DNA from: Candidatus Norongarragalinales archaeon
Lineage (GTDB): Archaea; Micrarchaeota; Micrarchaeia; Norongarragalinales; SBBD01
NCBI GenBank assembly: GCA_035288785.1
Contig: DATDZF010000009.1
Coordinates: 330 to 64,329 of the forward strand
Length of the DNA: 64,000 nt
Direction of reading: 5' to 3'
In this document: positions 1-64,000 of the stretch, piece by piece
Numbering within the stretch: the first letter of the stretch is position 1
How the letters are laid out: every line of letters starts with the position of its first letter
Program-made: the position numbers and the translations under genes
The notes under the pieces: model-generated
The model's database searches: none
What the model saw: only the letters and a program-made list of their open reading frames with translations
Told to the model about the DNA's origin: nothing

Positions 1-679
1 TTGCATCAATTTCCCTCTTGAAGAAGCGGTAGCGCAATACTTTCATGTCATCTTCCGTCTTGGTCCGCTGCTCATATAGCGCATTGAGTGCATCACGCTT
101 TTTCGTTGCCAGCTTGTATATGAAATAGGCAACGTAGCTTGCAATCAGGATGACCGCAAAGCTTATTGCAAGATCCCTAAGCCAATCCGGTATGGACGAG
201 AACTTCTTTTGCACAGTAAATCTTGGGGGCTCGCCCTCAATCAAGGAAAGCTGCAGCTTGGCATATGAATCCCCCTTGCCGGAAACCGCGTAAATAACAT
301 ATTCCCCGGCCACATTCGGGAAGAATTCGCATTTGATTTGGACGAAAGTTTCGCCAGTTGACTCGTTCATATAGCTTTCGTCGGGTTTGCATGCGCAAAG
401 CTGCCTTGGGGTTGGCGATTCGCACTTCACACTGGAAATTGAGCTTACATTTAAGGGAATCAGCGCAACCAGCCTGTTTTCAGGGACCACCACTCCTGAT
501 TCGCTTAGGTTGAATAGCGGAAGGGGGAATTCTGGAAGCCCGAATTCCGCAAGGGAAGTATTCTCGAATAGGATGTCATTCAGGTCCTCCGGCTCCAGGG
601 TTGCCATTTCCTGCGAATGCGCAAGATTTAACAGGGCAAGCATGGGAAGCACGCAAGAAATGATGCGCAAATCTACCAT
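1..679 (-). CDS. Partial CDS running off the window start; predicted secreted or membrane-anchored protein (N-terminal signal peptide MVDLRIISCVLPMLALLNLAHS, hydrophobic anchor near window edge)
   Basis: Manual translation of minus strand from ATG at 679; open to base 1; not in ORF track because truncated. Cys-rich ectodomain, C-terminal TM-like segment. Confidence 0.4.
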   Translation of the reverse strand, partial: MVDLRIISCVLPMLALLNLAHSQEMATLEPEDLNDILFENTSLAEFGLPEFPLPLFNLSESGVVVPENRLVALIPLNVSSISSVKCESPTPRQLCACKPDESYMNESTGETFVQIKCEFFPNVAGEYVIYAVSGKGDSYAKLQLSLIEGEPPRFTVQKKFSSIPDWLRDLAISFAVILIASYVAYFIYKLATKKRDALNALYEQRTKTEDDMKVLRYRFFKREIDA

Positions 680-778
680 GTACTCACATTAGAAAAAGGG
701 GAAATTGTTAAAAAAACCTGCCTGTTTGGAAAAAAGCAATAATTCAGGGGTGTAGCAAACGGCATTTCCAGGCAAGCC

Positions 779-1123
779 TTATTTTTTCCGTTTTTCCAGC
801 ACAACCGCGCTTCCATATGCAAAAATATCCATGATTGCAGGCGAGATCTGGGTGGAGCCCATCTGCACGCCTAAAATCGCATTGGCGCCAAGGCTGCGCG
901 CCTGCTCCACAAGGCCATCCACAATGTCCTTCCTGGCCTCGCTAAGCAAATGCCGGTAATGGTGCGAATCCCCTCCGGAAAGGCTCCGTGTCAGGGCTGC
1001 AAAATCTTGAATCACGTTCTTGCTCCTTGCGGTGCTTGTCCAAACAAGACCCTTGTGCTCCTTCACCGCATACCCATCTATTGCCTGCAGCGTCGAAACA
1101 AGCACTTTTTCCATTGGGCTCAC
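779..1123 (-). CDS. YbjQ/UPF0145 family (DUF74) putative heavy-metal-binding protein
   Basis: 114 aa; pentameric YbjQ-like sequence pattern (GANAILGVQMGST...AYGSAVVL); start overlaps stop of cca by ATGA, suggesting translational coupling. Confidence 0.6.
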   Translation of the reverse strand: MSPMEKVLVSTLQAIDGYAVKEHKGLVWTSTARSKNVIQDFAALTRSLSGGDSHHYRHLLSEARKDIVDGLVEQARSLGANAILGVQMGSTQISPAIMDIFAYGSAVVLEKRKK

Positions 1124-2517
1124 CTTATGTTTTCCTTCGAGAATATGAAATCTGCCAGAGAATCCCGTAGTTCAGTATTTTTCCGCAGTTCATATAATAA
1201 GCTATCCTTTTCGAGCAGCGTCATTGCCTTGAAGGCGGGAATGAAATGGGATGCGATTCCGGAACTCGTTGGTGACTTGCGTACCCGGGCAAGGACGGAT
1301 AGCGCATATCCATCCTTCCGGCCCTCCTCTATCACGACCCGGTCTTCCTCCAGGAAGGGGCCCCTCTTCGCGTGTTTGTGCGCACTAAGGAAACCCGCCA
1401 CATCGGACGCAAAATAAACCGGCGGCCCGCGGATCTTTTGGATGGGATAATTCGTAAGGTGCTCCAACTCCAGGAGGATGAAGCAGTGCCCAGTTCCGCT
1501 AAACGAAAGCGAATTGAGGGTCTTGTATTCCGCAAGGTGAAGCTGCTTTACAACCGATGCCTCGCAGCGCCTAAGCTGCGGCACCAGGATGTCACTTACG
1601 AGGTTTTTGGGCCTTGCGAGCCGGATCAGGAGGATGTTGCGTTCCTTGAGGCAATCCTCGAGTGCCTTTGGGGAATATTCCCGTTTTTCGCGGATGAAAA
1701 AGGCATCAGAGGGGGAATTGAGGAACGAGCGCGATAGGGCAATGAAGAGTGCAAAACTGCGCAGCGTTATGGCAGCGGCGGCATTCCGGTTGCGGTCAAT
1801 GAAATCCATTATTATCAGGGGGGTTGTGAAGCGTTTTTTCAGCTGGCCAAACTCCTGGTCGTAATAATCCTCAATGTCGAGGATTACGGGCGGCTTCCAC
1901 TTGGATGCCTCCTGCAGCAGGTTCCTAAGCGAGCGGTAATTGAGGACCAGGTACTCGCACACAAGCCCGGAAAAGCCCCCTACTTCCAGTTCCGCCCCGT
2001 AGATGCCATGCGCCTTGAGGAGCGCTTTTAGCACCCGCACATCCCGCTTCTGCTTTTCAGTTAGGTGCTTTTGAAGATATTGGGCATGGAGGGGGGTGCG
2101 GTCCACGGCGGATATGATACCCTCGTTGACCTCAATTTTGAAGCATGGCACGATCTCGAGCTTGTATCCGGCTAGGCGGCCTTGAAGATAGGGGTGTTCG
2201 GCATAATGCATCTCCCAGCTTGCCGGCAAAACCCGCTTTACGGTTGAAACCGTCTCCCTCACAATCGCATCCTTGCTCTTTTCCTTTGGGAATGCAACAA
2301 AGATGTCAATGTCCCTATCCCCCCGGATCCCGGTGTCACGCGCAGTTGAACCCACGAAAAACAAGGTTGCCCTCGACCCAAATGCCCGTTGCAGCTTTGC
2401 TTTTATGCCTTCCGCGAACGCCTTCTCCTTTTCCGCCTCCTCCTTTGTTGGGGAAATCCTTTTTGCCACTGAGGAGAATATGTTCTCGTAAATAGGGTCG
2501 GGTTTGCGGCTAGCCAT
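1120..2517 (-). CDS. cca: Archaeal class I CCA-adding tRNA nucleotidyltransferase
   Basis: 465 aa; N-terminal pol-beta nucleotidyltransferase motif (GSTARDTGIRGDRDIDIFV), archaeal CCA architecture. Confidence 0.8.
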   Translation of the reverse strand: MASRKPDPIYENIFSSVAKRISPTKEEAEKEKAFAEGIKAKLQRAFGSRATLFFVGSTARDTGIRGDRDIDIFVAFPKEKSKDAIVRETVSTVKRVLPASWEMHYAEHPYLQGRLAGYKLEIVPCFKIEVNEGIISAVDRTPLHAQYLQKHLTEKQKRDVRVLKALLKAHGIYGAELEVGGFSGLVCEYLVLNYRSLRNLLQEASKWKPPVILDIEDYYDQEFGQLKKRFTTPLIIMDFIDRNRNAAAAITLRSFALFIALSRSFLNSPSDAFFIREKREYSPKALEDCLKERNILLIRLARPKNLVSDILVPQLRRCEASVVKQLHLAEYKTLNSLSFSGTGHCFILLELEHLTNYPIQKIRGPPVYFASDVAGFLSAHKHAKRGPFLEEDRVVIEEGRKDGYALSVLARVRKSPTSSGIASHFIPAFKAMTLLEKDSLLYELRKNTELRDSLADFIFSKENIR

Positions 2518-2557
2518 ATGCTAATAAATAATCCGGGGCGGTTTAAAAAATAGGCAT

Positions 2558-4711
2558 TTACGACGTTTGCTCGGGACCTGGCGCTTTCGCATCTTTCTTC
2601 TTCCATTCCCCCTTCTTGAAATCCTTCTTCCCCCAGCTTGCCTTGCTCTCGCATTTCGGGTTAAGGCACATCTCAAATGGGCGCTTGCCTTTCCTAATTA
2701 CCTTGATTTCAGGTATCCCGCATACTTTGCAAAGCGTGTTCTTTGGCTCAATGAGCGCATTCCGTGGCAACGGGAATATGTTCCTGCAATTCGGGTAGCT
2801 GCTGCAACCAACAAAGAAGCCGTACCGGCTCTTCCTTATCTGGAGGTCGCCTACCTTGCACAAATTGCACTTCCCGAGTACAGATGCATTCTTTTGCGCA
2901 ATGTCATGGCCTTTCAAAAGGCCCTTCCCGACCTTTTCCTCGTTCAGCTTGAATTCCTCGAGTATCTTCAGGAGCACTTTCCGGCCCTCCTCCACAACCT
3001 CGCTTCCCTTGCGCTGCCCCTTCTCGATCTTTTCAACGCTTTCCTCGAATTCGCGCGTGAGCGTCTCGTTTATGATTTCGGGAACGTTTTCCGATAGCGC
3101 CTCATAGATTGCCATCCCAAAGGAGGTGACCTTAATGCTTTTCTTATCCGTCAAATAGCTCCGGTTGTAGAGCGTATCCACGACAACCGAGCGAGTGGCC
3201 TTAGTCCCCAGGTTTTGCCGCTCTAGCTCGCGTATGATGCTTGCGGGGGTGTAGCGCCTTGGGGGCTGGGTTTCCTTTTCCAGTTTTTCCACCCTCTCAA
3301 TTGCCACCCTTTCGCCCTGCTTGAAATCAGGGAGGATGATTTCCTCCAGGTGCAGGTAAGGTTTGTAGAATGCGAACCAGCCCTCCTCGATTGTGCGCGT
3401 GCCATCGGCAACGAAATTGTGGGATGATATTTTGAGCGTAACTTTCATGCTCTCGCGCTTTGCCTCGGGGGCGAATGTGGACAGGAACCGCCTTACGATC
3501 AAATCATACAATTTGCCCTCCTCGGGGGAGAGCTTTTGTGCAATTTGGCCTGTTGGGTAGATGGAAACGTGCGCGCTATCCGTCTTTTCGCCCTCGTGGG
3601 GAACAAGGCGGTTTTGGGAAATGAGGAGCGATGCGAACTTGGAATAGGCGGCATTTTTCCCTACCTGCTCGATGATTTTGCGAAGGCCCAGCTTTTCGGG
3701 CAATTTCTGCGAAGAGGTGCGGGGATAGCTTATGTATGCGCCCTCGTACAGCGACTGGGCGATCTGCAATGTCCTTGTAGGCGACATCCCAAAATTCCTA
3801 TAGGCCTCCACCTGCATCGTCGTCAAATCGAAGGGGACGGGCTGCAATTGCCTGAATTTGCGGCTCTCGACCCTTTCAACAACGCCGGATTTTTCGGCGC
3901 TGCACTCCGAGTAGACGGCATCCGCCTCCCTGGCATCGAAGAATCTGCCCTTTTCGTGCAGGAAATCGGTCTTCCTTGCATGTGCATGTATCTCGAAGTA
4001 TTTTTCGGGCTTGAATTTGGCGATTTCCTTTTCCTTATGGGCAAGGATGGCAAGTGCGGGCCCTTGCACCCGACCAATGGAGAGCACCTTGAACCTGCCT
4101 GCGCTTCGAAGGGCGTGCATTAGCGCCCGGCTGCAGTTGATACCCCAATAGAAATCCATAATGTGGCGGGCCTCCCCTGCTTCGATTGCCGACACATCAA
4201 GCATTCCGGCACTCGCGTATGCCTCGCGCAAATCCTCCTCCGTAAGAGTGGAAAAGAGCATCCTTTTTGCGCTCTTGCCTTTGCCCATATGGTTTATGAT
4301 GTTCCCTGCAATAAGCGATCCTTCAATGTCATAATCTGTGGCGGATACGAGCTCGGTTGCCTCCTTTCCCAGCTTCTGCAGCACCTGGAGGTATTTCCTA
4401 GTGAAATCGGATGAATCACTAACTTCGCTCGAGGCCTTCCATTCAATGTCGAAAACGGGGTAGCCCGAGCCCTTCTCCTTCTGTGCAAGAGTGTAGACAT
4501 GGCCAACTGCGGGCGCCACATACACCTTCATCCCGTCCTTTTCGAATTCGTAGTAATTGACGCCATGCAGATTGCTGGTTTTGTAATTGGGACTAAGGGC
4601 GGCGGCTATTTTCTGCGCGGTTTTTGGCTTTTCCGAAATTATCAGCTGGACCGTTTGCTTGGTTGCCGGCTTGGTTGAGGGCTTTGATGCCGATTTGGCT
4701 GCTTTTACCAT
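2558..4711 (-). CDS. topA: DNA topoisomerase IA (Topo I/III-like) with Lys/Pro/Ser-rich N-terminal tail and C-terminal zinc ribbons
   Basis: 717 aa; Toprim region (DYDIEGS), active-site Tyr context GAYISYPRTSS, C-terminal CxxC pairs (CNLCKV...CSSYPNC...CKVCG...CLNPKC). Confidence 0.85.
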   Translation of the reverse strand: MVKAAKSASKPSTKPATKQTVQLIISEKPKTAQKIAAALSPNYKTSNLHGVNYYEFEKDGMKVYVAPAVGHVYTLAQKEKGSGYPVFDIEWKASSEVSDSSDFTRKYLQVLQKLGKEATELVSATDYDIEGSLIAGNIINHMGKGKSAKRMLFSTLTEEDLREAYASAGMLDVSAIEAGEARHIMDFYWGINCSRALMHALRSAGRFKVLSIGRVQGPALAILAHKEKEIAKFKPEKYFEIHAHARKTDFLHEKGRFFDAREADAVYSECSAEKSGVVERVESRKFRQLQPVPFDLTTMQVEAYRNFGMSPTRTLQIAQSLYEGAYISYPRTSSQKLPEKLGLRKIIEQVGKNAAYSKFASLLISQNRLVPHEGEKTDSAHVSIYPTGQIAQKLSPEEGKLYDLIVRRFLSTFAPEAKRESMKVTLKISSHNFVADGTRTIEEGWFAFYKPYLHLEEIILPDFKQGERVAIERVEKLEKETQPPRRYTPASIIRELERQNLGTKATRSVVVDTLYNRSYLTDKKSIKVTSFGMAIYEALSENVPEIINETLTREFEESVEKIEKGQRKGSEVVEEGRKVLLKILEEFKLNEEKVGKGLLKGHDIAQKNASVLGKCNLCKVGDLQIRKSRYGFFVGCSSYPNCRNIFPLPRNALIEPKNTLCKVCGIPEIKVIRKGKRPFEMCLNPKCESKASWGKKDFKKGEWKKKDAKAPGPEQTS

Positions 4712-4850
4712 AGAAGGTTATATTGAAGCGGCTAACCCATTAATATAAACGATGGTTGATTTTGCGCAAAAAAAAGAAAAGTGCGGATTTTGGAGGCTTT
4801 ACTCGTAAAGCGGGAGAGATTATGACGCCCGATCCATGATGCATCAGGCA

Positions 4851-5582
4851 CTACTTCAAAACCGTGTATTTGCTCAGGTAGATCTGCACCTTGAGCACCT
4901 CCAGGAAGGGCAGGATGAGGATCGCATTCACCAGCACCGCAAGGTAGCGGGCATAGGGAATGCTTGCCGATAGCTCGATGAAAATTGCCGTATTCAGGAG
5001 AATGAGGAAGACGGCAATTGCAAGGAAGGCCAGGAAGAACGCGAATCGGCGGAATATGACGGATATGCTCATGTAGACGGAATTCGTGATGCTAAGGTCG
5101 TCTATTACCAGCGCCTGGGGCACGAACAGGATGATGATCGATAGCAGCGAGGACATGAAAAGGCCAATTGAGGAGGTGAGCTGGTAATCGTAAAGGAAGA
5201 GGTTAAGCAGGAGGGTTATCACGAACACAAAAAGGAACACCGTGAACATCCGGATGGTATTGGCCTCTATCTTCTCGTGCTCGTAGTGGGTCAGCCGCTT
5301 GAGGGTGCGCTGGGACTTGATCACCAGGTTGATTGCCACAAGGGTGTAGGAAAAAATGGCAAGGGACAGGAGGAACACTGCAAGGGTTATCAGCGCGTCC
5401 AGCGAGGTGATGTCGGTTTGGATGCTGCCGTACCTGAGGAATATGCCCGAAAGCGAAATGAAATTCTCGAACTTGGTTGAGAGCAGGAAAACCAGAGCGA
5501 ATGGAAAGGAGAAAAATGAGATGAGCTTGAAGTTCTTGTTATATGCCTCAAAAGTATGCGAAAGCACTTCAGAAAAGGACAT
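4851..5582 (-). CDS. Polytopic membrane protein of unknown function
   Basis: 243 aa, at least 6 hydrophobic helices, no recognisable catalytic motif. Confidence 0.5.
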   Translation of the reverse strand: MSFSEVLSHTFEAYNKNFKLISFFSFPFALVFLLSTKFENFISLSGIFLRYGSIQTDITSLDALITLAVFLLSLAIFSYTLVAINLVIKSQRTLKRLTHYEHEKIEANTIRMFTVFLFVFVITLLLNLFLYDYQLTSSIGLFMSSLLSIIILFVPQALVIDDLSITNSVYMSISVIFRRFAFFLAFLAIAVFLILLNTAIFIELSASIPYARYLAVLVNAILILPFLEVLKVQIYLSKYTVLK

Positions 5583-5640
5583 GTCGCTCCCCCGAATATC
5601 AACATGCTTGCAAGATTAAAAACATATTGCTTGTACGAAT

Positions 5641-6204
5641 ATGGAAAGCATGAGAATAGTACTCACGGGGACGCCCGGCACTGGCAAAACGAGCATCGCG
5701 GCGAGCCTTGGGAAGATGCTCCCGTGCGAAGTTGTCGGAGTCAACGAATTGGTAAAAAGGGAAAGGCTCTATTCCCATAAGGAGAATGGGGAATATGTGG
5801 CGGATTTGGCAAAACTGCGCCGGGCGCTTTCAATCATCCTCAAAAATAACAGAAACATCATCCTGGAGGGCCACTTGCTTTGCGACCTTGCGCTGCCGGC
5901 AGATATCGTAATAGTCCTGCGCTGCCATCCAAGGGAGCTGAAAAAACGGCTAAGGCGGCGCAACTACCCCAAATCCAAGATGGAGGGGAACCTGCTTTCC
6001 GAATTACTCGACTATAGCCTGATCAATGCAATTGAGCATTACGGGAAAAGGAAAGTAATGCAGCTTGACACTACCGCAAAAACTTCCGCAAAAAGCATCC
6101 TTGCAAAAATCCACCGCTTCCAAAAAAAGGGGAAGATGCACGAAATAAGGTGGCTGAAAAGGATTAATTACGACCTCGAGGGTCTAGGCATCACGCCCAC
6201 CTGA
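5641..6204 (+). CDS. Fap7/adenylate kinase isoenzyme 6-like nucleotide kinase (COG1936)
   Basis: 187 aa; P-loop GTPGTGKTS at N-terminus, size and layout of archaeal Fap7. Confidence 0.65.
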   Translation: MESMRIVLTGTPGTGKTSIAASLGKMLPCEVVGVNELVKRERLYSHKENGEYVADLAKLRRALSIILKNNRNIILEGHLLCDLALPADIVIVLRCHPRELKKRLRRRNYPKSKMEGNLLSELLDYSLINAIEHYGKRKVMQLDTTAKTSAKSILAKIHRFQKKGKMHEIRWLKRINYDLEGLGITPT

Positions 6205-6236
6205 GCCAAACCTTCCCGCGGACCGCTACAACAACG

Positions 6237-6244
6237 TTTATAAA
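6237..6244 (+). promoter_or_regulatory. TATA-box-like element (TTTATAAA) upstream of the acidic-peptide ORF
   Basis: AT-rich octamer about 55 nt upstream of ATG 6293, with a GGTGGA Shine-Dalgarno-like element at 6281..6286. Confidence 0.35.
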
Positions 6245-6292
6245 CTCCATCCCGCAAATTGTTGCACTTTGCATTCATGAGGTGGATAACCT

Positions 6293-6409
6293 ATGCCCAA
6301 AGGGAAACGCAAGCCCGAAGACGACTTCTACGACGACGAGGAAGATTGGGAGGACGAGGAAGACTGGGACGAGCTTGACGACGAGGATGACGAGGGGGAG
6401 GACGAATAA
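6293..6409 (+). CDS. Small, extremely acidic peptide (38 aa, MPKGKRKPEDDFYDDEEDWEDEEDWDELDDEDDEGEDE)
   Basis: ATG preceded by GGTGGA RBS 7 nt upstream; internal tandem repeat EEDWEDE/EEDWDE; followed by two T5 runs; below the ORF-track cutoff. The listed antisense ORF 6328..6600 is a poly-Ser artefact of the GA-rich codons. Confidence 0.45.
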   Translation: MPKGKRKPEDDFYDDEEDWEDEEDWDELDDEDDEGEDE

Positions 6410-6457
6410 TTTTTTCCTTTTTCACCTATTTTTAAATTCGGGAGGCTAATCCTAAAC

Positions 6458-6979
6458 ATGCGCAGCAAGCAGATAACGGCAGGGATCCGCGCAAGCCTGA
6501 AAAAGCCCCTGGGGGATTTGCTGGATAAGAAAACGCTAATTGGAAGGGTCAGGGAACCGCTAAGCCGCATAATCTCCGTAGGGGATATCACAACCCTCAT
6601 GCTTTTGGGGGAGGGGATTCGGCCCGATGTGGCGATAATCGACTATTTTTGCAAGAGGAAGCCGATAACCGGGGCCCAAAGAAGGAAGCTGGATGCGTTC
6701 AGAGCGCATAAACTTAAAGCAATGAACCCGGCTGGGATGCTGACAGGGGGCATGATGGAAGCATGCAAAAGCGCATTCTCCCCTGAAGCAAAATACCCCC
6801 TTAAAATCATCGTGGACGGCGAGGAGGACCTCGCGGTGCTGCCTGCAATCATCTTTTCGCCCAATAATTCGCTTATCATTTACGGGCAGCCGGATAAGGG
6901 GCCAGTGCTGGTTAAGGCGGATGGAAGGCAAAAGCGCCGGGCCAGAAAATTCTACAAGGAATCAGTAGTGGTAAAATGA
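6458..6979 (+). CDS. DUF359 family protein, probable archaeal GTP-dependent dephospho-CoA kinase
   Basis: 173 aa; VGDITT and PDVAIIDYFCKR motifs resembling the DUF359/COG1019 family. Confidence 0.5.
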   Translation: MRSKQITAGIRASLKKPLGDLLDKKTLIGRVREPLSRIISVGDITTLMLLGEGIRPDVAIIDYFCKRKPITGAQRRKLDAFRAHKLKAMNPAGMLTGGMMEACKSAFSPEAKYPLKIIVDGEEDLAVLPAIIFSPNNSLIIYGQPDKGPVLVKADGRQKRRARKFYKESVVVK

Positions 6980-8241
6980 ACCTCCAGTTTTTAGGCGCGG
7001 CACGCGAGGTTGGCAGGAGCTGCCTTGCTATCGAAGAGGATGGGCTCAATATGCTCTTTGACTGCGGCGTTGCTGCAAACCAGCAAAGCCCGCTGCCTCC
7101 CCTGCAGAACGCGAAAAACCCCCAGGCGATTGCAGTTTCGCATGCGCATCTGGACCATTCCGGCTTCCTTCCCGCGGTTTTCAAGCATTCCAACCCGCCA
7201 GTGCTATGCACATTCCCAACCGTACCTCTGATCAACATGCTTCTGGAGGATATGCAAAAGCTCCTTGATGAGAAGGGGCTTGCGCAGTTCTTCTCGGGCA
7301 CGGACCTTATGCGGCTCAACCGCTCAGTGCTCGCAATGCCCTACGAAATGGAATACGAATTCTTCAATGGCGCAAAATTGCAGTTCTTCGATGCGGGCCA
7401 TATCTCCGGGAGCGCCCAGGTATTCCTTGAGGGGAAGGGGACAAACCTCCTCTATTCGGGGGACATCAATTCCATAAGAACTGAGATGCATAATCCGGCA
7501 AAAATCCCGGATGAGGATATAGGCGTGCTTGTGATGGAGAGCACGTATGGGGGAAGGGAGCATGGCGATAGGAAAAAGCTCGTCAGGGAATTCTGCAAGA
7601 AGATACGGATTGCGGTCGAGCAAAAGCATTCCGTTGTGATACCCTCTTTTGCCGTTGGAAGGACGCAGGAGATATTGCAATTGCTGTATGAGAACGGCCT
7701 GATCCATTACACGGTCATGGACGGGATGGGCATCCGGACAACCGAAACCTACCTCGAATTCCCATCATATTTGCGGAATGCCGGGAGCTTGAGGGAAGCA
7801 TTCGAGGAAGCCGACAAATCCTATGATTCAGAGGATCGCAAGAAATTCGCAAAGGCGGGGAAGATCATTGTTGCAACTGCGGGGATGCTCGAGGGCGGGC
7901 CTGCCCTGGGCTACATTTCACGGCTTCAAAATGCAGGCATCCCTACGCACGTGTTCCTTACCGGCTTCCAGGCGGCGGGGACCAACGGGAGGATGCTGAA
8001 GGAAAAGAAGATGATACGGATCAATGGCAAAATTGTTGAATTCCGGGGGGAGGTGCATTTCTTCGATTTCTCGGCACACTCCGGAAGGAAGGAGCTTTTG
8101 CAATATGCGAAAAAAATCAACCCCAAGAAGATCTTCCTCGTCCACGGCGATTTGGATGAGATGAGCGCGTTCCACGGCACCTTGCTGGAGGAGGGCTTTG
8201 ATTGCAAGATGCCGGAGATGAATGAGAAGTTTGAGGTTTGA
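6976..8241 (+). CDS. Metallo-beta-lactamase/beta-CASP family ribonuclease (aCPSF2-like)
   Basis: 421 aa; MBL motif VSHAHLDHSG, beta-CASP layout; start overlaps the upstream stop (ATGA). Confidence 0.7.
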   Translation: MNLQFLGAAREVGRSCLAIEEDGLNMLFDCGVAANQQSPLPPLQNAKNPQAIAVSHAHLDHSGFLPAVFKHSNPPVLCTFPTVPLINMLLEDMQKLLDEKGLAQFFSGTDLMRLNRSVLAMPYEMEYEFFNGAKLQFFDAGHISGSAQVFLEGKGTNLLYSGDINSIRTEMHNPAKIPDEDIGVLVMESTYGGREHGDRKKLVREFCKKIRIAVEQKHSVVIPSFAVGRTQEILQLLYENGLIHYTVMDGMGIRTTETYLEFPSYLRNAGSLREAFEEADKSYDSEDRKKFAKAGKIIVATAGMLEGGPALGYISRLQNAGIPTHVFLTGFQAAGTNGRMLKEKKMIRINGKIVEFRGEVHFFDFSAHSGRKELLQYAKKINPKKIFLVHGDLDEMSAFHGTLLEEGFDCKMPEMNEKFEV

Positions 8242-8343
8242 TTGGGGAAGATTGGCAATCGTGGAATGTGCCAATAGATTCTCCAATGCCCAACCCGACC
8301 TTTAAGTTTAACTCCTTATTTCGCCCAAGCTTTATTCGTAAGG

Positions 8344-8351
8344 TATATATA
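8344..8351 (+). promoter_or_regulatory. TATA box (TATATATA) of the 5S rRNA gene
   Basis: Located about 24 nt upstream of the first G of the predicted 5S rRNA. Confidence 0.5.
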
Positions 8352-8370
8352 CCCGAATCTGCACAAAAAT

Positions 8371-8492
8371 GGGGTCAGCGGTCATAGGGGAGGTGGCACA
8401 CCCGATCCCTTTTCGAACTCGGAAGTTAAGACCTCCTGCGATTCGGCGTGTACTTCTCTGGCGAGAGGGAAAACCGGATACCGCTGCTCTCT
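8371..8492 (+). rRNA. rrf: 5S ribosomal RNA
   Basis: Contains the universal 5S segments TCATAG...GCACACCCGATCCCTTTTCGAACTCGGAAGTTAAG; helix I pairs CAGCGG (5') with CCGCTG (3'); ends in a T-run. Exact ends are within about 5 nt. Confidence 0.8.
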
Positions 8493-8593
8493 TTACAACC
8501 CCTAATTTAATCTTTGGCACGTGCATCTTAACTGAAGGATTTCCTAGGTTTGCAGTAAAAACCATTATTAAAATAACGAGCGCATATCTTCCC

Positions 8594-9772
8594 ATGCCCC
8601 CACTCGAAAGAGACGTGATTTTTTCTAAAATTTTCAATGATGAACAGCGCAGGCTCCACCGGGAACTTAACCGGTTTTCGAGGAGGCACATCGCCCCATT
8701 CCTTGTGGAGATGAACGAGAGGGAAGAGGTATCACCGGAGCTGATCAAAAGGCTTCGGCGAAGGAAGCTCTTTGGGATCGGCATCCCGAAAAAGTACGGG
8801 GGCAGGGGCGGGGGCTTGGTCAGCGCATGCATCCGCGATGAAGCGCTAGGGTATGGCTCCGGGGCCGTTGGTCTTCTGGTAGGTGTTCCTGCTGGCGTTG
8901 CCGCGAGCACCATCCTGTTTGCGGGGACGGAAAAGCAAAAGCAGAATTGGGTAAGGCAGATTGCTGCGGGAACCATAGCAACTTTCCAGCTAACAGAGCC
9001 AGACAGGGGAAGCGATACCGACGTGCAATCCACAGTAAGGTTCACCGGAAGGGACGCCACGCTCAATGGGAACAAGGTATTCGTAACCAACGGCAAATTG
9101 GGCAAATTCGGGGTGGTAATTGCGCGAACCCCTCACCCTACAATAAAGGATAAGTTCCAGAATGTTGCGGTCATCGTGCCCGACATAGAAAAGTACATTG
9201 GGGAAAAGCATGGAAGGAAGATGGGGCTCAAAGCCTCACATACGAGCATTTTCCATTATGTCGATACGCCGCTCTCCTTCAAGCACGTGCTGGGCTTGAA
9301 GAGGGGGATTGGGATTGGCAGAAAAGCGGCATTCATGGCGCTGGATAAAAGCAGGGTGACGCTATCTGCAATTGCGCTCGGGATGGCAAGGCGCGCATAT
9401 GACGAGACCCTTGCCCATTACAAGGGGCAAGTCGCACGGAGGGAGCTCTCAGATGAGCAAATGGAATACCGCAGCAGCCTGATTGGGAAAATGAATAAGG
9501 ATATTCAGGCAATGCGGAGGCTGGTCTACACGGTTGCCGCGGAGTACGCCCCAACACGAGATTTTTCTGGCAAATCCATTGGCACGAAAATATTCGCATC
9601 CGAGACCCTGAACAAAATCATACAGAACGGATTGAAGGTAATTGGCGCGCCAGCCTATACTGAAAACCACCCGTTGGGCGTGCTATCTAATGACGCCAAA
9701 GTGTTCGAGATTTTCGAGGGAGCAAATGAGGCGATTTTGGCCGCCCTGGCAAGGCAATTGACTGAAAAATAA
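8594..9772 (+). CDS. Acyl-CoA dehydrogenase
   Basis: ACAD N-terminal and middle motifs (IPKKYGG, LTEPDRGSDT); start moved to Met 8594 (MPPLERD) because the track ORF from 8369 would run through the 5S rRNA gene. Confidence 0.75.
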   Translation: MPPLERDVIFSKIFNDEQRRLHRELNRFSRRHIAPFLVEMNEREEVSPELIKRLRRRKLFGIGIPKKYGGRGGGLVSACIRDEALGYGSGAVGLLVGVPAGVAASTILFAGTEKQKQNWVRQIAAGTIATFQLTEPDRGSDTDVQSTVRFTGRDATLNGNKVFVTNGKLGKFGVVIARTPHPTIKDKFQNVAVIVPDIEKYIGEKHGRKMGLKASHTSIFHYVDTPLSFKHVLGLKRGIGIGRKAAFMALDKSRVTLSAIALGMARRAYDETLAHYKGQVARRELSDEQMEYRSSLIGKMNKDIQAMRRLVYTVAAEYAPTRDFSGKSIGTKIFASETLNKIIQNGLKVIGAPAYTENHPLGVLSNDAKVFEIFEGANEAILAALARQLTEK

Positions 9773-9781
9773 TTTTGCAAT

Positions 9782-9844
9782 GGGAGGGGTTGGGCAATTG
9801 GTAAGAACAGGGTGCACCAGAAACCCGGAGTTTCCGGGCATGCC
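9782..9844 (+). repeat. Copy A of an approximately 60-nt structured intergenic repeat (GGGAGGGG..GGGCAA...CCAGAAACCCGGAGTTTCCGGGCATGC)
   Basis: About 75% identical to 17445..17503; contains hairpin CCCGG-AGTTT-CCGGG; sits between convergent ACAD and PCNA. Confidence 0.6.
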
Positions 9845-9885
9845 TTGTAAGTAACGGAATCAAGAGCATTCTTCATTTTGGGTTT

Positions 9886-10641
9886 TTATGCGGATTCCAC
9901 CCTTGGCGCAAGGAAGAACACGAACTCCGCCTCGGAAATCTTGTAGGAGAGCCGGATTGGCTTGTTGGTTCCGAACTCTATGTGTACTGGCTCGGCTTCA
10001 ATGGCTGCGCGGGTCATCTTGTCCAGGTATTCCGCAGGGTACATCGCCTTGGTGGCAGATGCCGCCTTGACCTCCAGGTCCTTGAGGGTCTTCGTATTGT
10101 TCTCTACCTTCAGGTCCCCTGAATCGCCGTGCGCCTCTATGTTGAACTGGCCATCCTGTGCTTCCATCTGCAGGTGGGATGAAACTAGCACCACATCCTT
10201 GAGCATTTCCTTGAAATGGCCCGCCTTGATCTTGACAGCTGTCTCGAGCTGCACCTTGGGCTCTTTTGGGATGGACGAATCGCGCAAATCAAGCAGCGGG
10301 AGCTTGAAATCGCGCTTGGAATCGCCCGCAAAATCAATGAGCAGCCTATTGCCCTCCTTCTCGTCAAAAACAATGGTGACTTTCTCGGAGCCCTTGCTCC
10401 TTGAAAGCACTTTTGAAAGGTCCTGCAGGTTCAGTGAAATCGTCCGTGGCTCGTCCACATCGAAGGACGCAAACGCATGCCCCTTTGGCAGCCTGAAATC
10501 AACCATCGCTATCTGCGAGGGGTCAAGTGAGCGCAGGTGGATCCCTTCCTTTGAAATCTCGAAGCTGCCCTCATCTATCAGGTTGCCAACAGCGTCAATG
10601 CACTGCTTGAAGAATCGCGCATCCTTGAATGAGAATTCCAT
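9886..10641 (-). CDS. pcn: DNA polymerase sliding clamp PCNA
   Basis: 251 aa from Met 10641 (MEFSFKDARFFKQCIDAV...); PCNA two-domain length and N-terminal pattern. Confidence 0.8.
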   Translation of the reverse strand: MEFSFKDARFFKQCIDAVGNLIDEGSFEISKEGIHLRSLDPSQIAMVDFRLPKGHAFASFDVDEPRTISLNLQDLSKVLSRSKGSEKVTIVFDEKEGNRLLIDFAGDSKRDFKLPLLDLRDSSIPKEPKVQLETAVKIKAGHFKEMLKDVVLVSSHLQMEAQDGQFNIEAHGDSGDLKVENNTKTLKDLEVKAASATKAMYPAEYLDKMTRAAIEAEPVHIEFGTNKPIRLSYKISEAEFVFFLAPRVESA

Positions 10642-10793
10642 AACCCCCACACCCCTTGCTTGAAAAGAATACAAAAGCATTCCCGATGAAAGTTATTAAA
10701 GATTTGGCTTTGATGGGGATTGCAAATCAGGTGGGGCGATTTAGTTTAATTGCGGAAGTTGCGGATGGGAAACTCCGAACAATTGCGGTCCAA

Positions 10794-12173
10794 TCATATT
10801 TTCCCGAACTTCAGCTCCCTCCCCTCGCCCATCCTTGCAAGCACGCTCTCGCCATCATATGCGATTTTACCGGCCAGGATGGTCTTCCGGATTCTCCCCC
10901 GCACCTCCATGCCATCATACGGCGACCACTTGCATTTTGTGAACAGCTTATCATTCGAGATCCTGGTTTTCGCCTTCATGTCAATTAGCACAAGGTCCGC
11001 ATCCCTCCCGACTGCAATTGCGCCCTTGTTGTAGATCTTGAAAACCCTTGAAGGCGCAGTGGAATAGAGCAAAACCACCTTTTGGAGGGGCAACCTCTTC
11101 TTGTTCACGGCATCAAGCATGAGCAGAAGCGCCGTGTCCAATTCCGGGATCCCGGAGGGCGCTTCCAAGTAGCCCTTTTCCTTTTCCTCCCGCAAATGGG
11201 GCGCATGGTCGGTTGCGAGCATGTCAATTTGGCCTTTTTGCACGGATTCCCATAGCCCGGCAACCTGCGCCTTGCTCCTTAGGGGGGGGTTTACCTTCGC
11301 GAAATTGCCGAGTTTTTTAGTAAGCGATTCGTCGAGGAATAAATGATGCGGCGAAACCTCGCAGCTAACTCTCAATTTCCGTTTCTTTGCCGAATCGATC
11401 AGATCAACTTCCTTTCTTGTGGAGACATGCGCAAAATGGAGCTTGGCGCTTGTTTTTGCAGCCGAGGCTAGCGCCCTTGCGACAGCCAATTCCGCAGCCA
11501 TCTCGTTCCTAATCTTGGAATGCGAGGAAGCGGAAGGGTGCGCATTGCTCGATACCCCCGGCTTTGGCTCAGCCCCCCCATGCACCTTGGAAAAATGCCG
11601 GATCGCACCCTCATCTTCCGCGTGCAGGGTGATGGTTTTCTTGAAGGTTGCAAGGTGGCGGTAAAATGAGGAGAAATCATCAATAAGCAAGGAGCCGGTT
11701 GAGGAGCCCATGTAAATCTTGAGGGAGGCAATGGATGGATCAATGGCGGCAAGCTTTGTTTCCTCGAAATTATCGCCCGTTGCACCGAAATGGAAGCCGT
11801 AGTTGCATACGGCCTTTTTCGTTGCAACGAATTTTTTGGCACCCAGATTCTGGATTGAAATTGTGGGCAGTGAATTATTGGGCATGTCTATGACGGAAGT
11901 AACGCCTCCGGCAATGGCAGCGCTGGTCCCGGAGAAATAATCCTCCTTGGGAATTTCCCTGAAATCGCGAAGGTGGACGTGCGCATCGACCATTCCCGGA
12001 AGGATGAACAATCCGGTGGCATCAATTGTTTCCTCCCCGGGCACATAGATGCTTTTTGCGATTTTCCGGATCCTGCCCAATTCCAGATAGAGGTCCGCCT
12101 TTTGCAATCCGGCGGCGTTCACGATGGTGCCGTTCTTGATTAGCATTGAATCGGAAATAGGAATGGGCTCCAA
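10794..12173 (-). CDS. pyrC: Dihydroorotase (cyclic amidohydrolase superfamily)
   Basis: 459 aa; metal-binding HVHLR motif near N-terminus, amidohydrolase fold; operon with pyrK and pyrD. Confidence 0.7.
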   Translation of the reverse strand: MEPIPISDSMLIKNGTIVNAAGLQKADLYLELGRIRKIAKSIYVPGEETIDATGLFILPGMVDAHVHLRDFREIPKEDYFSGTSAAIAGGVTSVIDMPNNSLPTISIQNLGAKKFVATKKAVCNYGFHFGATGDNFEETKLAAIDPSIASLKIYMGSSTGSLLIDDFSSFYRHLATFKKTITLHAEDEGAIRHFSKVHGGAEPKPGVSSNAHPSASSHSKIRNEMAAELAVARALASAAKTSAKLHFAHVSTRKEVDLIDSAKKRKLRVSCEVSPHHLFLDESLTKKLGNFAKVNPPLRSKAQVAGLWESVQKGQIDMLATDHAPHLREEKEKGYLEAPSGIPELDTALLLMLDAVNKKRLPLQKVVLLYSTAPSRVFKIYNKGAIAVGRDADLVLIDMKAKTRISNDKLFTKCKWSPYDGMEVRGRIRKTILAGKIAYDGESVLARMGEGRELKFGKI

Positions 12174-12185
12174 GGTTATTTATTA

Positions 12186-13001
12186 CTACCATTTGACTTT
12201 TTTCCCGCCCTTGCCGCGGTGGAAATTGCCCCAATCCTCGATATCTTCAAGCAGGGAAGCATCCAGTACCGGGCCGTCCCTGCAGGACATGTAACCGCCA
12301 ATGGTGCATGCACCGCAAACCCCAACTCCGCATTTCATGAAGCGCTCTGCAGAAACAAAGCAGGGGATGCCGTGCTTTTTTGCCAGTTTTGAGAGGTGGA
12401 ACATCATCTTTTCTGGCCCGCAGGAATAAATGGCATCGAATTTGGTTTTTGAAATGAGCGATTCTGCGAGTTGCACGGCATTGCCCTTAAAACCCCTGCT
12501 TCCATCGTCCGTTGAAACATGCACTTCGCACCCTTCCTTTTCAAGGCGTTTTTCAAACAACAAGTCTTTCTCATTTTTTGCGCCAACAATTGCAACGCAT
12601 TTGACGCCGCCCTTCTTTTTCGCCTCTTGCGCAAGGAATCTTAAGGGGACGACGCCGTATCCTCCCCCAACCAGAAGGATATTTTTGCCTTTCAGCTCGA
12701 ATGAAGTCCCATATGGGCCGCTTACCCCTACCCTATCGCCAACCTTCAATTCCGCCAATTTATTGCTGAAGGGGCCAACTGCCGCAAAGGAAATCGAGAA
12801 TGGTTCGCAGGAATTGATGCTCATGGGCTTCTCATCAACGGAGGGAAGCCATATCATCGCGAATTGGCCGGGAAGGGATGGCAAGTCCTCCTTGAAGAAG
12901 AAGGTTTTAACCCGGTAGTTCTCGGTTTCAATTTTGGAGACTGTGAACGGAGCAGGGATTTTGGGAGGAAATTTGTAGCCGGATGTTGCGGATTTTTCCA
13001 T
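12186..13001 (-). CDS. pyrK: Dihydroorotate dehydrogenase electron-transfer subunit
   Basis: 271 aa; FAD/NAD-binding ferredoxin-reductase-like domain plus C-terminal Cys cluster (CGVGVCGAC) for 2Fe-2S. Confidence 0.75.
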   Translation of the reverse strand: MEKSATSGYKFPPKIPAPFTVSKIETENYRVKTFFFKEDLPSLPGQFAMIWLPSVDEKPMSINSCEPFSISFAAVGPFSNKLAELKVGDRVGVSGPYGTSFELKGKNILLVGGGYGVVPLRFLAQEAKKKGGVKCVAIVGAKNEKDLLFEKRLEKEGCEVHVSTDDGSRGFKGNAVQLAESLISKTKFDAIYSCGPEKMMFHLSKLAKKHGIPCFVSAERFMKCGVGVCGACTIGGYMSCRDGPVLDASLLEDIEDWGNFHRGKGGKKVKW

Positions 13002-13047
13002 GTTAATTATCAGCCGTTCTTTTCGTTTTCATCAGCCGTTGCTTCGT

Positions 13048-13971
13048 TTACCCATGCGCAGCGCCAATCAGCTCCTTTGCTGAATCATATCCGTTCTTTT
13101 GCATCCATTCCTCCATTTCATCGCAAATGAGCTTGAATGCATCAATCCCGCGGTAATAGGTTGCGGTCCCAACTCCTACAGCGGCTGCGCCGGCCATGAG
13201 CATCTCTATTGCGTCCTTTCCGTTTGTGACGCCCCCTGTGCCGATTATGGGGATTTTTACTGCCCCGAAGCATTGGTAGACGCATTTGAGCGCTATTGGC
13301 TTTATGGCGGGCCCGGAAACGCCCCCGAATTTGTTGTGCAGAATGGGTTTTTTGAATTCGGGGGATATCAGCATGCCACCGGCAGTGTTTATGGCGGTAA
13401 TTCCATCCGCGCCTGCCTTTTCAGCAGCAACCGCAAGGTCAGCAATGTTGGGGACATTGGGGGATAATTTTGCAAAGATGGGGATTTTGGTGTTCTTTTT
13501 GGCAATTTGCACAGTTTCCGCAATGAGTGCCGGGTCCGAGGCGAAATCATGGTACTTCTCGAAGCCCTTCCCGCCCAAATGGGGGCATGAAAGGTCAAGC
13601 TCAATTAGGTGGGGTGAACCGGTCGAGATGCGCTTCACAACTTCACCGAACCTTTCGGGAGAATTCTCGAAAACGGAGCCGATGATGATTGCCTTGGTCT
13701 TCTTGCGGAGCGTTTGGAGCTCCTCAATCTCACTTTCCACGCCCGCATTGGCAAGCCCAATGGCATTCAGCATGAAATTCTCATTCGCTAGCACCGTGGG
13801 GTTGTTGTAGCCCTCCCTTCCCTCGAGGTTACAGCTTTTAGTGGTGACAGCGCCAGCCCCGGACTTGGCGACCCTATCCAAAGAGGCCCAATCCAAACCT
13901 AAAAAACCAGAAGCAAGTACGGTAGGATTTGCAAGTTTATGTCCGCACAACTCCGTCTGCAGATTTACCAT
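13048..13971 (-). CDS. pyrD: Dihydroorotate dehydrogenase catalytic subunit (class 1B)
   Basis: 307 aa; TIM-barrel DHODH motifs (NPTVLASGF, GFEKYHDF..., IGTGGV). Confidence 0.85.
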   Translation of the reverse strand: MVNLQTELCGHKLANPTVLASGFLGLDWASLDRVAKSGAGAVTTKSCNLEGREGYNNPTVLANENFMLNAIGLANAGVESEIEELQTLRKKTKAIIIGSVFENSPERFGEVVKRISTGSPHLIELDLSCPHLGGKGFEKYHDFASDPALIAETVQIAKKNTKIPIFAKLSPNVPNIADLAVAAEKAGADGITAINTAGGMLISPEFKKPILHNKFGGVSGPAIKPIALKCVYQCFGAVKIPIIGTGGVTNGKDAIEMLMAGAAAVGVGTATYYRGIDAFKLICDEMEEWMQKNGYDSAKELIGAAHG

Positions 13972-14127
13972 AGAATCAGGAATAATTTATCGAAATGCTG
14001 ATTTTAAAGGGGTTGGTTTGGAAACCTTGCAGGTAAGGGCGAGGAATTGGTTGGGAATGGAAAACGCGCAAAATCCTCCGTATCGCTGCTTGCTGCAACT
14101 AAGCCACAAAAAAAAGAAAAAAGCCGG

Positions 14128-16455
14128 CTACTTTTGCGCCGGAGCCGTGCTCGTGCTGGTCCAGGCGATGTCATCACCGTTGGCAACGAGCTGGTAGTAC
14201 TTCTTTACGATTACCGGCGGATAGTAAAACACAGCCGAGGTGGGCGAGATGCTATGGAATTCGGTTCCCCGGTAGGAAGTATAGCCGATTTCTTTAGTGG
14301 CAAAATTCTCGTTGCCCAGATAGCTATAACCTATTTTATCGACTGTTGAAGAACCAATTACGTTCACGAATTGCCTTAAATTCTTGTCGTAAAGTATGTT
14401 CAAGTGCCAGTTGCTGTAATGGGTGAAGACATTGCCAGCCTCCGTATCCGATATCTTTTCCGGTATTTTTATCGCAACGCCATTAGGGATGCTGAAGTCG
14501 AAGTATATGTCGGCTCTTTCATCGGTGCGATAGTGATAGAAGGCATAATTGAAACCGCCATATTTGATGTAACCACTTGAGTCCAGATAGAAGATGCCGC
14601 CGGGGGTAAGCGGGCCGTATCCGCAGCTCGTTCCATTGCCAGAGCCATTGCCACCAGTCATGTTCGAGCAGCTGTAACCCGATCCATTGACGACCACATA
14701 GACGTCGGGAACCGACCTTCCGGGGAATTGGAAGGCATTGCTTAATCCGGAGACTATGTAGATGAAATCGCCATTTATCGAGCCATCGATAGTGGTCAGG
14801 GTTATGCTCCTTTGGACTGTGAACTGGAGCGTATCTGCCACCATTGTTGGGCCATCGCCAACATATTTGAACGAGAATCCCATCGGGTACTTGATAATGC
14901 CAATTTTCTCCCCGGCATTAAGGGTCTGGGAGATCGGAATCTTGTAGGTCTGGTCGAGGTCATTGTAGATTCGGATAGCTGAAATGGATTCGGAGCCATC
15001 CGGATTGGAAAGATAGTATGTGAGCGAGTTCCTGCCATCCTTCACAAAATAACCATCGATATCCAAATAGTAGATGTCGCCCATGGTGCTATTGGAATTG
15101 TTTGAAAGTGGGCTTACCATATAGTAAATGTCGTTAACCTTCCTTTCGCCGAAACGAAATACCTCGGGTTTTTGGGCAACAGCTAGCATAATGTCGCCGG
15201 TAATTGTTGTCCCATCCTTGAAGGTCATGGAGTAGGCTTTGAGCAAGGAGAAGGATACTACATCAGCGCCGGGGTCATATTTCACATTGCCTCCTGTTGA
15301 GCTTTTTTGGTAAAGGCCATTTGCATCAAGGTAATAGATTTCGGATGGCGCCCTAACCCTGAAAAGGATTTCATCAACAATCCGTGAGCCAAAATTGAAC
15401 GCATTATTCTGGGCGGAATCCACAACGACAAAATCATCGGTAAGTGTTGAGCCGTCCGACAAGGCTATTGCCATGGATTTTTTGACTCCAAGGCTCCAAG
15501 GATCGTATGCGGCAGGCAGAATGTAACGGTCAGACACGATATTGTTATACCAATTCTTAGCTGCGCCGGGTTGATTGACTATCTCAACCTCATAGCCATT
15601 TTTCAGGAACATGGTTTTTCCATCCTCACGGACAAGCTTCAGGTTGATGATTGAGCCGCCTTCGAGCCAGTAGTCCCGGACATACCACGATGAGCCCAAA
15701 ACCCAGATCTTGAGGTTGGAATTCTTAAGCTGCTGTGCAGCCGGGCAATTGGATGCGCTTTTTGTGAGATCAAAGCAAAGCGGCAATGGCTGGTTGAACA
15801 TCGCCACATAGCCGGTCTTGGCATATTTTGCCTGAACCGCTTTTACCGTTTCATCGTAGGAGGTGTAGGCGAAAAGGAGTGCATGGTTCTCTTCCGTCAC
15901 GGATAGTCCGTTTCCGGAATAAATGAGGCCATTATTCGGGAGTGAAAGTGGTTGCGCCAAGGAAGCTTTCAGGTATTTTGGCCCCATGTTCGGTAAAAAG
16001 TAGCTAACGCCGCTTCCAAAACGTGATGTTTCTGTTGTGTACCTGACGCTGTCGGGCTGGTAATCGAGATCGTCATGGATGTAGGTGCTCATTTGATAGG
16101 GTTGGGGGGCAAAACAGGTGCCGCCGGTCTGTGGGATTTGGCCTGCCGGGCAGCCGCATTTGATCGAATTCGAAACGAGCTGGCCAGAGGAGGTGCAGAA
16201 TTTGGGCTTTGCCTTGGAGCAGGAGTTGAGCTTTGTTGCATAAACATCATTGCAGGAAGTCTTAGCAGGGCCAAGAGTAGCTGCAACTTTTGCTCCGCCG
16301 CCGATTGCCTCCCCATAGATGTTGCCGGAGGCAAGGGGGCCGCTGGCATCAGTAGGCTGCTTTGACATGAAAATGACGGCTACTAGCAATGCAACTGCAA
16401 TGCAGGCAATGACGAACCAGTAATTCGGGGCAGACTCCTTGCTTTTCCTTACCAT
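14128..16455 (-). CDS. Large secreted/surface protein with N-terminal signal-anchor (possible S-layer or adhesin)
   Basis: 775 aa; N-terminal TM (WFVIACIAVALLVAVIFM), Ser/Thr/Gly/Asn/Tyr-rich beta-like composition, many Cys near N-terminus. Confidence 0.55.
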   Translation of the reverse strand: MVRKSKESAPNYWFVIACIAVALLVAVIFMSKQPTDASGPLASGNIYGEAIGGGAKVAATLGPAKTSCNDVYATKLNSCSKAKPKFCTSSGQLVSNSIKCGCPAGQIPQTGGTCFAPQPYQMSTYIHDDLDYQPDSVRYTTETSRFGSGVSYFLPNMGPKYLKASLAQPLSLPNNGLIYSGNGLSVTEENHALLFAYTSYDETVKAVQAKYAKTGYVAMFNQPLPLCFDLTKSASNCPAAQQLKNSNLKIWVLGSSWYVRDYWLEGGSIINLKLVREDGKTMFLKNGYEVEIVNQPGAAKNWYNNIVSDRYILPAAYDPWSLGVKKSMAIALSDGSTLTDDFVVVDSAQNNAFNFGSRIVDEILFRVRAPSEIYYLDANGLYQKSSTGGNVKYDPGADVVSFSLLKAYSMTFKDGTTITGDIMLAVAQKPEVFRFGERKVNDIYYMVSPLSNNSNSTMGDIYYLDIDGYFVKDGRNSLTYYLSNPDGSESISAIRIYNDLDQTYKIPISQTLNAGEKIGIIKYPMGFSFKYVGDGPTMVADTLQFTVQRSITLTTIDGSINGDFIYIVSGLSNAFQFPGRSVPDVYVVVNGSGYSCSNMTGGNGSGNGTSCGYGPLTPGGIFYLDSSGYIKYGGFNYAFYHYRTDERADIYFDFSIPNGVAIKIPEKISDTEAGNVFTHYSNWHLNILYDKNLRQFVNVIGSSTVDKIGYSYLGNENFATKEIGYTSYRGTEFHSISPTSAVFYYPPVIVKKYYQLVANGDDIAWTSTSTAPAQK

Positions 16456-16608
16456 TCGATCACCTTAAAATGCGGGTTGAAAGGTGAAAGATTGGGCGGT
16501 ATTTAAGGATTGCGGTTGATTTTTGAAACTGAATGGCGGATTTTTTGGGAAATTGCGAACATGCAGCCAAGATGTGCTAAGGAATCTTTGCAGCATATTT
16601 TTGAATCC

Positions 16609-17319
16609 TTACCTTTTCCCAAATAATGCAGCGCCAATCCTAACCATAGTGGCGCCTTCCTCAATTGCAACCAAGTAGTCCTGCGACATTCCCATTGAAA
16701 GCTCTGGGAGTGAATGATGAAAAGTGGCTTGGAGATGCTTTTGCAGAAGGCATAGCTTTTGGAAGATCGGCCGGGAACGCTCGGGATCCCCGCTTAACGG
16801 CGCAATTGTCATCAAACCCGTAATTTGAAGGTGTGGTAGAAGGAGCAATGTTTGGAAATTCGCAAGCAGGTCCGCTTCATGGAACCCGGCTTTCGATCCC
16901 TCCCTAGAGACATTAACCTGAAGGAGCGCTTTTTGCCTCTTACCCTGCTTTCCGGCCTCCGAATTTATTTTTTCCGCCAATTTCAGGGAATCGATGGAGT
17001 GGATCCACTCGAAGAGCTCAACGGCCTTTTTCACCTTGTTGGTCTGGAGCCTTCCCATGAAATGCCAATTTACGGAATAGTTGGGCGGCAGTGAATTTGA
17101 GACAATTATCTTCCTTTCCGCTTCCTGCACCTTGCTTTCGCCAAAATCAGTGATTCCCAAAGCGAATGCCTCCCTGATTGCGGCCTGATGCTGGTTTTTC
17201 GTTACTGCAATGAGAATGACTGATGCGGGATTGCGCTTGGCATTTTGACAGGCAATTGCAATATTTCGCCTTACCAGCTCGAGGTTTACTTCAATCGGCG
17301 TTCCATTTTCCTTAAGCAT
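16609..17319 (-). CDS. YggS/PLPHP family pyridoxal-phosphate homeostasis protein
   Basis: 236 aa; alanine-racemase N-terminal-like barrel with conserved Lys context (IAVTKNQ). Confidence 0.75.
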   Translation of the reverse strand: MLKENGTPIEVNLELVRRNIAIACQNAKRNPASVILIAVTKNQHQAAIREAFALGITDFGESKVQEAERKIIVSNSLPPNYSVNWHFMGRLQTNKVKKAVELFEWIHSIDSLKLAEKINSEAGKQGKRQKALLQVNVSREGSKAGFHEADLLANFQTLLLLPHLQITGLMTIAPLSGDPERSRPIFQKLCLLQKHLQATFHHSLPELSMGMSQDYLVAIEEGATMVRIGAALFGKR

Positions 17320-17444
17320 AAAAGAAGATAGGGAAAAAGGGTTATTATTAACATTCAGAGGAGGGTTTGGGCAAGCGTCTTGGGGGAACCTAGGTTTCCC
17401 GCTACCCTTGGAAGCATCCCCTTCCTAATTCGCAAAACTAATTA

Positions 17445-17503
17445 GGAGGGGCAGGGCAACCCGGTAGGGGATGCTCCAGAAACCCCGAGTTTCTGGGCAT
17501 GCT
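17445..17503 (+). repeat. Copy B of the ~60-nt structured repeat (AGGAGGGGCAGGGCAA...CCAGAAACCCCGAGTTTCTGGGCATGC)
   Basis: Aligned by eye to 9782..9844; hairpin CCAGAAAC-CCCGA-GTTTCTGG; embedded in a hairpin-rich 250-nt divergent intergenic region. Confidence 0.6.
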
Positions 17504-17573
17504 TAGAACCCGTAGGGTTCTGACGCAACGTAGTTCCCCTTGGGGTTGGGGATTTGCCCTCCTTGGGTTGGTC

Positions 17574-19769
17574 ATGAATTACCTTTATATTCAGCGCGAA
17601 ATTAATGCTCCCATGGTAGCGGTAGAAGCCATCCCCATTGTGCAGATCGGCGTGATCGTGCTTTCGGCATTCATATTCGGGATCATCTTCTCGAAGATGG
17701 GTTTCTCATCGGCGGTAGGGTATATCCTTGCGGGGCTATTGCTTGGGCCATTTGGGGTGAACTACCTTGCAGCAGATCAGATCGGCGTTGCCTCGGTGTT
17801 TGGAGAGATCGGCGTAATGATGCTCCTTTTCTACTTGGGGCTCGAGCTTAACATCAGGCGGTTCAAGGAAACCGGCGCGATTGCGACAATACTTGCAGCT
17901 GTGGAGATGCTCGCGGCATTCGTGATGGGCTTTGCAATCTCCAAATATTTCGGCTTTTCCGATTTGGAATCGGTTGTTATCGGGGCCATGCTGACCGCCA
18001 CATCCACCGTAATCACCTCGAAGTTCATAATTGAGCGGAAGATGATGGACGGCGCCGAATCCAAGATAGTGATCTCAGTTTTGATCCTCGAGGATTTCCT
18101 GGCAATCCTCATACTGGTCTTTGTCGCAAGCCTTGTGGAGCAAAAATCGCTCAATATCCTCGTGATCAACGCACTTTTCTTCGTAATAGCTATGTTCTTC
18201 CTGGTTAGCAAGGTCTCCAAGCATGTCCTGAATTTCCTTAGCAGCATAGGGTATGAGGACCAGATGTGGCTGTATGCCATTGGGGTATTCATCACTGTAG
18301 CGTTCTTCGGAAGCACCTATCTTGGGCTTAGCGCCGCGCTTGGCGCATATTTTGCGGGCTTTGCGCTTGCGGAAAGCGCGTACGGGGAGAGGATAAAGAG
18401 GGAGCTTGGGCTCTTTAGGGAATTCTTCGTGCTGTTCTTTTTCGTGAGCTTTGGGGCTACCGCCGCATTCCCGGATTCAGGCATGCTGTACTGGATGGTA
18501 GCGGCGCTGGTAATCGGGTATATTCTTGCAAAGCTGCTTTCAGATGTGGTTTTTGGCACCGCCGTAGGATTGGAGATGAAATCCGCAGTGACGGGGGGCC
18601 TATTAATGGGATCCGTCGGGGAGTTCGCGCTTATAATCGCAGCCTCGCTAAAGCCCCTGCACCTGCAAAGCGAGGGGGGAATCCTATCGCTTGCATTCAT
18701 GCTAACCCTCGTAACAACAATCACGATGCCGGTGCTGTTCTCCCAAAAGGATAAGATTACCGCATTTTTCGAGAGGGCATACCCCTTCCAGTTCAGGAGG
18801 AAGGGCTTCCTCGAAGGCCAGATCAATGCGCTGGATGGGCTTGCCAAGGATGCTGCGTTCCAAAACGAGTACCTGGTGTCGCTGGGCGCGCTTTTCAAGA
18901 ACCTCGTGATTGCGGTATCCATCGTATATTTGAGCTACCTTGCAAATTTTGAAATAAAATTGGGCTTTGCGCCGTTCATCCCATCTACCGTATCCGTGAG
19001 CATCATAATCCTCGCCCTTATTGTCTGGCCAATCTATAAGTTCATCAACGAGCTCAAATACATCACAAAGCGCGTGGCAAACGGCCTGCTCATACAGGTA
19101 TTTCCAACGAAGGACAAGAATATCCTTGCGATTGAAAGGCAGGTGGGCGACATCTTCTCGGGGATCGTGCTAGTGCTCACCGGGGCAATAGTAACGGTTT
19201 ACATGTACTACCATTTCCAAAGCGAAATCCTATTCCTGCTCATACCGGCAGCATACACCGTTATTGCCATCATGTACCTCAGCCGTGCATTCTACGGGCT
19301 AATAGAGCAATATGAGCAGTTGGAGGAGAATGTGGGGATCGGCTCGGAAACGACGGCAAACCTCGCATTTGCGGACCTCAGCAAGGAATTCAATGCGCAT
19401 GCAAAAACCCTGCAGCAGCTGCAGGCGGAGAGGATGGAGGCCAAGGACCGCATCCAGGAGGCGATACGGACCAACAACCTCCTGCTTGCGAAGCAGGCGC
19501 TTTCGCAGTTCAAAAAATTCGAAAACCGCGCCCTCACAAACATCATGAACGTGGGCACATACAAGCGCTACCCCCAGCTGCGCTCAATGCTGGAGGCGGA
19601 TGTCAACAAGACGGCAGGCGCAGCCGGAAAGATTGGGGAAATTGACACCAAGGAAGCGTTCGTGAAATACATGCAAGAGCACCTAAAGCCCCAGCTTTAT
19701 GAAATAGAGGCGCACAGAAAGCTAAGGTCGCAAAAGGATGGAAAGGCGAAACTGAAAGGAAAAAAATGA
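17574..19769 (+). CDS. CPA2-family cation/proton antiporter (Kef/NapA-like) with long C-terminal coiled-coil domain
   Basis: About 730 aa; 12-13 TM N-terminal antiporter core followed by about 300-aa soluble/coiled-coil region; start uncertain (17499, 17574 or 17613). Confidence 0.65.
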   Translation: MNYLYIQREINAPMVAVEAIPIVQIGVIVLSAFIFGIIFSKMGFSSAVGYILAGLLLGPFGVNYLAADQIGVASVFGEIGVMMLLFYLGLELNIRRFKETGAIATILAAVEMLAAFVMGFAISKYFGFSDLESVVIGAMLTATSTVITSKFIIERKMMDGAESKIVISVLILEDFLAILILVFVASLVEQKSLNILVINALFFVIAMFFLVSKVSKHVLNFLSSIGYEDQMWLYAIGVFITVAFFGSTYLGLSAALGAYFAGFALAESAYGERIKRELGLFREFFVLFFFVSFGATAAFPDSGMLYWMVAALVIGYILAKLLSDVVFGTAVGLEMKSAVTGGLLMGSVGEFALIIAASLKPLHLQSEGGILSLAFMLTLVTTITMPVLFSQKDKITAFFERAYPFQFRRKGFLEGQINALDGLAKDAAFQNEYLVSLGALFKNLVIAVSIVYLSYLANFEIKLGFAPFIPSTVSVSIIILALIVWPIYKFINELKYITKRVANGLLIQVFPTKDKNILAIERQVGDIFSGIVLVLTGAIVTVYMYYHFQSEILFLLIPAAYTVIAIMYLSRAFYGLIEQYEQLEENVGIGSETTANLAFADLSKEFNAHAKTLQQLQAERMEAKDRIQEAIRTNNLLLAKQALSQFKKFENRALTNIMNVGTYKRYPQLRSMLEADVNKTAGAAGKIGEIDTKEAFVKYMQEHLKPQLYEIEAHRKLRSQKDGKAKLKGKK

Positions 19770-19836
19770 GCGGCGGAATGGGCAAAAAGAACTTAAGGCG
19801 GCCCATCACGGATTTTTGGCGGGATAGGAAGGGTAG

Positions 19837-20832
19837 ATGGCACAGCATAATTGCAGAATGGTTCAACAAGGGAGATTCGACCTAAACGGCGTAAATTTTA
19901 TGAATGACGAGTTCGCATCCAAATACCCTTTCAGCGAAAAGGCAAGGGAATACTTGAGCAGGGAAAACATCGCCGCGGTGAGCGACGAGGAGCTCGAGCT
20001 AGCAGGGGAAAGGGTGCTAAGGGCTTTGCAGGACCTTCCCGCAAGGCGGGAAAAGGTGCATAGGCGCGAGATTGTGGCATATGTCCTATCGAGGATATTG
20101 CTTGGCGCTGCCAACAATCCCGCGGCAACGGCAAAATATGCAAATTCGCAGGCAAGGATCGCAATCGATGCGCTAAAACGGGAGGATGAACAGGAGAATT
20201 TGGAAATAATCTCAAAGGAATTCTTCCCATCCGTGGAATTTTCAAGGGAGGGCGCCTCGCTTTCGGTCCTGGATTACCTGAAATTCGGGGGCAACCTTGC
20301 AAACGAGGATATTTTGGAAGGCCGCGCGCATTTCACGCAAGGCGGCTTTTTGCAGCTGCTCAAGCGGGCAATTGAGATAAAAATTTCAGACATTTCCTTC
20401 AGCCCAAAGGGGCTCCCAGCCAACATAAAGAGGCATGCGGAGGAGCTTGGCAAGGAAATGGAAAAAATTCCTCTTGCAGCCAGGAGCACGGAAAATTTCA
20501 AGGGCAAATACCTCTCGCTTCCTGCAATCCAGAAGATCATGCAGGGGCTTGGCGAGGGCAAGCGGTACTACGGCTCGATGACCCTTGCAATTGCCTGCCT
20601 GAAGGATGGAATCACGCGGGAGCAGGCAGAGCAGGTGATGATAACTTACAGCCGCAACTGCAGCAGGAGCACGCACGCATTCTCCGAAAGGGAGGCATTG
20701 GCAAGCCTGGAATGGGTATACCGGCACCCCACCATAAATTTTTCCATGAAGACGCTTCGCGAGCAGGGGATCTTGGATGAGCAATCATTGCTGGAAACGG
20801 AGCGGCAGATGGGAAGGCTCAGGAAAAAATGA
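19837..20832 (+). CDS. priL: DNA primase large subunit PriL-like
   Basis: 331 aa; N-terminal YPFSEKAREYL matches the archaeal PriL N-terminal motif; only 3 Cys overall; alternative start 19900. Confidence 0.5.
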   Translation: MAQHNCRMVQQGRFDLNGVNFMNDEFASKYPFSEKAREYLSRENIAAVSDEELELAGERVLRALQDLPARREKVHRREIVAYVLSRILLGAANNPAATAKYANSQARIAIDALKREDEQENLEIISKEFFPSVEFSREGASLSVLDYLKFGGNLANEDILEGRAHFTQGGFLQLLKRAIEIKISDISFSPKGLPANIKRHAEELGKEMEKIPLAARSTENFKGKYLSLPAIQKIMQGLGEGKRYYGSMTLAIACLKDGITREQAEQVMITYSRNCSRSTHAFSEREALASLEWVYRHPTINFSMKTLREQGILDEQSLLETERQMGRLRKK

Positions 20833-20943
20833 GTCGGGCATATAATTCAAATGGGGGGAATCCTTGCAGTTTGGGGCTTTATTAGGGGATTTTAACTTTT
20901 AGTACCGGTATTTATCCGCACTTTCAATTCCAATTCAGAAAAG

Positions 20944-21309
20944 GTGGAAACCATGTCAGATGAAGATCTAAGGAATGAGCTAATTGAATTCCAGAACTTG
21001 CAGCAGCAGCTCCAAATCCTGAATATGCAAAAGCAGCAAATCCAGGTGCAGCTTACGGAGCTGGAGAAGGCAAGGGAGGAGATCGGGAAAACGCCGGAGA
21101 AGCACGCGATGTTTAGGTTGGTGGGAAACGTATTTGTGCCTAAGGATGCACAAACGCTAAGGAAAGACCTGGAGGAGGAGAAGGAAACACTCGAGCTTAG
21201 GAAGGGAGGGCTCCTGAAGCAGGAGGGGAAATTGACCGAGCGCGTGAATGCGATTAGGAAGAAGGTGGAGGCGCAGCAAGGAAAGGAGGGCGCAAGCATA
21301 AACGGCTGA
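20944..21309 (+). CDS. pfdB: Prefoldin beta subunit
   Basis: 121 aa; two coiled-coil arms flanking a beta hairpin (MFRLVGNVFVPKD). Confidence 0.8.
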   Translation: METMSDEDLRNELIEFQNLQQQLQILNMQKQQIQVQLTELEKAREEIGKTPEKHAMFRLVGNVFVPKDAQTLRKDLEEEKETLELRKGGLLKQEGKLTERVNAIRKKVEAQQGKEGASING

Positions 21310-22345
21310 TTAAAATTTTCGTTTAATAATCGCAGCCCATACGCCCATTGACGTGGTAAAAGACAAGGTTTAAATATTTGGAAAGCCAAATATTTAGGCA
21401 CTCGAATTGAGCGTTGGTGGGAAGAGATCGAAAAGGCGTAAGACTTTCTGATTCAAGGATTTGCCTCCTTTGGGTTAATCGCCTTTTCTCTCGTACCACT
21501 ATCCAAAAGCCCTAGAGGCGCTTCCGTACTGATAAAAGTGTCACCGGGTTACATTCATTGACGCAAATTGGATCAAAAAATAACAAGAAGCGCTTCCCAT
21601 AACAATACCTTTTAGCCCGACTCCTCCAAAGAGCCCACGCATGAAGATAAATATCGCTTTGCGTAAGCCCACCTGCCCCCAAAGCACATAGAGTGTTATT
21701 CATTTGTCCTCCATGTCGCTTTCCCGACTGACTAGGTACCGGTAGGTGTTTCCAAGGAGAACCTTGAACTCATCCTGGCGCTCTTTCCTATCGATTGCCG
21801 GCTTCAAAAAACCTATTTGCCTCCTTTGCATCCTGATGACCACCACCTTTTTTTGGAAAAATGCGAAGATACTAAAAACGCTAATTGCACTCGAATCCCA
21901 GCGAATTGGAATATTTGGGAAGGGGGCGCATGAATTCAACGGAATTGCCTCCTTTACGGTTTCGGGCGCCCGCCTCCCCATCTTTTGCACATCACCCCGA
22001 TTTGAGCGAATTTTGCCCGGAAAAAGTTTTTCCGGTGCAAGATGAGAATTACGCATGGAATACGCTAGAGCTTTGTTCTTTCAGGCGAGTCAGCAGCAAA
22101 AGCAAGAGAAAGCGCGTCATCCTCGTTTTTTAGGCGGTGAGCTTGGTGGCGCAGAACATGATAGCGTAATTATTCTTCAAAAGCAAATGAGCCCGTTTCG
22201 AAATGAATTCCATCGCTATCACAAGGAAAAAGCGGTGAAAATATATAAAGGTTTGGTTTTACCTCGTAAAATAGCCATTTGTCGATGCGTCCTTCGTAGG
22301 GAAAGAAATAATAAAGTGAAGAAGGGCAATTGTGGACGGGGGGGA

Positions 22346-23950
22346 ATGGAAATGCTAGGTTTTCCTTTAAGCTTCAGGGCGCTGTTTTTCGGCGCTGCGC
22401 TTTCGGTAGTGGTTGCCGCGTACAGCGCATTTGCAGGCCTTAAGGTGGGCGGGGTATACTGGCCAATAGTCACAACCTCCCTGGTTTCGCTTGTATTCCT
22501 GCTTGCACTTGGGAAAACAAGCAAGAATGAAATAAACATCATGCAAACTGCAGGGAGCTCTGGCGGGCTGCTTGCGGCGGGCATCATTTTCACCATACCT
22601 GCCGCGTTCATGATGGGAATCGAAATCTCCTATTTGCAGATCCTTTGGATTTCCCTCATCGGAGGAACGCTTGGGATCGTCTTTTCGTACCCATTAAGGA
22701 AGCAGCTAATTGAGAGGGAAAAGCTGCCATGCGCAGACGGCACTGCCGCAGCAGCGGTAATCGGGGCGGGGGATTCAGGGGGAAGAAAGGCATCGACACT
22801 CATGTGGTCGTTTGGGATTGGCGCTGCATTCTCGATTGCCAGGGATTGGGCAAAGGCCATCCCGGCATTTGTGAACCTTGAGAGCCTGAAAATTGGCGCG
22901 GGAAAAATATTCTCATTCGGAAGCTCGGTTTCACTCATACCGCTCGCAGGTGGGTTCTTGATCGGGCCGCGCTTCACCCTTGCATGGTTCCTTGGCGCAA
23001 TTTTCACTTATTTTGTAATAATCCCATATGCGCTAACAACGGGCCTATTTGCCGATAAGTTTTCGGTGCTCTCCGGGATTGGGAGGCCCCTTGGCGTCGG
23101 GATTGTGCTCGGATCCGCCATCGTCTACTTCCTGCTCAAGGGCCTTCCCCTCATGGGGCGGATGGTCGATGACTGGAAAAAGGCGCGGGCCGGAAGGATG
23201 GCCGGGCTTGCAATGATAATTTGCGCAGGGGCGCTCACATTCGTTTTTAATTTCGGATTGCCGCTTTCGCTGCTGGTGATCATAGGCGCATTCACGATGG
23301 CGTATGTTGGCGCGCGCTCAACTGCGGAAATGAACGTCGACCCCATGGAAATATTTGCGATGCTCGTGCTTATCGTGGCAAAGGTCTTCCTTGGGCAAGC
23401 CGCCCTGCCGCTTGTGATACTTGCCGCAATTGTCACAATAGCCGCGGGGCTTGCAGGGGACATGATGCAGGATTTGAAAACAGGCTATCTGCTAGGGACC
23501 AAACTCGAGCATCAGATCATCGCGCAGGCGGTTGGGATGATTGCCGCATCCATTGCCATTGGCGCGGTATTGATTGCAATTAATTCCACCCATGGGCTTG
23601 GGAGCGCCGAATTCCCCGCTCCGCAGGCAATTGCAGTCAAGGAGCTGGTAGGTTCGCAGGGAATTTCAGACATCCTGGGTTTTGGGATAATTGCAGGGGC
23701 GGCATTGACGGCCATGGTTTCCTACGGCATGCCGCATTTGGGCTTGGTTGCCATTGCATTTGGGATTGGGATCTATGTGCCAATTGAACTTTCCGTGCCT
23801 CTTTTCATCGGCGGGCTACTAAGGCATGCTGCTAACAGTGCAAACCGGACGGAACATTACAGGCTTGTTGCGGCAGGTGCAATAGCGGGCGAGGGCCTTG
23901 CAGGCGTTGCGTTTTCCTTGGTAGGGTTTGCATTCCTGCTGATGAAATGA
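22346..23950 (+). CDS. OPT-family oligopeptide transporter
   Basis: 534 aa from MEMLGF; 14-16 TM helices, OPT-like N-terminal pattern; track ORF extends 97 non-hydrophobic codons further upstream, unlikely to be coding. Confidence 0.6.
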   Translation: MEMLGFPLSFRALFFGAALSVVVAAYSAFAGLKVGGVYWPIVTTSLVSLVFLLALGKTSKNEINIMQTAGSSGGLLAAGIIFTIPAAFMMGIEISYLQILWISLIGGTLGIVFSYPLRKQLIEREKLPCADGTAAAAVIGAGDSGGRKASTLMWSFGIGAAFSIARDWAKAIPAFVNLESLKIGAGKIFSFGSSVSLIPLAGGFLIGPRFTLAWFLGAIFTYFVIIPYALTTGLFADKFSVLSGIGRPLGVGIVLGSAIVYFLLKGLPLMGRMVDDWKKARAGRMAGLAMIICAGALTFVFNFGLPLSLLVIIGAFTMAYVGARSTAEMNVDPMEIFAMLVLIVAKVFLGQAALPLVILAAIVTIAAGLAGDMMQDLKTGYLLGTKLEHQIIAQAVGMIAASIAIGAVLIAINSTHGLGSAEFPAPQAIAVKELVGSQGISDILGFGIIAGAALTAMVSYGMPHLGLVAIAFGIGIYVPIELSVPLFIGGLLRHAANSANRTEHYRLVAAGAIAGEGLAGVAFSLVGFAFLLMK

Positions 23951-24031
23951 ATCGGCAAATTGAGGGAGGACTCATTCGAATTGGGGAAGGGCATTGGCAA
24001 ATAGCGCAATATTTTTTAAAAGAAAAGAAGG

Positions 24032-24151
24032 CTATTTTGACTTGAGCAATTTGCGGATTATATCCTTTTGCTCCTTAGATATGGCTTTTTCTGCAATTGG
24101 GCTCAGGTTCACGCGAAGGGGCTTTTTCTTCGAAGCGGCCTTTTTTGGCAT
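24032..24151 (-). CDS. Possible small basic protein (39 aa, MPKKAASKKKPLRVNLSPIAEKAISKEQKDIIRKLLKSK)
   Basis: Manual translation; Lys-rich; below the ORF-track cutoff; no RBS evident. Confidence 0.25.
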   Translation of the reverse strand: MPKKAASKKKPLRVNLSPIAEKAISKEQKDIIRKLLKSK

Positions 24152-24210
24152 GCAGTAACAATTCCAATCCAGCATTTAAAGATTACTAATTACGATATTG
24201 GAGTGGGAAC

Positions 24211-25125
24211 ATGATTGGTGTGGATTTTGGCGCATCATATCTCGATGTAGCAGTGGTTAGGGGCAGGAAGCTTGAGCGCACCTATTCCATCCCGCAGAAG
24301 TACTACTCGCCGCAGTTCCTGCTGAACATCCTTAAAAATGAGATTCTGGAAGGGGAGGATGGAAAATCGAATGTGGCGGATAGGCAAAATAAACCGTTTA
24401 CCTTGAAAAAGCAGAGGCGGGGGGCCAAGGCAGGAACGGAAAAAACGATTTCGATAACCGGGGGAAAGGCGAGCGAAGCGCTCGTTTCGGTTGTGGGAAA
24501 GAACAACCCCAATATAAGGGCGCTTAGGAAGAGCATGAAAATTAGGGAGGTTGGGGAAATCAGGGCAATTGCAGAGGGCGCCAAATTCCTTTCGGGAAGA
24601 GAAAAATTCGTCGTCCTGAATGTGGGTACCGGTACGCCAATTGTTTTTGTGGAGGGCAACAAAGTTATCCATCTTGCTGGAACGGGTATTGGCGGCGGAA
24701 CCCTTGAAGGGCTTGGAAAATTACTCTTGGGAGCGCAGGTTAGCGAGCTAGAGGGGCTAATGGCAAGAGGCCATGGCAGCCTTGACCTAACGGTAGGGGA
24801 CGTCCTTGGCAGGGGGCTTGGAAACATTCCAGCTGATGCTACTGCCAGCAACTTTGGCAAAACGGCGCGTTTGGATAAAATCCAAAAGGAGGATGTGGCA
24901 ATTTCCATTTTGAAAATGGTGGGCGAAATACTCGGGATCATGGGCGTGCTTGCGGCAAGGGCCAGGAATCTTGATGAAGCCATCTATACGGGAAGGGTAG
25001 TCGACGAGAATAAATTCATCCGGGAGCGGATTTCAAATTCGACTGCATTGTTCGGCGTCAAGGCGCATTTCCCGAAGGATTCAAAATACTGCACGGCAAT
25101 TGGCGCGGCAATTGCGGGAAAATAA
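24211..25125 (+). CDS. ASKHA-superfamily ATPase resembling type II pantothenate kinase (Fumble/CoaW-like)
   Basis: 304 aa; phosphate-1 motif MIGVDFGAS, VVLNVGTGTPIV and LAGTGIGGGTLEGLGKLL motifs as in type II PanK. Confidence 0.5.
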   Translation: MIGVDFGASYLDVAVVRGRKLERTYSIPQKYYSPQFLLNILKNEILEGEDGKSNVADRQNKPFTLKKQRRGAKAGTEKTISITGGKASEALVSVVGKNNPNIRALRKSMKIREVGEIRAIAEGAKFLSGREKFVVLNVGTGTPIVFVEGNKVIHLAGTGIGGGTLEGLGKLLLGAQVSELEGLMARGHGSLDLTVGDVLGRGLGNIPADATASNFGKTARLDKIQKEDVAISILKMVGEILGIMGVLAARARNLDEAIYTGRVVDENKFIRERISNSTALFGVKAHFPKDSKYCTAIGAAIAGK

Positions 25126-25226
25126 CAAATGCACATGCTAAATGAATTGGACGGCTCGGGGAAAAAACAACTAGCCTGAAAAAATAATGGGGGCAATCAC
25201 CGGCTAATATTGGGAGAACTTGGTTT

Positions 25227-26006
25227 TCAAACTTTCTTCTTGCCCGCGTCCTTGACCGCCTTCACCATTTCCCTGACCTTCTTTCGGATGTCGCCTTCCT
25301 CGAAGGCGGTCCCGATCTGGAGCCCGTTTGCACCCGCCGTTATGATCTCTGATGCTTGCTGGGCGGTTTTGATCCCTCCCGCATAGAAATACATGAGCTC
25401 ATCCGCACACGCCTTTGAAACAGCTGCGATCATCTCCCTTGGCGCCGGCTCTGGCGCGCCGCTCCCTACATCAGTAATTACGACATGGGAGCCGGAATAT
25501 TTTGCCGCAAGCGCGCATGAGAATGCCAGGTCCGGCCTATCCCTTGGAACCAAATTGGCATTCCCAATCCAGCCGACGGTGCGGCCGGGCTCTACAACGA
25601 TGTATGAAGTGGGAATGGGCTCGATGCGCATGCGTGCAACGACTGGCGCGGCCTGGATCTGCGCTGTGGAAAGCCAATATGCGTCCCGGCTGTTTAGCAT
25701 ATGCATGAAATAGAGCGCATCTGCATAATCCGTAAGGCCGGAAATGTTCCCGGGGAAAAGGACAACGGGCACGCTCACCTCTTCCTTGATCATTTTCACG
25801 GTTTCATCCAAATGGGCGCCCTGCGCGCCAACAGAGCCGCCGATGAGGATGGCATCCGCGCCCTCCTCATATGAGAGTTTAGCAATAGCGGCGCCCCTTT
25901 CAAGGTAGCTCTTGTCCGGGTCTATCAGGGAAAAGAGCATAGCGCCCTCCTTTTCGATCTTCTCGCGGTAATATTTGCCGACCTTTCCTACTTTCATGTG
26001 CACCAC
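25227..26006 (-). CDS. Geranylgeranylglyceryl phosphate synthase (PcrB family)
   Basis: 259 aa; PcrB/GGGPS TIM-barrel pattern (SLIDPDK..., ADAILIGGS, GGGI). Confidence 0.8.
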   Translation of the reverse strand: MVHMKVGKVGKYYREKIEKEGAMLFSLIDPDKSYLERGAAIAKLSYEEGADAILIGGSVGAQGAHLDETVKMIKEEVSVPVVLFPGNISGLTDYADALYFMHMLNSRDAYWLSTAQIQAAPVVARMRIEPIPTSYIVVEPGRTVGWIGNANLVPRDRPDLAFSCALAAKYSGSHVVITDVGSGAPEPAPREMIAAVSKACADELMYFYAGGIKTAQQASEIITAGANGLQIGTAFEEGDIRKKVREMVKAVKDAGKKKV

Positions 26007-26071
26007 TGCAACGGATTAAGGGAGCAAGGAATAAAAACCGTTCAAGGAAGGACGACCTTCAGAGCACCGGG

Positions 26072-26737
26072 TTAATCGAGGCGCCCTAGCAGCCTTACTG
26101 CAACGTGGCGGACATCCTGGGAGAATTCCTTCCCTGGGTTGGCCCTCTCAATAAGAATACGCTTAACATCTTCCGGGCTTGTGCCTTTCAAATCAGCGAT
26201 AGCATTCAAGGCGTGTACCCTCACGGATGCTTCTGCATCACGGCTGGCGAGGCTTTTCAATATTGCATAACTCCGGAAATTTCCGAGGTTTCCCAGGGCT
26301 TCTGCGAACTTAATTCGGGCATATGGGTCAGAAAACCTGCGATGTTCCCTAAAACCGTGAAGAATATCTGCAAATTGGGGGATGCCAGTTAGCCCAATTG
26401 CCTCGATCAACTTCCCAAGTGCAACTGTCCTGGGACTGGAAGGTTCACGGAGGTAGGTTCCGGCCCTGGCAGGAATCCCCGCCTTTACGAGCAACGCGGT
26501 CATGTTTCCCTCTCTTTCGAACAAGCGCGCAAGGCTTGCAGTAATAATTAAAGGGGGCTCCATTGTTTCGCCCTTCGCTCCTTGTTTACCCCGTTCGCCC
26601 TGTTTGCCGGGAGCAAACATCCCCAAAATGGAACTGGCAACCTGGCCTGGCGTCCTGCGTTCCAGATATAGGTTTTTTGCATGCAGGATGAGCAATGCGC
26701 GCTGCTCTTTTAGCTGCTGCAAGGCAAATTTAGGCAT
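26072..26737 (-). CDS. HEAT-repeat (PBS-lyase-like) protein
   Basis: 221 aa; repeated motifs VRxxAxxALGxL characteristic of HEAT_2/PBS lyase repeats. Confidence 0.6.
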   Translation of the reverse strand: MPKFALQQLKEQRALLILHAKNLYLERRTPGQVASSILGMFAPGKQGERGKQGAKGETMEPPLIITASLARLFEREGNMTALLVKAGIPARAGTYLREPSSPRTVALGKLIEAIGLTGIPQFADILHGFREHRRFSDPYARIKFAEALGNLGNFRSYAILKSLASRDAEASVRVHALNAIADLKGTSPEDVKRILIERANPGKEFSQDVRHVAVRLLGRLD

Positions 26738-26740
26738 GGC

Positions 26741-27247
26741 TTAAACGTGCCCATTATTTTTTTTAACCCTTTCCCTGCGTTTCAGCCTCCGGAGGAAGTA
26801 GATGATTTTGGTGTTGTGGGAGCCGGTCCAGAATATCTTCCTGCAGGAAACGCATTGCCAGAACAGCTCAGCGGACTTGTAGGATTTGGGGGGAACTAGG
26901 GGCTTTATTCTGGCTTTTTGAACCTGCCTCAAATACCCGTTGCACGAAGAACATATTTTTTCGGAAGGAACAGCGCTTTCATCTATTTTTGAGAGGCCGA
27001 TTTTGAACTCGCGGCACACCTGCAGGAGCTGGTCCTCCAGATCGCCGCTTTCAACCAGGCAGCATTTGCAGTAGTTTTTCGCCTTCTGGAAAAGCTGCTC
27101 ATCGCAGGTGAGGAGGATGAGATTATGGGCTAGGGCATGGCGTATCAGGGCATCATCATCCTCAACATGTGGGCTTTCCGCGGAATAGCCAAGCATCCGA
27201 AGCCATCTTGCAAGCTTTTGGAGCATCGCATCTGCGAGGAACATCAT
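26741..27247 (-). CDS. Mut7-C domain (PIN-like RNase plus C-terminal zinc ribbon) protein
   Basis: 168 aa; N-terminal MLxKLARWLRMLGYS Mut7-C signature, C-terminal CxxC...CxxC. Confidence 0.65.
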   Translation of the reverse strand: MMFLADAMLQKLARWLRMLGYSAESPHVEDDDALIRHALAHNLILLTCDEQLFQKAKNYCKCCLVESGDLEDQLLQVCREFKIGLSKIDESAVPSEKICSSCNGYLRQVQKARIKPLVPPKSYKSAELFWQCVSCRKIFWTGSHNTKIIYFLRRLKRRERVKKNNGHV

Positions 27248-27296
27248 AATTTAGGCGACAGCGGGCATCCATTTAAAGATTGCCCGCCAAAAGGGA

Positions 27297-27923
27297 GTGG
27301 GCAATATGGGGGTTTACAGCGCAAACAGGCAGGCTGTTGGACGGCTTCATGAAAGCGTAAGGCTGGCATTGACTGCGAAAGGGAAGGCAAGCGCGGTTTT
27401 GGATAGCTTAAAAGCGGAGCAGGTCACTAGGACCGGCAATCATGTTACTGCATATGCAGGCCATATTTTCGATATTTTACCAAAGTTAGAGGGGGAGGAG
27501 CGCATAACTTTCATGGACGGGCTTGCCGATATTTCCCGAAAAGGCAGGGAGCATGTCCTTGTTGCAGCAGCCCGCATGTTCGTCGAAAATGCGCGGACCG
27601 CAAGCGATACGGAACGGGAACATGCAGCGGCGGCTATGCACCATTACGGCGATCTGCTTTTAGCTGCAGGGCAACTCACTAACGCACTAAAGGGGTATAT
27701 TGCATCACTAAACCTGCATGAGGATCCGGCACGCAGGCAAGCGATTCGTGAAAGGTTTGAGAACATAGGAGAATATGGGCATGCAGGCATCATTGCAAGA
27801 ACCCAAGGTTCGGATAAGCCGATCGCCGGGATTCTTCATGGTTTCATACTGGGTCGCCCCAAAGGGTCCGCGGAAAAAAAAGCCCTCAGGAGAAGGCCAG
27901 TTGACCCCCAACATAGGAGCTAA
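27297..27923 (+). CDS. Hypothetical protein
   Basis: 208 aa, no recognised motif; immediately upstream of the TadC/FlaJ-like gene. Confidence 0.4.
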   Translation: MGNMGVYSANRQAVGRLHESVRLALTAKGKASAVLDSLKAEQVTRTGNHVTAYAGHIFDILPKLEGEERITFMDGLADISRKGREHVLVAAARMFVENARTASDTEREHAAAAMHHYGDLLLAAGQLTNALKGYIASLNLHEDPARRQAIRERFENIGEYGHAGIIARTQGSDKPIAGILHGFILGRPKGSAEKKALRRRPVDPQHRS

Positions 27924-27962
27924 AGTAAATACGAATATAAACACCATTCCGTTAATGAATTC

Positions 27963-30083
27963 ATGCCGCAAAAATACGACCTGAAAAAGGAGCTTAAAAG
28001 GAAGCCGGAAAAGGGTGGCATCACAACAATTGAAAGCCTCTACAACCCTGATGAGGAGACAAAGCCGGAAAAGATCATTGACCAACACAAGAACTTCAAG
28101 GGGATAACCCGCACCTTCGCAAAAATGTTTGCCTCGTACGGGAAGGGGCAGAAATTCACCCCGGAACAGGAGGAGATTTTCGGCTTCCTCGACCTTGGGA
28201 TTTCAGCCGAGGAATTCTATGCGGCTTCGCGCGGCTCGTTCATGCTGGCTGCTGCAATCGGCGCGCTTCTGGCAGCTATCATCTATTTCATGTTCAATGA
28301 GAGCTATGGGATGACCTACACCCTCCTTGGGGCGTTGATGGCATTCATGGCGCCCCTTGCGCTTGCGTTCTATTACCAAAAGTACCCCAGCATGGCAGCA
28401 GACAAGGAGAAGATGCTTGCGCTTGCTTATGTGCCCGAAATTGTCAACTACCTGATCATGAGCATGCGCCTGAACCCGAACCTGGAAAAAGCAGTTGAAT
28501 TTGCAGCCTCGCACGGAAGGGGGAAAATCGCTGAAGAGCTCAAAAAGATCATCTGGCTCGTGCAAATCGGGAAGTTCTCAAGCATCGAGGAAGCGCTTGA
28601 TGACCTCGCATACAGATGGGGGCCATATAGCGATGACTTCAAGCAGGCGCTCATGACCATCCGCGCCTCGGTGCTGGAGGCGGACAAGGTCAGGCGCGAG
28701 GCGTACCTTGAAAAGGCGGTTACGGACGTGCTGGAAGGGAGCAAGGAAAAAATGGATATTTATGCCCGGGGCCTCCACCAGCCGACGGTTTTCCTGTATT
28801 ATTTTGGGATATTGCTTCCGCTAATGCTTGCGATCATCCTTCCCATCGGGGCTGCGTTCGTGGAAGATGCCTCCTTTGCAAAGGCGGAGTACGTGTTCAT
28901 CCTTTATTGCATCGTGCTCCCGGCGGGCGTATACATTTACGGAGGCACGATCCTTAGTGGAAGACCCCCCACATATATTCCGCCAGAAATCCCCGAAAAC
29001 TTCCCCGGAGTCCCAAGGAAGGGGCTGATGGATGTGGGAGGAGTGCAATTGCCATACAAGATTGTAGCAGTGTTCCTATTCGCGCTGGCCCTTAGCCTTG
29101 GATTTTTTGGGGATTATTGGACGGATTTGATGACACCCTCATATATGAAGGAGGATCTGAAGAATATCCCATTCATCGAACTTCCCTTCGGGAGCTACCG
29201 CATCTTTACAATATTCGGCTTCCTCATCGGGCTAAGCCTTGCAATAAGCGTCTACCTTTACGGAAAATACGGCGGAAGGAAGAAAGCGCAGGATGAAATC
29301 CGGGAAATGGAAACTGAATTCAAGGATGCGATGTACGTGCTCGCATCGAGGCTGGGAGAGAGCAGGCCAATGGAAGAGGCGATGCGAAGCGCATTGGAAT
29401 TCCTTCCGAGAAGCAAGGTTGCAAACCGCGTGTTCAGGCGCATATTGGAAAACGTCACGATGCTGGGAATGACAATAGAAGCGGCGGTGTTCGATGGCGC
29501 CTATGGCGCGATGAAGAATATGCCCTCGCAAACGCTGCGCTCCGGGCTTCGCATCATGGTGGATTCGGTTGAGATCGGGGTGAATGTTGCGGCAAAATCC
29601 CTCATTTCGCTTTCCATGCAACTGCGAAATTCCCAAAAAATCGATGAGATGCTGCGGCGCCTTTTGAGCGACATAACTGTCCTTCTCAGCACCATGGCGG
29701 TATTCGTTGCGCCAATAGTGCTCGCTGTTGTCAGCTCGTTGCAGACGGTAATTATAAATTCGCTCTCAAACCTTGGAGGCACTGGCGGGGCTAACCTGGA
29801 GAATGTAAACACCCCCGGCTTCAATGCAGGCGCAATTGCAGGCATGTTCAGCAATACGGACATCTCCAAATCCTCCGCAACCCCGGGCCAGTTCCTGGTG
29901 ATCATGGGCCTTTACCTCATTGAAATCGTGATCATGCTCGTCTACTTCAACTCCCAGATAGAGGATAGCAACAACAAGCTCCACACATATACCGCAATTG
30001 CCAAGGCGCTCCCGATTGCGACGGTGATCTTCTGCGCGGTTGCCTATTTCACCGGAAGCTCGCTTGCGGCAATTGGCCAATAG
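27963..30083 (+). CDS. Type IV pilus/archaellum platform protein (TadC/FlaJ-like, two T2SS-F domains)
   Basis: 706 aa; two repeats of a cytoplasmic helical domain followed by TM helices (T2SSF-like). Confidence 0.45.
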   Translation: MPQKYDLKKELKRKPEKGGITTIESLYNPDEETKPEKIIDQHKNFKGITRTFAKMFASYGKGQKFTPEQEEIFGFLDLGISAEEFYAASRGSFMLAAAIGALLAAIIYFMFNESYGMTYTLLGALMAFMAPLALAFYYQKYPSMAADKEKMLALAYVPEIVNYLIMSMRLNPNLEKAVEFAASHGRGKIAEELKKIIWLVQIGKFSSIEEALDDLAYRWGPYSDDFKQALMTIRASVLEADKVRREAYLEKAVTDVLEGSKEKMDIYARGLHQPTVFLYYFGILLPLMLAIILPIGAAFVEDASFAKAEYVFILYCIVLPAGVYIYGGTILSGRPPTYIPPEIPENFPGVPRKGLMDVGGVQLPYKIVAVFLFALALSLGFFGDYWTDLMTPSYMKEDLKNIPFIELPFGSYRIFTIFGFLIGLSLAISVYLYGKYGGRKKAQDEIREMETEFKDAMYVLASRLGESRPMEEAMRSALEFLPRSKVANRVFRRILENVTMLGMTIEAAVFDGAYGAMKNMPSQTLRSGLRIMVDSVEIGVNVAAKSLISLSMQLRNSQKIDEMLRRLLSDITVLLSTMAVFVAPIVLAVVSSLQTVIINSLSNLGGTGGANLENVNTPGFNAGAIAGMFSNTDISKSSATPGQFLVIMGLYLIEIVIMLVYFNSQIEDSNNKLHTYTAIAKALPIATVIFCAVAYFTGSSLAAIGQ

Positions 30084-30207
30084 GAACATAATTTGAAAGG
30101 TGCTTTGGAAATCAGCTATAGATGCGGATTTGAGGCATCTTGGCAATCTGTGCTTCAAAACAAGCCGGGCTCGAGGTAGGCATCAAGAAATAACTGGAAA
30201 AAACAGT

Positions 30208-30471
30208 TTATTTTTTGCCCTGGGGTTCTGCCTCGGGCGGCTGGCCAACTGGGATTTCCACGAAACGGATGCTCTCGTCATCAATTGTGTAGATGACGCG
30301 GATCACACCGGAAACCATCTGGTTATCGTTTAGCTTGTCCATGAATGCAAGGGTTGTGTCCTCCTTGACGCCAACAGCGCCCTCGAATACGGCATCCACC
30401 GGATTGAATCCGGCCTTTTTGAGCAGCTCAATTGTCTTCATTACCTCCTCTTTTATTTTCATGGAAACCAC
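30208..30471 (-). CDS. Hypothetical small protein
   Basis: 87 aa; downstream of scpA and the 156-aa ORF. Confidence 0.35.
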   Translation of the reverse strand: MVSMKIKEEVMKTIELLKKAGFNPVDAVFEGAVGVKEDTTLAFMDKLNDNQMVSGVIRVIYTIDDESIRFVEIPVGQPPEAEPQGKK

Positions 30472-30536
30472 CTGTAAACACCAGACGGATGCTTTAACCT
30501 TGGGGGGTTTAAAAAAGTTGGGTTGAGATTAGCCGC

Positions 30537-31007
30537 CTAGGCGCGCAGTCGCCTGGTTTCAGAAGCCGGGTGCTCGGGAAAGAGGGGATGGAGCTCGAAT
30601 TCGTGGAAAGTGCCTCCACGACCTACTTTTGTTACCCCGAGTTGCCTTACTTCCACCGGGATGGGATGCGCTTCCCAAGAAAGCTTTCGTGCAGCCCGGC
30701 CTACTGCCTCTTCGAGGTGCACAACGAGTGGTTTTTCCTCGCGGGGCCCTTTTTTTGGAGGGATTGGGCGCCCGGATGCCCTTGCAACTTTTTCCTCCAG
30801 CATTTGCGCCCAAGCCTCGTCAAATCCGGGGGGCAGGTTTGGTTTTGGGCTAAAGCTGCTTAAAGTCAGGCGTATCCTTCCCGGAAGCAGCCAGCCTCCC
30901 TTGACTTTCATGCCAATTAGCCTGTAGCGCAGGTCAGGATGGCCGTTGATTTCGGCTTCGAGCCTTCTTTTTAAGGCAAATAAGAATTCGCGCCTGGTGA
31001 CCATCAA
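30537..31007 (-). CDS. Hypothetical Arg/Pro-rich protein downstream of scpA
   Basis: 156 aa; locally GC-rich with multiple overlapping frames, so frame choice is uncertain. Confidence 0.35.
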   Translation of the reverse strand: MMVTRREFLFALKRRLEAEINGHPDLRYRLIGMKVKGGWLLPGRIRLTLSSFSPKPNLPPGFDEAWAQMLEEKVARASGRPIPPKKGPREEKPLVVHLEEAVGRAARKLSWEAHPIPVEVRQLGVTKVGRGGTFHEFELHPLFPEHPASETRRLRA

Positions 31008-31050
31008 CTCACATAATGAGTATTAAAATAAGGGTTTAAGAAGGTTGCTT

Positions 31051-31737
31051 TCAGTTTTGAAGCACTTTGAGGAAAATTTCCCCAAATAGCCGGTCCTGCC
31101 AGGCAAACATCTTCTCCTCCTGGATCAGGTGGAGCACCGGCGGAAGGTGGCGCGCATAAAGCGAGGCTTTTTCCTCCCCATGCCCATTGAACGACTTCAC
31201 CAGTTCCGAGAAGAGGACCATATTCTCCTTGTCCTTGAGCTCTCCAGCCCGGCTATGGACCATTACCATGAGTTCGTTCAGGTTTTCCTTGGGAAGCTCT
31301 ATATGGAGAGGATCGGCCTTTGCACGCGGGATGAGCTCGCGGCGCTCGTAGTGCATGACTTCCTCCACGGCCTCAATTAACTCAGTTAAAGTGATGGTGC
31401 GGGAGCGCGGGAGGTTGGGATTGAAGACAAGATCCGGGATTGCCTCGTTTTCGAATGGGCGGACGAAAGGCTCGGGCTCCGGAACGGGCTCTTCTAGCTG
31501 CAATGCCTGCGCCTTGTAGTTGAGAAGCAGGGCGGATGCGAGAATGACATTTGCGGGAATGCGCAGGTCCATTGCTTGCATTTCCCTCACTTTCTGCAAA
31601 TATGCGTCGGCGACCTTCACAAGGTCGATTTCCCAGGGGTTCATCTGCTGGTTTTCGATGGATTCGAGCAAAAGCTCGCGCCAGGAGGGTTCCTTTACGA
31701 ACTCCGAGAGTTCGAGCTGCATCTGCATAACAATCAA
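31051..31737 (-). CDS. scpA: Segregation and condensation protein A (kleisin)
   Basis: 228 aa; ScpA N-terminal motif (NPWEIDLVKVADAYL) and C-terminal winged-helix region. Confidence 0.7.
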   Translation of the reverse strand: MIVMQMQLELSEFVKEPSWRELLLESIENQQMNPWEIDLVKVADAYLQKVREMQAMDLRIPANVILASALLLNYKAQALQLEEPVPEPEPFVRPFENEAIPDLVFNPNLPRSRTITLTELIEAVEEVMHYERRELIPRAKADPLHIELPKENLNELMVMVHSRAGELKDKENMVLFSELVKSFNGHGEEKASLYARHLPPVLHLIQEEKMFAWQDRLFGEIFLKVLQN

Positions 31738-31931
31738 GTGGGTCTGCTTGGGAAAATAAATGGGGGGAGGTAGTATTTATTCCTTATTGATGGTGATTTC
31801 GGGGGCTTTGGGCCAAAAGGGGAAGGCAGCCAAGAGCATAAAACTCAAAAAAAAACCAGGTGGGGGAAAGTAAGCCCATTTACCTTAAGGCAATAATCAA
31901 TTTTCGGAAAAAAGCTCATTTAACAAAAAAA

Positions 31932-32498
31932 TCATTCTTCCGTCTTTTCCTTCTTGGGTTCAGCTTGCATTGGCTTATTTGCGCCGCCCATCAATTCCTT
32001 GCCGCGCTCAACGCGCTTCTTGAGGTTGCTTTGGAACTCCTCCAAATCCTCCTTCTTTAGCAGTTTTGTCATGAAATAGTTGGTGAACTGCTGGGAGATG
32101 CTCGAAGCGTTAAGGAGGGTGTTTTGCATCTGCTCCCGGTTCATTTTCAGCTCATTGGGCTCGAGAATTTCGATGGTAAGGGGGCCGTATTTTAGGCAGG
32201 TGCCAACAGCGATGTCGAAATTCGAGAATAGGACCTTCACTTCCGTGTAAGTGGAAAAGCCCCTCCCATGCTCATCCTCAGTTTCGAGCACCTCCTCAAT
32301 TTCGCCCTTGCAATAAATTACCCCTTTTTCTGCATTGATCCGGCTCACGAGGTCCACAAGCGATGCGCGCACATTCTCCTTATCCCTCCCATAGGAATCG
32401 AAATGCAAAAGCGCAAGGATCGCGCCCATCCTGCCCGCCTTCTCGAAAAGCTCTTCTAGGTCCTTTTCGGAAAAATCCTTCTTTTGCTCTTCTGGCAT
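31932..32498 (-). CDS. Hypothetical protein upstream of scpA
   Basis: 188 aa; acidic N-terminus, coiled-coil C-terminus, no known motif. Confidence 0.4.
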   Translation of the reverse strand: MPEEQKKDFSEKDLEELFEKAGRMGAILALLHFDSYGRDKENVRASLVDLVSRINAEKGVIYCKGEIEEVLETEDEHGRGFSTYTEVKVLFSNFDIAVGTCLKYGPLTIEILEPNELKMNREQMQNTLLNASSISQQFTNYFMTKLLKKEDLEEFQSNLKKRVERGKELMGGANKPMQAEPKKEKTEE

Positions 32499-32590
32499 AA
32501 TAAATCAGCTCGGAGGCCCCGTGCATGAAATGTTCTGAAATTCAAGTACAAATTAGGCCAGATAGGTATAAAATATGAATTCCGAAGGAA

Positions 32591-32746
32591 TCAGACGCGT
32601 TTGGTGAAGCCGTGCTCGAGCACATATCTGCTTTTGCAGTTTGGGCAGTTGTACTGGCCGCCATCGTTGATCAGGCGCACGCCAAACCCGAAATTGCTGT
32701 AGCAATGGCGGCAGTTCTTGACGAGCTCATCTCCCACAACAGTCAT
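32591..32746 (-). CDS. Small zinc-ribbon protein (51 aa, MTVVGDELVKNCRHCYSNFGFGVRLINDGGQYNCPNCKSRYVLEHGFTKRV)
   Basis: Manual translation; CxxC-x17-CxxC; the overlapping listed + ORF 32612..32830 has antisense-like low-complexity composition. Confidence 0.45.
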   Translation of the reverse strand: MTVVGDELVKNCRHCYSNFGFGVRLINDGGQYNCPNCKSRYVLEHGFTKRV

Positions 32747-32941
32747 GCGGATCACCGGAAAAAACGGGTTCAGATATTGGATTGGATGGACTATTTAAGC
32801 GTTTTGCATGCAATGCTGCAATACGAGTAATTGGGGATTATTTTTTGAAGGATACTATTTGTTGAATTGCGCAGGGCGGAATAGGAAGGGAAGGGATAGT
32901 TATTTATGTATTTTGGGTAAACACGGCATCTCAATAATCAA

Positions 32942-33817
32942 TCAGCGCTTCAATAACGGGGAGAACAAATCGATCGCCTTTTTGGAGATGCGGTCCTGTG
33001 GGTTCCAGCCTGTATGCAGCCCTTTGCTTAGCGAATCGAGCTTTTCCATGTCCCGTTTTGAGATGGAAAAATCGAACAATTTTGAATTCTCGATAATGCG
33101 CTCCTTATGGGAGGATTTTGGCAAGGGCAGCGCGCCATGCTGCAGGCACCACCTAAGCATCATTTGTGCGGCGGATTTACCGTACCGCATGGCAACATCG
33201 GCAAGGGCTGCATCGCCTAGCATCCTTCCCCGCGTGAGAGGCGAATATGCCTCAAGCAGAAGGTTTTTCCTTTTGCAGAAATCAAGGAGCTCTTTTTGGA
33301 ACAGGAATGGCGAAAACTCGACCTGGTTGACTGCGGGAGGAATTTTTGAAATTTGCAGGAGCGCTTCCAAATCAGGGATGGTGAAATTGCTCACACCAAT
33401 CGAGGCGCACATGCCTTCTGAGCATAATTTTTCGAGCGTTTTCCAGGTGGAAAGGCTTTGGGGCATCGGCCAATGGATCAAGTAGAGGTCGACATATGGC
33501 ATGCCGAGCCGGTTTAGGCTGCGCTCGAGCGCCTTGCGCGGATTCCCATGGTCGGCATTCCAGAGCTTGGTAGTGACGAATAGGTCATCTCGCGATAGGC
33601 CGAGCTCGCTTATGCCGCGTTTAATGGCCCCTCCGACATCCGCCTCGTTTTGGTAGAGGGTTGCAGTATCGATGTGGCGGTAGCCGGCCTTTAGCGCCTC
33701 GAAGATTGCACTTTTTGCCTGCGGCCCAGCCATTTTGTAGGTGCCAAAGCCAAGGATTGGGATAGAATGGCCGGAGTTCAACGTCCACTTCGAATTCAGC
33801 GTTAGTTTTCGCGCCAT
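32942..33817 (-). CDS. Aldo/keto reductase
   Basis: 291 aa from MARKLTL; AKR catalytic tetrad context (GYRHIDTA, LYQNE...), IPKS-like C-terminus. Confidence 0.8.
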   Translation of the reverse strand: MARKLTLNSKWTLNSGHSIPILGFGTYKMAGPQAKSAIFEALKAGYRHIDTATLYQNEADVGGAIKRGISELGLSRDDLFVTTKLWNADHGNPRKALERSLNRLGMPYVDLYLIHWPMPQSLSTWKTLEKLCSEGMCASIGVSNFTIPDLEALLQISKIPPAVNQVEFSPFLFQKELLDFCKRKNLLLEAYSPLTRGRMLGDAALADVAMRYGKSAAQMMLRWCLQHGALPLPKSSHKERIIENSKLFDFSISKRDMEKLDSLSKGLHTGWNPQDRISKKAIDLFSPLLKR

Positions 33818-33969
33818 GTCTACCACAAATGGTAGGTTGATACGGACGGCCCCATTAAAATAATAGCCGCTAATAGGAAAAATATTCAAAACAAATGGGG
33901 ATCGGATTACCTAATACCGCTCCGATTTGGGGGATGCATTTAAATCAGCGCTCAACCTAACAATCGCCT

Positions 33970-34644
33970 ATGATTGGAAACAGCGATGCGGGGCTGATGC
34001 TCGGGCTCCTTCTTAGCATCGTCCATTTGGCCGGGGAAACACTGAGCCCAAAACTCGAGCGCTACCATTGTGAACTCATAAGCTTCAGCGCCGGCGTGCT
34101 CATCACGCTGCTCTTTTCCGAGCTCCTGCCGATTGCGGCGCGGGACAACCTGAACTTCACGTTCATCCTCCTGGGGTTCGTTGCGTTCCATTCCCTGGAA
34201 AAATACGTGTATCAAAGGCATCCATCCCAATTCAAGAGGGAGCTGGGAAGGCTGGATTCGGCAGGCTTTTTCGTTGTCAACTTCCTTAACGGCTTTGCAC
34301 TGATGGTCATCTACGATTTTGACCCCCAGCTGGCGTACCTGTTCGCAATACCAATGGCGATCGTGGAACTTGCATCTGCCGCATTCCTGAGCGGGATTCT
34401 CGAAAAGACGAAAAATGGCGGGATTATGAAACTCGTCCTGAGCGCCTCGGTGCTGCTTGGCGCCCTTGCCGCCACAGTTTTCAGGCTCGACAGTGTGCTT
34501 GCCAACAATGTGTTCGCATTCGCAATAGGGACGATGTTCTATATCGTGATCAAGGACATGATGCCAAGGCACCGCGAGGGAAGGCTGGAATATTTCCTTG
34601 CGGGGGTAGGGGGGATGTACGCGGCAATCGTCATGTTCGGATGA
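33970..34644 (+). CDS. Polytopic membrane protein, possibly ZIP-family metal transporter
   Basis: 224 aa; about 7 TM helices, His/Glu-containing helices; family assignment is weak. Confidence 0.3.
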   Translation: MIGNSDAGLMLGLLLSIVHLAGETLSPKLERYHCELISFSAGVLITLLFSELLPIAARDNLNFTFILLGFVAFHSLEKYVYQRHPSQFKRELGRLDSAGFFVVNFLNGFALMVIYDFDPQLAYLFAIPMAIVELASAAFLSGILEKTKNGGIMKLVLSASVLLGALAATVFRLDSVLANNVFAFAIGTMFYIVIKDMMPRHREGRLEYFLAGVGGMYAAIVMFG

Positions 34645-34775
34645 GCTGCGCAAGGGATTAGTCATACCAAACAGGGGCGGGTATAGCAAGCTAAATGCGG
34701 TTAAAGGGGCGGGCGGCACATATACTATTCCGGATTTGCCGACCAGATCATTCGATACCAGGTTACGTTCTCCAT

Positions 34776-35756
34776 CTATTTCTTCAATACATCCTTGTTG
34801 ACCACATTGGCAGGGCCCTTTCCGGCAAAGTAATCTATGATTGCGTGCACTGCAAGGTCGGCCATCTTGGTGCGCGTTTCTAGGGAAGCGCTGCCGATAT
34901 GCGGAAGCATGATCACGTTCTGGAGAGGTATGAGCTCAACTGGGCAGCGCGGCTCATCCTCGTATACATCCAGGGCTGCCGCAAAGATGCGGTGCGACTT
35001 GAGGGCCTTTGAAAGTGCCACCTGGTCGACAACTGCGCCCCTGGAAGTGTTGACAAGTACCGCGGTCTTCTTCATCATATGGAACTGCTTTTCGCCAAAC
35101 ATCCGGCGGGTCTTTGGCGTCAGCGGGACGTGTATGGAAATGAAATCGGATTGCCTCACGAGTTCGTCCAAGTCGGCCCATTTGGCACCGTATTCCTTGT
35201 CGAAATCCGCCTGCACCTTGGGATCGTTGTAGATTATTTTCATCCCAAAACCCTTGGCGGCCCTCTGGGCTACTGCCTTCCCAATCCTGCCAAGGCCTAC
35301 GATCCCAAGCGTCTTCCCATATAGGTCAACTCCCAGCATCATGGATGGCCCCCAGCCCTCGAACCTGCACTCCCTTGTGAATTTATCGCCTTCAACTATC
35401 CTCCTGGAGGCGGCAATCATCATTCCAAGGGCAAGATCGGCGGTTGTCTCGGTAAGCGCGCCGGGGGTATTGGTAACCAGAATTCCACGCTTGGTTGCGG
35501 CCTCGATATCTATCTTGTCGAACCCGACGCCGTAATTTGAGATGATCCGGAGGTTTTTGTTGGCATCCATGACTTCTGAATCGACCGGGTCGGTCAGGAT
35601 GCAAAGCAGGGCGTCCTTGCCCTTGACACCCGCAATCAGCTCATCACGGCTTATGATGCTCTCGGTTTCCCTTAGGTCCACATCGCAGTGCTTCCTTAAT
35701 TCAATTAATGCATTTCCCGGCAATGGCCGGGTGACAAACACTTTCGGTCGGGTCAT
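34776..35756 (-). CDS. D-isomer-specific 2-hydroxyacid dehydrogenase (glyoxylate/hydroxypyruvate reductase-like)
   Basis: About 326 aa from MTRPKVFV; NAD-binding GxGxxG (GLGRIG), catalytic His/Glu/Arg context. Confidence 0.8.
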   Translation of the reverse strand: MTRPKVFVTRPLPGNALIELRKHCDVDLRETESIISRDELIAGVKGKDALLCILTDPVDSEVMDANKNLRIISNYGVGFDKIDIEAATKRGILVTNTPGALTETTADLALGMMIAASRRIVEGDKFTRECRFEGWGPSMMLGVDLYGKTLGIVGLGRIGKAVAQRAAKGFGMKIIYNDPKVQADFDKEYGAKWADLDELVRQSDFISIHVPLTPKTRRMFGEKQFHMMKKTAVLVNTSRGAVVDQVALSKALKSHRIFAAALDVYEDEPRCPVELIPLQNVIMLPHIGSASLETRTKMADLAVHAIIDYFAGKGPANVVNKDVLKK

Positions 35757-35923
35757 GTGATCACCAGGAATGGTTTTCGTAATAGTTAAGGAGTGCATTT
35801 AATACCTTTTGCAGTTGGGGGGAAGTTCGTTATTTGCAGAAAAGCGGAAAAGGGGGGATATTTTGGATATGTGGGGAACGGAATGCAGTCAACTATCAGA
35901 AAATAAATGCGGGAATTGGCGCC

Positions 35924-36898
35924 TCATTTCCTCATTTTCATAACTTCCCTTATTTTCTGGACGATGTCCCTGCTTTTCAGGCCGAATTTTTCAAGAAGCG
36001 CATCTGGGGGGCCGCTTTCCCCAAACCGGTCCAACACGCCAACGAACTTCACGGGCACGGGATAGTTTTCGGATAGCACCTCGGCAACAGCCGAGCCAAG
36101 GCCCCCAATTATCTGGTGCTCTTCTGCAGTCACGATGGCGCCCGTTTCCTTTGCAGCGGCGATAATCGCGGCCTTGTCGATGGGCTTTATGGTATGATTG
36201 TTAACGACTCTAACGGAAATGCCCTCTTTTTCAAGCTGTTTTGCGGCAACCAGTGCCTCATAAACAAGCTGGCCGCTCCCCACAACAGTAACATCCGACC
36301 CGTCCCTGAAAACTTCTGCCTTCCCTATTTTGAAGGGGGTTTCCTCCGTCGTTATGACCGGCACCTTGTCCCGGCTAAGCCGGAAATAAACCGGCCCTTT
36401 TATATCCAGCGAATGGATCGTGGCCTTCTTTGCCTCCAGCCAGTCGCATGGGGAGAGCACGGTCATGTTCGGAAGCACGCGCATGATTGCGATGTCCTCA
36501 AGTGCCTGGTGGGTTGCGCCGTCGGGCCCAACAGAAATGCCGGCATGGGCGCCGATTATCTTCACGGGGTATTCGGAATAGCAGATGCTAACGCGGATTT
36601 GGTCCCAATTGCGGCCAGGCGAGAAAACCGCGTAGCTTGCAATGAAAGGGATCTTGCCTTCGGAGGCCATGCCTGCAGCGATGCCCGCCATGTTCTGCTC
36701 CGCTACCCCCACCTCGAAGTAGCGATCCGGGTATTTTTCCTCGAACCATTGGACGCGGGTGGATTCCTTGAGGTCGCAGCAAAGCACGGCTACTTCCGGA
36801 TGGGTTTCGCCAAGCTCCAAAAGGCCCTTGCCAAGGCCGTCCCTGCTCGGGACTTTCCCTACGTTCGCGTAAATGTTGTCTGCGAGTTTTACAGCCAT
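35924..36898 (-). CDS. Transketolase, C-terminal (pyrimidine-binding) subunit
   Basis: 324 aa; Pyr and C-terminal domains of a split transketolase. Confidence 0.8.
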   Translation of the reverse strand: MAVKLADNIYANVGKVPSRDGLGKGLLELGETHPEVAVLCCDLKESTRVQWFEEKYPDRYFEVGVAEQNMAGIAAGMASEGKIPFIASYAVFSPGRNWDQIRVSICYSEYPVKIIGAHAGISVGPDGATHQALEDIAIMRVLPNMTVLSPCDWLEAKKATIHSLDIKGPVYFRLSRDKVPVITTEETPFKIGKAEVFRDGSDVTVVGSGQLVYEALVAAKQLEKEGISVRVVNNHTIKPIDKAAIIAAAKETGAIVTAEEHQIIGGLGSAVAEVLSENYPVPVKFVGVLDRFGESGPPDALLEKFGLKSRDIVQKIREVMKMRK

Positions 36899-36904
36899 CG
36901 TTAA

Positions 36905-37141
36905 TCACTTCCCGTTTTTGCCATTCAGCCCGCCGAGTGCTTTCAGCCATTTTTCCGGCCGCTCATACGAAACGGCAACAAAACTGTTTCCATCCTCCTC
37001 GTTTTCCAGGATGAGCTGGAACTGCCTGCCCATCGCATTGTACATGCAATTCCGCGTCAGGAAATGGTAATGCCACCCCTCCCCTTTGGCGGAAAATTCC
37101 GTTGCCTTGGCAACCAAATCATCCAAGCCTATTTCCCTCAA
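36905..37141 (-). CDS. Small conserved-position protein between the transketolase subunits
   Basis: 78 aa; no motif recognised; 6-nt gap to tkt C-subunit. Confidence 0.4.
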   Translation of the reverse strand: MREIGLDDLVAKATEFSAKGEGWHYHFLTRNCMYNAMGRQFQLILENEEDGNSFVAVSYERPEKWLKALGGLNGKNGK

Positions 37142-37255
37142 ATTAAAAACCCCGACTGCCGGATTTATTGAAATAGCAAAATGGCGGGATCGCCCCCCTG
37201 CCAGCAGCTTTTGATTCCCAATTCATTACTTTTTCCCTCTTGAAGCAACCCCGCG

Positions 37256-38113
37256 CTACAAGCCACCGCCCTCAATTTTTTGCCTCTCGGATTCCAATTC
37301 CTTGATCGCAAGCGCCATCTCCTGCGGATTTGGGGGCCTGCCATGCCATTCATACTTGCCCTCCATGAATGAAACGCCCTTGCCAGGAACGGTATTCAGG
37401 AGGATCATCGTGAACTTGTTTGCAGCCTTGGCGGACTGCACCGCATCCAGGATCTGTTTAATGTCATTTCCATCAATTGAAATCACATTCACATTGAATG
37501 CCCTGAATTTTTCCTCAAGCGGATCAAGCGGCATCACGCTTTCCGTATTGCCGTCGATTTGGATGTAGTTTCGGTCCATGAACACGATCAGGTTGGAGAG
37601 CTTGTATTTTGCGGCGAACATCCACGCCTCCCAGGGCTGGCCCTCGTTGTGCTCGCCATCCGAGGTGAGGCAGTAAATGAAATGCTTCTTTCCCTCCATT
37701 TTCGCTGCAAGCGCCTTCCCAACTGCTTGCGAGGTACCCTGCCCGAGCGGCCCCGATGAACTTTCAATGCCTGGGAGCGCAAGATTGTGCGGATGGCCGT
37801 GGAGGCGCGTGCCCAGCTTTCGCAAGGTCATGAGTTCTTCCTTCGGGAAATACCCAGCTTCTGCCAATGCCGCGTATTGGACCGGGACCACGTGGCCGCA
37901 GGAGAGGACGAACCTATCACGGCCATCCCATTTGGGGTTTTGGGGGTCGTGGTTCATGATGTTGAAATAGAGCGCGGAAAAGAAATCTGCAAGGTCGAGT
38001 GGGCCTGCCGAATGGCCGCTTTTTGCCTCGCAAAGCATGCGCATTAGGTCCTGCCGCAGCGTATTGGCCATGAGCCGGAGCTGCAATAGGCCGGTGACCC
38101 GCTGGAATGGCAT
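37256..38113 (-). CDS. Transketolase, N-terminal (TPP-binding) subunit
   Basis: 285 aa; TPP motif GDGE...N (SDGEHNEGQPWEA). Confidence 0.8.
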   Translation of the reverse strand: MPFQRVTGLLQLRLMANTLRQDLMRMLCEAKSGHSAGPLDLADFFSALYFNIMNHDPQNPKWDGRDRFVLSCGHVVPVQYAALAEAGYFPKEELMTLRKLGTRLHGHPHNLALPGIESSSGPLGQGTSQAVGKALAAKMEGKKHFIYCLTSDGEHNEGQPWEAWMFAAKYKLSNLIVFMDRNYIQIDGNTESVMPLDPLEEKFRAFNVNVISIDGNDIKQILDAVQSAKAANKFTMILLNTVPGKGVSFMEGKYEWHGRPPNPQEMALAIKELESERQKIEGGGL

Positions 38114-38275
38114 CGTTTTCCCCTCAGAATAAGCAGTTTGATTTGGAAATCAACGTTTTTTAAGGTATTTATGCCCCAATTGATAAAAAAAGCGGGTTGG
38201 ATGCTCTGCCAGGATCATGTCCTCCCGGCGGCTTGGCAAGGGAACTGGCCATTAAAAAAATTCTAGGTAAAAACT

Positions 38276-38440
38276 ATGGGAAAGCTATTTTGCGGGAAGT
38301 GCGGCGAGGAAAGGGCTATTCCCAAATGCTGCAACAACCAGGAGATGCGCTCGCAGGCCGCAAACCTCATATGCAACTTCTGCGGGATAATCACCTACAC
38401 GCCTTACCATTGCGGGCAGAGGATGATTGTGAAGGGCTAG
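38276..38440 (+). CDS. Small zinc-ribbon protein (54 aa, MGKLFCGKCGEERAIPKCCNNQEMRSQAANLICNFCGIITYTPYHCGQRMIVKG)
   Basis: Manual translation; CxxC...CC...CxxC...HC; A-rich promoter-like stretch upstream; below the ORF-track cutoff. Confidence 0.45.
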   Translation: MGKLFCGKCGEERAIPKCCNNQEMRSQAANLICNFCGIITYTPYHCGQRMIVKG

Positions 38441-38515
38441 GCGCCGTTTAATTGCGGATGCTTAAATTGAGCGAAGGCAAATCATTCCTCAGCATTAACT
38501 AATCCCAAACTCCAC

Positions 38516-39172
38516 CTATTGCTTTTTCGCCTTCTCCCAGTCTTCCAGGAAGCGTTTGATGCCCGCATCAGTAAGAGGGTGCCTGAACATCTGCTTCAAA
38601 ACAACAAAGGGGATTGTGGCGTAGTCGGCGCCGGCTTTTGCAGCATAGGCAACATGGACCGGATTCCTGATGCTCGCGGCTAAAACATGGGTCTTGAGGT
38701 CGTGCTTCCGATAAATTTCCACGATATCCTTCACGACCTGCATGCCATTTTCCCCAATATCATCGAGCCGGCCAACAAATGGCGAGACGAGAAAAGCGCC
38801 GGCCCTTGCAGCAAGCAGGGCTTGGTTGGGAGTGAACACCAGCGTCACGTTCACGCGGATCCCTTCCTTGGAAAGGGCGGCGCATGCCCTTATCCCTTCT
38901 TCAGTCATGGGCACCTTTATCACTACATTTTTGTGCCATTGCGCATATCCTTTTCCCTCAGAAATCATCCCCTGTGCATCGCTAGCAATGACCTCCGCCG
39001 AAATCGGCCCGTCTACAAGCTTGCAAATCCCCTGAATTGCGGTCTTGAAATCTCCGCCCTCCTTTGCAATCAAGGAAGGATTGGTGGTAACGCCGGAAAT
39101 TACCCCCCAGCTGGCGGCTTCCTTTATTTCACTAAGGTTTGCAGTGTCTATCATGAGTTTCATGGCATTCAA
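38516..39172 (-). CDS. tal: Transaldolase (short fructose-6-phosphate aldolase-like type)
   Basis: 218 aa; Schiff-base Lys context (VVIKVPMT), TalC/MipB family length. Confidence 0.8.
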
Positions 39173-39572
39173 CCCATTTGTATACCCGGAGCAGACTAAA
39201 ATTACTTGCGTTTGGGTGATGCTGCCCTACATGTAGGATTTATTCGTTTGATTCGCAAATCAAACGGGGGGTTGGTCGTTTAAGCCTTAAAACGCAGCCA
39301 TAAATACTGCCAAATAAAGAAAATACCATGAAGTGCCCGATGTTCATGCAGTATTACAAGGAAATTGGCAATGGGGTTGGAAAAACGAAACGTGGCCGGA
39401 AAGGGGGGCATTTCGGGAAAGGCAAAGCCAAGGGGCTTAAACAAAGGTAACCGGAAGCGGATTGAATCTGAGCGTATGATTTAAGAGGTTTTATAAATCT
39501 TCAAGGGCTCGAATATAAGTCCTCTGATCAATACTGGTTAATATAACTCCGGAAGGAGTGGGGTAGGTTTGA

Positions 39573-40337
39573 ATGGATGAGCAGCATCATGCAAAGAATT
39601 CAAATGAAGGGATGTACGCGGTCGCGGTTGCAATGATAGTTTCCGTGATCATACTTTCCGGGGTCATGGTTTATGCAGTCAACGGGGTAAATTCAAACCT
39701 CGCTCAGATAAATACGAATATTGCCAACCTGAAAATCAACGTCAACGTTCCGCAACAGCAGCAATTGCAAGGAACGGCAACACCGGCACCCACGCAGCCA
39801 GCGCAGCAGCCGGCAGGGCCCAATTTCGACCTGAAGAACGCGCCGGTTAAGGGCAAGGATGATGCGAAAATAACGATTGTCGAGTATTCGGACTTCCAAT
39901 GCCCGTTCTGCAGCAGGTTCTACGCGCAAACGTTGCCCTCCATACTCAAGGATTGGGTTGATTCCGGCAAGGCGAAAATATATTTCAAGCACTTCCCGCT
40001 GACCAGCATCCATCCCAACGCGCAAAAGGCATCTGAAGCGACGGAATGCGCAAAGGACCAGAATAAGTTCTGGGAAATGCACGACAAGATCTTCGAAAAC
40101 CAGGCTGCGATCCAGATTGCGGACCTCAAGAAGTATGCAGCGGACCTCAAGCTGGACACGGCAAAGTTCAACAAGTGCATTGATGATGGCGAAAAGGCCG
40201 CAGCTGTGAACGCGGACCTCCAGGAGGGGTTTGCGAACGGCGTGACGGGAACGCCCTCGTTCTTCATAAATGGCCAAAGCATCGTTGGGGCGCAGCCCTA
40301 TGAGGCGTTCCAGCAGGCGCTTTCAAGCTTTGCATGA
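39573..40337 (+). CDS. DsbA-like thioredoxin-fold oxidoreductase with N-terminal membrane anchor
   Basis: 254 aa; TM anchor then Gln/Pro linker; active site CPFC; DsbA-family C-terminal region. Confidence 0.7.
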   Translation: MDEQHHAKNSNEGMYAVAVAMIVSVIILSGVMVYAVNGVNSNLAQINTNIANLKINVNVPQQQQLQGTATPAPTQPAQQPAGPNFDLKNAPVKGKDDAKITIVEYSDFQCPFCSRFYAQTLPSILKDWVDSGKAKIYFKHFPLTSIHPNAQKASEATECAKDQNKFWEMHDKIFENQAAIQIADLKKYAADLKLDTAKFNKCIDDGEKAAAVNADLQEGFANGVTGTPSFFINGQSIVGAQPYEAFQQALSSFA

Positions 40338-40346
40338 GGGCCTTAA

Positions 40347-40877
40347 GTGAGGAAAATGGATGCGCATGCCGAGATAATGGAAGCGCTCGCGCTTACCTTT
40401 CTTGAAAGGGGATATGCCCTGATCGGGATCCTTGCAGCGGCCGCAATGGCCTGCCTCTATGTTTTCCTGCCCATAACGCTAGTCCCGGGAAATTCCCTGG
40501 GTTTTTTCCTTGAAATTACGCCATGGTGGGGTCTGCTCACAATTTTCATGCTCGCGGGTCTCATGGGCATCCTTATTGCGATGCAAGCGTATGTGATAAG
40601 GAATACCAAAAGCAAGGATGCAAAGGAGATCGGGAGCGGGATTGGCGCGTTCGTTTCCAGCATCATTTCGGGGCTTTTTGCAACGGCAAGCTGCGCCGCC
40701 TGCGTGAGCGTGCTCTTTTCCTTTATGGGGACGGCCGGCATCTTTTTCCTGCTGGAGCACCGCATTGAGATCACATTATTTGGGTTCGCAATGGTCACGA
40801 TTTCCATTTACCTCACGGCAAGGCGGATCAACAACCACTGCGAGGAATGCAAAATCACAAAGCGGGCAACGGATTGA
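40347..40877 (+). CDS. Small 4-TM membrane protein with intramembrane CAAC and C-terminal CEEC motifs
   Basis: 176 aa; 9-nt gap after the DsbA-like gene (likely co-transcribed); two CxxC motifs. Confidence 0.5.
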   Translation: MRKMDAHAEIMEALALTFLERGYALIGILAAAAMACLYVFLPITLVPGNSLGFFLEITPWWGLLTIFMLAGLMGILIAMQAYVIRNTKSKDAKEIGSGIGAFVSSIISGLFATASCAACVSVLFSFMGTAGIFFLLEHRIEITLFGFAMVTISIYLTARRINNHCEECKITKRATD

Positions 40878-41098
40878 AGCAGCACGGGGCGGGCGTAGGC
40901 AAAAATCCGTTCTCCGTTCAGGGCAGGGTTTCTGCCTTCAACAATAGGTTTTTTAAGTTTGATTTGGTAGAACTAATCTCTGATAATTGGGAAACAATAG
41001 ACTTAGGTTTAGGGTTCTCATTCTCCAAGCAAAGCATGGGAAATACCAACAGGCTATGTTTCGCATTGATCGAATTTATCGAATAGGTGATTTGAAGT

Positions 41099-42754
41099 AT
41101 GGCAAATGAGGGAAAACTACAGAATCAGCAGGTATTGATCCTGCCCGAAGGCGCGCAACGGATCCTTGGAAGGGATGCACAGCGCACGAACATAGCAGTC
41201 GGGTATGCGGTCGCGCAGGCCGTGAAGAGCACCCTTGGGCCCCGCGGAATGGACAAGATGCTCGTCGATGACATGGGCGACATCGTCATCACCAATGACG
41301 GCGCGACCATCCTGCAGGAAATGAACATCGAGCACCCTGCGGGGAAGATGATGGTGGAGATTGCAAAGACGCAGGACCAGGAGGTCGGCGATGGGACCAC
41401 AACGGCAGTCGTGCTGGCGGGGGAGCTTTTGAAGAAGAGTCTGGAATTGCTAGACCAAAACATTCATGCCTCCACCATAATCACAGGATATAAGCAGGCC
41501 GCGGATAGGTCGCAAAAGCTGCTTTTGGATATTGGCGAGAACGTTACAATCAAGGACATTTCAACCCTCGAAAAGATTGGCGCCGTAGCAATGGGGAGCA
41601 AAACCATCGGCGTTGGCGCAACAAAGAACACGCTTTCAAAACTAGTTGTCCAGGCGGTTACGCAGGTTGGCGAACTGAAGGATGGCAAGATCACAATAGA
41701 CAAGGACTTCGTGAAGATCGAAAAGAAGCAGGGCGGGGATGTTGCGCAGACAACGATCATCAACGGCGTTTTGATCGACAAGGAGGTCGTGCACCCGGGA
41801 ATGCCAAAGAAAATTGAGAATGCGAAAATAGCTCTGGTCGATGCCGCTTTGGAGATCGAGAAGACGGAAACAGACGCGCGCATATCGATAACTTCGCCAA
41901 ACCAGATGACCGCGTTCCTTGAGCAGGAGGAAAAAATGCTCAGGGACATGGTGGATAAAGTCGCAAAGAGCGGCTGCAATGTGCTGTTTTGCCAGAAGGG
42001 CATTGATGATGTTGCGCAGCACTACCTTTCAAAGAAGGGCATTTTGGCAGCAAGGCGCGTGAAAAAATCAGACATGGAAAAGCTCGTTAGGGCAACTGGC
42101 GGCAGGATCACCACCACTCTTGACGACTTGGGGGAAAAGGACCTTGGGAAGGCAGGCATGGTGGAGGAGAGGAAGATTGCAGGGGAGCACATGGTTTTTG
42201 TTGAGAAGTGCAAGGAGCCAAAGTCCGTAACCATTTTCGTGCGCGGAGGTACCCAACATGTTGTAGACGAAGCTGAGCGCGCGGTTGTTGACGCGATTGG
42301 CGCAATAAGCTCTGCAATCGAGGAGGGCAAATACGTATATGGCGGCGGAAGCACCGAAATGGAGCTTGCCGGTTCTCTACGGAAGTACGCAGTTGATGTG
42401 GGCGGAAGGGAGCAGCTGGCAATCCAGGCATTTGCCGAGGCGCTAGAAGTGATCCCAAGGACGCTTGCGGAAAGCTGTGGAATGGATGCCATCGATGCGC
42501 TTGTTGACCTTCGTGCAAAGCATGTCAAGGGATCCAAGGCGCTTGGGATTGACGTGTATTCCGCTAAGGTTGGCGACATGAAATCGCTTTCTGTGATTGA
42601 ACCCCTGAAGATCAAGAAGCAGGCCATCCAATCGGCCAGTGAAGTCGTGGAGATGATCCTTAGGATCGATGACATCATTGCTGGAAGGGGCAAAGGGCAT
42701 GGGGGCGGGATGCCTCCCGGCATGGGCGGCGAAGACATGGACCATGGCCATTAA
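41099..42754 (+). CDS. ths: Thermosome subunit (group II chaperonin)
   Basis: 551 aa; ATP-binding GDGTTT motif, C-terminal GGM repeat tail. Confidence 0.9.
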
Positions 42755-42755
42755 A

Positions 42756-42776
42756 TTTTTTATTTTTTTATTTTTC
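42756..42776 (+). terminator. Oligo-T terminator after thermosome gene
   Basis: TTTTTTATTTTTTTATTTTT immediately after the TAA stop. Confidence 0.5.
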
Positions 42777-42870
42777 CCTCTGATTCTGTTTTTTCATCTG
42801 GCTAGCTTTGCCCTTGAAAAATCAACCTTACGGTTGAGGGAAAATCAACCAAGCCAAAATATAGGGGAAA

Positions 42871-43269
42871 TTGGTTTTGGATGGCATGGACAAACTGATG
42901 CTCCTAAGCTTGCTTGGGGCCTTGCTCGGGATGCTTACAATCCTTGCGATTTCGAGGGGGATGCAGCCGCAGGAGATGAAAATAGACAGGATCACGGAGG
43001 GCGATGTTGGAAGGATTGTTGCAATCAGGGGGAGGGTGCAGGGGATATCGGATAGCAATGGCAACTATTTCTTCAGCGTTTGTTCCACAAAGTGCCTTAG
43101 GATTGCGGTTTTCGAGAACGCTGCAAAAAGGATGGCGCAGGCCTCCACAGATTTGGGGAAACTAAGGAACGGGAATATCGTCGCGCTTGAGGGCGTTGTG
43201 CGCGAGTACAAGGATGTTCTTGGAATAGAACTTCTTGACTACAAGGCGCTTAGGGTGGAAAAGAAATGA
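42871..43269 (+). CDS. Small membrane-anchored protein with possible OB-fold
   Basis: 132 aa; N-terminal TM, then beta-rich region (GRIVAIRGRVQGISDSNGNYFF). Confidence 0.35.
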   Translation: MVLDGMDKLMLLSLLGALLGMLTILAISRGMQPQEMKIDRITEGDVGRIVAIRGRVQGISDSNGNYFFSVCSTKCLRIAVFENAAKRMAQASTDLGKLRNGNIVALEGVVREYKDVLGIELLDYKALRVEKK

Positions 43270-43299
43270 CTGATTTGGGGGCGCACGGGGCCTTGGAAA

Positions 43300-44490
43300 A
43301 TGATTTTTGAGGCGGCGGCAGGCATAATGTTTGGCAGCCTTGGCGCAATCCCATTCATCCACCCGAATTTGATACTGCAAACAATGGCGGGATTTTTCCT
43401 AGGCTCATTTTCACTTGCCATTTTTGCGGTAACCCTTTCGGTTTCACATGCGTTTTTTTCGGTGGCACCCTCATTGATGGTGTTGAATGGGTTTTCAAGC
43501 GAAAAAAACGGTTCGGGCATTACTAAAATATTCAAAATTGCGCTTGGGGCGCTGGTTTTGGCAATTGCGGTCCTGCCTTTTGCCTGGTTCCTGCTTCCAT
43601 TCCTGAAATCGGCCTGGGGAGAGAGCTACAAATACATATTTCTAGCAATAATCATATCCAATTTTCTTCCGGAAAGGGGGCCAAAGGCGGCAATTGGAGG
43701 CAGTTCCATCTTTTTGCTCTCGGGAATATTCGGAACCATCACATTTTTCCGGGGGATTGTTGCCGAGCCGCTCTTTCCCATGCTTTCGGGCTTTTTTGCG
43801 GTGCCAGCATTGCTTTTAGGGAGGGAAAACGGTTGGAAAAGGGAATTTCTGGAGGTGGGAATTGGAGATGGGGTGGTGAACTTGCCAAACAGGGATTCCC
43901 CAAGCATTTTTGGGGAGGAAAAAAGCCTTGTTCTCGCGTGCGTTTTTGCCAGCGCAATATCCACCCTGTTTCCCGCAATGACTGTGGGCGTGATGCTGGG
44001 GCTCTTGATGCTGACTTTAAGGGATGACAGGGCGCTTGGGATTGCAGTACCGGCGCTCATAGTCTCGAAGGTATTTTATGATATTGTGGCTGCGGGAATA
44101 ACCGGAAACACCAGGAGCTTTGCAAGCGTCCTTGCGCTGCCGCTTATGGAAATTTACGGGAAAACGGGGCTGCTCCTGGTTGCGGGGATGGCAATGATTG
44201 CCGGCTGCATTGCTTGCGCATTTTGCCTGAAATTCGAGAGGAGATTGGAAGAATTGCAGGCAATTATTGAAACGGAAAACTTGAGGAAGGCGATTTTGGC
44301 AGGTATCCTTATGCTCGTTTTCCTCTTTGGGGGCATGGGAGGCATTCTAATTACAGCAACTTCCGCTTCCCTTGGGGTGCTGGGGCAAAAGGCCGGGGCA
44401 AGGAGGAGCTATTTGATGGGGGCGCTTCTGGTCCCGGCGCTCATATTCCAGTTTGGCTTAAGTGAAGATGTGAAAACCGCCCTGTTTTGA
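43300..44490 (+). CDS. Polytopic membrane protein, possibly DUF112/TctA-like
   Basis: 396 aa; about 10 TM helices, Gly-rich helices; family call is weak. Confidence 0.35.
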   Translation: MIFEAAAGIMFGSLGAIPFIHPNLILQTMAGFFLGSFSLAIFAVTLSVSHAFFSVAPSLMVLNGFSSEKNGSGITKIFKIALGALVLAIAVLPFAWFLLPFLKSAWGESYKYIFLAIIISNFLPERGPKAAIGGSSIFLLSGIFGTITFFRGIVAEPLFPMLSGFFAVPALLLGRENGWKREFLEVGIGDGVVNLPNRDSPSIFGEEKSLVLACVFASAISTLFPAMTVGVMLGLLMLTLRDDRALGIAVPALIVSKVFYDIVAAGITGNTRSFASVLALPLMEIYGKTGLLLVAGMAMIAGCIACAFCLKFERRLEELQAIIETENLRKAILAGILMLVFLFGGMGGILITATSASLGVLGQKAGARRSYLMGALLVPALIFQFGLSEDVKTALF

Positions 44491-44522
44491 ACAAATGGAA
44501 TCGAATTGGATCGTATTGCTCA

Positions 44523-45053
44523 CTAGTTTCCTTTTGCCCCGGGCTTAATCACATACTTGGCCTTTTTGAAATGGGACTGCGCATTGCTGGTAAGGGGAGC
44601 GCCCTTTTGGAGCTCAAGCAGGAAAATCGCAAGTGCCGCGACCTCGGAATGGGGCTGGTTTGTGATCGCAATGTTGAAATCGGCTAGTTTGTATACCTCC
44701 GGCGGCATCTTTTCGGCGCCCACAACAACTACGATGCGGCGTGTTCTTGAAAGCGCCTGAATTTGGGGCAGCTTTTCCATAAGCATATGGCCATACATGG
44801 TGAGGTGCACGATAAGCTCTTTTTTTTGCTTCCTTTTCCTGAGGAATGAGCGCCAAGAGGGCTCGTAGCCGATTTTCAGCTTCCCACCCCAGTTCTTGGC
44901 AACGGATTTGATGGTTTTAAGAATTTGGGGGTCTTCCTCACCGCCCAGGATGAGTTCATCCGCAAAAAACGCCCTTGCAACAAGGCAGCAGTGGGTGGTG
45001 ACGCGGATGTCGCGCTTCCTGCGGTGGCCCATTCGAAGGATCGTGATTTTCAT
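44523..45053 (-). CDS. trm56: tRNA (cytidine56-2'-O)-methyltransferase aTrm56 (SPOUT)
   Basis: 176 aa; N-terminal LRMGHRRKRDIRVTTHCCLVARAF motif typical of aTrm56. Confidence 0.8.
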   Translation of the reverse strand: MKITILRMGHRRKRDIRVTTHCCLVARAFFADELILGGEEDPQILKTIKSVAKNWGGKLKIGYEPSWRSFLRKRKQKKELIVHLTMYGHMLMEKLPQIQALSRTRRIVVVVGAEKMPPEVYKLADFNIAITNQPHSEVAALAIFLLELQKGAPLTSNAQSHFKKAKYVIKPGAKGN

Positions 45054-45058
45054 CGCAT

Positions 45059-45511
45059 TTACCTGGCATCTATGGAAAAGACGGTGCCCCGGATTTCGCA
45101 GGCGGTCTTGATCCGGACATTATAGGTGCCGCGCCTGTAGGGGACGAAATAGTAAAGGTTGAAGTAATTGGATTGGTCTGGCGAAGCCACTTCGCGTTTT
45201 TCCAGTTTTATGGATGAATTATCGAATGCTACCTCAACAACTCCGCATTCGGGAATGTCAAGAGGGATCCGCCTTGCCTGGTAAGTGGTGCGGTTTATGC
45301 GGTTTTCGGCAAAAACCAGCACTGGCTCGCCTAGGGTAGCCGTGCAAAGGCGCCTTGGGCAATTGGGGGTCGAACTGGAAAGGGCTAAGTAGGATGGCGG
45401 CGAGATGCTCACTTCCGGCAGGGGGGAAACCATTGGCTGGGGGGGCCTGAGTGCAGTGCAACCTTGGGAAAGAAGGATTGCAAGAAGGAAAATTGCAATA
45501 ATATGGCGCAT
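45059..45511 (-). CDS. Secreted hypothetical protein
   Basis: 150 aa; N-terminal signal peptide (MRHIIAIFLLAILLSQGC). Confidence 0.45.
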   Translation of the reverse strand: MRHIIAIFLLAILLSQGCTALRPPQPMVSPLPEVSISPPSYLALSSSTPNCPRRLCTATLGEPVLVFAENRINRTTYQARRIPLDIPECGVVEVAFDNSSIKLEKREVASPDQSNYFNLYYFVPYRRGTYNVRIKTACEIRGTVFSIDAR

Positions 45512-45845
45512 TTTAACCTAGGTGGTTGGGAAGGGGGCGAACTTAAACCTTTCAGTATAAGGAAAAAAGGATAAAAACGAACGGGTCGCCTAAGAGAATC
45601 AGCATTGGTCCCTTTCAGAACCAAAGGGCGACCAGTTCAACCCACCTTCACAGAATCCGCATCATTATGACGCAGAACCGGAATATATACCTTTGCATTA
45701 ATTTGGTCCAGCATAGCATAATGATGTGCTGGAGTAGGGAAAAATGAGTTTAAAAAGGGGTTTTTAAGGCTTCGAACCTTAGTTGTTGATGCAACACGTG
45801 ATGCAATGATTGGCAATATAAACTCCTAATTGCCATCAATCAACC

Positions 45846-46256
45846 ATGGCAAATGGGCTAGGCAAACTTGAGTCCGCAGTTGCAAGGATTGCAAGCATAC
45901 ATGGCAGGGATGTTGGCAGGCAGGAAAGGGAGCGGGCGATAATGGGCTTGTTGGATGCATCGGGATGGAAGATCTCGAATGCGCGCATGAACCTGCCAGA
46001 ACCGGTCAAGCCCAAATGGCTTGCAAAGAATATCACGGAACTTGGGCTATCGGGCAGGATAAGGGCGGAATATGTGAATTCAATTTTGGATTTGGGGCTT
46101 AGAAATGAGCATATCAGATCGTTTAGGGCCCTTGCCGAGGCTGCCGGAATAACAAAAAAAGGCCTGATGAAAATGCTGGCAATTACTGGGCATAGGGTCA
46201 AACTGCATAAAGTGTTCGGAAGGAGAAGGGCCCTTGGCGGAAAAACCCGGCCATAA
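45846..46256 (+). CDS. Hypothetical protein
   Basis: 136 aa; chosen over overlapping antisense ORF 45836..46201 because of composition. Confidence 0.3.
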   Translation: MANGLGKLESAVARIASIHGRDVGRQERERAIMGLLDASGWKISNARMNLPEPVKPKWLAKNITELGLSGRIRAEYVNSILDLGLRNEHIRSFRALAEAAGITKKGLMKMLAITGHRVKLHKVFGRRRALGGKTRP

Positions 46257-46313
46257 GGCGAAGGGCAGCAAAGGCAAGCTCCTCAAGGGGTCCTAGGTCC
46301 ATCCCAAGAACCG

Positions 46314-46490
46314 CTAACCCTTGGTCACGTTTCGAATGGAGGAAATGACTGAACCCGAATTATTGGAAATGGTGCTTCCGGAGCCGCCAAATACCTTGTC
46401 CTTCACGACAAGGAACACTATTATGACAAGGAAAATGACGGATCCGATCAGGAGGATGTATTCGATTGCGGTTTGGGCCTTCTCGTCCAT
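46314..46490 (-). CDS. Archaeal type IV pilin-like protein with class III signal peptide
   Basis: 58 aa from MDEKAQTAIEYILLIGSVIFLVIIV; prepilin peptidase motif K-A|Q followed by a hydrophobic helix. Confidence 0.7.
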   Translation of the reverse strand: MDEKAQTAIEYILLIGSVIFLVIIVFLVVKDKVFGGSGSTISNNSGSVISSIRNVTKG

Positions 46491-46549
46491 GGGAATACAA
46501 AGGCATGGCAACAATATAAGACTTTTCCATCAAACACGCAGCAATGGCC

Positions 46550-47221
46550 TCATTTCCGAAGCACCCTAACCTTCTTGTCATATCCAACTACGGCAACTGA
46601 AACGTTCCTGGAAAATATGCCGTTCGCAACAACTCCCGGTATGGAATCGAGCTCTTCTTCAAGCCTTCTGGGATTTGGGATATTCCTGAAATTTGCATCG
46701 GCAATGTAATTCCCATTGTCGGAAATCCAGGCATCGCCATTTGGCCTTCGCCGTATCTCGATCCGGGCCTTGTATTTATCCTTCAAAAGCCTTTCGACAA
46801 AGGGAAATGCGAATTTGAGGATTTCGAGGGGAACCGTGCCTTTCAGCTTCTTTGCAAGTTTGCTGCCATCCGCAATCACAATGAACTTGTCCGCGAAATA
46901 GTCTATAACCTTCTCGCGGGCATGCGCTCCTCCGCCCCCTTTTATGAGATTTAGCTTGGGGTCAATCAGATCCGCCCCGTCCACCGCCACGTCTATCCTT
47001 TTTACCTCCTCCGGCTCAATGAGGCTAAGGCCATATTGATAGGCGAGCGCCTTGGATGCAAGGGAAGTCGGGATGCATTTAAGCTCCAGGTTTTCCGCTC
47101 TGGCCTTTTCCGCAAGCAGCTTGATGAAAATAGCAGCCGTGCTTCCCGTACCAAGTCCAATTGTCTGTTTGTCGCCGATAAATTCCAGTGCGCCAGCAGC
47201 GGCATTTTCTTTTGCGCCCAT
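46550..47221 (-). CDS. rpiA: Ribose-5-phosphate isomerase A
   Basis: 223 aa from MGAKEN; motifs GLGTGST, DGADLI, KGGGGA. Confidence 0.85.
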   Translation of the reverse strand: MGAKENAAAGALEFIGDKQTIGLGTGSTAAIFIKLLAEKARAENLELKCIPTSLASKALAYQYGLSLIEPEEVKRIDVAVDGADLIDPKLNLIKGGGGAHAREKVIDYFADKFIVIADGSKLAKKLKGTVPLEILKFAFPFVERLLKDKYKARIEIRRRPNGDAWISDNGNYIADANFRNIPNPRRLEEELDSIPGVVANGIFSRNVSVAVVGYDKKVRVLRK

Positions 47222-47434
47222 AATGACCCCCATTGCCTTAAACTTTAACAAAGGGCTGCTATCGGGAAAATCAAAACGAACAAACAATATTGATTGCCTT
47301 ATGCGTTGAGGAAAAAAATAACTTTGCTCCTCACCACCACCTTAATTCCAACAGCCCTCCTGAGCTCATAATGCAGATGGGGTTTTTATTACTATTCTGC
47401 ATTGGATTTACAAACTGATTCTAGAGGTGGGGGA

Positions 47435-48739
47435 ATGAAACGTGCCATAATAATGGGGGCTGCTGGCAGGGATTTCCATAATTTCAATGTGTACTTCAGG
47501 GACAACCCCGATTACGAGGTTGTCGCATTCACTGCAACGCAAATACCGGGCATCGAGGGGAGACCCTATCCTACGGAACTTGCCGGCAAAAGGTATCCGA
47601 AAGGGATACCCATCCTGCCGGAAAGCGACCTTACGGAACTTGTGAAAAAATTCAAGGTGGACGAGGTGGTTTTCGCCTATAGCGACGTGCCATACCAATA
47701 TGTGATGGAAAAATCCAGCATTGCCAATGCCGCGGGGGCGGATTTTACGCTCCTTGGCCCGCAAAGCACCATGCTCAAGAGCGTAAAGCCGGTAATTGCC
47801 ATCTGCGCTGTGCGGACGGGCTGCGGAAAAAGCCAGACGACGCGGAAGGTGGCGGAAATACTCAAGAAGATGGGGAAACGGATAGCAGTCATCCGCCATC
47901 CGATGCCTTATGGGGATTTGCGCGAGCAGGTTGTGCAGCGCTTCGAAACGTATGCCGACTTCGAAAAGCATAAATGCACAATTGAGGAACGGGAGGAGTA
48001 TGAGCCCCATGTCGAATGCGGCAATTTGGTGTTTGCGGGGGTGGACTACGGAAAGATCCTAAAGGAAGCCGAGAAGGACGCAGACATCATCCTCTGGGAC
48101 GGGGGGAACAACGATTTTTCGTTCTATACCCCCGACCTTCTCATAGTGGTTGCGGATCCGCATCGGCCTGGCGATGAAATGACGTATTATCCCGGCGGCC
48201 TGAACCTGCGCCTTGCCAACATAGTGGTAATCAACAAGGTCGATACCGCAAAGGAGGAAAACGTCAGGATTGTTGCGGAAAATGCGAGTAAGGCAAATCC
48301 CAAGGCACAGGTGGTCCTTGCCGAATCGCCAGTGAGCGTTGAAGAGCCGCAGGCAATCAGGGGAATGCGCGCACTTGTCATCGATGACGGCCCCACGCTT
48401 ACGCATGGGGGGATGGGGATCGGGGCAGGCCTTGTTGCAGCACAGAAATTTGGCGCAAAGGAGATTATTGATGCAAAAAAATTCGCGGTGGGCTCGATTC
48501 TAGATACATATAAAAAATACCCCCACCTTGAAAAAATCCTGCCGGCTATGGGATATGGCGAAAGGCAAGTTGGCGAGCTCCAGGAAACCATCAACAGGTC
48601 CGATGCGGAAGTGGTGGTGATTGGGACCCCAATTGACCTTGCCAAGCTGATTAAAGTGAACAAGAAATGCGTGCGTGTGCGCTATGATTTGCTTGAACGC
48701 GGCGGGAAGATCGAGGAGGCGCTGAAGCGTTTTGCATGA
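47435..48739 (+). CDS. COG2403-family P-loop protein (cyclic 2,3-diphosphoglycerate synthetase-like / predicted GTPase)
   Basis: 434 aa from MKRAII (RBS GGTGGGGG upstream); N-terminal Rossmann-like region, Walker A-like CGKSQTT. Confidence 0.45.
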   Translation: MKRAIIMGAAGRDFHNFNVYFRDNPDYEVVAFTATQIPGIEGRPYPTELAGKRYPKGIPILPESDLTELVKKFKVDEVVFAYSDVPYQYVMEKSSIANAAGADFTLLGPQSTMLKSVKPVIAICAVRTGCGKSQTTRKVAEILKKMGKRIAVIRHPMPYGDLREQVVQRFETYADFEKHKCTIEEREEYEPHVECGNLVFAGVDYGKILKEAEKDADIILWDGGNNDFSFYTPDLLIVVADPHRPGDEMTYYPGGLNLRLANIVVINKVDTAKEENVRIVAENASKANPKAQVVLAESPVSVEEPQAIRGMRALVIDDGPTLTHGGMGIGAGLVAAQKFGAKEIIDAKKFAVGSILDTYKKYPHLEKILPAMGYGERQVGELQETINRSDAEVVVIGTPIDLAKLIKVNKKCVRVRYDLLERGGKIEEALKRFA

Positions 48740-48823
48740 GAATTGCCGCATGCAGCAGGGAGAGGGATCGGAAAAATAGGGGAAAAATCAAACAGGGATA
48801 AATGAATGCGGGTATGAAATCAT

Positions 48824-49375
48824 ATGGCAAGCAGCAAAAACGGGGGGAAAGGGGCGGGTGGTGAATGGATTTCCACTGAAAATGCCCTGTTGGCACTTGC
48901 TGCATGCCTGGTATTCGTTGCCTCCTTCTATTATTTCCTGGGCCAGCCCCGGGAACACGATGTGCGCGGCCTTAGGGTTCTTTCAACTGGCGATCCTTAC
49001 ACTGAAATGAAAGCGATCCTTGGCGAGAAGGTTACAGCGATCAAAGCGGTTGCATATCCGGGGGAAGATGAGCGCAATTCATACCTCACACTGGTCACTG
49101 CGGAGATCGCCAGCGCATTTACGGCAACGGGAAGGAATGCAAGCATATTTGCATATGTGCCAGATGCAAAAAATGCAAGCGAGATGCTGATTGGATGCTT
49201 GCCGGAAAACGGCTACTGCACAAGCGAAAGGGTCGTAGTGCAGCTGGATGGCTGCAATTGCATGCGGATAGAAGGCGGCAAAATTTACGTCCTTTACGAT
49301 GTCGAGAAGATAAAGGATCCGCGGCTCCGGACGCAATTGCGCGGCGTTTTCGGTGGCGTATTGCAGGCAGGTTGA
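48824..49375 (+). CDS. Membrane-anchored Cys-rich hypothetical protein
   Basis: 183 aa; N-terminal TM anchor, extracellular domain with 5 Cys. Confidence 0.4.
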   Translation: MASSKNGGKGAGGEWISTENALLALAACLVFVASFYYFLGQPREHDVRGLRVLSTGDPYTEMKAILGEKVTAIKAVAYPGEDERNSYLTLVTAEIASAFTATGRNASIFAYVPDAKNASEMLIGCLPENGYCTSERVVVQLDGCNCMRIEGGKIYVLYDVEKIKDPRLRTQLRGVFGGVLQAG

Positions 49376-49521
49376 CGATGCACCAATATAGCAATATTGA
49401 TGACGGGGGAACAAGGAAACTTGAGGCTCATTTTTTGCAGCGCCAAATAACATGAAAAAATGAAATCCTTGAGGGAGTCAAGCGCACCTCAAATCTCCTT
49501 AGAAATGAAAAAAATGAAAGG

Positions 49522-50127
49522 GTGGAGTTGATGAACAAGAAACTTGTGCTAAAATTGTATGAGATTGGCGCGGTCAAGTTCGGGGATTTCGCCCTCAAAT
49601 CTGGGATGCAATCGCCAATTTACATCGACCTGAGGCTTTTGGTAAGCCACCCCGAATTATTGAAGATTGTTGCCAAGGAAATGAAAAGGATCTTGGACAA
49701 GCTTAAGTACGACCGTATAGCCGGAATCCCTTACGCTGCCTTGCCAATAGCAACAGCACTATCCCTTGCAACAGATAGGCCCATGATTTACACGCGCAAG
49801 GAGCAGAAGGATTATGGCACCAAAAAAATGATCGAGGGAGGCTATAAGGCAGGCGAAACAGCAGTTGTTGTGGATGACCTTGTAACAACTGCAAAAAGCA
49901 AATTTGAGGCAATAGAGCCCCTTCTTGCGGAAGGATTGGTTGTGAAGGACATCGTGGTTTTGATTGACCGGGAGCAGGGCGGAAGGGAACAGCTCAGGGA
50001 AAAGGGTTACGAGCTCCATGCTTGCATCCATATCACGAAAATGCTTAAATTCCTTCTCAAGCAGGAACAGATCGGCAAGGAAAAATATGATGAAGTTATT
50101 GCATTCCTGGAAAAGAATAAGGTTTGA
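49522..50127 (+). CDS. pyrE: Orotate phosphoribosyltransferase
   Basis: 201 aa; PRPP-binding motif VVVDDLVTTAKS. Confidence 0.85.
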   Translation: MELMNKKLVLKLYEIGAVKFGDFALKSGMQSPIYIDLRLLVSHPELLKIVAKEMKRILDKLKYDRIAGIPYAALPIATALSLATDRPMIYTRKEQKDYGTKKMIEGGYKAGETAVVVDDLVTTAKSKFEAIEPLLAEGLVVKDIVVLIDREQGGREQLREKGYELHACIHITKMLKFLLKQEQIGKEKYDEVIAFLEKNKV

Positions 50128-50165
50128 TGCGCAAATGGCGCGAACCTAAAGGTGCCTACTAGCCG

Positions 50166-50864
50166 ATGAGCGACGAAATCGACCTGCAGACCGCTTTTGC
50201 CTCCGCAGCAACCCTTCTTGGAAAAGGCGGCTACGCAGTGCAGGCCAGATTTTACCCTTATGCGGGCCTTAAGAGCACCATCAGGTACGAGGGTGGGAAA
50301 GTTGCGGCAAAGGTTTCCGACGGGTATGTTGCTGCGGATTTGGATTCCCTGACCGGTCTTGCCCTGGACCTTATGATCAAGTTATTCCGAATCAGGAAGG
50401 TGGATGAACGGACGGAGATATTCCTCAGCAAATTCTATTCCCTAAATGGCAAGGGCGTTTACGAGCTCCATGAATCACTTAGGAGGAAAAGGGGAAGGGA
50501 GCGCAAGGGCGCATCGGTTGGGAGCAACTACAACCTCCTGCCGGTCATGGAAAAAGTGATCGCCGAGTACCCGGACGTCTTTGCAGGAATCGAGCGGCCA
50601 TCGATCCTTTGGAGCCGCCACGCATCACGGCGAAGGCTCGCGTTTTACGATGCCGCATTCAACCAGATAGTCGTCAGCAGGAAGTTCGATTCCCTTGGGG
50701 CGCCGCAATTCTTCCTGGAATACCTGATCTTCCACGAGCTTTTGCATGCAAAGCACGACACCAAATACGGAAAGCGCAGGCGCGTCCACCACCGCGAATT
50801 CCACCTCGATGAAAAGAAATTCCGCAACTTTAGCGAGGCACAGGAGCTGATGGAAAGAATATGA
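50166..50864 (+). CDS. DUF45/YgjP-like zinc metallohydrolase (HExxH)
   Basis: 232 aa; C-terminal FHELLH...H...REF motif characteristic of the family. Confidence 0.55.
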   Translation: MSDEIDLQTAFASAATLLGKGGYAVQARFYPYAGLKSTIRYEGGKVAAKVSDGYVAADLDSLTGLALDLMIKLFRIRKVDERTEIFLSKFYSLNGKGVYELHESLRRKRGRERKGASVGSNYNLLPVMEKVIAEYPDVFAGIERPSILWSRHASRRRLAFYDAAFNQIVVSRKFDSLGAPQFFLEYLIFHELLHAKHDTKYGKRRRVHHREFHLDEKKFRNFSEAQELMERI

Positions 50865-51092
50865 TTCAATGGCGCATTGATTGGGCTTAAGCATTTGGGA
50901 ATATAAAGAAAAAACCTCGCGGCTTCCTTCTGGCCACAACTCACAAGGATCCGCCCCGATAAGAAAAGCAAACTCATCGCTGATTGTCTAATTCGATGCC
51001 CATGGGATACTCTTTTAATTTAACTTTCCGATCTCTATCCGGGCGCAAATGCCCGGGGAAGCGGAAACTGGCTTTAATGGAGGCAAATCCAA

Positions 51093-51314
51093 TTGACAAT
51101 TCCCTTCCCCTTTCAATTCGTGGCGATAGGCATGCCTGGCTCGGAGGGGCTGATCGACTGGAGAAAGCAGCGGATACCCATAGGCCTTGGGCTTGCAGGG
51201 TTCATCCTTGTGGCATTCAATTTCATCATGCCCGGCCTTCTGCTCCTGGTTGTTGCCGTCCTTTTCGGGGCCTATAACAGCGATGCCTCAATGGAGAATA
51301 AGGACACGTGGTAA
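51093..51314 (+). CDS. Small 2-TM membrane protein
   Basis: 73 aa hydrophobic ORF. Confidence 0.3.
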   Translation: MTIPFPFQFVAIGMPGSEGLIDWRKQRIPIGLGLAGFILVAFNFIMPGLLLLVVAVLFGAYNSDASMENKDTW

Positions 51315-51505
51315 GGTTGTAGCGTTGGCAGACTGGCTGAAACAAATAACGGCATATTTGAGGGCATTTTTAAAAAATAAATTGCGGAAGGCGCGGAATA
51401 GATCTTCTCACGGGTAGCATCCAACGCCTTTTTTTCCATTCGGCAACCCGTTTGCAACGTCATTGCCATCAATAGCATTAAAAACTCCTTTTCAGTCACT
51501 TTTAT

Positions 51506-51733
51506 GTGGGGAGGAATATGAAAAAACGGTTGCCAAAAGAGGTTAGCGTCTGGAGGCACCACTTCCTGAACACCAAGATTGCAACTCTGATAACGTTCTT
51601 TTTCGTGCTGCTCTCGTTCGCGATGTTCTCGAGCCATTTCATGGCAAACATCATCCCGAAGGACTACTACGTCTCCTTCTACGCACTCGTGATGATAATC
51701 CTGTGCTCGCTTTACTTGAAGACGGTGCATTGA
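51506..51733 (+). CDS. Small 2-TM membrane protein
   Basis: 75 aa hydrophobic ORF. Confidence 0.3.
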   Translation: MGRNMKKRLPKEVSVWRHHFLNTKIATLITFFFVLLSFAMFSSHFMANIIPKDYYVSFYALVMIILCSLYLKTVH

Positions 51734-51814
51734 AGGGCGAGTGGGCTGGCCTTAAATTATTGGGTAATTGAAGCCGCTATTTACAGATAAGTCTGATTGA
51801 GTAAGGAGGCATGA

Positions 51815-52864
51815 TCATTCGATCCTATACCGCAGCAGCGCAGCAATCTTGAACGCCGAAAACTCCCTTCCGGCATCATCCTCTGAGTTGAAAATAACCG
51901 TTTCAACGCCGGATCTTTCCGCCTTTTCCAAAAGGTCGTTCATATCCTTGTTCTTCCGGAGGAGCGCATCCTCGATCATGAGCGTATCCACCGCGCGCAT
52001 CCCGAGCGCTTTGCCCACTTCCTCAATGCCATAGCAGCAAAGCCCGTCCCCTTTCCCAAGCGATGCCTTCAACTTTTCCAGCAGCCCGAATTCCGTTTGC
52101 ACCTTCTGCTCCTTCACGAGCGTTTCAAGCGCGCCCCTTTTGAGGAGCTCATAAACGGCCGTTTTTTCGGCACTGCTTACATGGTCGTACAAGAACGTTT
52201 TTTCGAGCTGGGGATCCTTGTCCTGGGAGTATTTTTTGAATTCGTCCTTGGCAAAGCCGGGCGAGGCAATGAGTATTTTTTCGGATTTCTCAGAGGAGAT
52301 TGCCTCAAGCAATTCGCTGAAAAACTCCTTCTTTTGCGCCTCAAACTGCTTTACATCCCGCTTGCTGGCATTATTCTCCAGCTCAAAGGAGAATTTCACG
52401 CCGTTATTCCGAAGAGTGGCAAAAAGCGCCTTTTTCTCATCCATGACAACGATCAGCGCCCTTACCTGGCGCGCCTTCTTTTTCGCCTCGTCCACCAGCT
52501 TCTTGTGGTAGGCCGTGAATTCCACCTTGCGCAGCTTGAACACCGTCTGCATCTCCAAATCGATGGTGTGGAAGGCGCCCTTCTGGGCGAATTCGGGCGG
52601 AGAGCCGGAGAGGATTTTTCCTGAAACCCGAAGCTTACTCACTGATTCGGCTATTTCCACACTTTCAACTTCGAGTTCGAGCCTCACCATCTTCTTTTCC
52701 CCGGAGTCCGGCCTGAGCTTGTCCTCGCTCTTGAAGCGGCGAAAGCTCGTGGCTTCCAGTACGTCTTTGGGCTCGATTAGCTTCTGCAGCGCCCATAAAT
52801 CCTCCAAGCTTTCGACCTGCGCCTTCAATTCATGCATGTCGCGGTCGAACTTAAGTACGCGCAT
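51815..52864 (-). CDS. pelA: Pelota/Dom34 mRNA surveillance factor
   Basis: 349 aa from MRVLKFD; N-terminal EDLWALQKLI motif, eRF1-like domains 2 and 3. Confidence 0.8.
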   Translation of the reverse strand: MRVLKFDRDMHELKAQVESLEDLWALQKLIEPKDVLEATSFRRFKSEDKLRPDSGEKKMVRLELEVESVEIAESVSKLRVSGKILSGSPPEFAQKGAFHTIDLEMQTVFKLRKVEFTAYHKKLVDEAKKKARQVRALIVVMDEKKALFATLRNNGVKFSFELENNASKRDVKQFEAQKKEFFSELLEAISSEKSEKILIASPGFAKDEFKKYSQDKDPQLEKTFLYDHVSSAEKTAVYELLKRGALETLVKEQKVQTEFGLLEKLKASLGKGDGLCCYGIEEVGKALGMRAVDTLMIEDALLRKNKDMNDLLEKAERSGVETVIFNSEDDAGREFSAFKIAALLRYRIE

Positions 52865-52980
52865 AGGTATCAAGGTATATTTGTGCCCGCAGCGATATTT
52901 AAGGGGGGAAGTTTTTCTCCAACCCGCATCCAACTCGTAAGAAATGTTTATAAACTCGGAAAGGGTAGAGGTTTCTGAAG

Positions 52981-53409
52981 GTGACGATTATGAGACGGAT
53001 CATGTGGTTCAAGATCGGCGGGCAGACGCTGCATTTGCTAAAGCTCCTGGGAATATTCATCCTTGCCGCATCCCTCCTCAAAGTTGGCGAATCATCATAT
53101 GGGATTTTCGTGACTGCAAGCAAGGCGGAGGCGGCAACATTCAACCCGGAAAAAATCCCGGTCCTTTTTGGCTGGAGCCTTGGAGGCCCATCCCCGGAAA
53201 GCAAGGAATTCGAGTTCCAGGACTATGTCGGGGTGATGATGGGGCCCCTTGCAAGCTTCTTCTTCTGGCTTGGCCTTGCGACCCTTGGGCTCATGGTTTA
53301 CCAGTCCGGCAAGATCATCTTCCCGTTGGAGGAATATGAGCAGAAGATCCAGGAGCACCACCGCAGCCTCATAAGGAAGGCAGTTGAGGCGCACAAGAAA
53401 AAGAAGTGA
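52981..53409 (+). CDS. Small membrane protein upstream of sppA
   Basis: 142 aa; two hydrophobic segments, Lys-rich C-terminus. Confidence 0.4.
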   Translation: MTIMRRIMWFKIGGQTLHLLKLLGIFILAASLLKVGESSYGIFVTASKAEAATFNPEKIPVLFGWSLGGPSPESKEFEFQDYVGVMMGPLASFFFWLGLATLGLMVYQSGKIIFPLEEYEQKIQEHHRSLIRKAVEAHKKKK

Positions 53410-53550
53410 GCATGCGCAAAGTCTCTGGAAAGTAAGGTGAAAGTCTGCAAATTGAAGCAAAATGAGCGCAGCCCTCATGCAATAAAATTAGGCATTGAAG
53501 AAATTCAGCAACCGGAAGCTCATCAACTTTTAAATTAAATTCCCCTAGCT

Positions 53551-54513
53551 TTGCGTATGGGAAAAATGGATATCGACAGCACACCAGCGCCGCAGCCGCT
53601 ATGGAAGATGATGGTGAAGTTCATCGGGGGCATTTTCATCTTACTCCTAGTGATTTCTTTTTTCATGCCTTCTGTCAGCAACGAATGCATAGGGAGGGTG
53701 AAAATTGCAGGCGAGATAGTCTATGATGCGCCGGATTCGCTCTTCGGGGGCTCCGAAATGTCAACTGCAACAGAAACCGTCAAGCTCTTGAAGGAGGCCG
53801 ATGGGGATGAGAGGGTCAAAGTGGTGCTCCTTGAAATCAATTCGCCCGGGGGCTCAGCTGTTGCAAGCAAGGAAATCTATGATGAAGTAAGGGCGATGGA
53901 AAAGCCCACTCTCGTATACATGACGGAAATGGCTGCATCTGGAGGGTACTACATCAGCTCCGGCTCGGATTACATCATCGCGCACCCCAATTCACTAACA
54001 GGCTCAATTGGCGCACGCGGGACTTTCCTTAATTACGAAGGGCTGTTTGAAAAGCTTGGGCTGCGCGAGGAAACCATCAAGAGCGGCGAACTCAAGGACA
54101 TCGGTGCGGGCTATAGGAACCTAACCGACAAGGAAAGGGAGATCTTGCAAGCAATCATAGATGAAACATTTGGAATTTTCAGGAAGGATGTCGAGGAGGG
54201 AAGGAAGGGAAAACTTGACGCGATGCTCTTTAATGAAGCATTGGATGCCAGAATACTTACCGCCTCGCAGGCAAAGCGCATAGGGCTCATTGACGATATA
54301 GGCGGCATTCAGGTAGTGATGAAGAAGGCAAACCAGATGGCCGGATACGAGAAACAAACATCGGATCCCGGGGAAACACTTCCGTTTTGCGAATTTGGGG
54401 GAAGGCGGGGCTTGGACATTTTCGGGGGGCTTTCCGCAGGAATTGGGGAAAGCATTGCCAAAGGATTCATCTTAGGGCTTAATGAGAGGCGGGTTTCCGT
54501 CGATTACAAATAA
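53551..54513 (+). CDS. sppA: Signal peptide peptidase SppA (S49)
   Basis: 320 aa; N-terminal TM, S49 catalytic Ser context (MAASGGYY) and Lys region. Confidence 0.8.
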   Translation: MRMGKMDIDSTPAPQPLWKMMVKFIGGIFILLLVISFFMPSVSNECIGRVKIAGEIVYDAPDSLFGGSEMSTATETVKLLKEADGDERVKVVLLEINSPGGSAVASKEIYDEVRAMEKPTLVYMTEMAASGGYYISSGSDYIIAHPNSLTGSIGARGTFLNYEGLFEKLGLREETIKSGELKDIGAGYRNLTDKEREILQAIIDETFGIFRKDVEEGRKGKLDAMLFNEALDARILTASQAKRIGLIDDIGGIQVVMKKANQMAGYEKQTSDPGETLPFCEFGGRRGLDIFGGLSAGIGESIAKGFILGLNERRVSVDYK

Positions 54514-54522
54514 AAAAGACCA

Positions 54523-56178
54523 CTAGTGCTGACGGGGATCGTGCCCGGAAGCCTCGTGCTTGATGCTCTCCAAGTGACCATGGCCTCCGGAATGGCTATC
54601 GAGCTCCTCCGAGCGCCTTCCTGTCATCAGGAAAACTAGCACCCCGGCAATGATTATCAGTGCCAGGACGACGTTTTGCGAATTCAGAGTGAACATCCCC
54701 GTAAATCCGCCCGCTTTCCCGGAAATCGATGGAAGTTTTTGGGAAGCGATGGTTTTGCCATCCTGCATCAATACCAATATCGGCAAGGCATCTTCCTGCG
54801 AGTTCGAAATGATTTGGAACTCCACGATGGCAGTGCCATGCGCCCGGATTGAGAGCGGGTCTAGCCCCTTTACCTCCCAGCCAGGCGGCAACCCTTTCAC
54901 TTCGGGCGTAGCATCCTCAAGATGCGCATCCCCCTCGTTGCGGATGGTCGCAATGACGGTAAGCACATTGTCCTTTTGCTGGTTTTCAAATTCCATTTCG
55001 ACATTGCCGGAGGTTTGGATTAAACCGGTTTCCTTTTCGACCTTCAAGACAGTCTCGCTTGTTTCCTCGGATTCCTCGGATTGCGCCAAATATTGGATCC
55101 GGTAAGTTCCCGGGCTAAGCTTGGATGTGTCGACATTGACATCAACGATCTTCTTTGCTCCGGGCTTGAGAGTAAAGGACTGCGGATCTACTGTTAGATA
55201 ATTCTGAATCTCGTTATTGGAGGCAAAGAAGGAATAATGCTGGAGAGTCGAGCCGTCATTGACTACCTCCAGCTGGATCGCCATATCCTTCGTAGTCCTT
55301 CCCGTTACAGTTGAAGGCGCAAAAATCGCGGTTTTGAAATCATCGAACAGGTCAATGCAAACGTCCTTTTCCGCAACGAGCTCGTCAAGATGGAGGACTT
55401 GGAGGGTAACATACTGCCTAACTGCCGCAGCCTCTAGGCTTGGCCGGATATCTACAGATACCTCATCCGAAGAGCCCCTTTGCAGCGCAATGTAGTCCTT
55501 GGATGGGAATGCATCAATGCTGGAATCGGTGACCACGCGCATATCAAAATTGCCAGCAGCGCCGCGGTTGGAAACCGTGAGCCTAACCCTTCCGACTTCC
55601 CCGCGCTTTACTTTTTCGCAGGATTCGCCGCCAGTAATCCTTAGTGCATAAGCGGTAGGATCGAAGGATTCTGAAAATACGAGCCGGCTCCTTTTTGGAT
55701 CAATGGTATTTACATGGAAGGGATCGGCCGAACCCGATGCGGTCCCTGAAATGAATTGGTTGGTTGGCGCGTAGCCTTCAATATATGAAGAGCAGATTTT
55801 AGCGGGTTCCACGTAAGCGATGACCTTGCGCTTTGCTACCTCACAACCAGTGGATGAGCATAATTGGGCAAATATTTCAACCACTTCAGAGCCCCGAAAA
55901 CAGTCGGGCGCAGTAACACGTATGAAGGCGCCGCCGGTGGCTCCTGGCGCAACTGTGGTCGAATAGGGCTCAACAAAAGCGGAGAGCTTGTTGCCATCCA
56001 CTGACAGGTAAAGGCTGCGCCTTTCTGAGGCTGTATTTTTCACATACGCAAAGAGCTTTCCTTCGGTGGATTGGATGGAGATGGAATCCTCAGAGGTTTT
56101 GAGCTCGATTGCATTTACCGAAACGATCAATGCGGCAACTACCAAAATAAGGCCTGCAACTAATATTTTGAAGTCCAT
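54523..56178 (-). CDS. Surface protein with N-terminal signal peptide, C-terminal TM anchor and His-rich tail
   Basis: 551 aa; beta-rich repetitive ectodomain; C-terminal VLALIIIAGVLVFLM helix followed by ...HSGGHGHLESIKHEASGHD. Confidence 0.55.
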   Translation of the reverse strand: MDFKILVAGLILVVAALIVSVNAIELKTSEDSISIQSTEGKLFAYVKNTASERRSLYLSVDGNKLSAFVEPYSTTVAPGATGGAFIRVTAPDCFRGSEVVEIFAQLCSSTGCEVAKRKVIAYVEPAKICSSYIEGYAPTNQFISGTASGSADPFHVNTIDPKRSRLVFSESFDPTAYALRITGGESCEKVKRGEVGRVRLTVSNRGAAGNFDMRVVTDSSIDAFPSKDYIALQRGSSDEVSVDIRPSLEAAAVRQYVTLQVLHLDELVAEKDVCIDLFDDFKTAIFAPSTVTGRTTKDMAIQLEVVNDGSTLQHYSFFASNNEIQNYLTVDPQSFTLKPGAKKIVDVNVDTSKLSPGTYRIQYLAQSEESEETSETVLKVEKETGLIQTSGNVEMEFENQQKDNVLTVIATIRNEGDAHLEDATPEVKGLPPGWEVKGLDPLSIRAHGTAIVEFQIISNSQEDALPILVLMQDGKTIASQKLPSISGKAGGFTGMFTLNSQNVVLALIIIAGVLVFLMTGRRSEELDSHSGGHGHLESIKHEASGHDPRQH

Positions 56179-56257
56179 TCTATCACCACACTATAAGCCG
56201 ACGTCAACCCAAGCGAAAATATTTTATGCACTTCCCGATATTTAAAGGTTTGCTTTT

Positions 56258-56276
56258 GTTACTATTCATCAGTAAC
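56258..56276 (+). promoter_or_regulatory. Inverted repeat GTTACT-N7-AGTAAC abutting the TATA box of the TrmB-family regulator gene
   Basis: Perfect 6-bp arms read directly from the sequence; followed by TTTATATA at 56281..56288 and ATG at 56309. Confidence 0.45.
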
Positions 56277-56280
56277 AACA

Positions 56281-56288
56281 TTTATATA
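56281..56288 (+). promoter_or_regulatory. TATA box (TTTATATA) for the TrmB-family regulator gene, leaderless spacing
   Basis: 21 nt between TATA end and the ATG, implying a leaderless transcript. Confidence 0.45.
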
Positions 56289-56308
56289 GGAGTTGCCCCC
56301 TAAACATA

Positions 56309-57319
56309 ATGCAAGTGTTACGTATGGACAGCGAAGCTACTCATAATGTTGCTGAAAACGAGGCGGAGGCAGCCATTTTAGCCAAGAAAGGCGAAGGGAT
56401 AAAGGGCATAGGCGCTGGGGAGGGGGACAAAGGCCAAATATCGGGGGATGAACGCTCTGAAAAGGCTACGGAAAGCCCAAGTGATGCTGGCGATACATAT
56501 AAAAACCACCTTTCAGTAGGCAATATCGATATTATGCAAAACCCCCAGTTGCAAAATCAGCTTCGGAACCTGGGTTTGAACCAATATGAGGCGCAGGCAT
56601 ATTTGGCGTTGTCACTGGGCGGTGTTAACACTGCAGGGGATATTGCTGAAGTAGGCAAGATTGCAAGGCCCCGGGTTTACGATGTCCTTGACAAATTGCA
56701 GGAAAAGGGCTTTGCCGCAATCAAAGCCGGAAGGCCCGTGAAATATGCGGCAGTTCCAATCATAGAAGCAATCCAAACGCTCAAAAAGCACAAGGAAACC
56801 GCGCTCATGGAAGAGCTTTCCAAAATCGAGGAACTCGGAGGTACGTTGAAAAAAGGGCTAGACAAGGGTGCTGGCGGCAAAAAGTTCGACGTGGAGGAAT
56901 CAGTTTGGACCTTGAAGGGCCGCAACTCCATATATAGCCGGATTGGGGATATGCTCTCAAATGCGAAAAACGTCGTTGTTGTCAACTCACATCCCGATGG
57001 AGTGGTGGAGAAAATCAAGTCAAACATCCAACATTTCGAGAAGGCGCGCGCAAGGGGGGTCAAGATACACGTGGTTTCGCCGATTTCTGAAATACAGGAT
57101 AAGCGGCATGCGCTGCATTCTAGCAACTCGCAGGTAGCCAAAATCGCACATACAATCATTGACAGGAAGCTCCCAACAAGGATGGTGCTTGCGGATGACG
57201 AGGCAATGATCTTCCTTACCAACCCGGAAGTGCCAGCTGAGGAGGAAGTTGGGCTTTGGATGAAGAATGCGCATATGGCCTCGACCCTTAGGGAAATTGC
57301 CCTGAAGGGGAAGGACTGA
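56309..57319 (+). CDS. TrmB-family transcriptional regulator with acidic N-terminal extension
   Basis: 336 aa; wHTH region LGLNQYEAQAYLALSLGGVNTAGDIAEVGKIARPRVYDVLDKLQEKGF; C-terminal sugar-binding-like domain. Confidence 0.7.
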   Translation: MQVLRMDSEATHNVAENEAEAAILAKKGEGIKGIGAGEGDKGQISGDERSEKATESPSDAGDTYKNHLSVGNIDIMQNPQLQNQLRNLGLNQYEAQAYLALSLGGVNTAGDIAEVGKIARPRVYDVLDKLQEKGFAAIKAGRPVKYAAVPIIEAIQTLKKHKETALMEELSKIEELGGTLKKGLDKGAGGKKFDVEESVWTLKGRNSIYSRIGDMLSNAKNVVVVNSHPDGVVEKIKSNIQHFEKARARGVKIHVVSPISEIQDKRHALHSSNSQVAKIAHTIIDRKLPTRMVLADDEAMIFLTNPEVPAEEEVGLWMKNAHMASTLREIALKGKD

Positions 57320-57577
57320 TTTTTAGGTATTTAGGCGAATTGGAGGGAAATGAAGGGAAGGAGGGCGGGCCAGACTTGCCCTTCAAGCTCAGGCTATTGC
57401 ATAAAGCTCTAATTCTGTTAAGTTGGTATTCATTTAACAAGTATGGAGGCAAAGAGTATGCCTATGATGATGAAGAATGCCAAATCCTCCTTATCCCAGC
57501 CATTGACCATAGCGGATCCCTTGGAAATATCAATGAAAAGGCGCTTAAAAAGGCTATAGCCGCTATAGGACGGAATA

Positions 57578-58594
57578 TCAATACCCCCTCCTTCTCAGGT
57601 AGTTCCGCAGGTTCCTGGGCCTAGCGCCACCCCAGAGTAAGGTGGCAACATTTGTGTCGTCTTCAGATACGTCCTGAAGCCTTCGAACCATCCGCCAACG
57701 TACATCATTCATTTGCTCGGCGGTAAAGCCACCCCTTCCGCGTAATCGCTTATAGAGCAGCACCAATTGAGGGTTCGCTTTTTTCCATTCCTCAACCCTT
57801 CCGGGCCCCCAACTCTTGAATTTTACTCCGGGGCTGAGATCCCAATACTTATCCGTATAATGGGTGAAACCCAAGTTGTAGTGCTCCCTTAGCAAATGCG
57901 AAGCGCGTGGATGGATTTCCGTCGTTAAGACGTCAATTCCCTGTCTTCTTAATTGCCTTTCCAGGTTTCCCATCATGGCTTTTGAGAGCCCCGGTGTTGC
58001 AAAATCCTCGAGGTATTCAAGTAGACCAATGCCATCGGCCGATTGGGAGGTAGTATAGCCCAATATCTTTTCCTTGCCAACTGCCCCTGAAACCGCCACC
58101 TGAACCGTAAATAGCGGCTGGGGCTCCCCTCCTGATTTCGCTCCGTGCGCCCCCATATGCCTCAAAGTTTCCAGATTCCCCAAAAAACTCCACTTCCAGG
58201 CAGAATGCTTCATGCGCTCTTCTATAGGGAAATCTGCTTTCTTTTTCCAGCGCGGGCTACTTCCCCACCTCAGCGCACTTCCTCCAAGGCCGCCGCCTCC
58301 GCGCCACCTCATTTTCAGCTTGGCAAGCACAGAACGCATATAACGGATTTCCGGCGATATGCTTTCCCGAAAGTCATGCATAGCAAGCGCGCGGCCTTCC
58401 CGTTTCCATTCGGGGGTATTGCTATACACCTTAGTCATGCCTGCCATCGCCCTTCTCCGGTCAGCGCGTATGTCGGGGTATAGGTGCATCGTAACTAACC
58501 GCACCTCCTGCTCTCCGGGTAGCGAAATTCTCTTTACGTTAAGTTGTGGAACCCGATCCTGACCGCGCAACCTTTCAGTCATTTTTACCCCCAA
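57578..58594 (-). CDS. Hypothetical Trp/Arg-rich protein, possible GNAT-like core
   Basis: 338 aa; composition unlike its Lys-rich neighbours; central segment ...GIGLLEYLEDFATPGLSKAMMGNLERQLRRQGIDVL... reminiscent of an acyl-CoA N-acyltransferase fold (weak). Confidence 0.4.
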   Translation of the reverse strand: MGVKMTERLRGQDRVPQLNVKRISLPGEQEVRLVTMHLYPDIRADRRRAMAGMTKVYSNTPEWKREGRALAMHDFRESISPEIRYMRSVLAKLKMRWRGGGGLGGSALRWGSSPRWKKKADFPIEERMKHSAWKWSFLGNLETLRHMGAHGAKSGGEPQPLFTVQVAVSGAVGKEKILGYTTSQSADGIGLLEYLEDFATPGLSKAMMGNLERQLRRQGIDVLTTEIHPRASHLLREHYNLGFTHYTDKYWDLSPGVKFKSWGPGRVEEWKKANPQLVLLYKRLRGRGGFTAEQMNDVRWRMVRRLQDVSEDDTNVATLLWGGARPRNLRNYLRRRGY

Positions 58595-58622
58595 TTAGAA
58601 ACAAACATCCACTTCGAAGACC

Positions 58623-59282
58623 CTATTTTTTCTTCATTACCAGGAACATATGGTCGCGCTCGAATAGGCCCAGATCGATTTTTTCCAGCACTTCAAAATG
58701 GCCCCTAAGCTCGGAAATTACCTGTGAATAAATCTGTTTTGGCGGCCTTGAGCTGTCAATTGACCTCGACTTGATTGCAACCATCGCGATGCCGCCGTTT
58801 TTGAGGAACCGCTCGCAATTATCGATCAAGATCCTAACCTGCTCCCTATCGGCAATATCCTCATACACCACATCGACTTTTCCATCCACCAAATCGCCAT
58901 ACCTTTCAGGGAACCTGGCATCCTCTATTATGGGAAGGATGTTGGCGCGCTTTTCCGATATGGAAATGAGATCCCTTCCGGACTGCGCTGAAAATTCGAC
59001 TGCATAAATCGCGCCGTTCGTAATGATATCGCTAAGGAATGAGCATGTAACCCCGTTTGCAGCGCCCAGATACAAAATGGTCGCATCTGGCGTAAATGGG
59101 AAGGACCTAAGCCCCCTCGAAATGGCAGCTGCGAGCTTGCTGTGGAATGGGCTCCACTCCCGGAATTCCTTCCCCTCCACCCGGATCAAATCCTCATCGT
59201 GCACCTTGAAGCCCTTGATTAGGGATTGGGTGCAAAGCTTTCCATTGATTTTGTAAACCCCGGGGAAAATTTGCTGCGCCAT
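58623..59282 (-). CDS. flpA: Fibrillarin-like rRNA/tRNA 2'-O-methyltransferase
   Basis: 219 aa from MAQQIFPGVYK; motifs ILYLGAANGVT, VYAVEFS, DARFPERY, VDVVYEDIA. Confidence 0.85.
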   Translation of the reverse strand: MAQQIFPGVYKINGKLCTQSLIKGFKVHDEDLIRVEGKEFREWSPFHSKLAAAISRGLRSFPFTPDATILYLGAANGVTCSFLSDIITNGAIYAVEFSAQSGRDLISISEKRANILPIIEDARFPERYGDLVDGKVDVVYEDIADREQVRILIDNCERFLKNGGIAMVAIKSRSIDSSRPPKQIYSQVISELRGHFEVLEKIDLGLFERDHMFLVMKKK

Positions 59283-59381
59283 ATCGACCGACACTATTTT
59301 GAGGAGGGGGAGGTATAAAAGGCAAATGAAGCTGCCAAAGTGGGCGGAACTGAAAGGCAATCGGGAGCAAGGCCGTCAAAA

Positions 59382-60464
59382 TCAAGCCGGCTCCACTTCA
59401 AGTAGAATGTCGCGGCCGAGGCTTTTTTTTGATATTAATTTAAAGCTGATTTTTCGCCCTAAGGAGGATGCAAAAAGGGGCACTCCTTCCCCGAAAAATT
59501 CCGGCACCACGATGAAATAAGCCCTATCAACGATGCCCTCCCGAAGGGCGGAAGCAATTACTGATGAACCGCCTTCAATCAGAAGCCGGCCTACCCCCCT
59601 CTTGCCAAGCTCCTTTAGGATGGAATTCCAATCAAGGGTGCCGGATTTTGATTTGATCGGGATAACTGCAAAGCCTAAATTCTCGAGCTTTTTCCTCTTT
59701 AATTCACCTATGCCGGTATTCCCACAAAATATTAGCACATTCCTGTCTGCAAGCACTTTCGAGTTGAGCGGGATGCGCAATTTTGCATCTAATATCACTC
59801 TCAACGGGTCCTTTCCTCTTACCAGCCGGGTGGTTAGGGCCGGATCATCCGCTAAAACGGTTCCGATCCCGACCAAAATCGCATCCGCTTTTGAGCGCAG
59901 CTTGTGGGCAAACTTTAGCGAAGCTTTACTGGAAAAATATTTTGCGCCCCTTTTTGTGATTTTTCCATCAAGGCTTGCTGCAACCTTAAGAACCACATAC
60001 GGCTTTTTGGTTTTGGCAAATTTCAAATAAGGCAAATTGATTCCTGCAGCGGCCTCCCTTAACAGCCCAACATCCACAATAACGCCATTTTTCCCAAGGT
60101 ACGCCATCCCTTTCCCCGTAACCTTGGGATTTGGGTCCTGCATCGCAACAACGACCCTCCGGACGCCGGCCAAAACGATCGCCTTTGCGCAAGGGCCGGT
60201 CTTTTTGCCTTTGAAGGGAACGCAGGGCTCAAGATTCACATAAAGTGTTGCGCCCCTTGCCCTTTTGCCCGCCTTGCCTAGCGCAACAACTTCCGCGTGC
60301 GGGCCGCCAAACTGCGCATGGAATCCGGAAGCGATGATGCGGCCGTTTTTGACAATCACGCAGCCAACTAATGGGTTGGTTTTGGCGTTGCCCGATCCTT
60401 TTGTTGCTAGGATTAGCGCTTTTTGCATGAATTTTTCGTAGGTGAGAGCCATAAGTACCATCAA
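59382..60464 (-). CDS. ribD: Bifunctional riboflavin biosynthesis protein RibD (pyrimidine deaminase plus reductase)
   Basis: 360 aa; N-terminal CMP/dCMP-type deaminase zinc motif (HAEVVAL...PCVPFKGKKTGPCA), C-terminal RibD reductase domain. Confidence 0.8.
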   Translation of the reverse strand: MMVLMALTYEKFMQKALILATKGSGNAKTNPLVGCVIVKNGRIIASGFHAQFGGPHAEVVALGKAGKRARGATLYVNLEPCVPFKGKKTGPCAKAIVLAGVRRVVVAMQDPNPKVTGKGMAYLGKNGVIVDVGLLREAAAGINLPYLKFAKTKKPYVVLKVAASLDGKITKRGAKYFSSKASLKFAHKLRSKADAILVGIGTVLADDPALTTRLVRGKDPLRVILDAKLRIPLNSKVLADRNVLIFCGNTGIGELKRKKLENLGFAVIPIKSKSGTLDWNSILKELGKRGVGRLLIEGGSSVIASALREGIVDRAYFIVVPEFFGEGVPLFASSLGRKISFKLISKKSLGRDILLEVEPA

Positions 60465-60472
60465 GCCCGGGG

Positions 60473-61075
60473 TTACACCGATTCGAGCGTATGGCCGAGC
60501 TTTTTTTTCTTTACTTCGAGATATCCGCGATTTGCCTTGTTTGGCTTTATTTCAAGGGGAATGCGGTCGCGGACAATAATCCCGTGCGCTTTAAGGCCGC
60601 TGATCTTCTTTGGGTTATTGGTTAGGAGTGAAATAGATTTTACCCCTAATGAGACCAAAATGATTGCCGCATCCTTGTAATCGCGCATATCATTGGCAAA
60701 CCCGAGCTTTTCATTTGCTTCAACCGTATCAAGGCCCCCGTCCTGGAGGGAATATGCCTTGATTTTATTTGCAAACCCGATGCCCCGCCCCTCTTGCCGC
60801 AGATAGATCAGGACCCCATTTGGCCTGGATTGGATGTATTTTAAGGACAGCGAAAGCTGCTCCCCGCAATCGCATTTAATTGAGCCAAAAGCATCCCCAG
60901 TCAAGCACTCGGAATGGATTCTAACCGGCACCCCTTCCTGTCCGGCAACGTCCCCATGAAGGAGAACTGCGTGCTCGGGAGATCCGCTTTCGCATTGGAA
61001 GGCAATAACGGTAAAATTCCCGTATTTTGTTGGCAATTTTGCCCTGGAGATTTCCTTTACCATCGCTTTCATCAT
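60473..61075 (-). CDS. ribA: GTP cyclohydrolase II
   Basis: 200 aa; zinc-binding CxC...C (SECLTGDAFGSIKCDCG), motif RQEGRGIG. Confidence 0.85.
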   Translation of the reverse strand: MMKAMVKEISRAKLPTKYGNFTVIAFQCESGSPEHAVLLHGDVAGQEGVPVRIHSECLTGDAFGSIKCDCGEQLSLSLKYIQSRPNGVLIYLRQEGRGIGFANKIKAYSLQDGGLDTVEANEKLGFANDMRDYKDAAIILVSLGVKSISLLTNNPKKISGLKAHGIIVRDRIPLEIKPNKANRGYLEVKKKKLGHTLESV

Positions 61076-61482
61076 CTTTTCTTATTTATCGACATTTCTA
61101 CTGCCGCAATTGCCGCCCTTTTGGCATAATCCTTTGCCCTAGTCTTTGCCTGTTTCCAGGTTATATTGGGGCCAAGGATCCCAAGTGAAACGTGCTTATC
61201 AAAATCGAGCCCCGTGGCCAAAAGTTCGCTTGCGATTGCATTTGCAATCAATTCGTCATGGCCCGTCCCTCCCTTGATCACTGCGCCAAGCGCAACCACG
61301 GCATTGACATTTTCCCGCTTGAGGAGCCGTTTAGCCGCAAGCGGTATTTCGTAGCAACCAGGGACATGCACAATGGCAACAACTTCGGCGCCCAATTCTT
61401 GTGACGCACGCCCTGCTTCCTTTTCCATGACGGAGGTGATCTCTTGGTTGAAATCCGCCACCACGAATGCCAATTTAACCAT
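61072..61482 (-). CDS. ribH: 6,7-dimethyl-8-ribityllumazine synthase
   Basis: 136 aa; motif VPGCYEIP; 4-nt overlap with ribA. Confidence 0.75.
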   Translation of the reverse strand: MVKLAFVVADFNQEITSVMEKEAGRASQELGAEVVAIVHVPGCYEIPLAAKRLLKRENVNAVVALGAVIKGGTGHDELIANAIASELLATGLDFDKHVSLGILGPNITWKQAKTRAKDYAKRAAIAAVEMSINKKR

Positions 61483-61502
61483 GTCCTTGCATTCACCAAT
61501 GC

Positions 61503-61964
61503 TTATTTTAGGGGGCCCGCATCTCCTTTCCCTTGCCTTATGCCCATTCCCGCCCTTTTTGAGAGCGAGGCCGGGTCGGAAACCAGCCGGTATGCATTAA
61601 GCGCATGCTTCCTTGCGCGGTCCTTGGCTATTTCCGCAAGCGCCCTATCCGAATCCGCCTCGAATTCGAATACGAATGCCTCGAGAATATGTTTGTTTGC
61701 GAGAAGCTTTGCCTGTTGTATGCCCATGGAGGCTTCGTGTGCACATTGCGTATCGATCTTTGCGCCGCCGACCCACCCAAGTGCAATGCAAATGTCGGCG
61801 CCGGAATCAAGTACGCGCCTGCATTCGATTGCCAGGTCCTTGATCCCCGGAACAGTGCGCCTGACGATCTCCACACCCTTAAGAATGGATAACTCCTCAA
61901 GAGCGAATTTGGCCATGTCCACGCGGGCAAAGGTCGTATCTACTACTCCAATTTTGTATTTCAT
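61503..61964 (-). CDS. ribC: Archaeal-type riboflavin synthase
   Basis: 153 aa; N-terminal KIGVVDTTFARVDMA matches archaeal riboflavin synthase (lumazine-synthase paralogue). Confidence 0.75.
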   Translation of the reverse strand: MKYKIGVVDTTFARVDMAKFALEELSILKGVEIVRRTVPGIKDLAIECRRVLDSGADICIALGWVGGAKIDTQCAHEASMGIQQAKLLANKHILEAFVFEFEADSDRALAEIAKDRARKHALNAYRLVSDPASLSKRAGMGIRQGKGDAGPLK

Positions 61965-62029
61965 AAATGATCAATCGATTTGGGCACACGAAGTGCAGGA
62001 TGATTGAGCGGCATGCCCGCAATGCATAT

Positions 62030-62707
62030 TCATCTAGGCTTCAGGCCTGTTTCCTTAAGCAGGGTCCTTCCTTCGATGAACGCAAGCCCGTTTTCTTTTG
62101 CGTATTTTTGGGCCATTTTCTTGCTTGCCGCCCTTCCCTTGCCGAGCATTTCACAAACTACAACCGCGGGAGGAAGCCCAGCCAGCCTGCATAGCTCAAC
62201 TGAAAGCTCGGTATGGCCTTGCCGCTCCCGTATGTCCCTTGCGAAAAGGAGCGGCACGTGCCCGGGCGAGTAAAATTTCCGGGCAAGTTCCGAATTCATT
62301 CCGTTATTTTTTGAGATCATTTTGGAAAGTTCCATTATCGTAAGCGCCCTGTCGCTATCGGGGATGCCTGTAAACGTGCCACGCGAATTTAGGGAAATCG
62401 AAAATGCGGATTCATCGCCATAGGGAGTTCGGGTGATCGCAAGCCGGCGCAGCAGGGGCGAATCGGAGCTGCGTAAAATTTCCGCCATATATTCGAGCCC
62501 CATTTTCCGCATAATCTCCTTGCTCGTGGCAAAGCATATGAGGCCCCCCGCATCCTTTCGGAGAGTACGGATCGTTTCAGGGGTGATTGCACTGCCATGG
62601 ATCACAAGGTCTGCTTCCCCTTCCCTTTTCTCCCCATCATAGAGCACCACGAAGCGGCCCGCCTTCAAACTGGAGATGGCATCCTTAAGCATAAGATCAG
62701 CACCCAT
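62030..62707 (-). CDS. ribB: 3,4-dihydroxy-2-butanone 4-phosphate synthase
   Basis: About 225 aa from MGADLML (or 62692 MLKD); motif DGEKREGEADL... Confidence 0.85.
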   Translation of the reverse strand: MGADLMLKDAISSLKAGRFVVLYDGEKREGEADLVIHGSAITPETIRTLRKDAGGLICFATSKEIMRKMGLEYMAEILRSSDSPLLRRLAITRTPYGDESAFSISLNSRGTFTGIPDSDRALTIMELSKMISKNNGMNSELARKFYSPGHVPLLFARDIRERQGHTELSVELCRLAGLPPAVVVCEMLGKGRAASKKMAQKYAKENGLAFIEGRTLLKETGLKPR

Positions 62708-62913
62708 ATTGTATTGCCGGGGGGTATAAATAGATTTACTTGAAAATGAGAAATTACGTAAAAATGAGTAATGTGGTATTTGCCAAAATTGGCGGCCTTT
62801 CCGCAAAAACCAAAGCCGAGTACATGAAATGGCCCAAATGAGCTCTCAATCCAATCGGACGAATGCCGACATCACCAAAGGGCATCCCCTGCGATTAGAT
62901 GCAGGCATCAAGC

Positions 62914-63243
62914 TCAATGCACTTCGCTGCCATCCGCAACGTCCCTATCCAAGGTCACCAAGGAAAGGCTGCCGTCCTCGCCCTGTGCTGCAAGGAGCAT
63001 CCCCTGCGATTCTATCCCCTTCAGGGTTTTTGGCTCGAGATTGGCAACGATGATGATTTTTTTCCCAAATAGCCCATCAGGCGAATAATGGGAGGCAATG
63101 CCGGCAACAAGAGTGCGCTGCTCGCCTCCGAGTTGGACTCGCAATTTCAGGAGCTTGTCACTCCCTTCGACCTTCTCGGCGCTTATAATTTTCGCAACTT
63201 TCAGCTGCAATTTGCTAAAATCAGCGAAGGGGATTGTTTCCAT
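62914..63243 (-). CDS. tRNA-binding domain protein (Trbp111/CsaA/EMAP-like OB fold)
   Basis: 109 aa from METIPF; motif LKVAKIISAEKVEGSDKLLKLRVQLGGEQRTLVAGIA. Confidence 0.75.
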   Translation of the reverse strand: METIPFADFSKLQLKVAKIISAEKVEGSDKLLKLRVQLGGEQRTLVAGIASHYSPDGLFGKKIIIVANLEPKTLKGIESQGMLLAAQGEDGSLSLVTLDRDVADGSEVH

Positions 63244-63334
63244 GATCTGGCCTTGTGAGGATGCAATTGGAGGATGATTTATGGCGGCAAAAAGCCCACC
63301 TAGCACCCAAACCTCATCGCACGCCGGAATTCCT

Positions 63335-63715
63335 CTAATACACTTTTCGGCGGGGGCTGTAGAACTTATCCGCTTTCATGGCCTCCACGAACGTCTTGTG
63401 CTCCTTGTGCTTCTTTTCTATGACTGCATAAATGAGGGCATAATTCTGTACGAGTATAAGCAGCTGCTTCTTGGATAGCGCCTTCACCTTCCCGGATATG
63501 TCCCTAACGATCTTCTTTGCCCGGTTGGGGTTTGTTTCGGCCTCCTTCAGGAACGCCTCCTCGTATTTCCGCGCCTGGACGACCTTGATGAATTTCTTGA
63601 GGGTATCCTCGCCCTCCCTGAGTTCCTTGTCCGTAAAGGAGGTTTCCCTCTTCTTCAGGTAGCGCTTCTCGCGGATAATGAAGGAAACTAGTAAGTCCAG
63701 ATTGTATTCGTTCAT
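63335..63715 (-). CDS. Hypothetical Lys-rich helical protein
   Basis: 126 aa; no motif recognised. Confidence 0.4.
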   Translation of the reverse strand: MNEYNLDLLVSFIIREKRYLKKRETSFTDKELREGEDTLKKFIKVVQARKYEEAFLKEAETNPNRAKKIVRDISGKVKALSKKQLLILVQNYALIYAVIEKKHKEHKTFVEAMKADKFYSPRRKVY

Positions 63716-63899
63716 GCAAATCCCCCCGAATTAGTGCAATCCTTAAGCCGGTTCTGATATATATGGCTTGTGGAGAAAATGGCAACGATTTATAAATGAG
63801 ATTGGCAGGTGCGGCAATTGCATATGGGGCAAACGCCATTAGGGCCTGAACTGGGCTCCAAGCAATGCTAATGAAGGTCCGAAGGGGGAAAATTGCCCC

Positions 63900-64000
63900 C
63901 TACATTTTATCGAACGAAACCTTCACCGGCCCGCGTTCGCCTTCCTCAACCTTGAAGTAATCCTTCTTGGAAAAGCCACCCATGCTTGCAACGAGGTTGC
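63900..64000 (-). CDS. Partial CDS (C-terminal end only; gene continues beyond window)
   Basis: Minus-strand frame open from the window end to stop at 63900..63902 (...MGGFSKKDYFKVEEGERGPVKVSFDKM*). Confidence 0.3.
   Translation of the reverse strand, partial: NLVASMGGFSKKDYFKVEEGERGPVKVSFDKM

Follow-up and report, generated by a model that had tools for sequence, protein, structure and literature searches.

An undescribed family of hyper-acidic microproteins (37–39 residues) of Micrarchaeota, a candidate disordered docking peptide

The window analysed here is a stretch of 64,000 nucleotides from Candidatus Norongarragalinales archaeon (GCA_035288785.1 DATDZF010000009.1:330-64329). It carries a very short ORF coding for a highly acidic peptide, located between a Fap7-like kinase gene and a DUF359 gene and followed on the same strand by a ribonuclease gene and a 5S rRNA gene. 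The features of this region are:

5641..6204 (+), Fap7/AK6-like P-loop kinase (AAA_18), the upstream neighbour; Pfam AAA_18, 9e-21
6238..6245 (+), TATA-like box TTTATAAA of the small gene, 56 nt upstream of its ATG; putative promoter
6279..6286 (+), Shine-Dalgarno-like site GAGGTGGA, 14 nt upstream of the ATG
6293..6409 (+), reading frame for the 38-aa hyper-acidic microprotein, from ATG through TAA
6335..6369 (+), 18-nt tandem repeat coding two D-E-E-D-W-E units (Tandem Repeats Finder)
6410..6437 (+), T-rich spacer, terminator-like and containing a second putative promoter
6458..6979 (+), DUF359, GTP-dependent dephospho-CoA kinase (DPCK) family; Pfam DUF359, 4e-31, and NCBIfam
6976..8241 (+), beta-CASP ribonuclease without KH domains (aCPSF2-like); Pfam Lactamase_B, Beta-Casp and RMMBL
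8374..8489 (+), stand-alone 5S rRNA gene, 133 nt past the ribonuclease gene; Rfam RF00001, 68 bits

The deduced peptide, MPKGKRKPEDDFYDDEEDWEDEEDWDELDDEDDEGEDE (38 aa, 6293..6409, plus strand), contains 24 Asp/Glu and 4 Lys/Arg residues and has a net charge of about -20. The four basic residues all lie within its 8-residue head, while 23 of the last 29 residues are Asp/Glu, the other six being F, Y, W, W, L and G. The internal repeat at 6335-6369 (period 18, 1.9 copies, 94% matches in Tandem Repeats Finder) includes both Trp codons, at 6347-6349 (W19) and 6365-6367 (W25). No other stretch, in any of the six frames of the 64-kb window, reaches 11 Asp/Glu per 20 residues, and when the window was shuffled (n = 20) the best 29-residue stretch had 8–11 Asp/Glu, compared with 23 in the real peptide.

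The original prediction, made from the DNA sequence, had described a short acidic ORF within 6237-6425, with its own TATA-like box, ribosome-binding site and oligo-T terminator and with an internal EEDW repeat, lying between a Fap7-like kinase gene and DPCK and beta-CASP RNase genes. The ORF is indeed present, the three kinds of signal were found at 6238-6245, at 6279-6286 and as T-runs from 6410, the repeat exists at the DNA level as an 18-nt tandem coding DEEDWE twice, and the identities of the neighbours agree with their Pfam, NCBIfam and PDB matches. Its count of 26 Asp/Glu among the last 29 residues was wrong, the correct number being 23.

The upstream kinase also matches NCBIfam PRK03839, below the cutoff of that model, and its best PDB match is 4cvn/4cw7 (7e-24), entries of Fap7 from Pyrococcus abyssi, with adenylate kinase isoenzyme 6 next. 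The start of the beta-CASP ribonuclease gene overlaps the stop of DUF359; its product matches positions 177-613 of the aCPSF1 model, and its PDB matches are CPSF-like RNases, TTHA0252, INTS11 and FttA. The same protein scores 231 bits against the NCBIfam model of type VII CRISPR Cas14 (cutoff 800) and resembles Cas14 structures (8yhd) to about the same degree as CPSF-type RNases. This likeness is one of shared fold and family and not of CRISPR function, which is not supported because the score is far below 800 and no CRISPR array was seen. A mechanically called ORF (8369..9772, 467 aa) begins inside the 5S rRNA gene; gene callers place the start of this acyl-CoA dehydrogenase about 225 nt further downstream, giving a protein of 392 aa. 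ARAGORN detected no tRNA gene in the whole 64-kb window.

Genes for topoisomerase IA (2558-4711) and PCNA (9886-10680) lie on the opposite strand within 4 kb of the ORF; the former remains linked in relatives, and other genes separate both from the ORF. Also on the minus strand, at 4851-5582, is a gene for a 243-aa multi-pass membrane protein without a Pfam family. It has 46 homologues (from 85% down to 27% identity), which are named Micrarchaeota, Micrarchaeia or Norongarragalinales, and the protein appears to be specific to Micrarchaeota. Across the clade its gene adjoins the Fap7-like gene divergently and lies near that of topoisomerase IA.

Further copies of the small ORF were collected by four routes: 1) a protein search with a padded query, which gave 9 candidates; 2) a scan anchored on DUF359, with one genome per species; 3) a scan of metagenome contigs with a degenerate DNA pattern (F-Y, five acidic codons, W, five acidic codons, W), which gave 2 loci, both of close relatives; and 4) look-ups of homologues of the neighbouring genes. 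Fourteen public contigs encode the peptide in identical form, and groundwater samples, e.g. SRR3989344, SRR2090153, ERZ27254767 and those from Hainich, carry the exact gene. In total, 11 distinct DNA versions of the ORF were obtained. Two of these, L093 and L094, were reached through the linked membrane protein, which is there 55% and 51% identical, respectively, to that of the window. All loci carrying the ORF are of the Micrarchaeota type (DPANN), and those with a name are assigned to Candidatus Micrarchaeota. Among the 71 loci of the DUF359-anchored scan, the ORF was present only in the two full Micrarchaeota loci; two other Micrarchaeota loci (L080 and L082) begin inside DUF359 and are thus uninformative on the ORF, and in none of the 67 loci that came from other archaea did an acidic ORF occur within 4 kb. 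Two loci from more distant Micrarchaeota (L095 and L096) show broken synteny and have no acidic ORF within 10 kb of the locus.

Gene callers predict the ORF on ENA, Logan and NCBI contigs without giving it a name or family, so that the statement that nothing is annotated here stands for name and family but not for the gene itself. When seven of the family peptides were looked up in a large protein collection (15 billion sequences), six were absent, and for this reason the breadth of the family is probably underestimated.

Wherever the locus could be read in a relative, it contains the ORF in the same place, uninterrupted and in frame, which answers the question of conservation that the original prediction had raised. 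Nine of the versions form a close clade, for which variable sites were counted by codon position over the first 31 codons: 2 were at first, 1 at second and 25 at third positions. Mean pairwise pS in this clade is 0.87 (saturated) versus a pN of 0.027. Residues 1–27 are invariant save for single Asp/Glu swaps at positions 15, 24 and 26, so that even the choice between Asp and Glu is largely kept, whereas fourfold-degenerate third positions vary freely, transversions included, with all four bases being used at P2. This codon-position pattern and the low pN point to strong purifying selection on the protein.

The neighbouring genes have the following ranges of identity to the copies in the window:

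Fap7-like kinase (AAA_18), 51–56%
DUF359, 43–53%
Beta-CASP RNase, 57–80%
Topoisomerase IA, 72–86%

Judged by these alignments, the 38-residue polyanion is the best-conserved gene of the neighbourhood.

The predicted fold of the mRNA (window 6268-6440) has a z of -0.42 relative to shuffled sequences, i.e. no unusual structure, and Rfam gave no credible match to the ORF region, the sole match being far below threshold; a non-coding RNA was rejected on these two grounds. The fold contains a single sizeable hairpin, at 6384-6424 (plus strand), in which the 3' end of the ORF, rich in purines (GAGGGGGAGGACG), can base-pair with the U-rich segment that follows the stop codon; this hairpin may be incidental because the fold as a whole is not unusual.

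It is conceivable that the ORF is a spurious one in a GA-rich spacer, or that a non-coding RNA happens to be open in this frame, given that (GAN)n DNA such as that of the ORF region is open in several frames and that the ORF is very short and without a database family. We consider this hardly credible, since the 2, 1, 25 codon-position pattern fits only this frame, the alternative frames contain stops or are unconserved in relatives, the start, stop, Shine-Dalgarno site and TATA-like box are kept in 11 versions, and there is no signal of RNA structure. From these comparisons the ORF is almost certainly a real protein-coding gene under selection, and the view that it was a deliberate gene rather than noise is borne out by the pattern of purifying selection.

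All 11 versions have a TATA-like box (TTTATAAA or TTTAAAAA) 51–60 nt upstream of the ATG and a GAGGTG, AGGTGA or GGGGTG site 11–14 nt upstream of it. Downstream of the ORF in the window there are three runs of at least five T (6410-6415, 6418-6422 and 6429-6433), the first directly after the TAA, which resemble an oligo-T terminator of archaea. A second TATA-like box, TTTTTAAA, is located at 6429-6436, 22–29 nt upstream of the DUF359 ATG, and is likely to be the promoter for a leaderless DUF359 mRNA. The spacer following the ORF is T-rich, with a sequence that is not conserved among the versions. In the close clade it is 48–97 nt long, with a second TATA-like box at its end, about 25 nt ahead of the start codon of DUF359, and all nine versions have 1–4 T-runs within about 40 nt of the stop codon. 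This layout is compatible with a short transcript of its own for the small gene and a leaderless mRNA for DUF359. No T-run was found in the ORF-DUF359 gaps of L093 (35 nt) and L094 (103 nt), and since these gaps lack T-runs it is likely that the ORF is co-transcribed there with DUF359, as the first cistron of an operon. The claim that the small gene is a stand-alone unit is thus plausible for the clade of the window, with its T-runs and second TATA-like box, but probably does not extend to L093 and L094.

The same-strand order of Fap7-like kinase, small ORF, DUF359 and beta-CASP RNase was observed in every informative locus, and DUF359 starts 35–103 nt after the small ORF in every locus long enough to show it. 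In L014, an additional ORF of unknown function (97 aa, 710-1003, plus strand) lies between the Fap7-like gene and the acidic ORF; therefore, the acidic ORF travels with DUF359 and not with the kinase gene. A 5S rRNA gene is found past the RNase gene on the same strand in 5 of the 7 related loci that extend beyond the RNase, either directly after it (L088 2305-2420, L016 5899-6013 and L093 1868-1983, minus strand) or with one extra ORF in between (L089 4879-4994 and L094 1499-1613, minus strand); in the remaining two, L012 and L087, no 5S rRNA gene was found after the RNase gene. The linkage of Fap7-like kinase, RNase and 5S rRNA suggests a maturation cluster.

In both euryarchaeal-type loci examined (L090 3796-4576 and L091 3814-4540), the gene directly upstream of DUF359 is that of Spt4, within an operon encoding aIF2-gamma, PIN, RpoE', Spt4, DUF359, S24e and S27ae. 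In the Micrarchaeota clade DUF359 has been relocated, and the acidic ORF fills the usual slot of Spt4 (window 6293-6979). Searching the 64-kb window for Spt4 by tblastn with the L090 and L091 proteins gave nothing significant. A remnant of Spt4 (Pfam PF06093) was considered for the peptide and rejected, as the peptide has no Cys, no Pfam match and no similarity to Spt4. In two Hadarchaeota loci (L053 5147-5413 and L065 5223-5444, both on the plus strand) we noted proteins with an acidic N-terminal extension of about 30–45 residues, e.g. MSEEIDLEESEEETEEAEEEEVE..., located where eukaryotes have the ubiquitin fusion; in L053 it precedes an S27ae-type zinc ribbon, and the copy in L065 is broken by masked bases.

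Searches with the peptide sequences were negative: 1) hmmscan against Pfam-A, at E values up to 10, gave no family for three family members; 2) the NCBIfam search gave no match; 3) phmmer against all PDB chains, a set that presumably includes DSS1 and Sem1, gave no match at E values up to 10; 4) a profile search covering 1.84 billion representative proteins recovered nothing beyond the cluster of the family itself, a result that weighs little because proteins this short are mostly missing from that collection; and 5) a full-text literature search for the peptide motifs gave no match, and a keyword search for archaeal small acidic proteins gave nothing relevant. In Smith-Waterman comparisons with unverified DSS1/Sem1 sequences, z was -0.2 to 1.6 in 5 of 6 cases and 2.9 in one (uncorrected). 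Homology to DSS1/Sem1 was rejected, the alignment scores lying within those of composition-preserving shuffles, and by Pfam, PDB, NCBIfam and this alignment no homology to any characterized acidic microprotein was detected. A PIP-box (Q-x-x-[LIVM]-x-x-[FY]-[FY]) was likewise rejected, as the candidate segment R6-K7-P8-E9-D10-D11-F12-Y13 has neither Gln at position 1 nor a hydrophobic residue at position 4. On the basis of these searches, the peptide represents an undescribed, lineage-restricted microprotein family of Micrarchaeota. AlphaFold2 predicted no secondary structure for the peptide alone (mean pLDDT 61).

The deeper members show which residues are kept when the acidic background changes. 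The peptides of L093 (MPKQKKKDEGDDFDEEEDWEEEEDWDTEEDLEDDDEE) and L094 (MPKGKKKPKDDDAFDEDEDEDWEEDEDWEEDEDLDEDEE) retain the basic head, one Phe, the spacing of 6 between the tryptophans, one Leu and a net charge of -20, while their Asp/Glu pattern drifts, and the Phe-Tyr pair of the close clade is a single Phe in both. The following properties are common to all 11 versions: i) a length of 37–39 residues, ii) the basic head MPKxKxK, iii) an acidic tract beginning at residue 8–10, iv) one Phe 6–8 residues ahead of the first Trp, v) two Trp exactly 6 apart, with Asp before each and Asp or Glu after, vi) one Leu or Ile 3–6 residues past the second Trp, vii) an all-acidic, variable C-terminus, and viii) a net charge of -18 to -20.

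With 24 of 38 residues being carboxylates and the net charge kept at -18 to -20 across the versions, the peptide could be taken for a cation binder or buffer (for Mg2+, Ca2+, Fe or polyamines) of low affinity and high capacity that acts through carboxylate density alone. Such a function is very unlikely in our view. Composition alone would suffice for it, yet the order of residues, the positions of the aromatics and, within the close clade, the choice of Asp versus Glu are conserved; in addition, the peptide has no His or Cys, and the conserved cluster contains no transporter or metalloprotein gene. The roles that the original prediction had offered for such peptides (nucleic-acid mimic, acidic tail binding histones or ribosomes, metal binder) are generic ones. 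Specific docking is favoured over the plain binding of metals or other cations by the Trp spacing, which is invariant, and by the conserved Phe and Leu.

Fixed aromatic and aliphatic anchors with an exact spacing, set in a drifting Asp/Glu background, argue for a disordered docking peptide. By analogy, we favour a polyanion that would bind as DSS1 does, acting in trans as a nucleic-acid mimic or an electrostatic chaperone. The microprotein would be intrinsically disordered when alone, and its acidic chain would follow a positively charged, normally nucleic-acid-binding surface of a conserved partner, with the Trp and Phe side chains entering pockets or stacking in place of bases. In mimicking RNA or DNA, it might either shield the surface, as a chaperone, or compete nucleic acid off it, as a regulator. 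We infer the disorder in vivo, the binding mode and the identity of the partner. The fact that no gene of the neighbourhood is better conserved, in archaea that are symbiotic and have reduced genomes, suggests an important interaction with a very conserved partner.

The chief rival in terms of mechanism, also prompted by the position of the ORF, is a cis-acting leader of the MgtL type, in which translation of the Asp/Glu-rich run would destabilize or stall the ribosome and so tune the expression of DUF359 and the beta-CASP RNase to Mg2+ or translation capacity, the released peptide being without function. The location of the ORF, in all cases 35–103 nt upstream of DUF359 and with no T-run in between in L093 and L094, is compatible with such a role, as is the probable co-transcription in these two loci. 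Ribosome destabilization by acidic runs has, to our knowledge, not been described in archaea. In bacteria and eukaryotes, runs of Asp/Glu near the N-terminus are reported to abort translation (PMC9718836). We nevertheless regard the leader as quite improbable. In the clade of the window the ORF is followed by terminator-like T-runs of its own and a separate TATA-like box precedes DUF359, the fold of the mRNA lends no support to alternative leader structures, and a destabilizing run would need no invariant basic head, no exact W-x5-W spacing and no conserved Phe and Leu. For a trans-acting peptide, too, the N-proximal acidic run, which begins at residue 9, means that efficient synthesis is not guaranteed; archaeal ribosomes confronted with a run of a kind poorly translated in bacteria and eukaryotes offer a natural test.

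Returning to the docking peptide, its most likely target would be a component of RNA or ribosome maturation, e.g. a basic ribosomal protein or the beta-CASP RNase, because the ORF lies in a same-strand cluster with a Fap7-like ribosome-assembly kinase, an RNase and a 5S rRNA gene, which is an argument from neighbourhood. Two observations count against this model: DUF359, the most tightly linked gene, encodes an enzyme of CoA synthesis with no obvious need of a polyanion, and with topoisomerase IA and PCNA nearby a target on the DNA side is equally compatible with the position. In the latter case the peptide would mimic DNA toward, or chaperone, a histone or Alba-type protein, the OB folds of RPA/SSB, topoisomerase IA or PCNA-associated factors, on the model of DSS1 toward RPA and BRCA2 or of prothymosin-alpha toward linker histone. 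DSS1 has been suggested to be a DNA mimic toward RPA (PMC6954417), the topoisomerase IA and PCNA genes are within 4 kb, with topoisomerase linked in relatives, and an invariant peptide implies a very conserved partner, for which DNA-handling proteins qualify. However, both of these genes are on the opposite strand with other genes between, the ORF is tightly linked on its own strand to the genes for the Fap7-like kinase, DUF359, the beta-CASP RNase and 5S rRNA, and the peptide lacks a PIP-box. A DNA-side target, the main variant of the model, therefore seems unlikely to us.

Taken together, the explanation that we prefer, comprising a real translated gene, a trans-acting mechanism as a disordered polyanion and a target in RNA or ribosome maturation, is put forward tentatively, at slightly below an even chance for the whole. 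Its most specific form would be the first archaeal analogue, not a descendant, of the DSS1/prothymosin type of polyanionic disordered hub, i.e. an RNA-mimicking escort of a ribosomal protein or a gate of the beta-CASP RNase, serving the maturation of 5S or small-subunit rRNA in DPANN archaea from a previously unnoticed ribosome-maturation cluster; as a whole this more detailed proposal is speculative and rather improbable.

Acidic disordered docking peptides are as a kind already known from eukaryotes and bacteria, but we know of none, DSS1-like or prothymosin-like, that has been characterized in archaea. Should the partner prove to be a ribosomal protein, an RNase or a chromatin protein, the peptide would be an archaeal electrostatic chaperone or mimic of the DSS1-like or prothymosin-like type. 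If the partner model is true, it would moreover illustrate, in a compact natural case, how the exact spacing of Trp in an acidic chain encodes specificity. Genes this short are under-represented in protein databases, and families such as this one go unseen.

Among known systems, leaders of the MgtL type are likewise short ORFs with an N-proximal Asp/Glu run immediately upstream of other genes (PMC9718836). Unlike them, the ORF described here has, in the clade of the window, promoter-like, Shine-Dalgarno and terminator-like signals of its own and also conserved non-acidic residues, and no alternative RNA structures were detected. With Spt4 (RpoE'') it shares being a small gene in the same position relative to DUF359, a likeness that is positional only, as Spt4 is a Cys4 zinc ribbon of 61–66 aa and the peptide has no Cys.

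Polyanionic competitors include prothymosin-alpha, the acidic C-terminal domain of the delta subunit of Bacillus RNA polymerase, HMGB1 and the acidic tails of SSB and T7 gp2.5. The Asp/Glu tracts in systems of this type compete with nucleic acid or chaperone basic proteins, and in several of them a lysine-rich segment lies close by or an aromatic residue stands at the terminus. In all these systems, they are tails of folded proteins or belong to proteins of about 110 residues, whereas here a 38-residue polyanion is the whole product, and no sequence relationship to polyanions of the prothymosin-alpha type was found.

The partners of DSS1/SEM1, such as the BRCA2 OB folds, the proteasome lid and TREX-2, are eukaryotic. 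DSS1, a small and strongly acidic protein, contains seven aromatic residues, W27, W39 and W43 among them, and binds its partners by ionic and aromatic contacts, in keeping with its proposed mimicry of DNA toward RPA (PMC6954417). The likeness to the eukaryotic DSS1/Sem1 proteins (70–90 aa) is one of kind only: both are very small, acidic and, for the peptide by prediction, disordered, with conserved Trp/Phe in runs of Asp/Glu, and the binding of basic or OB-fold surfaces by DSS1/Sem1 is the mode proposed for the peptide as well. The peptide differs in being archaeal and half as long, in having a basic head that DSS1 lacks, and in a Trp-Trp spacing of 6 as against 4 in DSS1 (W39/W43).

Follow-up and report, generated by a model that had tools for sequence, protein, structure and literature searches.

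A candidate family of modular, hairpin-forming intergenic repeats in Micrarchaeota

The window analysed in this study is a stretch of 64,000 nucleotides from Candidatus Norongarragalinales archaeon (Micrarchaeota, DPANN). Two repeats within it, copies A and B, are probably members of a modular, hairpin-forming intergenic repeat family in the Micrarchaeota of the DPANN archaea. The family appears not to have been described earlier, and full-text searches of the literature gave no account of an element of this kind from Micrarchaeota or DPANN. A preliminary description had interpreted the two copies as a conserved hairpin belonging to a small ncRNA family, a MITE-like element or a shared protein-binding site, and this interpretation was partly supported.

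Results

Structure of the copies in the window

The repeat that the preliminary description placed at 9782-9844 and 17445-17503 was found at both positions. In a global alignment the two stretches were identical in 48 of 64 columns (75.0%), in agreement with the ~75% first given, and their alignment score was reached by 0 of 2000 shuffles, as expected of a resemblance that is not due to chance. The nearly identical 27-nt core shared 25 of 27 positions and occurred exactly twice in the window at two differences, with 0.00 occurrences expected from shuffles. Copy A indeed lies in a convergent junction, between the genes for acyl-CoA dehydrogenase (+) and PCNA (-). The unit had been given as ~60 nt; the elements extend to about twice this length, and a third related element, copy C, was found from 17360 (Table 1).

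Each of copies A and B is a composite of ~100-130 nt, in which a module M is nested within a scaffold S. After a G-rich 5' tail, GGGGGGTTTGGGCAT, the scaffold (~55 nt) forms a hairpin of ~16 bp; the layout of the scaffold is GGGGGGTTTGGGCAT...ACTAAGGGGG-loop-CCCCCTTGGGTTGGTC, with M in the apical loop of copies A and B. The inner part of this hairpin, ACTAAGGGGG/CCCCCTTGGG, is invariant and includes an A.G mismatch and a U.G wobble that is fixed. The outer 6 bp of the hairpin covary from copy to copy. Module M measures ~58 nt and has the layout P2-GCATGC-P3, a twin hairpin in which two similar hairpins flank the palindrome GCATGC; the 27-nt core of the preliminary description corresponds to P2. 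Each of P2 and P3 carries a similar half-site, YMAGAAMC, in inverted repetition, and neither varies in sequence; the P2 loop measures 3-7 nt across copies. The 3' end of the element is conserved as GTC, usually GTCA.

Module M was found in three different contexts: in the loop of S (copies A and B and loci L001, L036, and L008), between GGGCAT and CCGAC of the S tail (L004, L007, L010, L012, L023, L024, and L040), and in a different scaffold (L011, L017, and L022). The composite anatomy is shown by these contexts and by an S-only copy in L042 that equals the copy in L036 minus M.

The core was said to fold as a stem-loop. This was fully confirmed for copy B, in which the stem CCAGAAAC/GTTTCTGG is perfect and is lengthened by ATGC/GCAT, whereas the stem of copy A contains one A.C mismatch, and the minimum-energy fold of copy A favours a shifted 6-bp hairpin, CCCGGA/TCCGGG. 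Stretches of ~90 nt taken alone folded little better than their shuffles (z = -0.7 for A and -2.05 for B). Copy C scored only 13.1 bits against the scaffold model, and a close relative of it was found at ~1300-1375 on the - strand of L016. A small open reading frame (ATG at 9781 to TAA at 9853), suggested by a 3-nt gap and by the position of copy B in frame with the exchanger ORF, was rejected because of the loop length of 3-7 nt, an in-frame TAG in L012, and the lack of a start codon in B.

Table 1 Features of the repeat copies in the window. R1, covariance model of module M.
Feature	Position	Strand	Description
Copy A, whole composite	9783-9889	+	Degenerate S of the GGGCAA/RTAAGA subfamily, M in apical loop; R1 56.9 bits
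Copy A, 5' half of scaffold	9783-9812	+	Signature GGAGGGGTTGGGCAA (9783-9797), linker, GTAAGA (9801-9806; 5' arm of the outer helix), ACAGGG
Copy A, module M	9813-9869	+	Twin hairpin; TGCA first; 27-nt core at 9817-9843
Copy A, P2	9817-9824, 9830-9837		5' arm CCAGAAAC, loop CCGGA, 3' arm GTTTCCGG; one A.C mismatch
Copy A, palindrome	9838-9843		GCATGC
Copy A, replaced P3	9844-9847, 9861-9864		CTTG pairs with CAAG; then AGCAT
Copy A, 3' arm	9883-9889		TTTTTAT; overlaps the PCNA stop codon (TTA at 9886-9888, TAA on the - strand)
Copy C, related single-hairpin element	17360-17430	+	5' signature GGAGGGTTTGGGCAA, then GCGTCTT
Copy C, hairpin	17383-17389, 17394-17400		GGGGAAC/GTTTCCC
Copy C, 3' tail	17418-17430		CCCCTTCCTAATT; common to type-2 members L011, L017, and L022
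Copy B, whole composite	17445-17573	+	Rearranged S, M in loop; R1 79.1 bits
Copy B, module M	17471-17528	+	ATGC-T first; ends GAC-GCAA
Copy B, P2	17476-17483, 17489-17496		CCAGAAAC pairs with GTTTCTGG; GCATGC at 17497-17502
Copy B, P3	17505-17511, 17515-17521		AGAACCC pairs with GGGTTCT
Copy B, family tail	17561-17573		CCTTGGGTTGGTC; ~10 nt upstream of the exchanger TATA box
Na+/H+ exchanger context, outside the element	17584-17615	+	TATA box CTTTATATTC (17584-17593); called start ATG at 17613

Distribution and age of the family

The preliminary description counted two copies and held that a repeat confined to these two, without counterparts in relatives, would speak against its reading. Pattern scans and covariance models (R1 for module M and R2 for scaffold S) revealed ~25 copies in at least six Micrarchaeota genomes, which bears out the general claim of a real family that is conserved in relatives. 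All of the ~25 copies are intergenic and adjoin unrelated housekeeping genes, with no fixed orientation to them. The exact-pattern scans matched one Micrarchaeota genome and 28 metagenome loci; about 17 of the latter, which had extended flank similarity, represent 12 distinct copies. Further copies were obtained with R1 and R2, outside the bias of the pattern search, namely those in L036 and L040 and S-only copies in L001, L016, L012, L038, and L042. Two scans of viral contigs gave no match to the repeat, and a viral origin was accordingly rejected. The hosts are a group of tiny groundwater archaea. In the window and in L001, L012, and L016, S copies sharing one contig are all co-oriented.

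The copy density is low, at ~3 per 64 kb in the window and 1 per 121 kb in five relatives; classical REPs reach up to hundreds of copies per genome. Three weaker matches in the window were a distinct conserved hairpin upstream of OPT (21984-22044), a stretch inside a probable coding ORF (30757-30799), and a weakly S-like sequence (63872-63925).

Between genomes, the M cores are 83-95% identical, as compared with 55-89% for host proteins and 105 of 116 positions for 5S rRNA. The copies within a genome are old, A and B being only 68% identical over the 63-nt core. The contig was carried by five samples, and neither A nor B differed between them, so that nothing pointed to recent movement.

Between copies A and B, which form same-strand direct repeats, lie six co-oriented genes, an arrangement that could recall attL/attR-type repeats around a 7.7-kb island with PCNA, pyr genes, and YggS. 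This explanation is scarcely credible, since the bracketed genes are housekeeping genes that repeat-free relatives keep in largely the same order, the repeats are just 75% identical, no integrase was found, and the family occurs singly at many other loci. In these relatives, the order of the bracketed genes is interrupted by some local rearrangements and by a small number of additional short genes.

Covariation and strand asymmetry

In counts made on real sequences only, realigned by cmsearch in an alignment fitted to the model, the S outer helix showed five variants, in which five of six pairs changed on both sides and 98.6% of the cells were paired. The observed values were reached by 0 of 500 shuffles, and shifted registers collapsed. 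The R2 seed was a consistent subset, with one extra G in L042_S (inside the stem G-run), L016_S, and L007_dM (5' end), and with a flanking A added at the 5' end of the L004_dM row. The closing helices of the type-2 members also covary (GACAC/GTGTC versus AACAC/GTGTT), as do their 5' hairpins. The preliminary description had named a lack of compensatory changes in the stem among the observations that would speak against it. Such helix-preserving changes, a generic mark of structured RNA, were present in the S outer helix, but not in the 27-nt hairpin P2, whose only two variants were uncompensated A.C mismatches on this strand.

The two strands are not equivalent. Of 15 members, 14 folded better on the G-rich strand, with a margin of up to 12 kcal/mol, and R2 scores were 49-80 bits on the forward strand versus ~14-32 bits for the reverse complements; the U.G wobble of the S hairpin was invariant in 10 of 10 copies. 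The scaffold thus covaries and prefers to fold on one strand.

These features would also be expected if the elements were functional structured RNAs, either multi-copy sRNA genes or cis-acting elements in read-through transcripts, with roles in 3'-end protection, as processing or termination signals, or as sites of RNA-binding proteins; the wobble and A.G mismatch of S and the invariant P2 would then be protein-recognition features. The covariation in the S outer helix and the type-2 closing helices, the invariant wobble, the better fold of the G-rich strand, and the strong forward/reverse asymmetry of R2 scores all fit this explanation. So does copy A, in which the C-run was lost and a replacement closing helix, AAGAA/TTCTT, is present. 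About 8 of 20 copies lie in sense just past the stop codon of a gene, or past 5S rRNA in L038, and the site next to PCNA has kept S in two genomes, between which the exchangers share 69% identity.

Against this explanation, there were 0 matches among 4227 Rfam families even at E<=10, where the A and B regions gave noise matches and no riboswitch; at the Rfam 15 gathering thresholds, the window and 14 loci yielded only 5S rRNA and one tRNA, neither of them near the elements. A consistent TATA box at about -26 was not found, in contrast to the 5S, exchanger, and OPT genes, which have clear ones; by eye, AT-rich stretches were centred at -9 to -26 or were absent (L007, L036, and L001_S). No T-run terminator follows the tail, and the orientation is mixed, with the elements of L008, L017, and L040 antisense to both neighbours. 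Each site is empty in most relatives, indicating that the element is dispensable there. We consider a functional RNA possible but not likely; from the preliminary proposal of a small ncRNA family, the covariation and strand asymmetry of the scaffold helices stand, whereas the uncompensated P2 and the inconsistent promoter and orientation weigh against it.

Rfam likewise yielded no riboswitch, ribozyme, or C/D sRNA at the repeats, and known RNA motifs were also inspected by eye. No hammerhead core and no bulge-helix-bulge at the M boundaries was seen, and a canonical K-turn is absent, position 1b being U or C rather than G. The element in L001 follows a 421-aa gene, as 5S rRNA does in the window, which raised the idea of a divergent 5S rRNA; this was rejected because the 5S sequence is dissimilar, and the two 421-aa neighbours are unrelated (β-CASP versus PmbA/TldD).

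The shared protein-binding site of the preliminary description would correspond to duplex DNA with inverted half-sites, bound by a transcription regulator or a chromatin protein or serving as an Orc1/Cdc6-type origin box. The unvarying half-sites of P2 and P3 suit such a role, as do the several copies directly beside TATA boxes (copy B, L042, L010, and L001). The G-runs, a TCCAG..GAAAC motif, and the PCNA gene next to copy A superficially resemble archaeal ORBs. However, the covarying S arms stay complementary whether 3 nt or a 61-nt M insert lies between them, and pairing regardless of insert length fits a folded single strand rather than a dimer on duplex DNA. The strand asymmetry in the U.G wobble and in folding energies would also be meaningless for a duplex, many copies are located where convergent genes end, and the dispersed loci have neither an adjoining Orc1/Cdc6 gene nor an AT-rich unwinding region. 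A duplex site is therefore improbable. An ORB or origin was specifically rejected, as copies are dispersed singly and no Orc1/Cdc6 domain was found in their neighbours.

Gain, loss, and persistence at orthologous sites

The presence of the repeat differs between relatives at orthologous sites. The window has 256 nt between YggS and the exchanger, with copies C and B inside this spacer. In L035, L036, L038, L040, L043, and L044 the spacer has no element and measures 40-112 nt; in L042 it has S only and measures 124 nt. Conversely, L036 has a full copy upstream of OPT, at a site that is empty in the window, L040, and L042, all of which align on both sides of this position. Likewise, L040 has a copy between a 599-aa gene and YggS, and the equivalent spacer of the window is empty.

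Scaffold-only copies of relatives occupy the very sites of A and B. The one in L038 (726-780) follows PCNA and aligns with copy A through both flanks at the PCNA stop codon, from AATGGG to ...TCCAC, which lies within the terminal part of the PCNA gene; that in L042 (1840-1891) lies before the exchanger TATA box, at the same site as copy B. Independent insertion at the same site and ancestral presence with many losses would both produce this pattern. The retention of S at orthologous sites with helix-preserving changes looks less like the trace of a purely selfish element than like that of purifying selection on a function in the host.

We also considered that copy B, with C in tandem, is a riboswitch or leader of the downstream Na+/H+ exchanger and A a decayed duplicate. 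Copy B ends 1 nt before the in-frame ATG (17575) of a long exchanger ORF, and the family member in L012 adjoins another Na_H_Exchanger gene. However, the exchanger TATA box and start lie downstream of B, and the box and its spacing are conserved in relatives without the element, which places B upstream of the promoter and outside an effectively leaderless mRNA. Copy B is moreover missing from the six related genomes with short spacers, the L012 element is downstream of its exchanger gene, other copies flank unrelated genes, and no Rfam riboswitch matched. A leader function is therefore very improbable. A 5'-UTR cis-regulator of a recurring gene class was likewise rejected, the contexts being convergent, divergent, tandem, and antisense and the neighbours unrelated.

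Search for signs of mobility

No transposase, integrase, or HUH-nuclease domain was found among the neighbours of 13 copies or the gene calls of nine loci, nor by Pfam in the scanned ORFs (the 20 largest beyond 26 kb and nine around the repeat). No autonomous IS with the same ends was seen in ~480 kb of sequence. Terminal inverted repeats were not found, the 5' end GGGGGGTTTGGGCAT being unrelated to the reverse complement of the 3' end, TGACCAACCCAAGGGG, and no target-site duplication was present, the flanks of at least 10 copies having no direct repeat in common. No 5' target tetra- or pentanucleotide was conserved (flanks ata, aaa, acc, aga, aag, ctc, aca, caa, tta, and aat). Copies A and B are thus not classical MITEs, lacking both terminal inverted repeats and target-site duplications. 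The MITE-like character proposed in the preliminary description holds for behaviour (presence/absence at orthologous sites, intergenic location, and unrelated neighbours) but not for anatomy, and no related transposase was found in the loci covered.

Discussion

On the reading that we prefer, the repeats are modular and would be mobile. The S elements would be old residents that were occasionally gained and lost, and the entry of M into their loops may have been a later event. Spread could have proceeded via a single-stranded, hairpin-folded intermediate recognised by a trans-acting enzyme, as in the REP/RAYT and IS200/IS605 systems, or alternatively by gene conversion between scaffolds. Resident elements would fold into stable stem-loops in any read-through transcript and may serve as punctuation between tightly packed genes.

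A bolder proposal takes one of two forms and is, for both together, rather unlikely. In one, M is a new minimal mobile module, a noncoding unit of ~58 nt that may specifically invade the apical loops or junctions of other hairpin repeats in DPANN archaea and may move by a structure-directed single-strand mechanism of a yet-unrecognised enzyme. In the other, S and M form a new class of structured archaeal RNA, possibly with a conserved core built as a three-way junction and with a hairpin for protein recognition, of which the A.G mismatch and the fixed U.G wobble would be the marks. If true, either would be a first for Micrarchaeota, in whose reduced genomes little repetitive DNA is expected.

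DPANN archaea have very small, compact genomes and are hard to culture, and their non-coding content is almost unexplored. The combination of persistence, gain and loss, and compensatory change suggests either an unrecognised mobilisation machinery or a use of the elements by the host, for example as transcript punctuation between genes only tens of bases apart. In the spacer between YggS and the exchanger, the insertion splits what is apparently a single bidirectional TATA box shared by both genes in relatives, providing a natural experiment in archaeal promoter architecture. The copies may also serve as insertion markers for resolving the relationships of Micrarchaeota lineages. R1 and R2 separate true members from chance matches and are usable in the annotation of Micrarchaeota genomes, where the repeats flag ORFs that a gene caller has extended into them, such as the exchanger ORF from 17499. 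A separate mis-call in the window is a 467-aa ORF that starts inside the 5S rRNA.

Among known systems, REP/BIME elements resemble the present family in being short, G+C-rich, imperfect palindromes in intergenic regions, often just past stop codons, and in forming mosaic units whose subfamilies differ in stem sequence with pairing kept (PMC3733652). Stem irregularities mark the strands of REPs as well, and their presence varies between related genomes (PMC3733652). CGTC-type REPs likewise have no dedicated transposase; CGTC repeats occur in five bacterial phyla and GTAG repeats in other bacterial phyla (PMC3733652). The family of A and B differs in its archaeal host, in having no conserved GTAG tag, in nesting a hairpin within a loop rather than forming head-to-head dimers, and in its far lower copy density. 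Neither RAYT nor a Y1_Tnp match was found among ~50 scanned proteins or in the existing Pfam annotation of the loci. The density is ~1 copy per 20-120 kb, whereas REP/REPIN elements often exceed 100 copies per genome.

The reverse strand of P3 in M reads CGTC-AGAACC...GGTTCT, like CGTC REPs. The CGTC tag (GACG forward) adjoins P3 in most M copies, the exceptions being L001, L006, and copy A, and P2 and the S hairpin are untagged. The stem of a CGTC REP has 8-9 bp, of which the first two are A-T, a loop of 4-5 nt, and a short CCA-like tail (PMC3733652). P3 departs from this pattern with 6-7 bp, an A-T followed by a G-C pair, and no CCA tail. In P2 the stem has 8 bp around a loop of 5 nt, but its first two pairs are both C-G.

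MITEs and IS200/IS605 miniatures, such as the haloarchaeal PATE, are likewise noncoding, non-autonomous, and dispersed, with presence/absence differences between genomes. Unlike MITEs, the present family has no terminal inverted repeats or target duplication. The ends of IS200/IS605 elements are subterminal one-strand hairpins without these features and match the family in this respect, although here no 5' tetra- or pentanucleotide is conserved, no tnpA or tnpB lies nearby, and no full-length parent was found. Double-hairpin elements and repetitive hairpin-forming elements of fungal and sponge mitochondria are tiny modules of one or two hairpins that invade intergenic regions and the loops of other structured sequences by an unknown mechanism; being organellar and without sequence relationship to the family, they offer an analogy only.

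BOX elements of Streptococcus pneumoniae (boxA-boxB-boxC) and ERIC/IRU elements of enterobacteria are units of 100-200 nt built from separable modules, with size variants from internal insertions at fixed positions and a strong predicted secondary structure. They also lie in intergenic regions beside unrelated genes, encode no transposase, and are suspected of affecting neighbouring transcripts. They belong to another domain of life and have no sequence similarity to the family of A and B, and we know of no description in them of a twin-hairpin module nested in the apical loop of another repeat. On balance, the present repeats are best read as a new family from archaea, modular, palindromic, and intergenic, whose nearest kinds are REP/BIME, BOX, or ERIC elements.

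Repeat copies in the window and in other genomes

The feature had been described preliminarily as two copies of a structured repeat with a near-identical 27-nt core. On exact coordinates, 48 of the 64 aligned columns of the two stretches (copies A and B) were identical (75.0%), an alignment score approached by none of 2000 shuffles, and the core had two occurrences in the window that differ at two positions, the chance expectation being zero. As described, copy A lay in a convergent junction, preceded by an acyl-CoA dehydrogenase gene and followed by a minus-strand PCNA gene. The stem-loop proposed for the core held in copy B, which forms a perfect 8-bp stem (CCAGAAAC/GTTTCTGG) lengthened by ATGC/GCAT, whereas that of copy A is interrupted by a single A.C mismatch and gives way to a shifted 6-bp hairpin as the preferred fold. 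The copies were not limited to two, as a motif search revealed a third related element, copy C (GGAGGGTTTGGGCAA), and a family was present in other genomes. The preliminary observation was confirmed and its interpretation borne out in part, but the extent was understated: the feature is a composite, nested family and not a two-copy hairpin.

When one genome per species was scanned with the exact pattern, the single match was in a Micrarchaeota MAG (L001; loci from Micrarchaeota genomes and metagenome contigs are numbered with L), and its similarity to copy B reached far past the core, including a second hairpin and the CCCC...TTGGGTTGGTC tail. A looser pattern applied to metagenomes gave 28 loci, of which approximately 17 with extended flank similarity represented 12 distinct copies and the remainder were chance matches. 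Many family loci originated from the 0.2 µm fraction of Hainich groundwater, and the viral contigs scanned gave no match. The host contigs ranged from 41% to 53% G+C and had no genes in common with the window; therefore, several genomes are involved, and the extended family across several Micrarchaeota genomes bears out the earlier view that the similarity is not due to chance. No Rfam family matched the elements in the window or those in the scanned loci. A coding explanation failed, with a hairpin loop of 3 to 7 nt and an in-frame TAG in L012.

Modular structure

The repeat consists of two modules. Module M (approximately 58 nt) has the structure (A)TGC-N-[P2 CCAGAAAC-loop-GTTTCTGG]-GCATGC-NNAG-[P3 AGAACC-loop-GGTTCT]-GA(C)-GCAT, in which the 27-nt core corresponds to P2 and GCATGC. 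Because P2 resembles P3, the covariance model of M also scored well on the reverse strand and left the strand undecided. Scaffold S, GGGGGGTTTGGGCAT-CC-[GACCAA-A-CUAAGGGGG-loop-CCCCCUUGG-G-UUGGUC]-A, is recognisable because copies without M exist (see the table). M was found inside the S loop (A, B, L001, L036, and L008), in the S tail between GGGCAT and CCGAC (L004, L007, L010, L012, L023, L024, and L040), and in a different scaffold (type 2; L011, L017, and L022), whose tail CCCCTCCTAATT is common with copy C. L008 combined the loop and tail positions: M is complete in the loop and present as a half-module in the tail. The M cores were 83-95% identical between genomes and A and B just 68% identical over the 63-nt core, which points to old subfamilies common to several genomes. 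The alignment of type-1 copies was bounded by the G-run and GT(C)A, and neither a terminal inverted repeat nor a target duplication was present in it.

The 3' part of M (GGGGGTTCTGACGCATCC) resembles the 5' tail of S (GGGGGGTTTGGGCATCC) in three loci aligned by cmsearch, as does the P2 3' arm with GGGCAT; a single ancestral unit of the type 'hairpin arm + GCAT' may underlie both S and M. A hairpin (GGGGGCAATTTTCCCCCTTCGGACC) immediately 3' of a stop codon is weakly like the inner scaffold (12 bits) and may be a remote relative of it or unrelated.

Folding and covariation

Comparison of ten confidently assigned S copies showed changes on both sides at five of the six pairs of the outer helix (GACCAA/TTGGTC, GACAAA/TTTGTC, GACAAG/CTTGTC, GTGAGA/TCTTAC, and ATAAGA/TCTTAT); overall, 98.6% of the cells were paired, and a U.G wobble was present in all ten. 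The covariation, observed in an alignment fitted to the model and with the same pattern in the raw sequences, was reached by 0 of 500 shuffles and collapsed in shifted registers. Of 15 members, 14 folded better as the G-rich strand, with an advantage of up to 12 kcal/mol, and the S model scored 49-80 bits on the forward strand versus approximately 14-32 bits on reverse complements. Type-2 copies covaried in the closing helix and the 5' hairpin. The S arms are paired both with a 3-nt loop and with a loop that contains a 61-nt M, which argues against a protein dimer on duplex DNA and, accordingly, against the shared protein-binding site previously proposed.

The non-coding RNA family also proposed has some support from the S helix covariation and from helix-preserving changes at orthologous sites, but not from the stem on which it was based: P2 showed no compensatory changes, its two departures (copy A and L036) being uncompensated A.C mismatches in an otherwise invariant helix, whereas P3 had two compensated pairs. 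A host-level RNA function of the elements, rather improbable in our judgement, is a serious rival because S is retained at orthologous sites with such changes and its wobble and mismatch are invariant. As dispersed repeats, the elements would have spread by a single-strand, hairpin-directed reaction or by gene conversion between scaffolds.

Presence and absence at orthologous sites

Syntenic loci from relatives were compared with the window. Housekeeping proteins of the two relatives measured (L035 and L036) were 55-89% identical to those of the window, the exchangers of other relatives 54-69%, and the 5S rRNA of L035 was identical at 105 of 116 positions. With C and B inside it, the spacer between YggS and the Na+/H+ exchanger measures 256 nt in the window; six relatives (L035, L036, L038, L040, L043, and L044) have no element there and spacers of 40-112 nt. 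In L042 (124 nt), a copy of S alone ends 7 nt before a CCTTTATATTC box, the same box that follows copy B, suggesting that B is S at a shared site that acquired M later. At the PCNA 3' end of L038, a copy of S alone was alignable with copy A across both flanks, with the same overlap of the stop codon; hence copy A is probably S that gained M and lost the C-run, with AAGAA/TTCTT as a replacement helix. A full element was present upstream of the OPT transporter gene in L036, where the window, L040, and L042 align on both sides without it. The M model, run over 121 kb from five relatives, found one strong copy only, in the spacer between a 599-aa gene and YggS of L040; the equivalent window spacer was empty.

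The divergent start codons of YggS and the exchanger lie just 40-52 nt apart in relatives, and in L036, the sole such spacer read, both flank only one CCTTTATATTCC box, apparently a TATA box that serves the two effectively leaderless genes in opposite directions. The repeat lies between these starts in the window and L042, where a second AT-rich box (TTATTATTAA) is on the YggS side. Copy B is upstream of the exchanger promoter, outside the effectively leaderless mRNA, and therefore is not a riboswitch.

Genomic setting

Neighbours were unrelated housekeeping genes (SRP54, LeuRS, thioredoxin, RFC, Obg-like GTPase, PmbA/TldD, Tyr/Trp-tRNA synthetase, secretion ATPase, and others) in mixed orientation, some copies being antisense to both, and no consistent TATA box or T-run was seen by eye at the copies. 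S copies on the same contig were all co-oriented (window, L001, L012, and L016), a suggestive pattern, although from few cases. In three loci, the TAA stop of a convergent gene falls within the 3' arm of the outer helix of S, and the distance from the element's end to such a stop is just 1-3 nt in L008, L023, and L040; this could reflect extreme compaction or an insertion preference for gene ends. No transposase or integrase domain was found in neighbours or fetched-locus gene calls, nor by Pfam in 20 of the largest ORFs beyond 26 kb and nine around the repeat.

Pfam and Rfam indicated an archaeal neighbourhood in the order β-CASP RNase, 5S rRNA, acyl-CoA dehydrogenase, copy A, then on the minus strand PCNA, dihydroorotase-like amidohydrolase, PyrK, PyrD, a 775-aa protein, and YggS, followed by C, B, and the exchanger. 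Five public samples contain the contig, and A and B are the same in all of them. The stand-alone 5S gene, unlinked to 16S or 23S rRNA, has a clear TATA box (GTATATATAC) approximately 25 nt upstream. In L035 and L038, the 5S and PCNA genes are immediate neighbours, which suggests that the dehydrogenase gene came between them by insertion in the window's lineage. The 775-aa protein is 100% identical to an NCBI protein from a Candidatus Norongarragalinales archaeon (Micrarchaeota) and has no Pfam domain; its homologues were from Micrarchaeota only (two matched 61% of its length at 41% identity, and a PEGA-domain protein 35% at 40%), and its syntenic position between YggS and pyrD was conserved.

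The OPT upstream region (approximately 600 nt, alignable in four genomes) contains repeated ATTGCCTCCTTT, CACATCACCYCGATT, hairpin GCCCGGAAAAAGTTTTTCCGGGCA, and CAAAAGCA...AAAGCGCGTCATCC. It matched no Rfam family even at E<=1, a 93-aa ORF was called on the minus strand within part of it, and the region is possibly an RNA gene that has gone unrecognised. In L007, an intein that includes a LAGLIDADG homing-endonuclease domain enlarges SRP54 to 1037 aa, versus 435 aa in the intein-free L008 orthologue. The 155-nt span of a tRNA gene in L017, 95 nt from a type-2 element on the opposite strand, implies a long intron.

Positions of the repeat copies and associated features
Feature	Location	Strand	Remarks
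Copy A	window 9783-9889
Copy C	window 17360-17430
Copy B	window 17445-17573
S without M	L042 1840-1891; L001 2232-2288; L016 5659-5713; L012 5356-5411; L038 726-780
TAA stop in outer-helix 3' arm	window 9883-9889; L038 ~775-780; L012 5356-5360		PCNA; PCNA; 407-aa gene
M 3' part like S 5' tail	L024 6304-6320; L007 4529-4546; L040 9221-9237
Hairpin 3' of stop codon	window 63872-63925	-
YggS-exchanger spacer	window 17319-17613; L036 7394-7446; L038 6191-6243; L040 9950-10001; L043 9961-10001
Second AT-rich box	window 17343-17352
5S rRNA	window 8374-8489	+	68 bits
Mechanical ORF	window 8369-9772		467 aa; begins within 5S rRNA; real acyl-CoA dehydrogenase 392 aa
775-aa protein	window 14128-16455	-
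OPT upstream region	window ~21700-22340 (+); L036 1340-2560 (-); L040 14260-15370; L042 5590-6730		conserved, non-coding
SRP54 with intein	L007 801-3914	-	Micrarchaeota contig
tRNA gene	L017 2150-2304	+

Comparison with known repeats

A MITE-like element had also been proposed. Lineage-specific gain and loss and intergenic dispersion are in keeping with it, but the element is no classical MITE, having neither a terminal inverted repeat nor a target duplication. The element also falls outside the defined REP superfamilies: it is without the GTAG tag, CGTC occurs only beside P3 with the wrong stem geometry, there is no CCA tail, and no RAYT gene was seen in neighbours, fetched loci, or scanned ORFs. 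In the sources searched, no such repeat was described for this archaeal lineage, and the element is apparently undescribed there, and well defined. It resembles bacterial REP/BIME, BOX, and ERIC-type repeats in its modular nesting, intergenic dispersion near unrelated genes, lineage-specific gains and losses, lack of coding capacity, and irregular stems that distinguish one strand from the other. On these grounds, we file the element as an interspersed palindromic repeat, of a general kind familiar from bacteria and apparently new for this archaeal lineage.

Follow-up and report, generated by a model that had tools for sequence, protein, structure and literature searches.

The window, by which we mean the whole 64-kb stretch of DNA that was analysed, carries two adjacent genes on the forward strand, one for a DsbA-like protein and, immediately downstream, one for a small membrane protein with two CxxC motifs (Table 1). 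The window sequence confirmed both open reading frames as the earlier note had described them. Its figures for the second gene, a gap of 9 nt after the dsbA stop and a product of 176 aa, hold for the longest frame, which opens at the GTG at 40347, but the homologues begin with MDA or MNA and a GAGG stands 4-7 nt before the ATG at 40356. The true start is therefore probably this ATG, which leaves 18 nt between the genes and a protein of 173 aa. The TATA-like box upstream of dsbA may be an archaeal promoter element, and the hairpin with its T6 run beyond the second gene possibly marks the end of a two-gene transcript. The hairpin was not flagged by a terminator scan built for bacteria and hence uninformative for an archaeon; the promoter scan likewise used a sigma-70 model that does not apply to archaea. 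In the window and in syntenic Micrarchaeota loci the pair is flanked by transaldolase and thermosome genes, and no metal genes lie near it. The host is a tiny archaeon of symbiotic type.

Table 1. Features of the two-gene locus, in window coordinates; aa numbering follows the longest frame of each gene, and an entry of "sequence" as basis means that the feature was read from the letters only.
Feature	Position	Strand	Basis
TATA-like box TTTATAAA, in the 128-nt intergenic region 5' of dsbA	39490..39497	+	sequence
Shine-Dalgarno-like AGGAG, 14 nt 5' of the dsbA ATG	39554..39558	+	sequence
DsbA-family thiol:disulfide oxidoreductase, 254 aa	39573..40337	+	Pfam, PDB relatives
Active-site CPFC, aa 110-113 of the DsbA-like protein	39900..39911	+	sequence
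Four-TM double-CxxC membrane protein, longest ORF, 176 aa from GTG 40347	40347..40877	+	ORF, homologues, AF2
GAGG ribosome-binding-like site, 4-7 nt before ATG 40356	40349..40352	+	sequence; the equivalent Met starts homologues
Small protein from likely start ATG 40356, 173 aa	40356..40877	+	identical to NCBI protein P0001
P-G-N motif, aa 47-49, exofacial, outer end of TM1	40485..40493	+	conservation, K/R-poor loop
M79-Q80-x-Y82, cytoplasmic half of TM2	40581..40592	+	conservation
First CxxC (CAAC), aa 116-119, outer end of TM3	40692..40703	+	conservation, charge bias
(Y/H)138-R139, start of TM4	40758..40763	+	conservation; aligns with MerT 'PYR' loop motif
Second CxxC (CEEC), aa 165-168, cytoplasmic, 5 residues past the RRI end of TM4	40839..40850	+	conservation, charge bias
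Short hairpin GGCAG...CTGCC with T6 run, 45-77 nt past the stop	40922..40954	+	sequence

The upstream protein scores above the Pfam gathering cut-offs of Thioredoxin_4 (E 1.5e-33; 116.8 bits, cut-off 23.2) and DSBA (E 1e-22; 81.3 bits, cut-off 25.6). A hydrophobic N-terminal anchor (aa ~15-37) precedes the catalytic domain, which would thus lie outside the cell. Its closest solved relatives are BdbD (3EU3, 1.9e-19) and the C. diphtheriae DsbA/MdbA (4PWO), followed by ScsC-type copper-resistance proteins. With BdbD of B. subtilis and MdbA of Actinobacteria, its best PDB matches at ~1e-19, it shares the Thioredoxin_4/DSBA fold, the CPxC active site, a Thr-cisPro-type loop (GTPSF), a second Cys pair (C159/C202) and a membrane tether, whereas the CPFC dipeptide, the archaeal host and the membrane protein encoded next door set it apart. 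It is related to the Rcas_1661 thioredoxin-like (seleno)lipoproteins (NCBIfam NF041057) but is not a member, reaching 150.3 bits against a cut-off of 190.

The small protein is modeled by AF2 (pLDDT 87) as four long helices with additional short ones, in keeping with its earlier description as a four-helix membrane protein. CAAC, previously placed inside TM3, is found at the outer membrane boundary, where it opens a short helix right after TM3, and not in mid-helix. Besides CAAC and CEEC there is one other cysteine, C36, which is not conserved. Across the family, the flanks of the first CxxC average 0.2 K+R and the C-terminal tail 3.8, a topology bias that suggests an exofacial first and a cytoplasmic second motif; the P-G-N loop is similarly poor in K/R and so is predicted to lie outside. 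C116 is present in all 136 aligned homologues, which reach down to ~22% identity, C119 in 135, C165 in 133 and C168 in 124, and both CxxC motifs, ~49 residues apart, occur in 135 of the 156 family proteins retrieved. The P-G-N motif (P in 118, G in 119 and N in 122 of 136) and the TM2 motif (M in 93, Q in 85 and Y in 83 of 136) are conserved as well, and M79, Q80 and Y82 are possible contributors of polar or thioether side chains to a path through the membrane. The dipeptide within the first CxxC is small, [AS][AS], with [TS] before the first Cys, and resembles the metal-binding CxxC loops of HMA motifs.

This family of ~170-aa proteins comprises 407 clusters at 50% identity and is unannotated; its named members are all from DPANN archaea and all labelled 'hypothetical protein', and no description of it was found in the literature. 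Pfam and NCBIfam searches with the window protein and the 136 aligned members returned no family, only scattered sub-threshold matches, the family profile found nothing meaningful among PDB sequences, and tblastn with two family members found no match in plasmids. Assignment to a well-known unrelated family, coupled with a gene adjacency that is not conserved, had been named beforehand as the outcome that would speak against the earlier proposal, and no such family emerged. Longer members show no informative domain fusions: the additional length likely reflects mis-called starts and low-complexity tails, with one zinc-ribbon-like tail.

The pairing itself, which the earlier note had pointed out for this locus, is conserved and tightly linked and recurs in many neighbourhoods. 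Our context survey covered about 18 informative loci; the narrower family alignment used for the locus search gave 8 genome and 7 metagenome loci. A DsbA gene adjoins the family member in 12 of the 18, which represent nine neighbourhoods and include one with the gene order reversed, and the junctions are short gaps or overlaps, an operon-like linkage; six loci have a family member with no adjacent DsbA. Taken with the cysteine conservation, this recurrent adjacency places the double-CxxC pattern far beyond chance. Loci of the Woese/Nanoarchaeota type place the pair inside copper-resistance-like islands, of which L029, L030, L027 and L016 carry a P1B ATPase (CPC/DKTGT/HP), Lit, cupredoxin lipoproteins and a CuA-type domain, with Lgt also in L016. 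In Firmicutes, lit2 and lgt2 are copper-induced and co-transcribed with copper-resistance genes (PMC8275575). The L029 and L030 clusters hold, alongside the pair, a genuine VKOR with its own thioredoxin-like partner and a glutaredoxin gene, and lack CcdA. A distant subfamily closes operons that run ArsR (with a Cys-rich tail), CcdA, CPHC membrane protein/cupredoxin; ArsR-type regulators are confined to the loci of this subfamily, and a CcdA-like gene accompanies the family member in the L009 and L010 operons. The ~18 loci showed no merA, merR, merP or HMA gene.

Comparisons with the known membrane partners of DsbA-type enzymes were negative throughout. For DsbB (PF02600), there was no Pfam match for the window protein, two of 136 members matched at E 0.15, and hhalign gave 0.7%; moreover, the only conserved cysteines are C116, C119, C165 and C168, none of them in outer loop 1, which upholds the earlier observation that the DsbB- and VKOR-type loop cysteine pairs are absent. 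VKOR (PF07884), defined by a loop Cys pair with Ser/Thr and a CxxC in TM4, likewise gave no Pfam match, and hhalign against the genuine VKORs of L029 and L030 reached 1.3%. Comparison with solved structures did not recover the DsbB/VKOR four-helix-bundle fold. The resemblance to DsbB and VKOR is thus one of plan, in that four helices make up a small membrane protein whose CxxC lies close to the outer face and whose gene neighbours one of the DsbA family, whereas sequence and fold similarity and outer-loop shuttle cysteines are missing, a cytoplasmic CxxC is added, and in one cluster type the protein coexists with a VKOR. DsbD/CcdA proteins span the membrane 6-8 times and carry one conserved cysteine each in TM1 and TM4. 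The small protein, with four TM helices and CxxC pairs on opposite faces in place of two single mid-membrane cysteines, gave no match to DsbD_TM/CcdA (PF02683), 0.6% in hhalign against the CcdA-like protein of L010, and faint NCBIfam DsbD matches in only two of 136 members; in some operons it coexists with a CcdA-like gene. What it would share with DsbD/CcdA/ScsB acting with ScsC is a connection between cytoplasmic thiols and an outer DsbA-like protein, together with the copper-island context and the ScsC-type relatives of the window DsbA (PMC10907172). ScsA, from the copper-induced Dsb-like operon scsABCD of Salmonella, is also a small protein with a membrane-embedded CxxC and a function described as unknown (PMC10907172); compared by description, it is predicted to have two TM helices or to be a lipoprotein, with one CxxC (CLAC), and no relationship is evident.

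Among the remote resemblances of the family, only that to the mercury transporters MerC and MerT recurs, with hhalign values of 12-72% and landmarks in the same order, on a scale on which genuine MerC against MerT gives only 3%. Against MerC the family profile reached 62.5%, and 72% for the C-terminal half; against the single MerT sequence of Tn501 it reached 51.5% over 68 columns, with the Cys pair, FxG, YR, RRI and the cytoplasmic Cys in register. A four-sequence MerT profile lowered this to 12.5-18% in the same register. The real Mer scores (32.0 and 28.9) lie ~8 SD above the means of column-shuffled profiles (12.0 and 11.4), and none of 100 shuffles attained them; the hhalign controls (DsbB, VKOR, CcdA and the CGCxxC membrane protein of the ArsR operon, itself not MerC-like) gave 0.6-5.6%. 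MerF showed no consistent similarity to the family profile. Pfam MerC (PF03203) matched the window protein at E 0.86 and 10.6 bits, below its cut-off of 27.6, and among the 136 members the sub-threshold NCBIfam matches were MerTP in four (best E 0.16), MerT (NF010314) in three (0.019) and MerC in two (0.014); no other transporter or oxidoreductase model in NCBIfam matched more members, and no member reached the curated MerC or MerT thresholds. The family cysteines align with C23/C26 of MerC, also a CAAC, and with C24, C76 and C82 of MerT, of which C76/C82 form the cytoplasmic second pair. As in MerT and MerC, a TM helix of the small protein that runs from the inside to the outside bears a vicinal Cys pair, a return helix ends in an RRI-like basic stretch and a cytoplasmic Cys pair lies beyond it, and, as with periplasmic MerP, an outer CxxC protein is encoded separately and adjacently. 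Unlike MerT, it has an extra N-terminal TM hairpin with PGN, no counterpart of MerT TM3, and CxxC where MerT has CC; its partner has a DsbA/thioredoxin fold rather than the HMA fold of MerP. Its hosts are DPANN archaea, and the family loci lack the setting of a mer operon (merR/arsR, merP, merA). The TM1 Cys pair of MerT is required for Hg(II) transport (PMC5715351), and Mer transporters have been reported absent from Archaea (PMC3466566).

Probably the pair serves to carry either a metal ion or electrons through the membrane. Our preferred reading, a tentative one to which we give somewhat less than an even chance, is that of a two-component relay in the style of the Mer transporters: a thiophilic metal, probably Cu(I), may be handed between cysteine pairs, with the DsbA-like protein acting on the outside. 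The anchored DsbA-like protein would present its CPFC at the cell surface, and the two CxxC motifs of the small protein would stand at the outer membrane boundary and, directly past TM4, on the cytoplasmic face. The cargo, most likely Cu(I) and alternatively Hg(II), would move by ligand exchange between the surface CPFC, the outer CxxC and the inner CxxC, along the small-residue TM3 and conserved Met/Gln/Tyr/Ser positions. Such a path presupposes direct thiol contact between the two proteins, and the DsbA-like protein would take a MerP- or ScsC-like role as metal-binding, thiol-maintaining partner. The order of an invariant CxxC outside, the next TM helix, RRI and an invariant CxxC in the cytoplasm is the MerT layout, and the small [AS][AS] dipeptide also argues for a metal relay. 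So does the relationship of the window DsbA to ScsC proteins, which bind Cu(I) tightly (PMC8900818; PMC10907172). The earlier note had offered metal handling as an alternative, and this option has gained ground through the weak but register-consistent MerC/MerT similarity and the copper-island and ArsR-operon contexts. Against it stand the metal-free surroundings of the pair in the window and its syntenic loci, the lack of mer and HMA genes in the ~18 loci surveyed, Mer scores that stay below the curated thresholds, drop with the four-sequence MerT profile and do not extend to MerF, the proximity of the DsbA-like protein to the oxidases BdbD and MdbA, whose kind is normally partnered by redox and not by metal proteins, and a partner fold unlike MerP.

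The same Cys-pair geometry could serve disulfide exchange equally well, and the pair might instead be a reductant conduit, a functional analogue of DsbD/CcdA/ScsB in which thioredoxin or glutaredoxin reduces the C-terminal CxxC, which reduces the outer CxxC and then the DsbA-like protein. The latter would then work as a reductase or an isomerase, for instance by undoing mis-oxidation caused by copper or by maintaining cupredoxin/CuA cysteines in the reduced state. Redox potentials make the passage of electrons from the cytoplasm to DsbA-type proteins a downhill one, the placement of one CxxC on each face and the tight DsbA linkage suit this arrangement, and L029 and L030 have a glutaredoxin and no CcdA, with oxidation already provided by VKOR and its partner. 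The Scs system sets a precedent, with the copper-induced DsbA-like ScsC and its membrane partner ScsB (PMC10907172; PMC3322552). We nevertheless consider it rather unlikely, given the negligible similarity to DsbD/CcdA, the dissimilar architecture, the oxidase-like DsbA and the CcdA-like gene already present in the L009 and L010 operons. Co-occurrence with VKOR and its partner would make the protein redundant as a pure oxidase in the one context, and co-occurrence with CcdA as a pure reductant conduit in the other; a metal relay would be redundant in neither, which we count in favour of that reading.

The DsbB/VKOR-analogous oxidase of the earlier note fares worst, and is the least supported of these three readings and quite improbable. 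Here the outer CxxC would re-oxidize the DsbA-like protein and hand the electrons on to quinone or another acceptor in the membrane, and the C-terminal CxxC would have a structural or regulatory part. Its plan agrees with a neighbour whose relatives BdbD and MdbA need a membrane oxidase, and the conserved polar residues near the CxxC (N49, Q54, Y/H138, R139) might together make a site for a head group; the 64-kb window, a small fraction of the genome, yielded neither VKOR nor DsbB, which lends the idea slight support. However, the profile and fold comparisons are negative, the outer-loop shuttle pair is missing, and a nearly invariant cytoplasmic CxxC, needless for such an oxidase, is left unexplained, while L029 and L030 already possess VKOR and its partner. 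It is also improbable, if a little less so, that the two proteins merely share an envelope function without direct thiol exchange, the small protein helping in membrane assembly or anchoring, or sensing redox state or metals, with cysteines that bind a structural metal or Fe-S centre. The six loci with no adjacent DsbA and the uniform 'hypothetical protein' labels would accommodate this; two near-invariant CxxC motifs on opposite faces, the tight junctions and an adjacency kept despite gene-order inversion argue against it.

To our knowledge, DsbB and VKOR are the only two membrane enzyme families that recycle DsbA-type enzymes, the DsbD/CcdA/ScsB family is the only one that feeds them electrons, and DPANN archaea generally lack quinone synthesis of their own. 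Whichever cargo it carries, the family of about 400 unannotated clusters, operon-linked to DsbA and marked by a near-invariant signature of one CxxC outside and one inside, appears to be a compact new trans-membrane cysteine relay. It is possible, though on balance doubtful, that the small protein represents a third, quinone-independent class of DsbA membrane partner, unrelated to DsbB/VKOR and DsbD/CcdA and built on a Mer-transporter-like cysteine-pair hairpin, that directly connects the DsbA on the surface of DPANN archaea with the thiol pool of the cytoplasm. If true, this would reveal how ultra-small archaea manage extracellular disulfides, and would suggest that metal-thiolate and disulfide relays can evolve into one another. 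The islands with Lgt/Lit, cupredoxin lipoproteins, Cu-ATPase and VKOR moreover tie the surface-protein biology of DPANN archaea to copper handling.

We consider it secure that the DsbA-family gene (ORF1) and the adjoining four-helix membrane protein gene (ORF2, the 4TM protein) form a conserved module, pairing a surface CPFC protein with a membrane protein that has one outer and one inner Cys pair. ORF1 matches Thioredoxin_4 (1.5e-33) and DSBA (1e-22), and scores 150 bits against the NCBIfam model for Rcas_1661-type thioredoxin-like lipoproteins, below its 190-bit cut-off. Its N-terminus carries a hydrophobic anchor, CPFC occupies residues 110-113, and a GTPSF (Thr-Pro) loop is accompanied by a further pair of cysteines (C159, C202). 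A PDB search placed it nearest to B. subtilis BdbD (3EU3, 1.9e-19) and C. diphtheriae DsbA (4PWO), which we take to be MdbA, followed by Wolbachia DsbA, ScsC-type 'copper/metal resistance' proteins (6NEN, 6MHH, 4XVW, 4GXZ), S. aureus DsbA, and DsbG. For ORF2, homologues start at the counterpart of Met4, and ATG 40356 is preceded at 4-7 nt by a GAGG; the real product is therefore likely the 173-aa protein from this codon, which is deposited at NCBI under Candidatus Norongarragalinales (Micrarchaeota) as a 'hypothetical protein'. Its CxxC motifs are CAAC (residues 116-119) and CEEC (165-168), and C36, the sole additional Cys, is not conserved.

A word-indexed search with the 4TM protein retrieved only seven relatives; a profile screened against 1.84 billion cluster representatives matched 407 with E<=1e-3, of which 263 reached <=1e-10 and 45 reached <=1e-30. 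Their lengths almost always fall within 160-185 aa, and both CxxC motifs, ~49 residues apart, are present in 135 of the 156 family proteins compared, the exceptions being mostly fragments. Within a 136-member alignment reaching down to ~22% identity to the window protein, C116 is invariant (136/136), with C119 (135/136), C165 (133/136), and C168 (124/136) close behind. Further conserved positions are P42, P47-G48-N49, F53/Q54, M79-Q80-x-Y82, A114, and F126-L127-G128-x-G130, and, in the C-terminal half, F134, (Y/H)138-R139, S153, Y155, and R159-R160-I161. The family has no entry in Pfam (2025), NCBIfam (2026), or the PDB, and no description in the literature searched; every named member is labelled 'hypothetical protein'. 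By the depositors' own labels, these derive from Micrarchaeota, Nanoarchaeota, Woesearchaeota, and Diapherotrites, plus one 'Methanosarcinales' MAG and one 'bacterium'.

An AF2 model from a deep alignment (pLDDT 87.4, pTM 0.81) predicts helices at 6-19, 21-45, 51-57, 60-86, 92-113, 117-123, 125-137, and 139-163. The earlier note placed the CAAC inside TM3; a better description puts it on the outer boundary, where a short helix starts. Mean K+R counts over the 136 members are 3.7 for the N-terminus, 3.3 for the TM2-TM3 loop, and 3.8 for the C-terminal tail, against 0.5 for loop 1 and 0.2 for the CxxC/loop-3 segment. By the positive-inside rule, this bias predicts an exofacial PGN loop and first CxxC, which would share the DsbA domain's side of the membrane, and a cytoplasmic second CxxC located five residues past the RRI end of TM4.

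Gene context was surveyed at about 21 distinct loci carrying relatives of the 4TM protein (about 18 informative; all MAG or metagenome contigs), with DsbA-family neighbours called by phmmer against the window DsbA. Such a gene directly adjoins the 4TM gene in the window, L001, L004, L007, L008, L015, L016, L023, L029, L030, and L036. Three Micrarchaeota loci (window, L007, L008) are syntenic, with the pair between transaldolase and thermosome genes. The flanks differ in L001, the two genes overlap in L004, their order is reversed in L016, and in L027 one Cys-rich gene separates them. The DsbA-linked members share 35-66% identity with the window protein across nine different neighbourhoods and, because a small genome has few DsbA genes, we infer that chance is a negligible cause of the adjacency. 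No adjacent DsbA was found in L014, L022, L024, L031, or a distant subfamily (L009 and L010/L011). In L014, a VanZ-like gene lies upstream of the 4TM gene and a 377-aa FAD-dependent oxidoreductase 25 nt downstream. A BNR/Sortilin-type beta-propeller gene is the immediate upstream neighbour in L024; in L014 such a gene lies one position further on and on the opposite strand. These propeller and oxidoreductase neighbours may be other partners of the 4TM protein. On the Micrarchaeota contig L013/L021, a transposase gene occupies the expected dsbA place, and the contig terminates there.

Several neighbouring genes were also catalogued. The L027 intervening protein has clustered Cys (CCSP, PCCCKC, CGGSGHAGH) and no Pfam match. 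A mini-protein with eight Cys (CxxC...CC...CxxC...C), encoded between the genes for transketolase and transaldolase and conserved across three Micrarchaeota genomes, resembles small proteins of the zinc-ribbon type. The transketolase itself is split, and two genes downstream of the thermosome gene are not clearly annotated.

Coordinates of the modules and neighbouring features
Feature	Position	Remark
ORF1, DsbA-family protein, 254 aa	window 39573-40337	same strand as ORF2; Pfam Thioredoxin_4, DSBA
ORF2, 4TM protein, 176 aa	window, GTG start 40347	ORF1 strand; 9 nt past dsbA stop
Transketolase halves	window 35924-38113 (-)	N-terminal 285 aa, C-terminal 324 aa
78-aa conserved ORF	window 36905-37141 (-)	between transketolase halves; shared with L007
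54-aa eight-Cys mini-protein	window 38276-38440 (+); L007 1448-1612; L008 2409-2573	
396-aa polytopic membrane protein; ~130-aa OB-fold-like protein	window 43300-44490 (+); 42871-43269 (+)	both syntenic in L007, L008
212-aa anchored Cys-rich protein	L027 2817-3455	between DsbA and 4TM gene; Woesearchaeota-type contig
Propeller / FAD oxidoreductase neighbours	L014 4535-5668; L014 5665-6561; L024 2977-3885	DsbA-less loci
IS605 OrfB-type transposase	L013/L021 1-743	immediately upstream of 4TM gene
Short VKOR (130 aa) and separate membrane-anchored thioredoxin-like protein	L029 3991-5709; L030 3877-5621	DPANN-type
Lgt/Lit	L016 156-896, 3906-4517; L027 1340-1972; L029 2015-2677; L030 1897-2526	
Distant-subfamily operons	L009 2104-5510; L010 691-3567; L011 585-3461	

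The 4TM profile was compared by hhalign with candidate relatives. It is not a relative of DsbB, VKOR, or CcdA, with probabilities of 0.7% against E. coli DsbB (sequence confirmed with PDB 2HI7), 1.3% against genuine VKORs of related loci, and 0.6% against a CcdA-like protein; a CGCxxC membrane protein gave 5.6% over 9 columns. A profile of the mercuric-ion transporter MerC reached 62.5% (72% with the C-terminal half alone), and Tn501 MerT (100% identical to an annotated plasmid gene) 51.5% over 68 columns, falling to 12.5-18% with a four-sequence MerT profile; MerF gave no match. The Cys pair, an FxG turn, a YR motif, RRI, and a cytoplasmic Cys are in register with Tn501 MerT, and the register is unchanged with the four-sequence profile, MerT C76 and C82 lying opposite C165 and C168. 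None of 100 column shuffles reached the real score for either template (MerC, 32.0 versus 12.0 +/- 2.5; MerT, 28.9 versus 11.4 +/- 2.2). As calibration, MerC against MerT gives 3% and MerT against MerF 87%. Member-wise NCBIfam scans gave sub-threshold hits to MerTP (4 members), MerT (3), and MerC (2), and no other transporter or oxidoreductase model exceeded these counts. A Mer-transporter-like Cys-pair hairpin is thus a consistent lead, with any homology putative; a 2012 survey reported Mer-type transporters absent from Archaea (PMC3466566).

In four Woese/Nanoarchaeota-type loci (L029, L030, L027, L016) the pair is part of a larger cluster. Its complete gene order, found in L029/L030 only, is P1B ATPase (CPC, DKTGT, and HP motifs), Lit, DsbA, 4TM, a 151-aa thioredoxin-like protein, cupredoxin lipoprotein, DoxX, VKOR (Pfam 3.2e-21), and glutaredoxin; L027 and L016 have partly overlapping subsets, L016 adding Lgt, a second thioredoxin-like lipoprotein, and a cupredoxin with a CxxxCxxxHxxM (CuA-type) motif. 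In the Synechococcus VKOR-Trx fusion (3KP9), the Trx domain is a homologue of the 151-aa protein (5e-20), and the cluster VKOR therefore has a partner of its own; the two make up a split version of the cyanobacterial fusion within a DsbA/4TM cluster. Copper induces lit2 and lgt2 in Firmicutes, where they share transcripts with copper-resistance determinants (PMC8275575), and by this analogy the four clusters look like copper-response islands. Lgt and Lit, bacterial-type lipoprotein enzymes, here occur in MAGs labelled Nanoarchaeota/Woesearchaeota beside lipobox cupredoxins and a Cu-ATPase, an arrangement that mirrors the Firmicutes lgt2-lit2 islands (PMC8275575). In the distant subfamily, CPMC replaces CAAC and the 4TM gene ends an operon of an ArsR-type regulator (C-terminal CxxxCxxC tail), CcdA-like protein, methyltransferase (L009 only), and CPHC/CGCxxC membrane proteins. 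Two of these, unannotated, have an N-terminal CPHC; one carries repeated HMVEH motifs, the other a CGCxxC in a TM helix, with a fused cupredoxin-like domain in L009. The 64-kb window contains no homologue of any island or ArsR-operon accessory gene.

MerT is modeled to receive Hg(II) from MerP at its TM1 Cys pair and pass it to a cytoplasmic pair. The 4TM protein and its DsbA-like partner would, we propose, form a comparable relay for metal, most likely Cu(I), a reading that leads our ranking at somewhat under an even chance. It fits the Mer similarity, the sole remote sequence signal for the 4TM protein, together with the small [AS][AS] inter-Cys dipeptide and the copper-island and ArsR contexts. 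The TM1 Cys pair of MerT is needed for Hg(II) transport (PMC5715351), and a sub-picomolar affinity for Cu(I) is known for DsbA-like ScsC proteins (PMC8900818). We rank the metal relay first because of these lines of evidence and because it is redundant in neither the VKOR-Trx islands nor the CcdA/ArsR operons. Its main weaknesses are that no metal genes lie near the Micrarchaeota pair, including that of the window, that the closest relatives of the DsbA-like protein are the oxidases BdbD and MdbA, and that the HH probabilities are moderate and vary with the profile used.

A DsbD-like conduit, in which the 4TM protein would feed reductant to the DsbA-like protein, agrees with topology and thermodynamics and has a precedent in Scs systems (PMC10907172, PMC3322552), yet in the ArsR operons it would duplicate CcdA, a family to which the 4TM protein shows no similarity; we rank it second and regard it as rather unlikely. 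That the two proteins are linked without direct exchange seems improbable, and least probable of all is the DsbB-like activity raised in the earlier note, whereby the 4TM protein would oxidize DsbA, since this leaves both the cytoplasmic CxxC and the co-occurrence with VKOR and Trx unexplained. Overall, the predicted function of the 4TM protein is that of a membrane relay built on cysteine pairs, with an extracytoplasmic CxxC protein as its partner.
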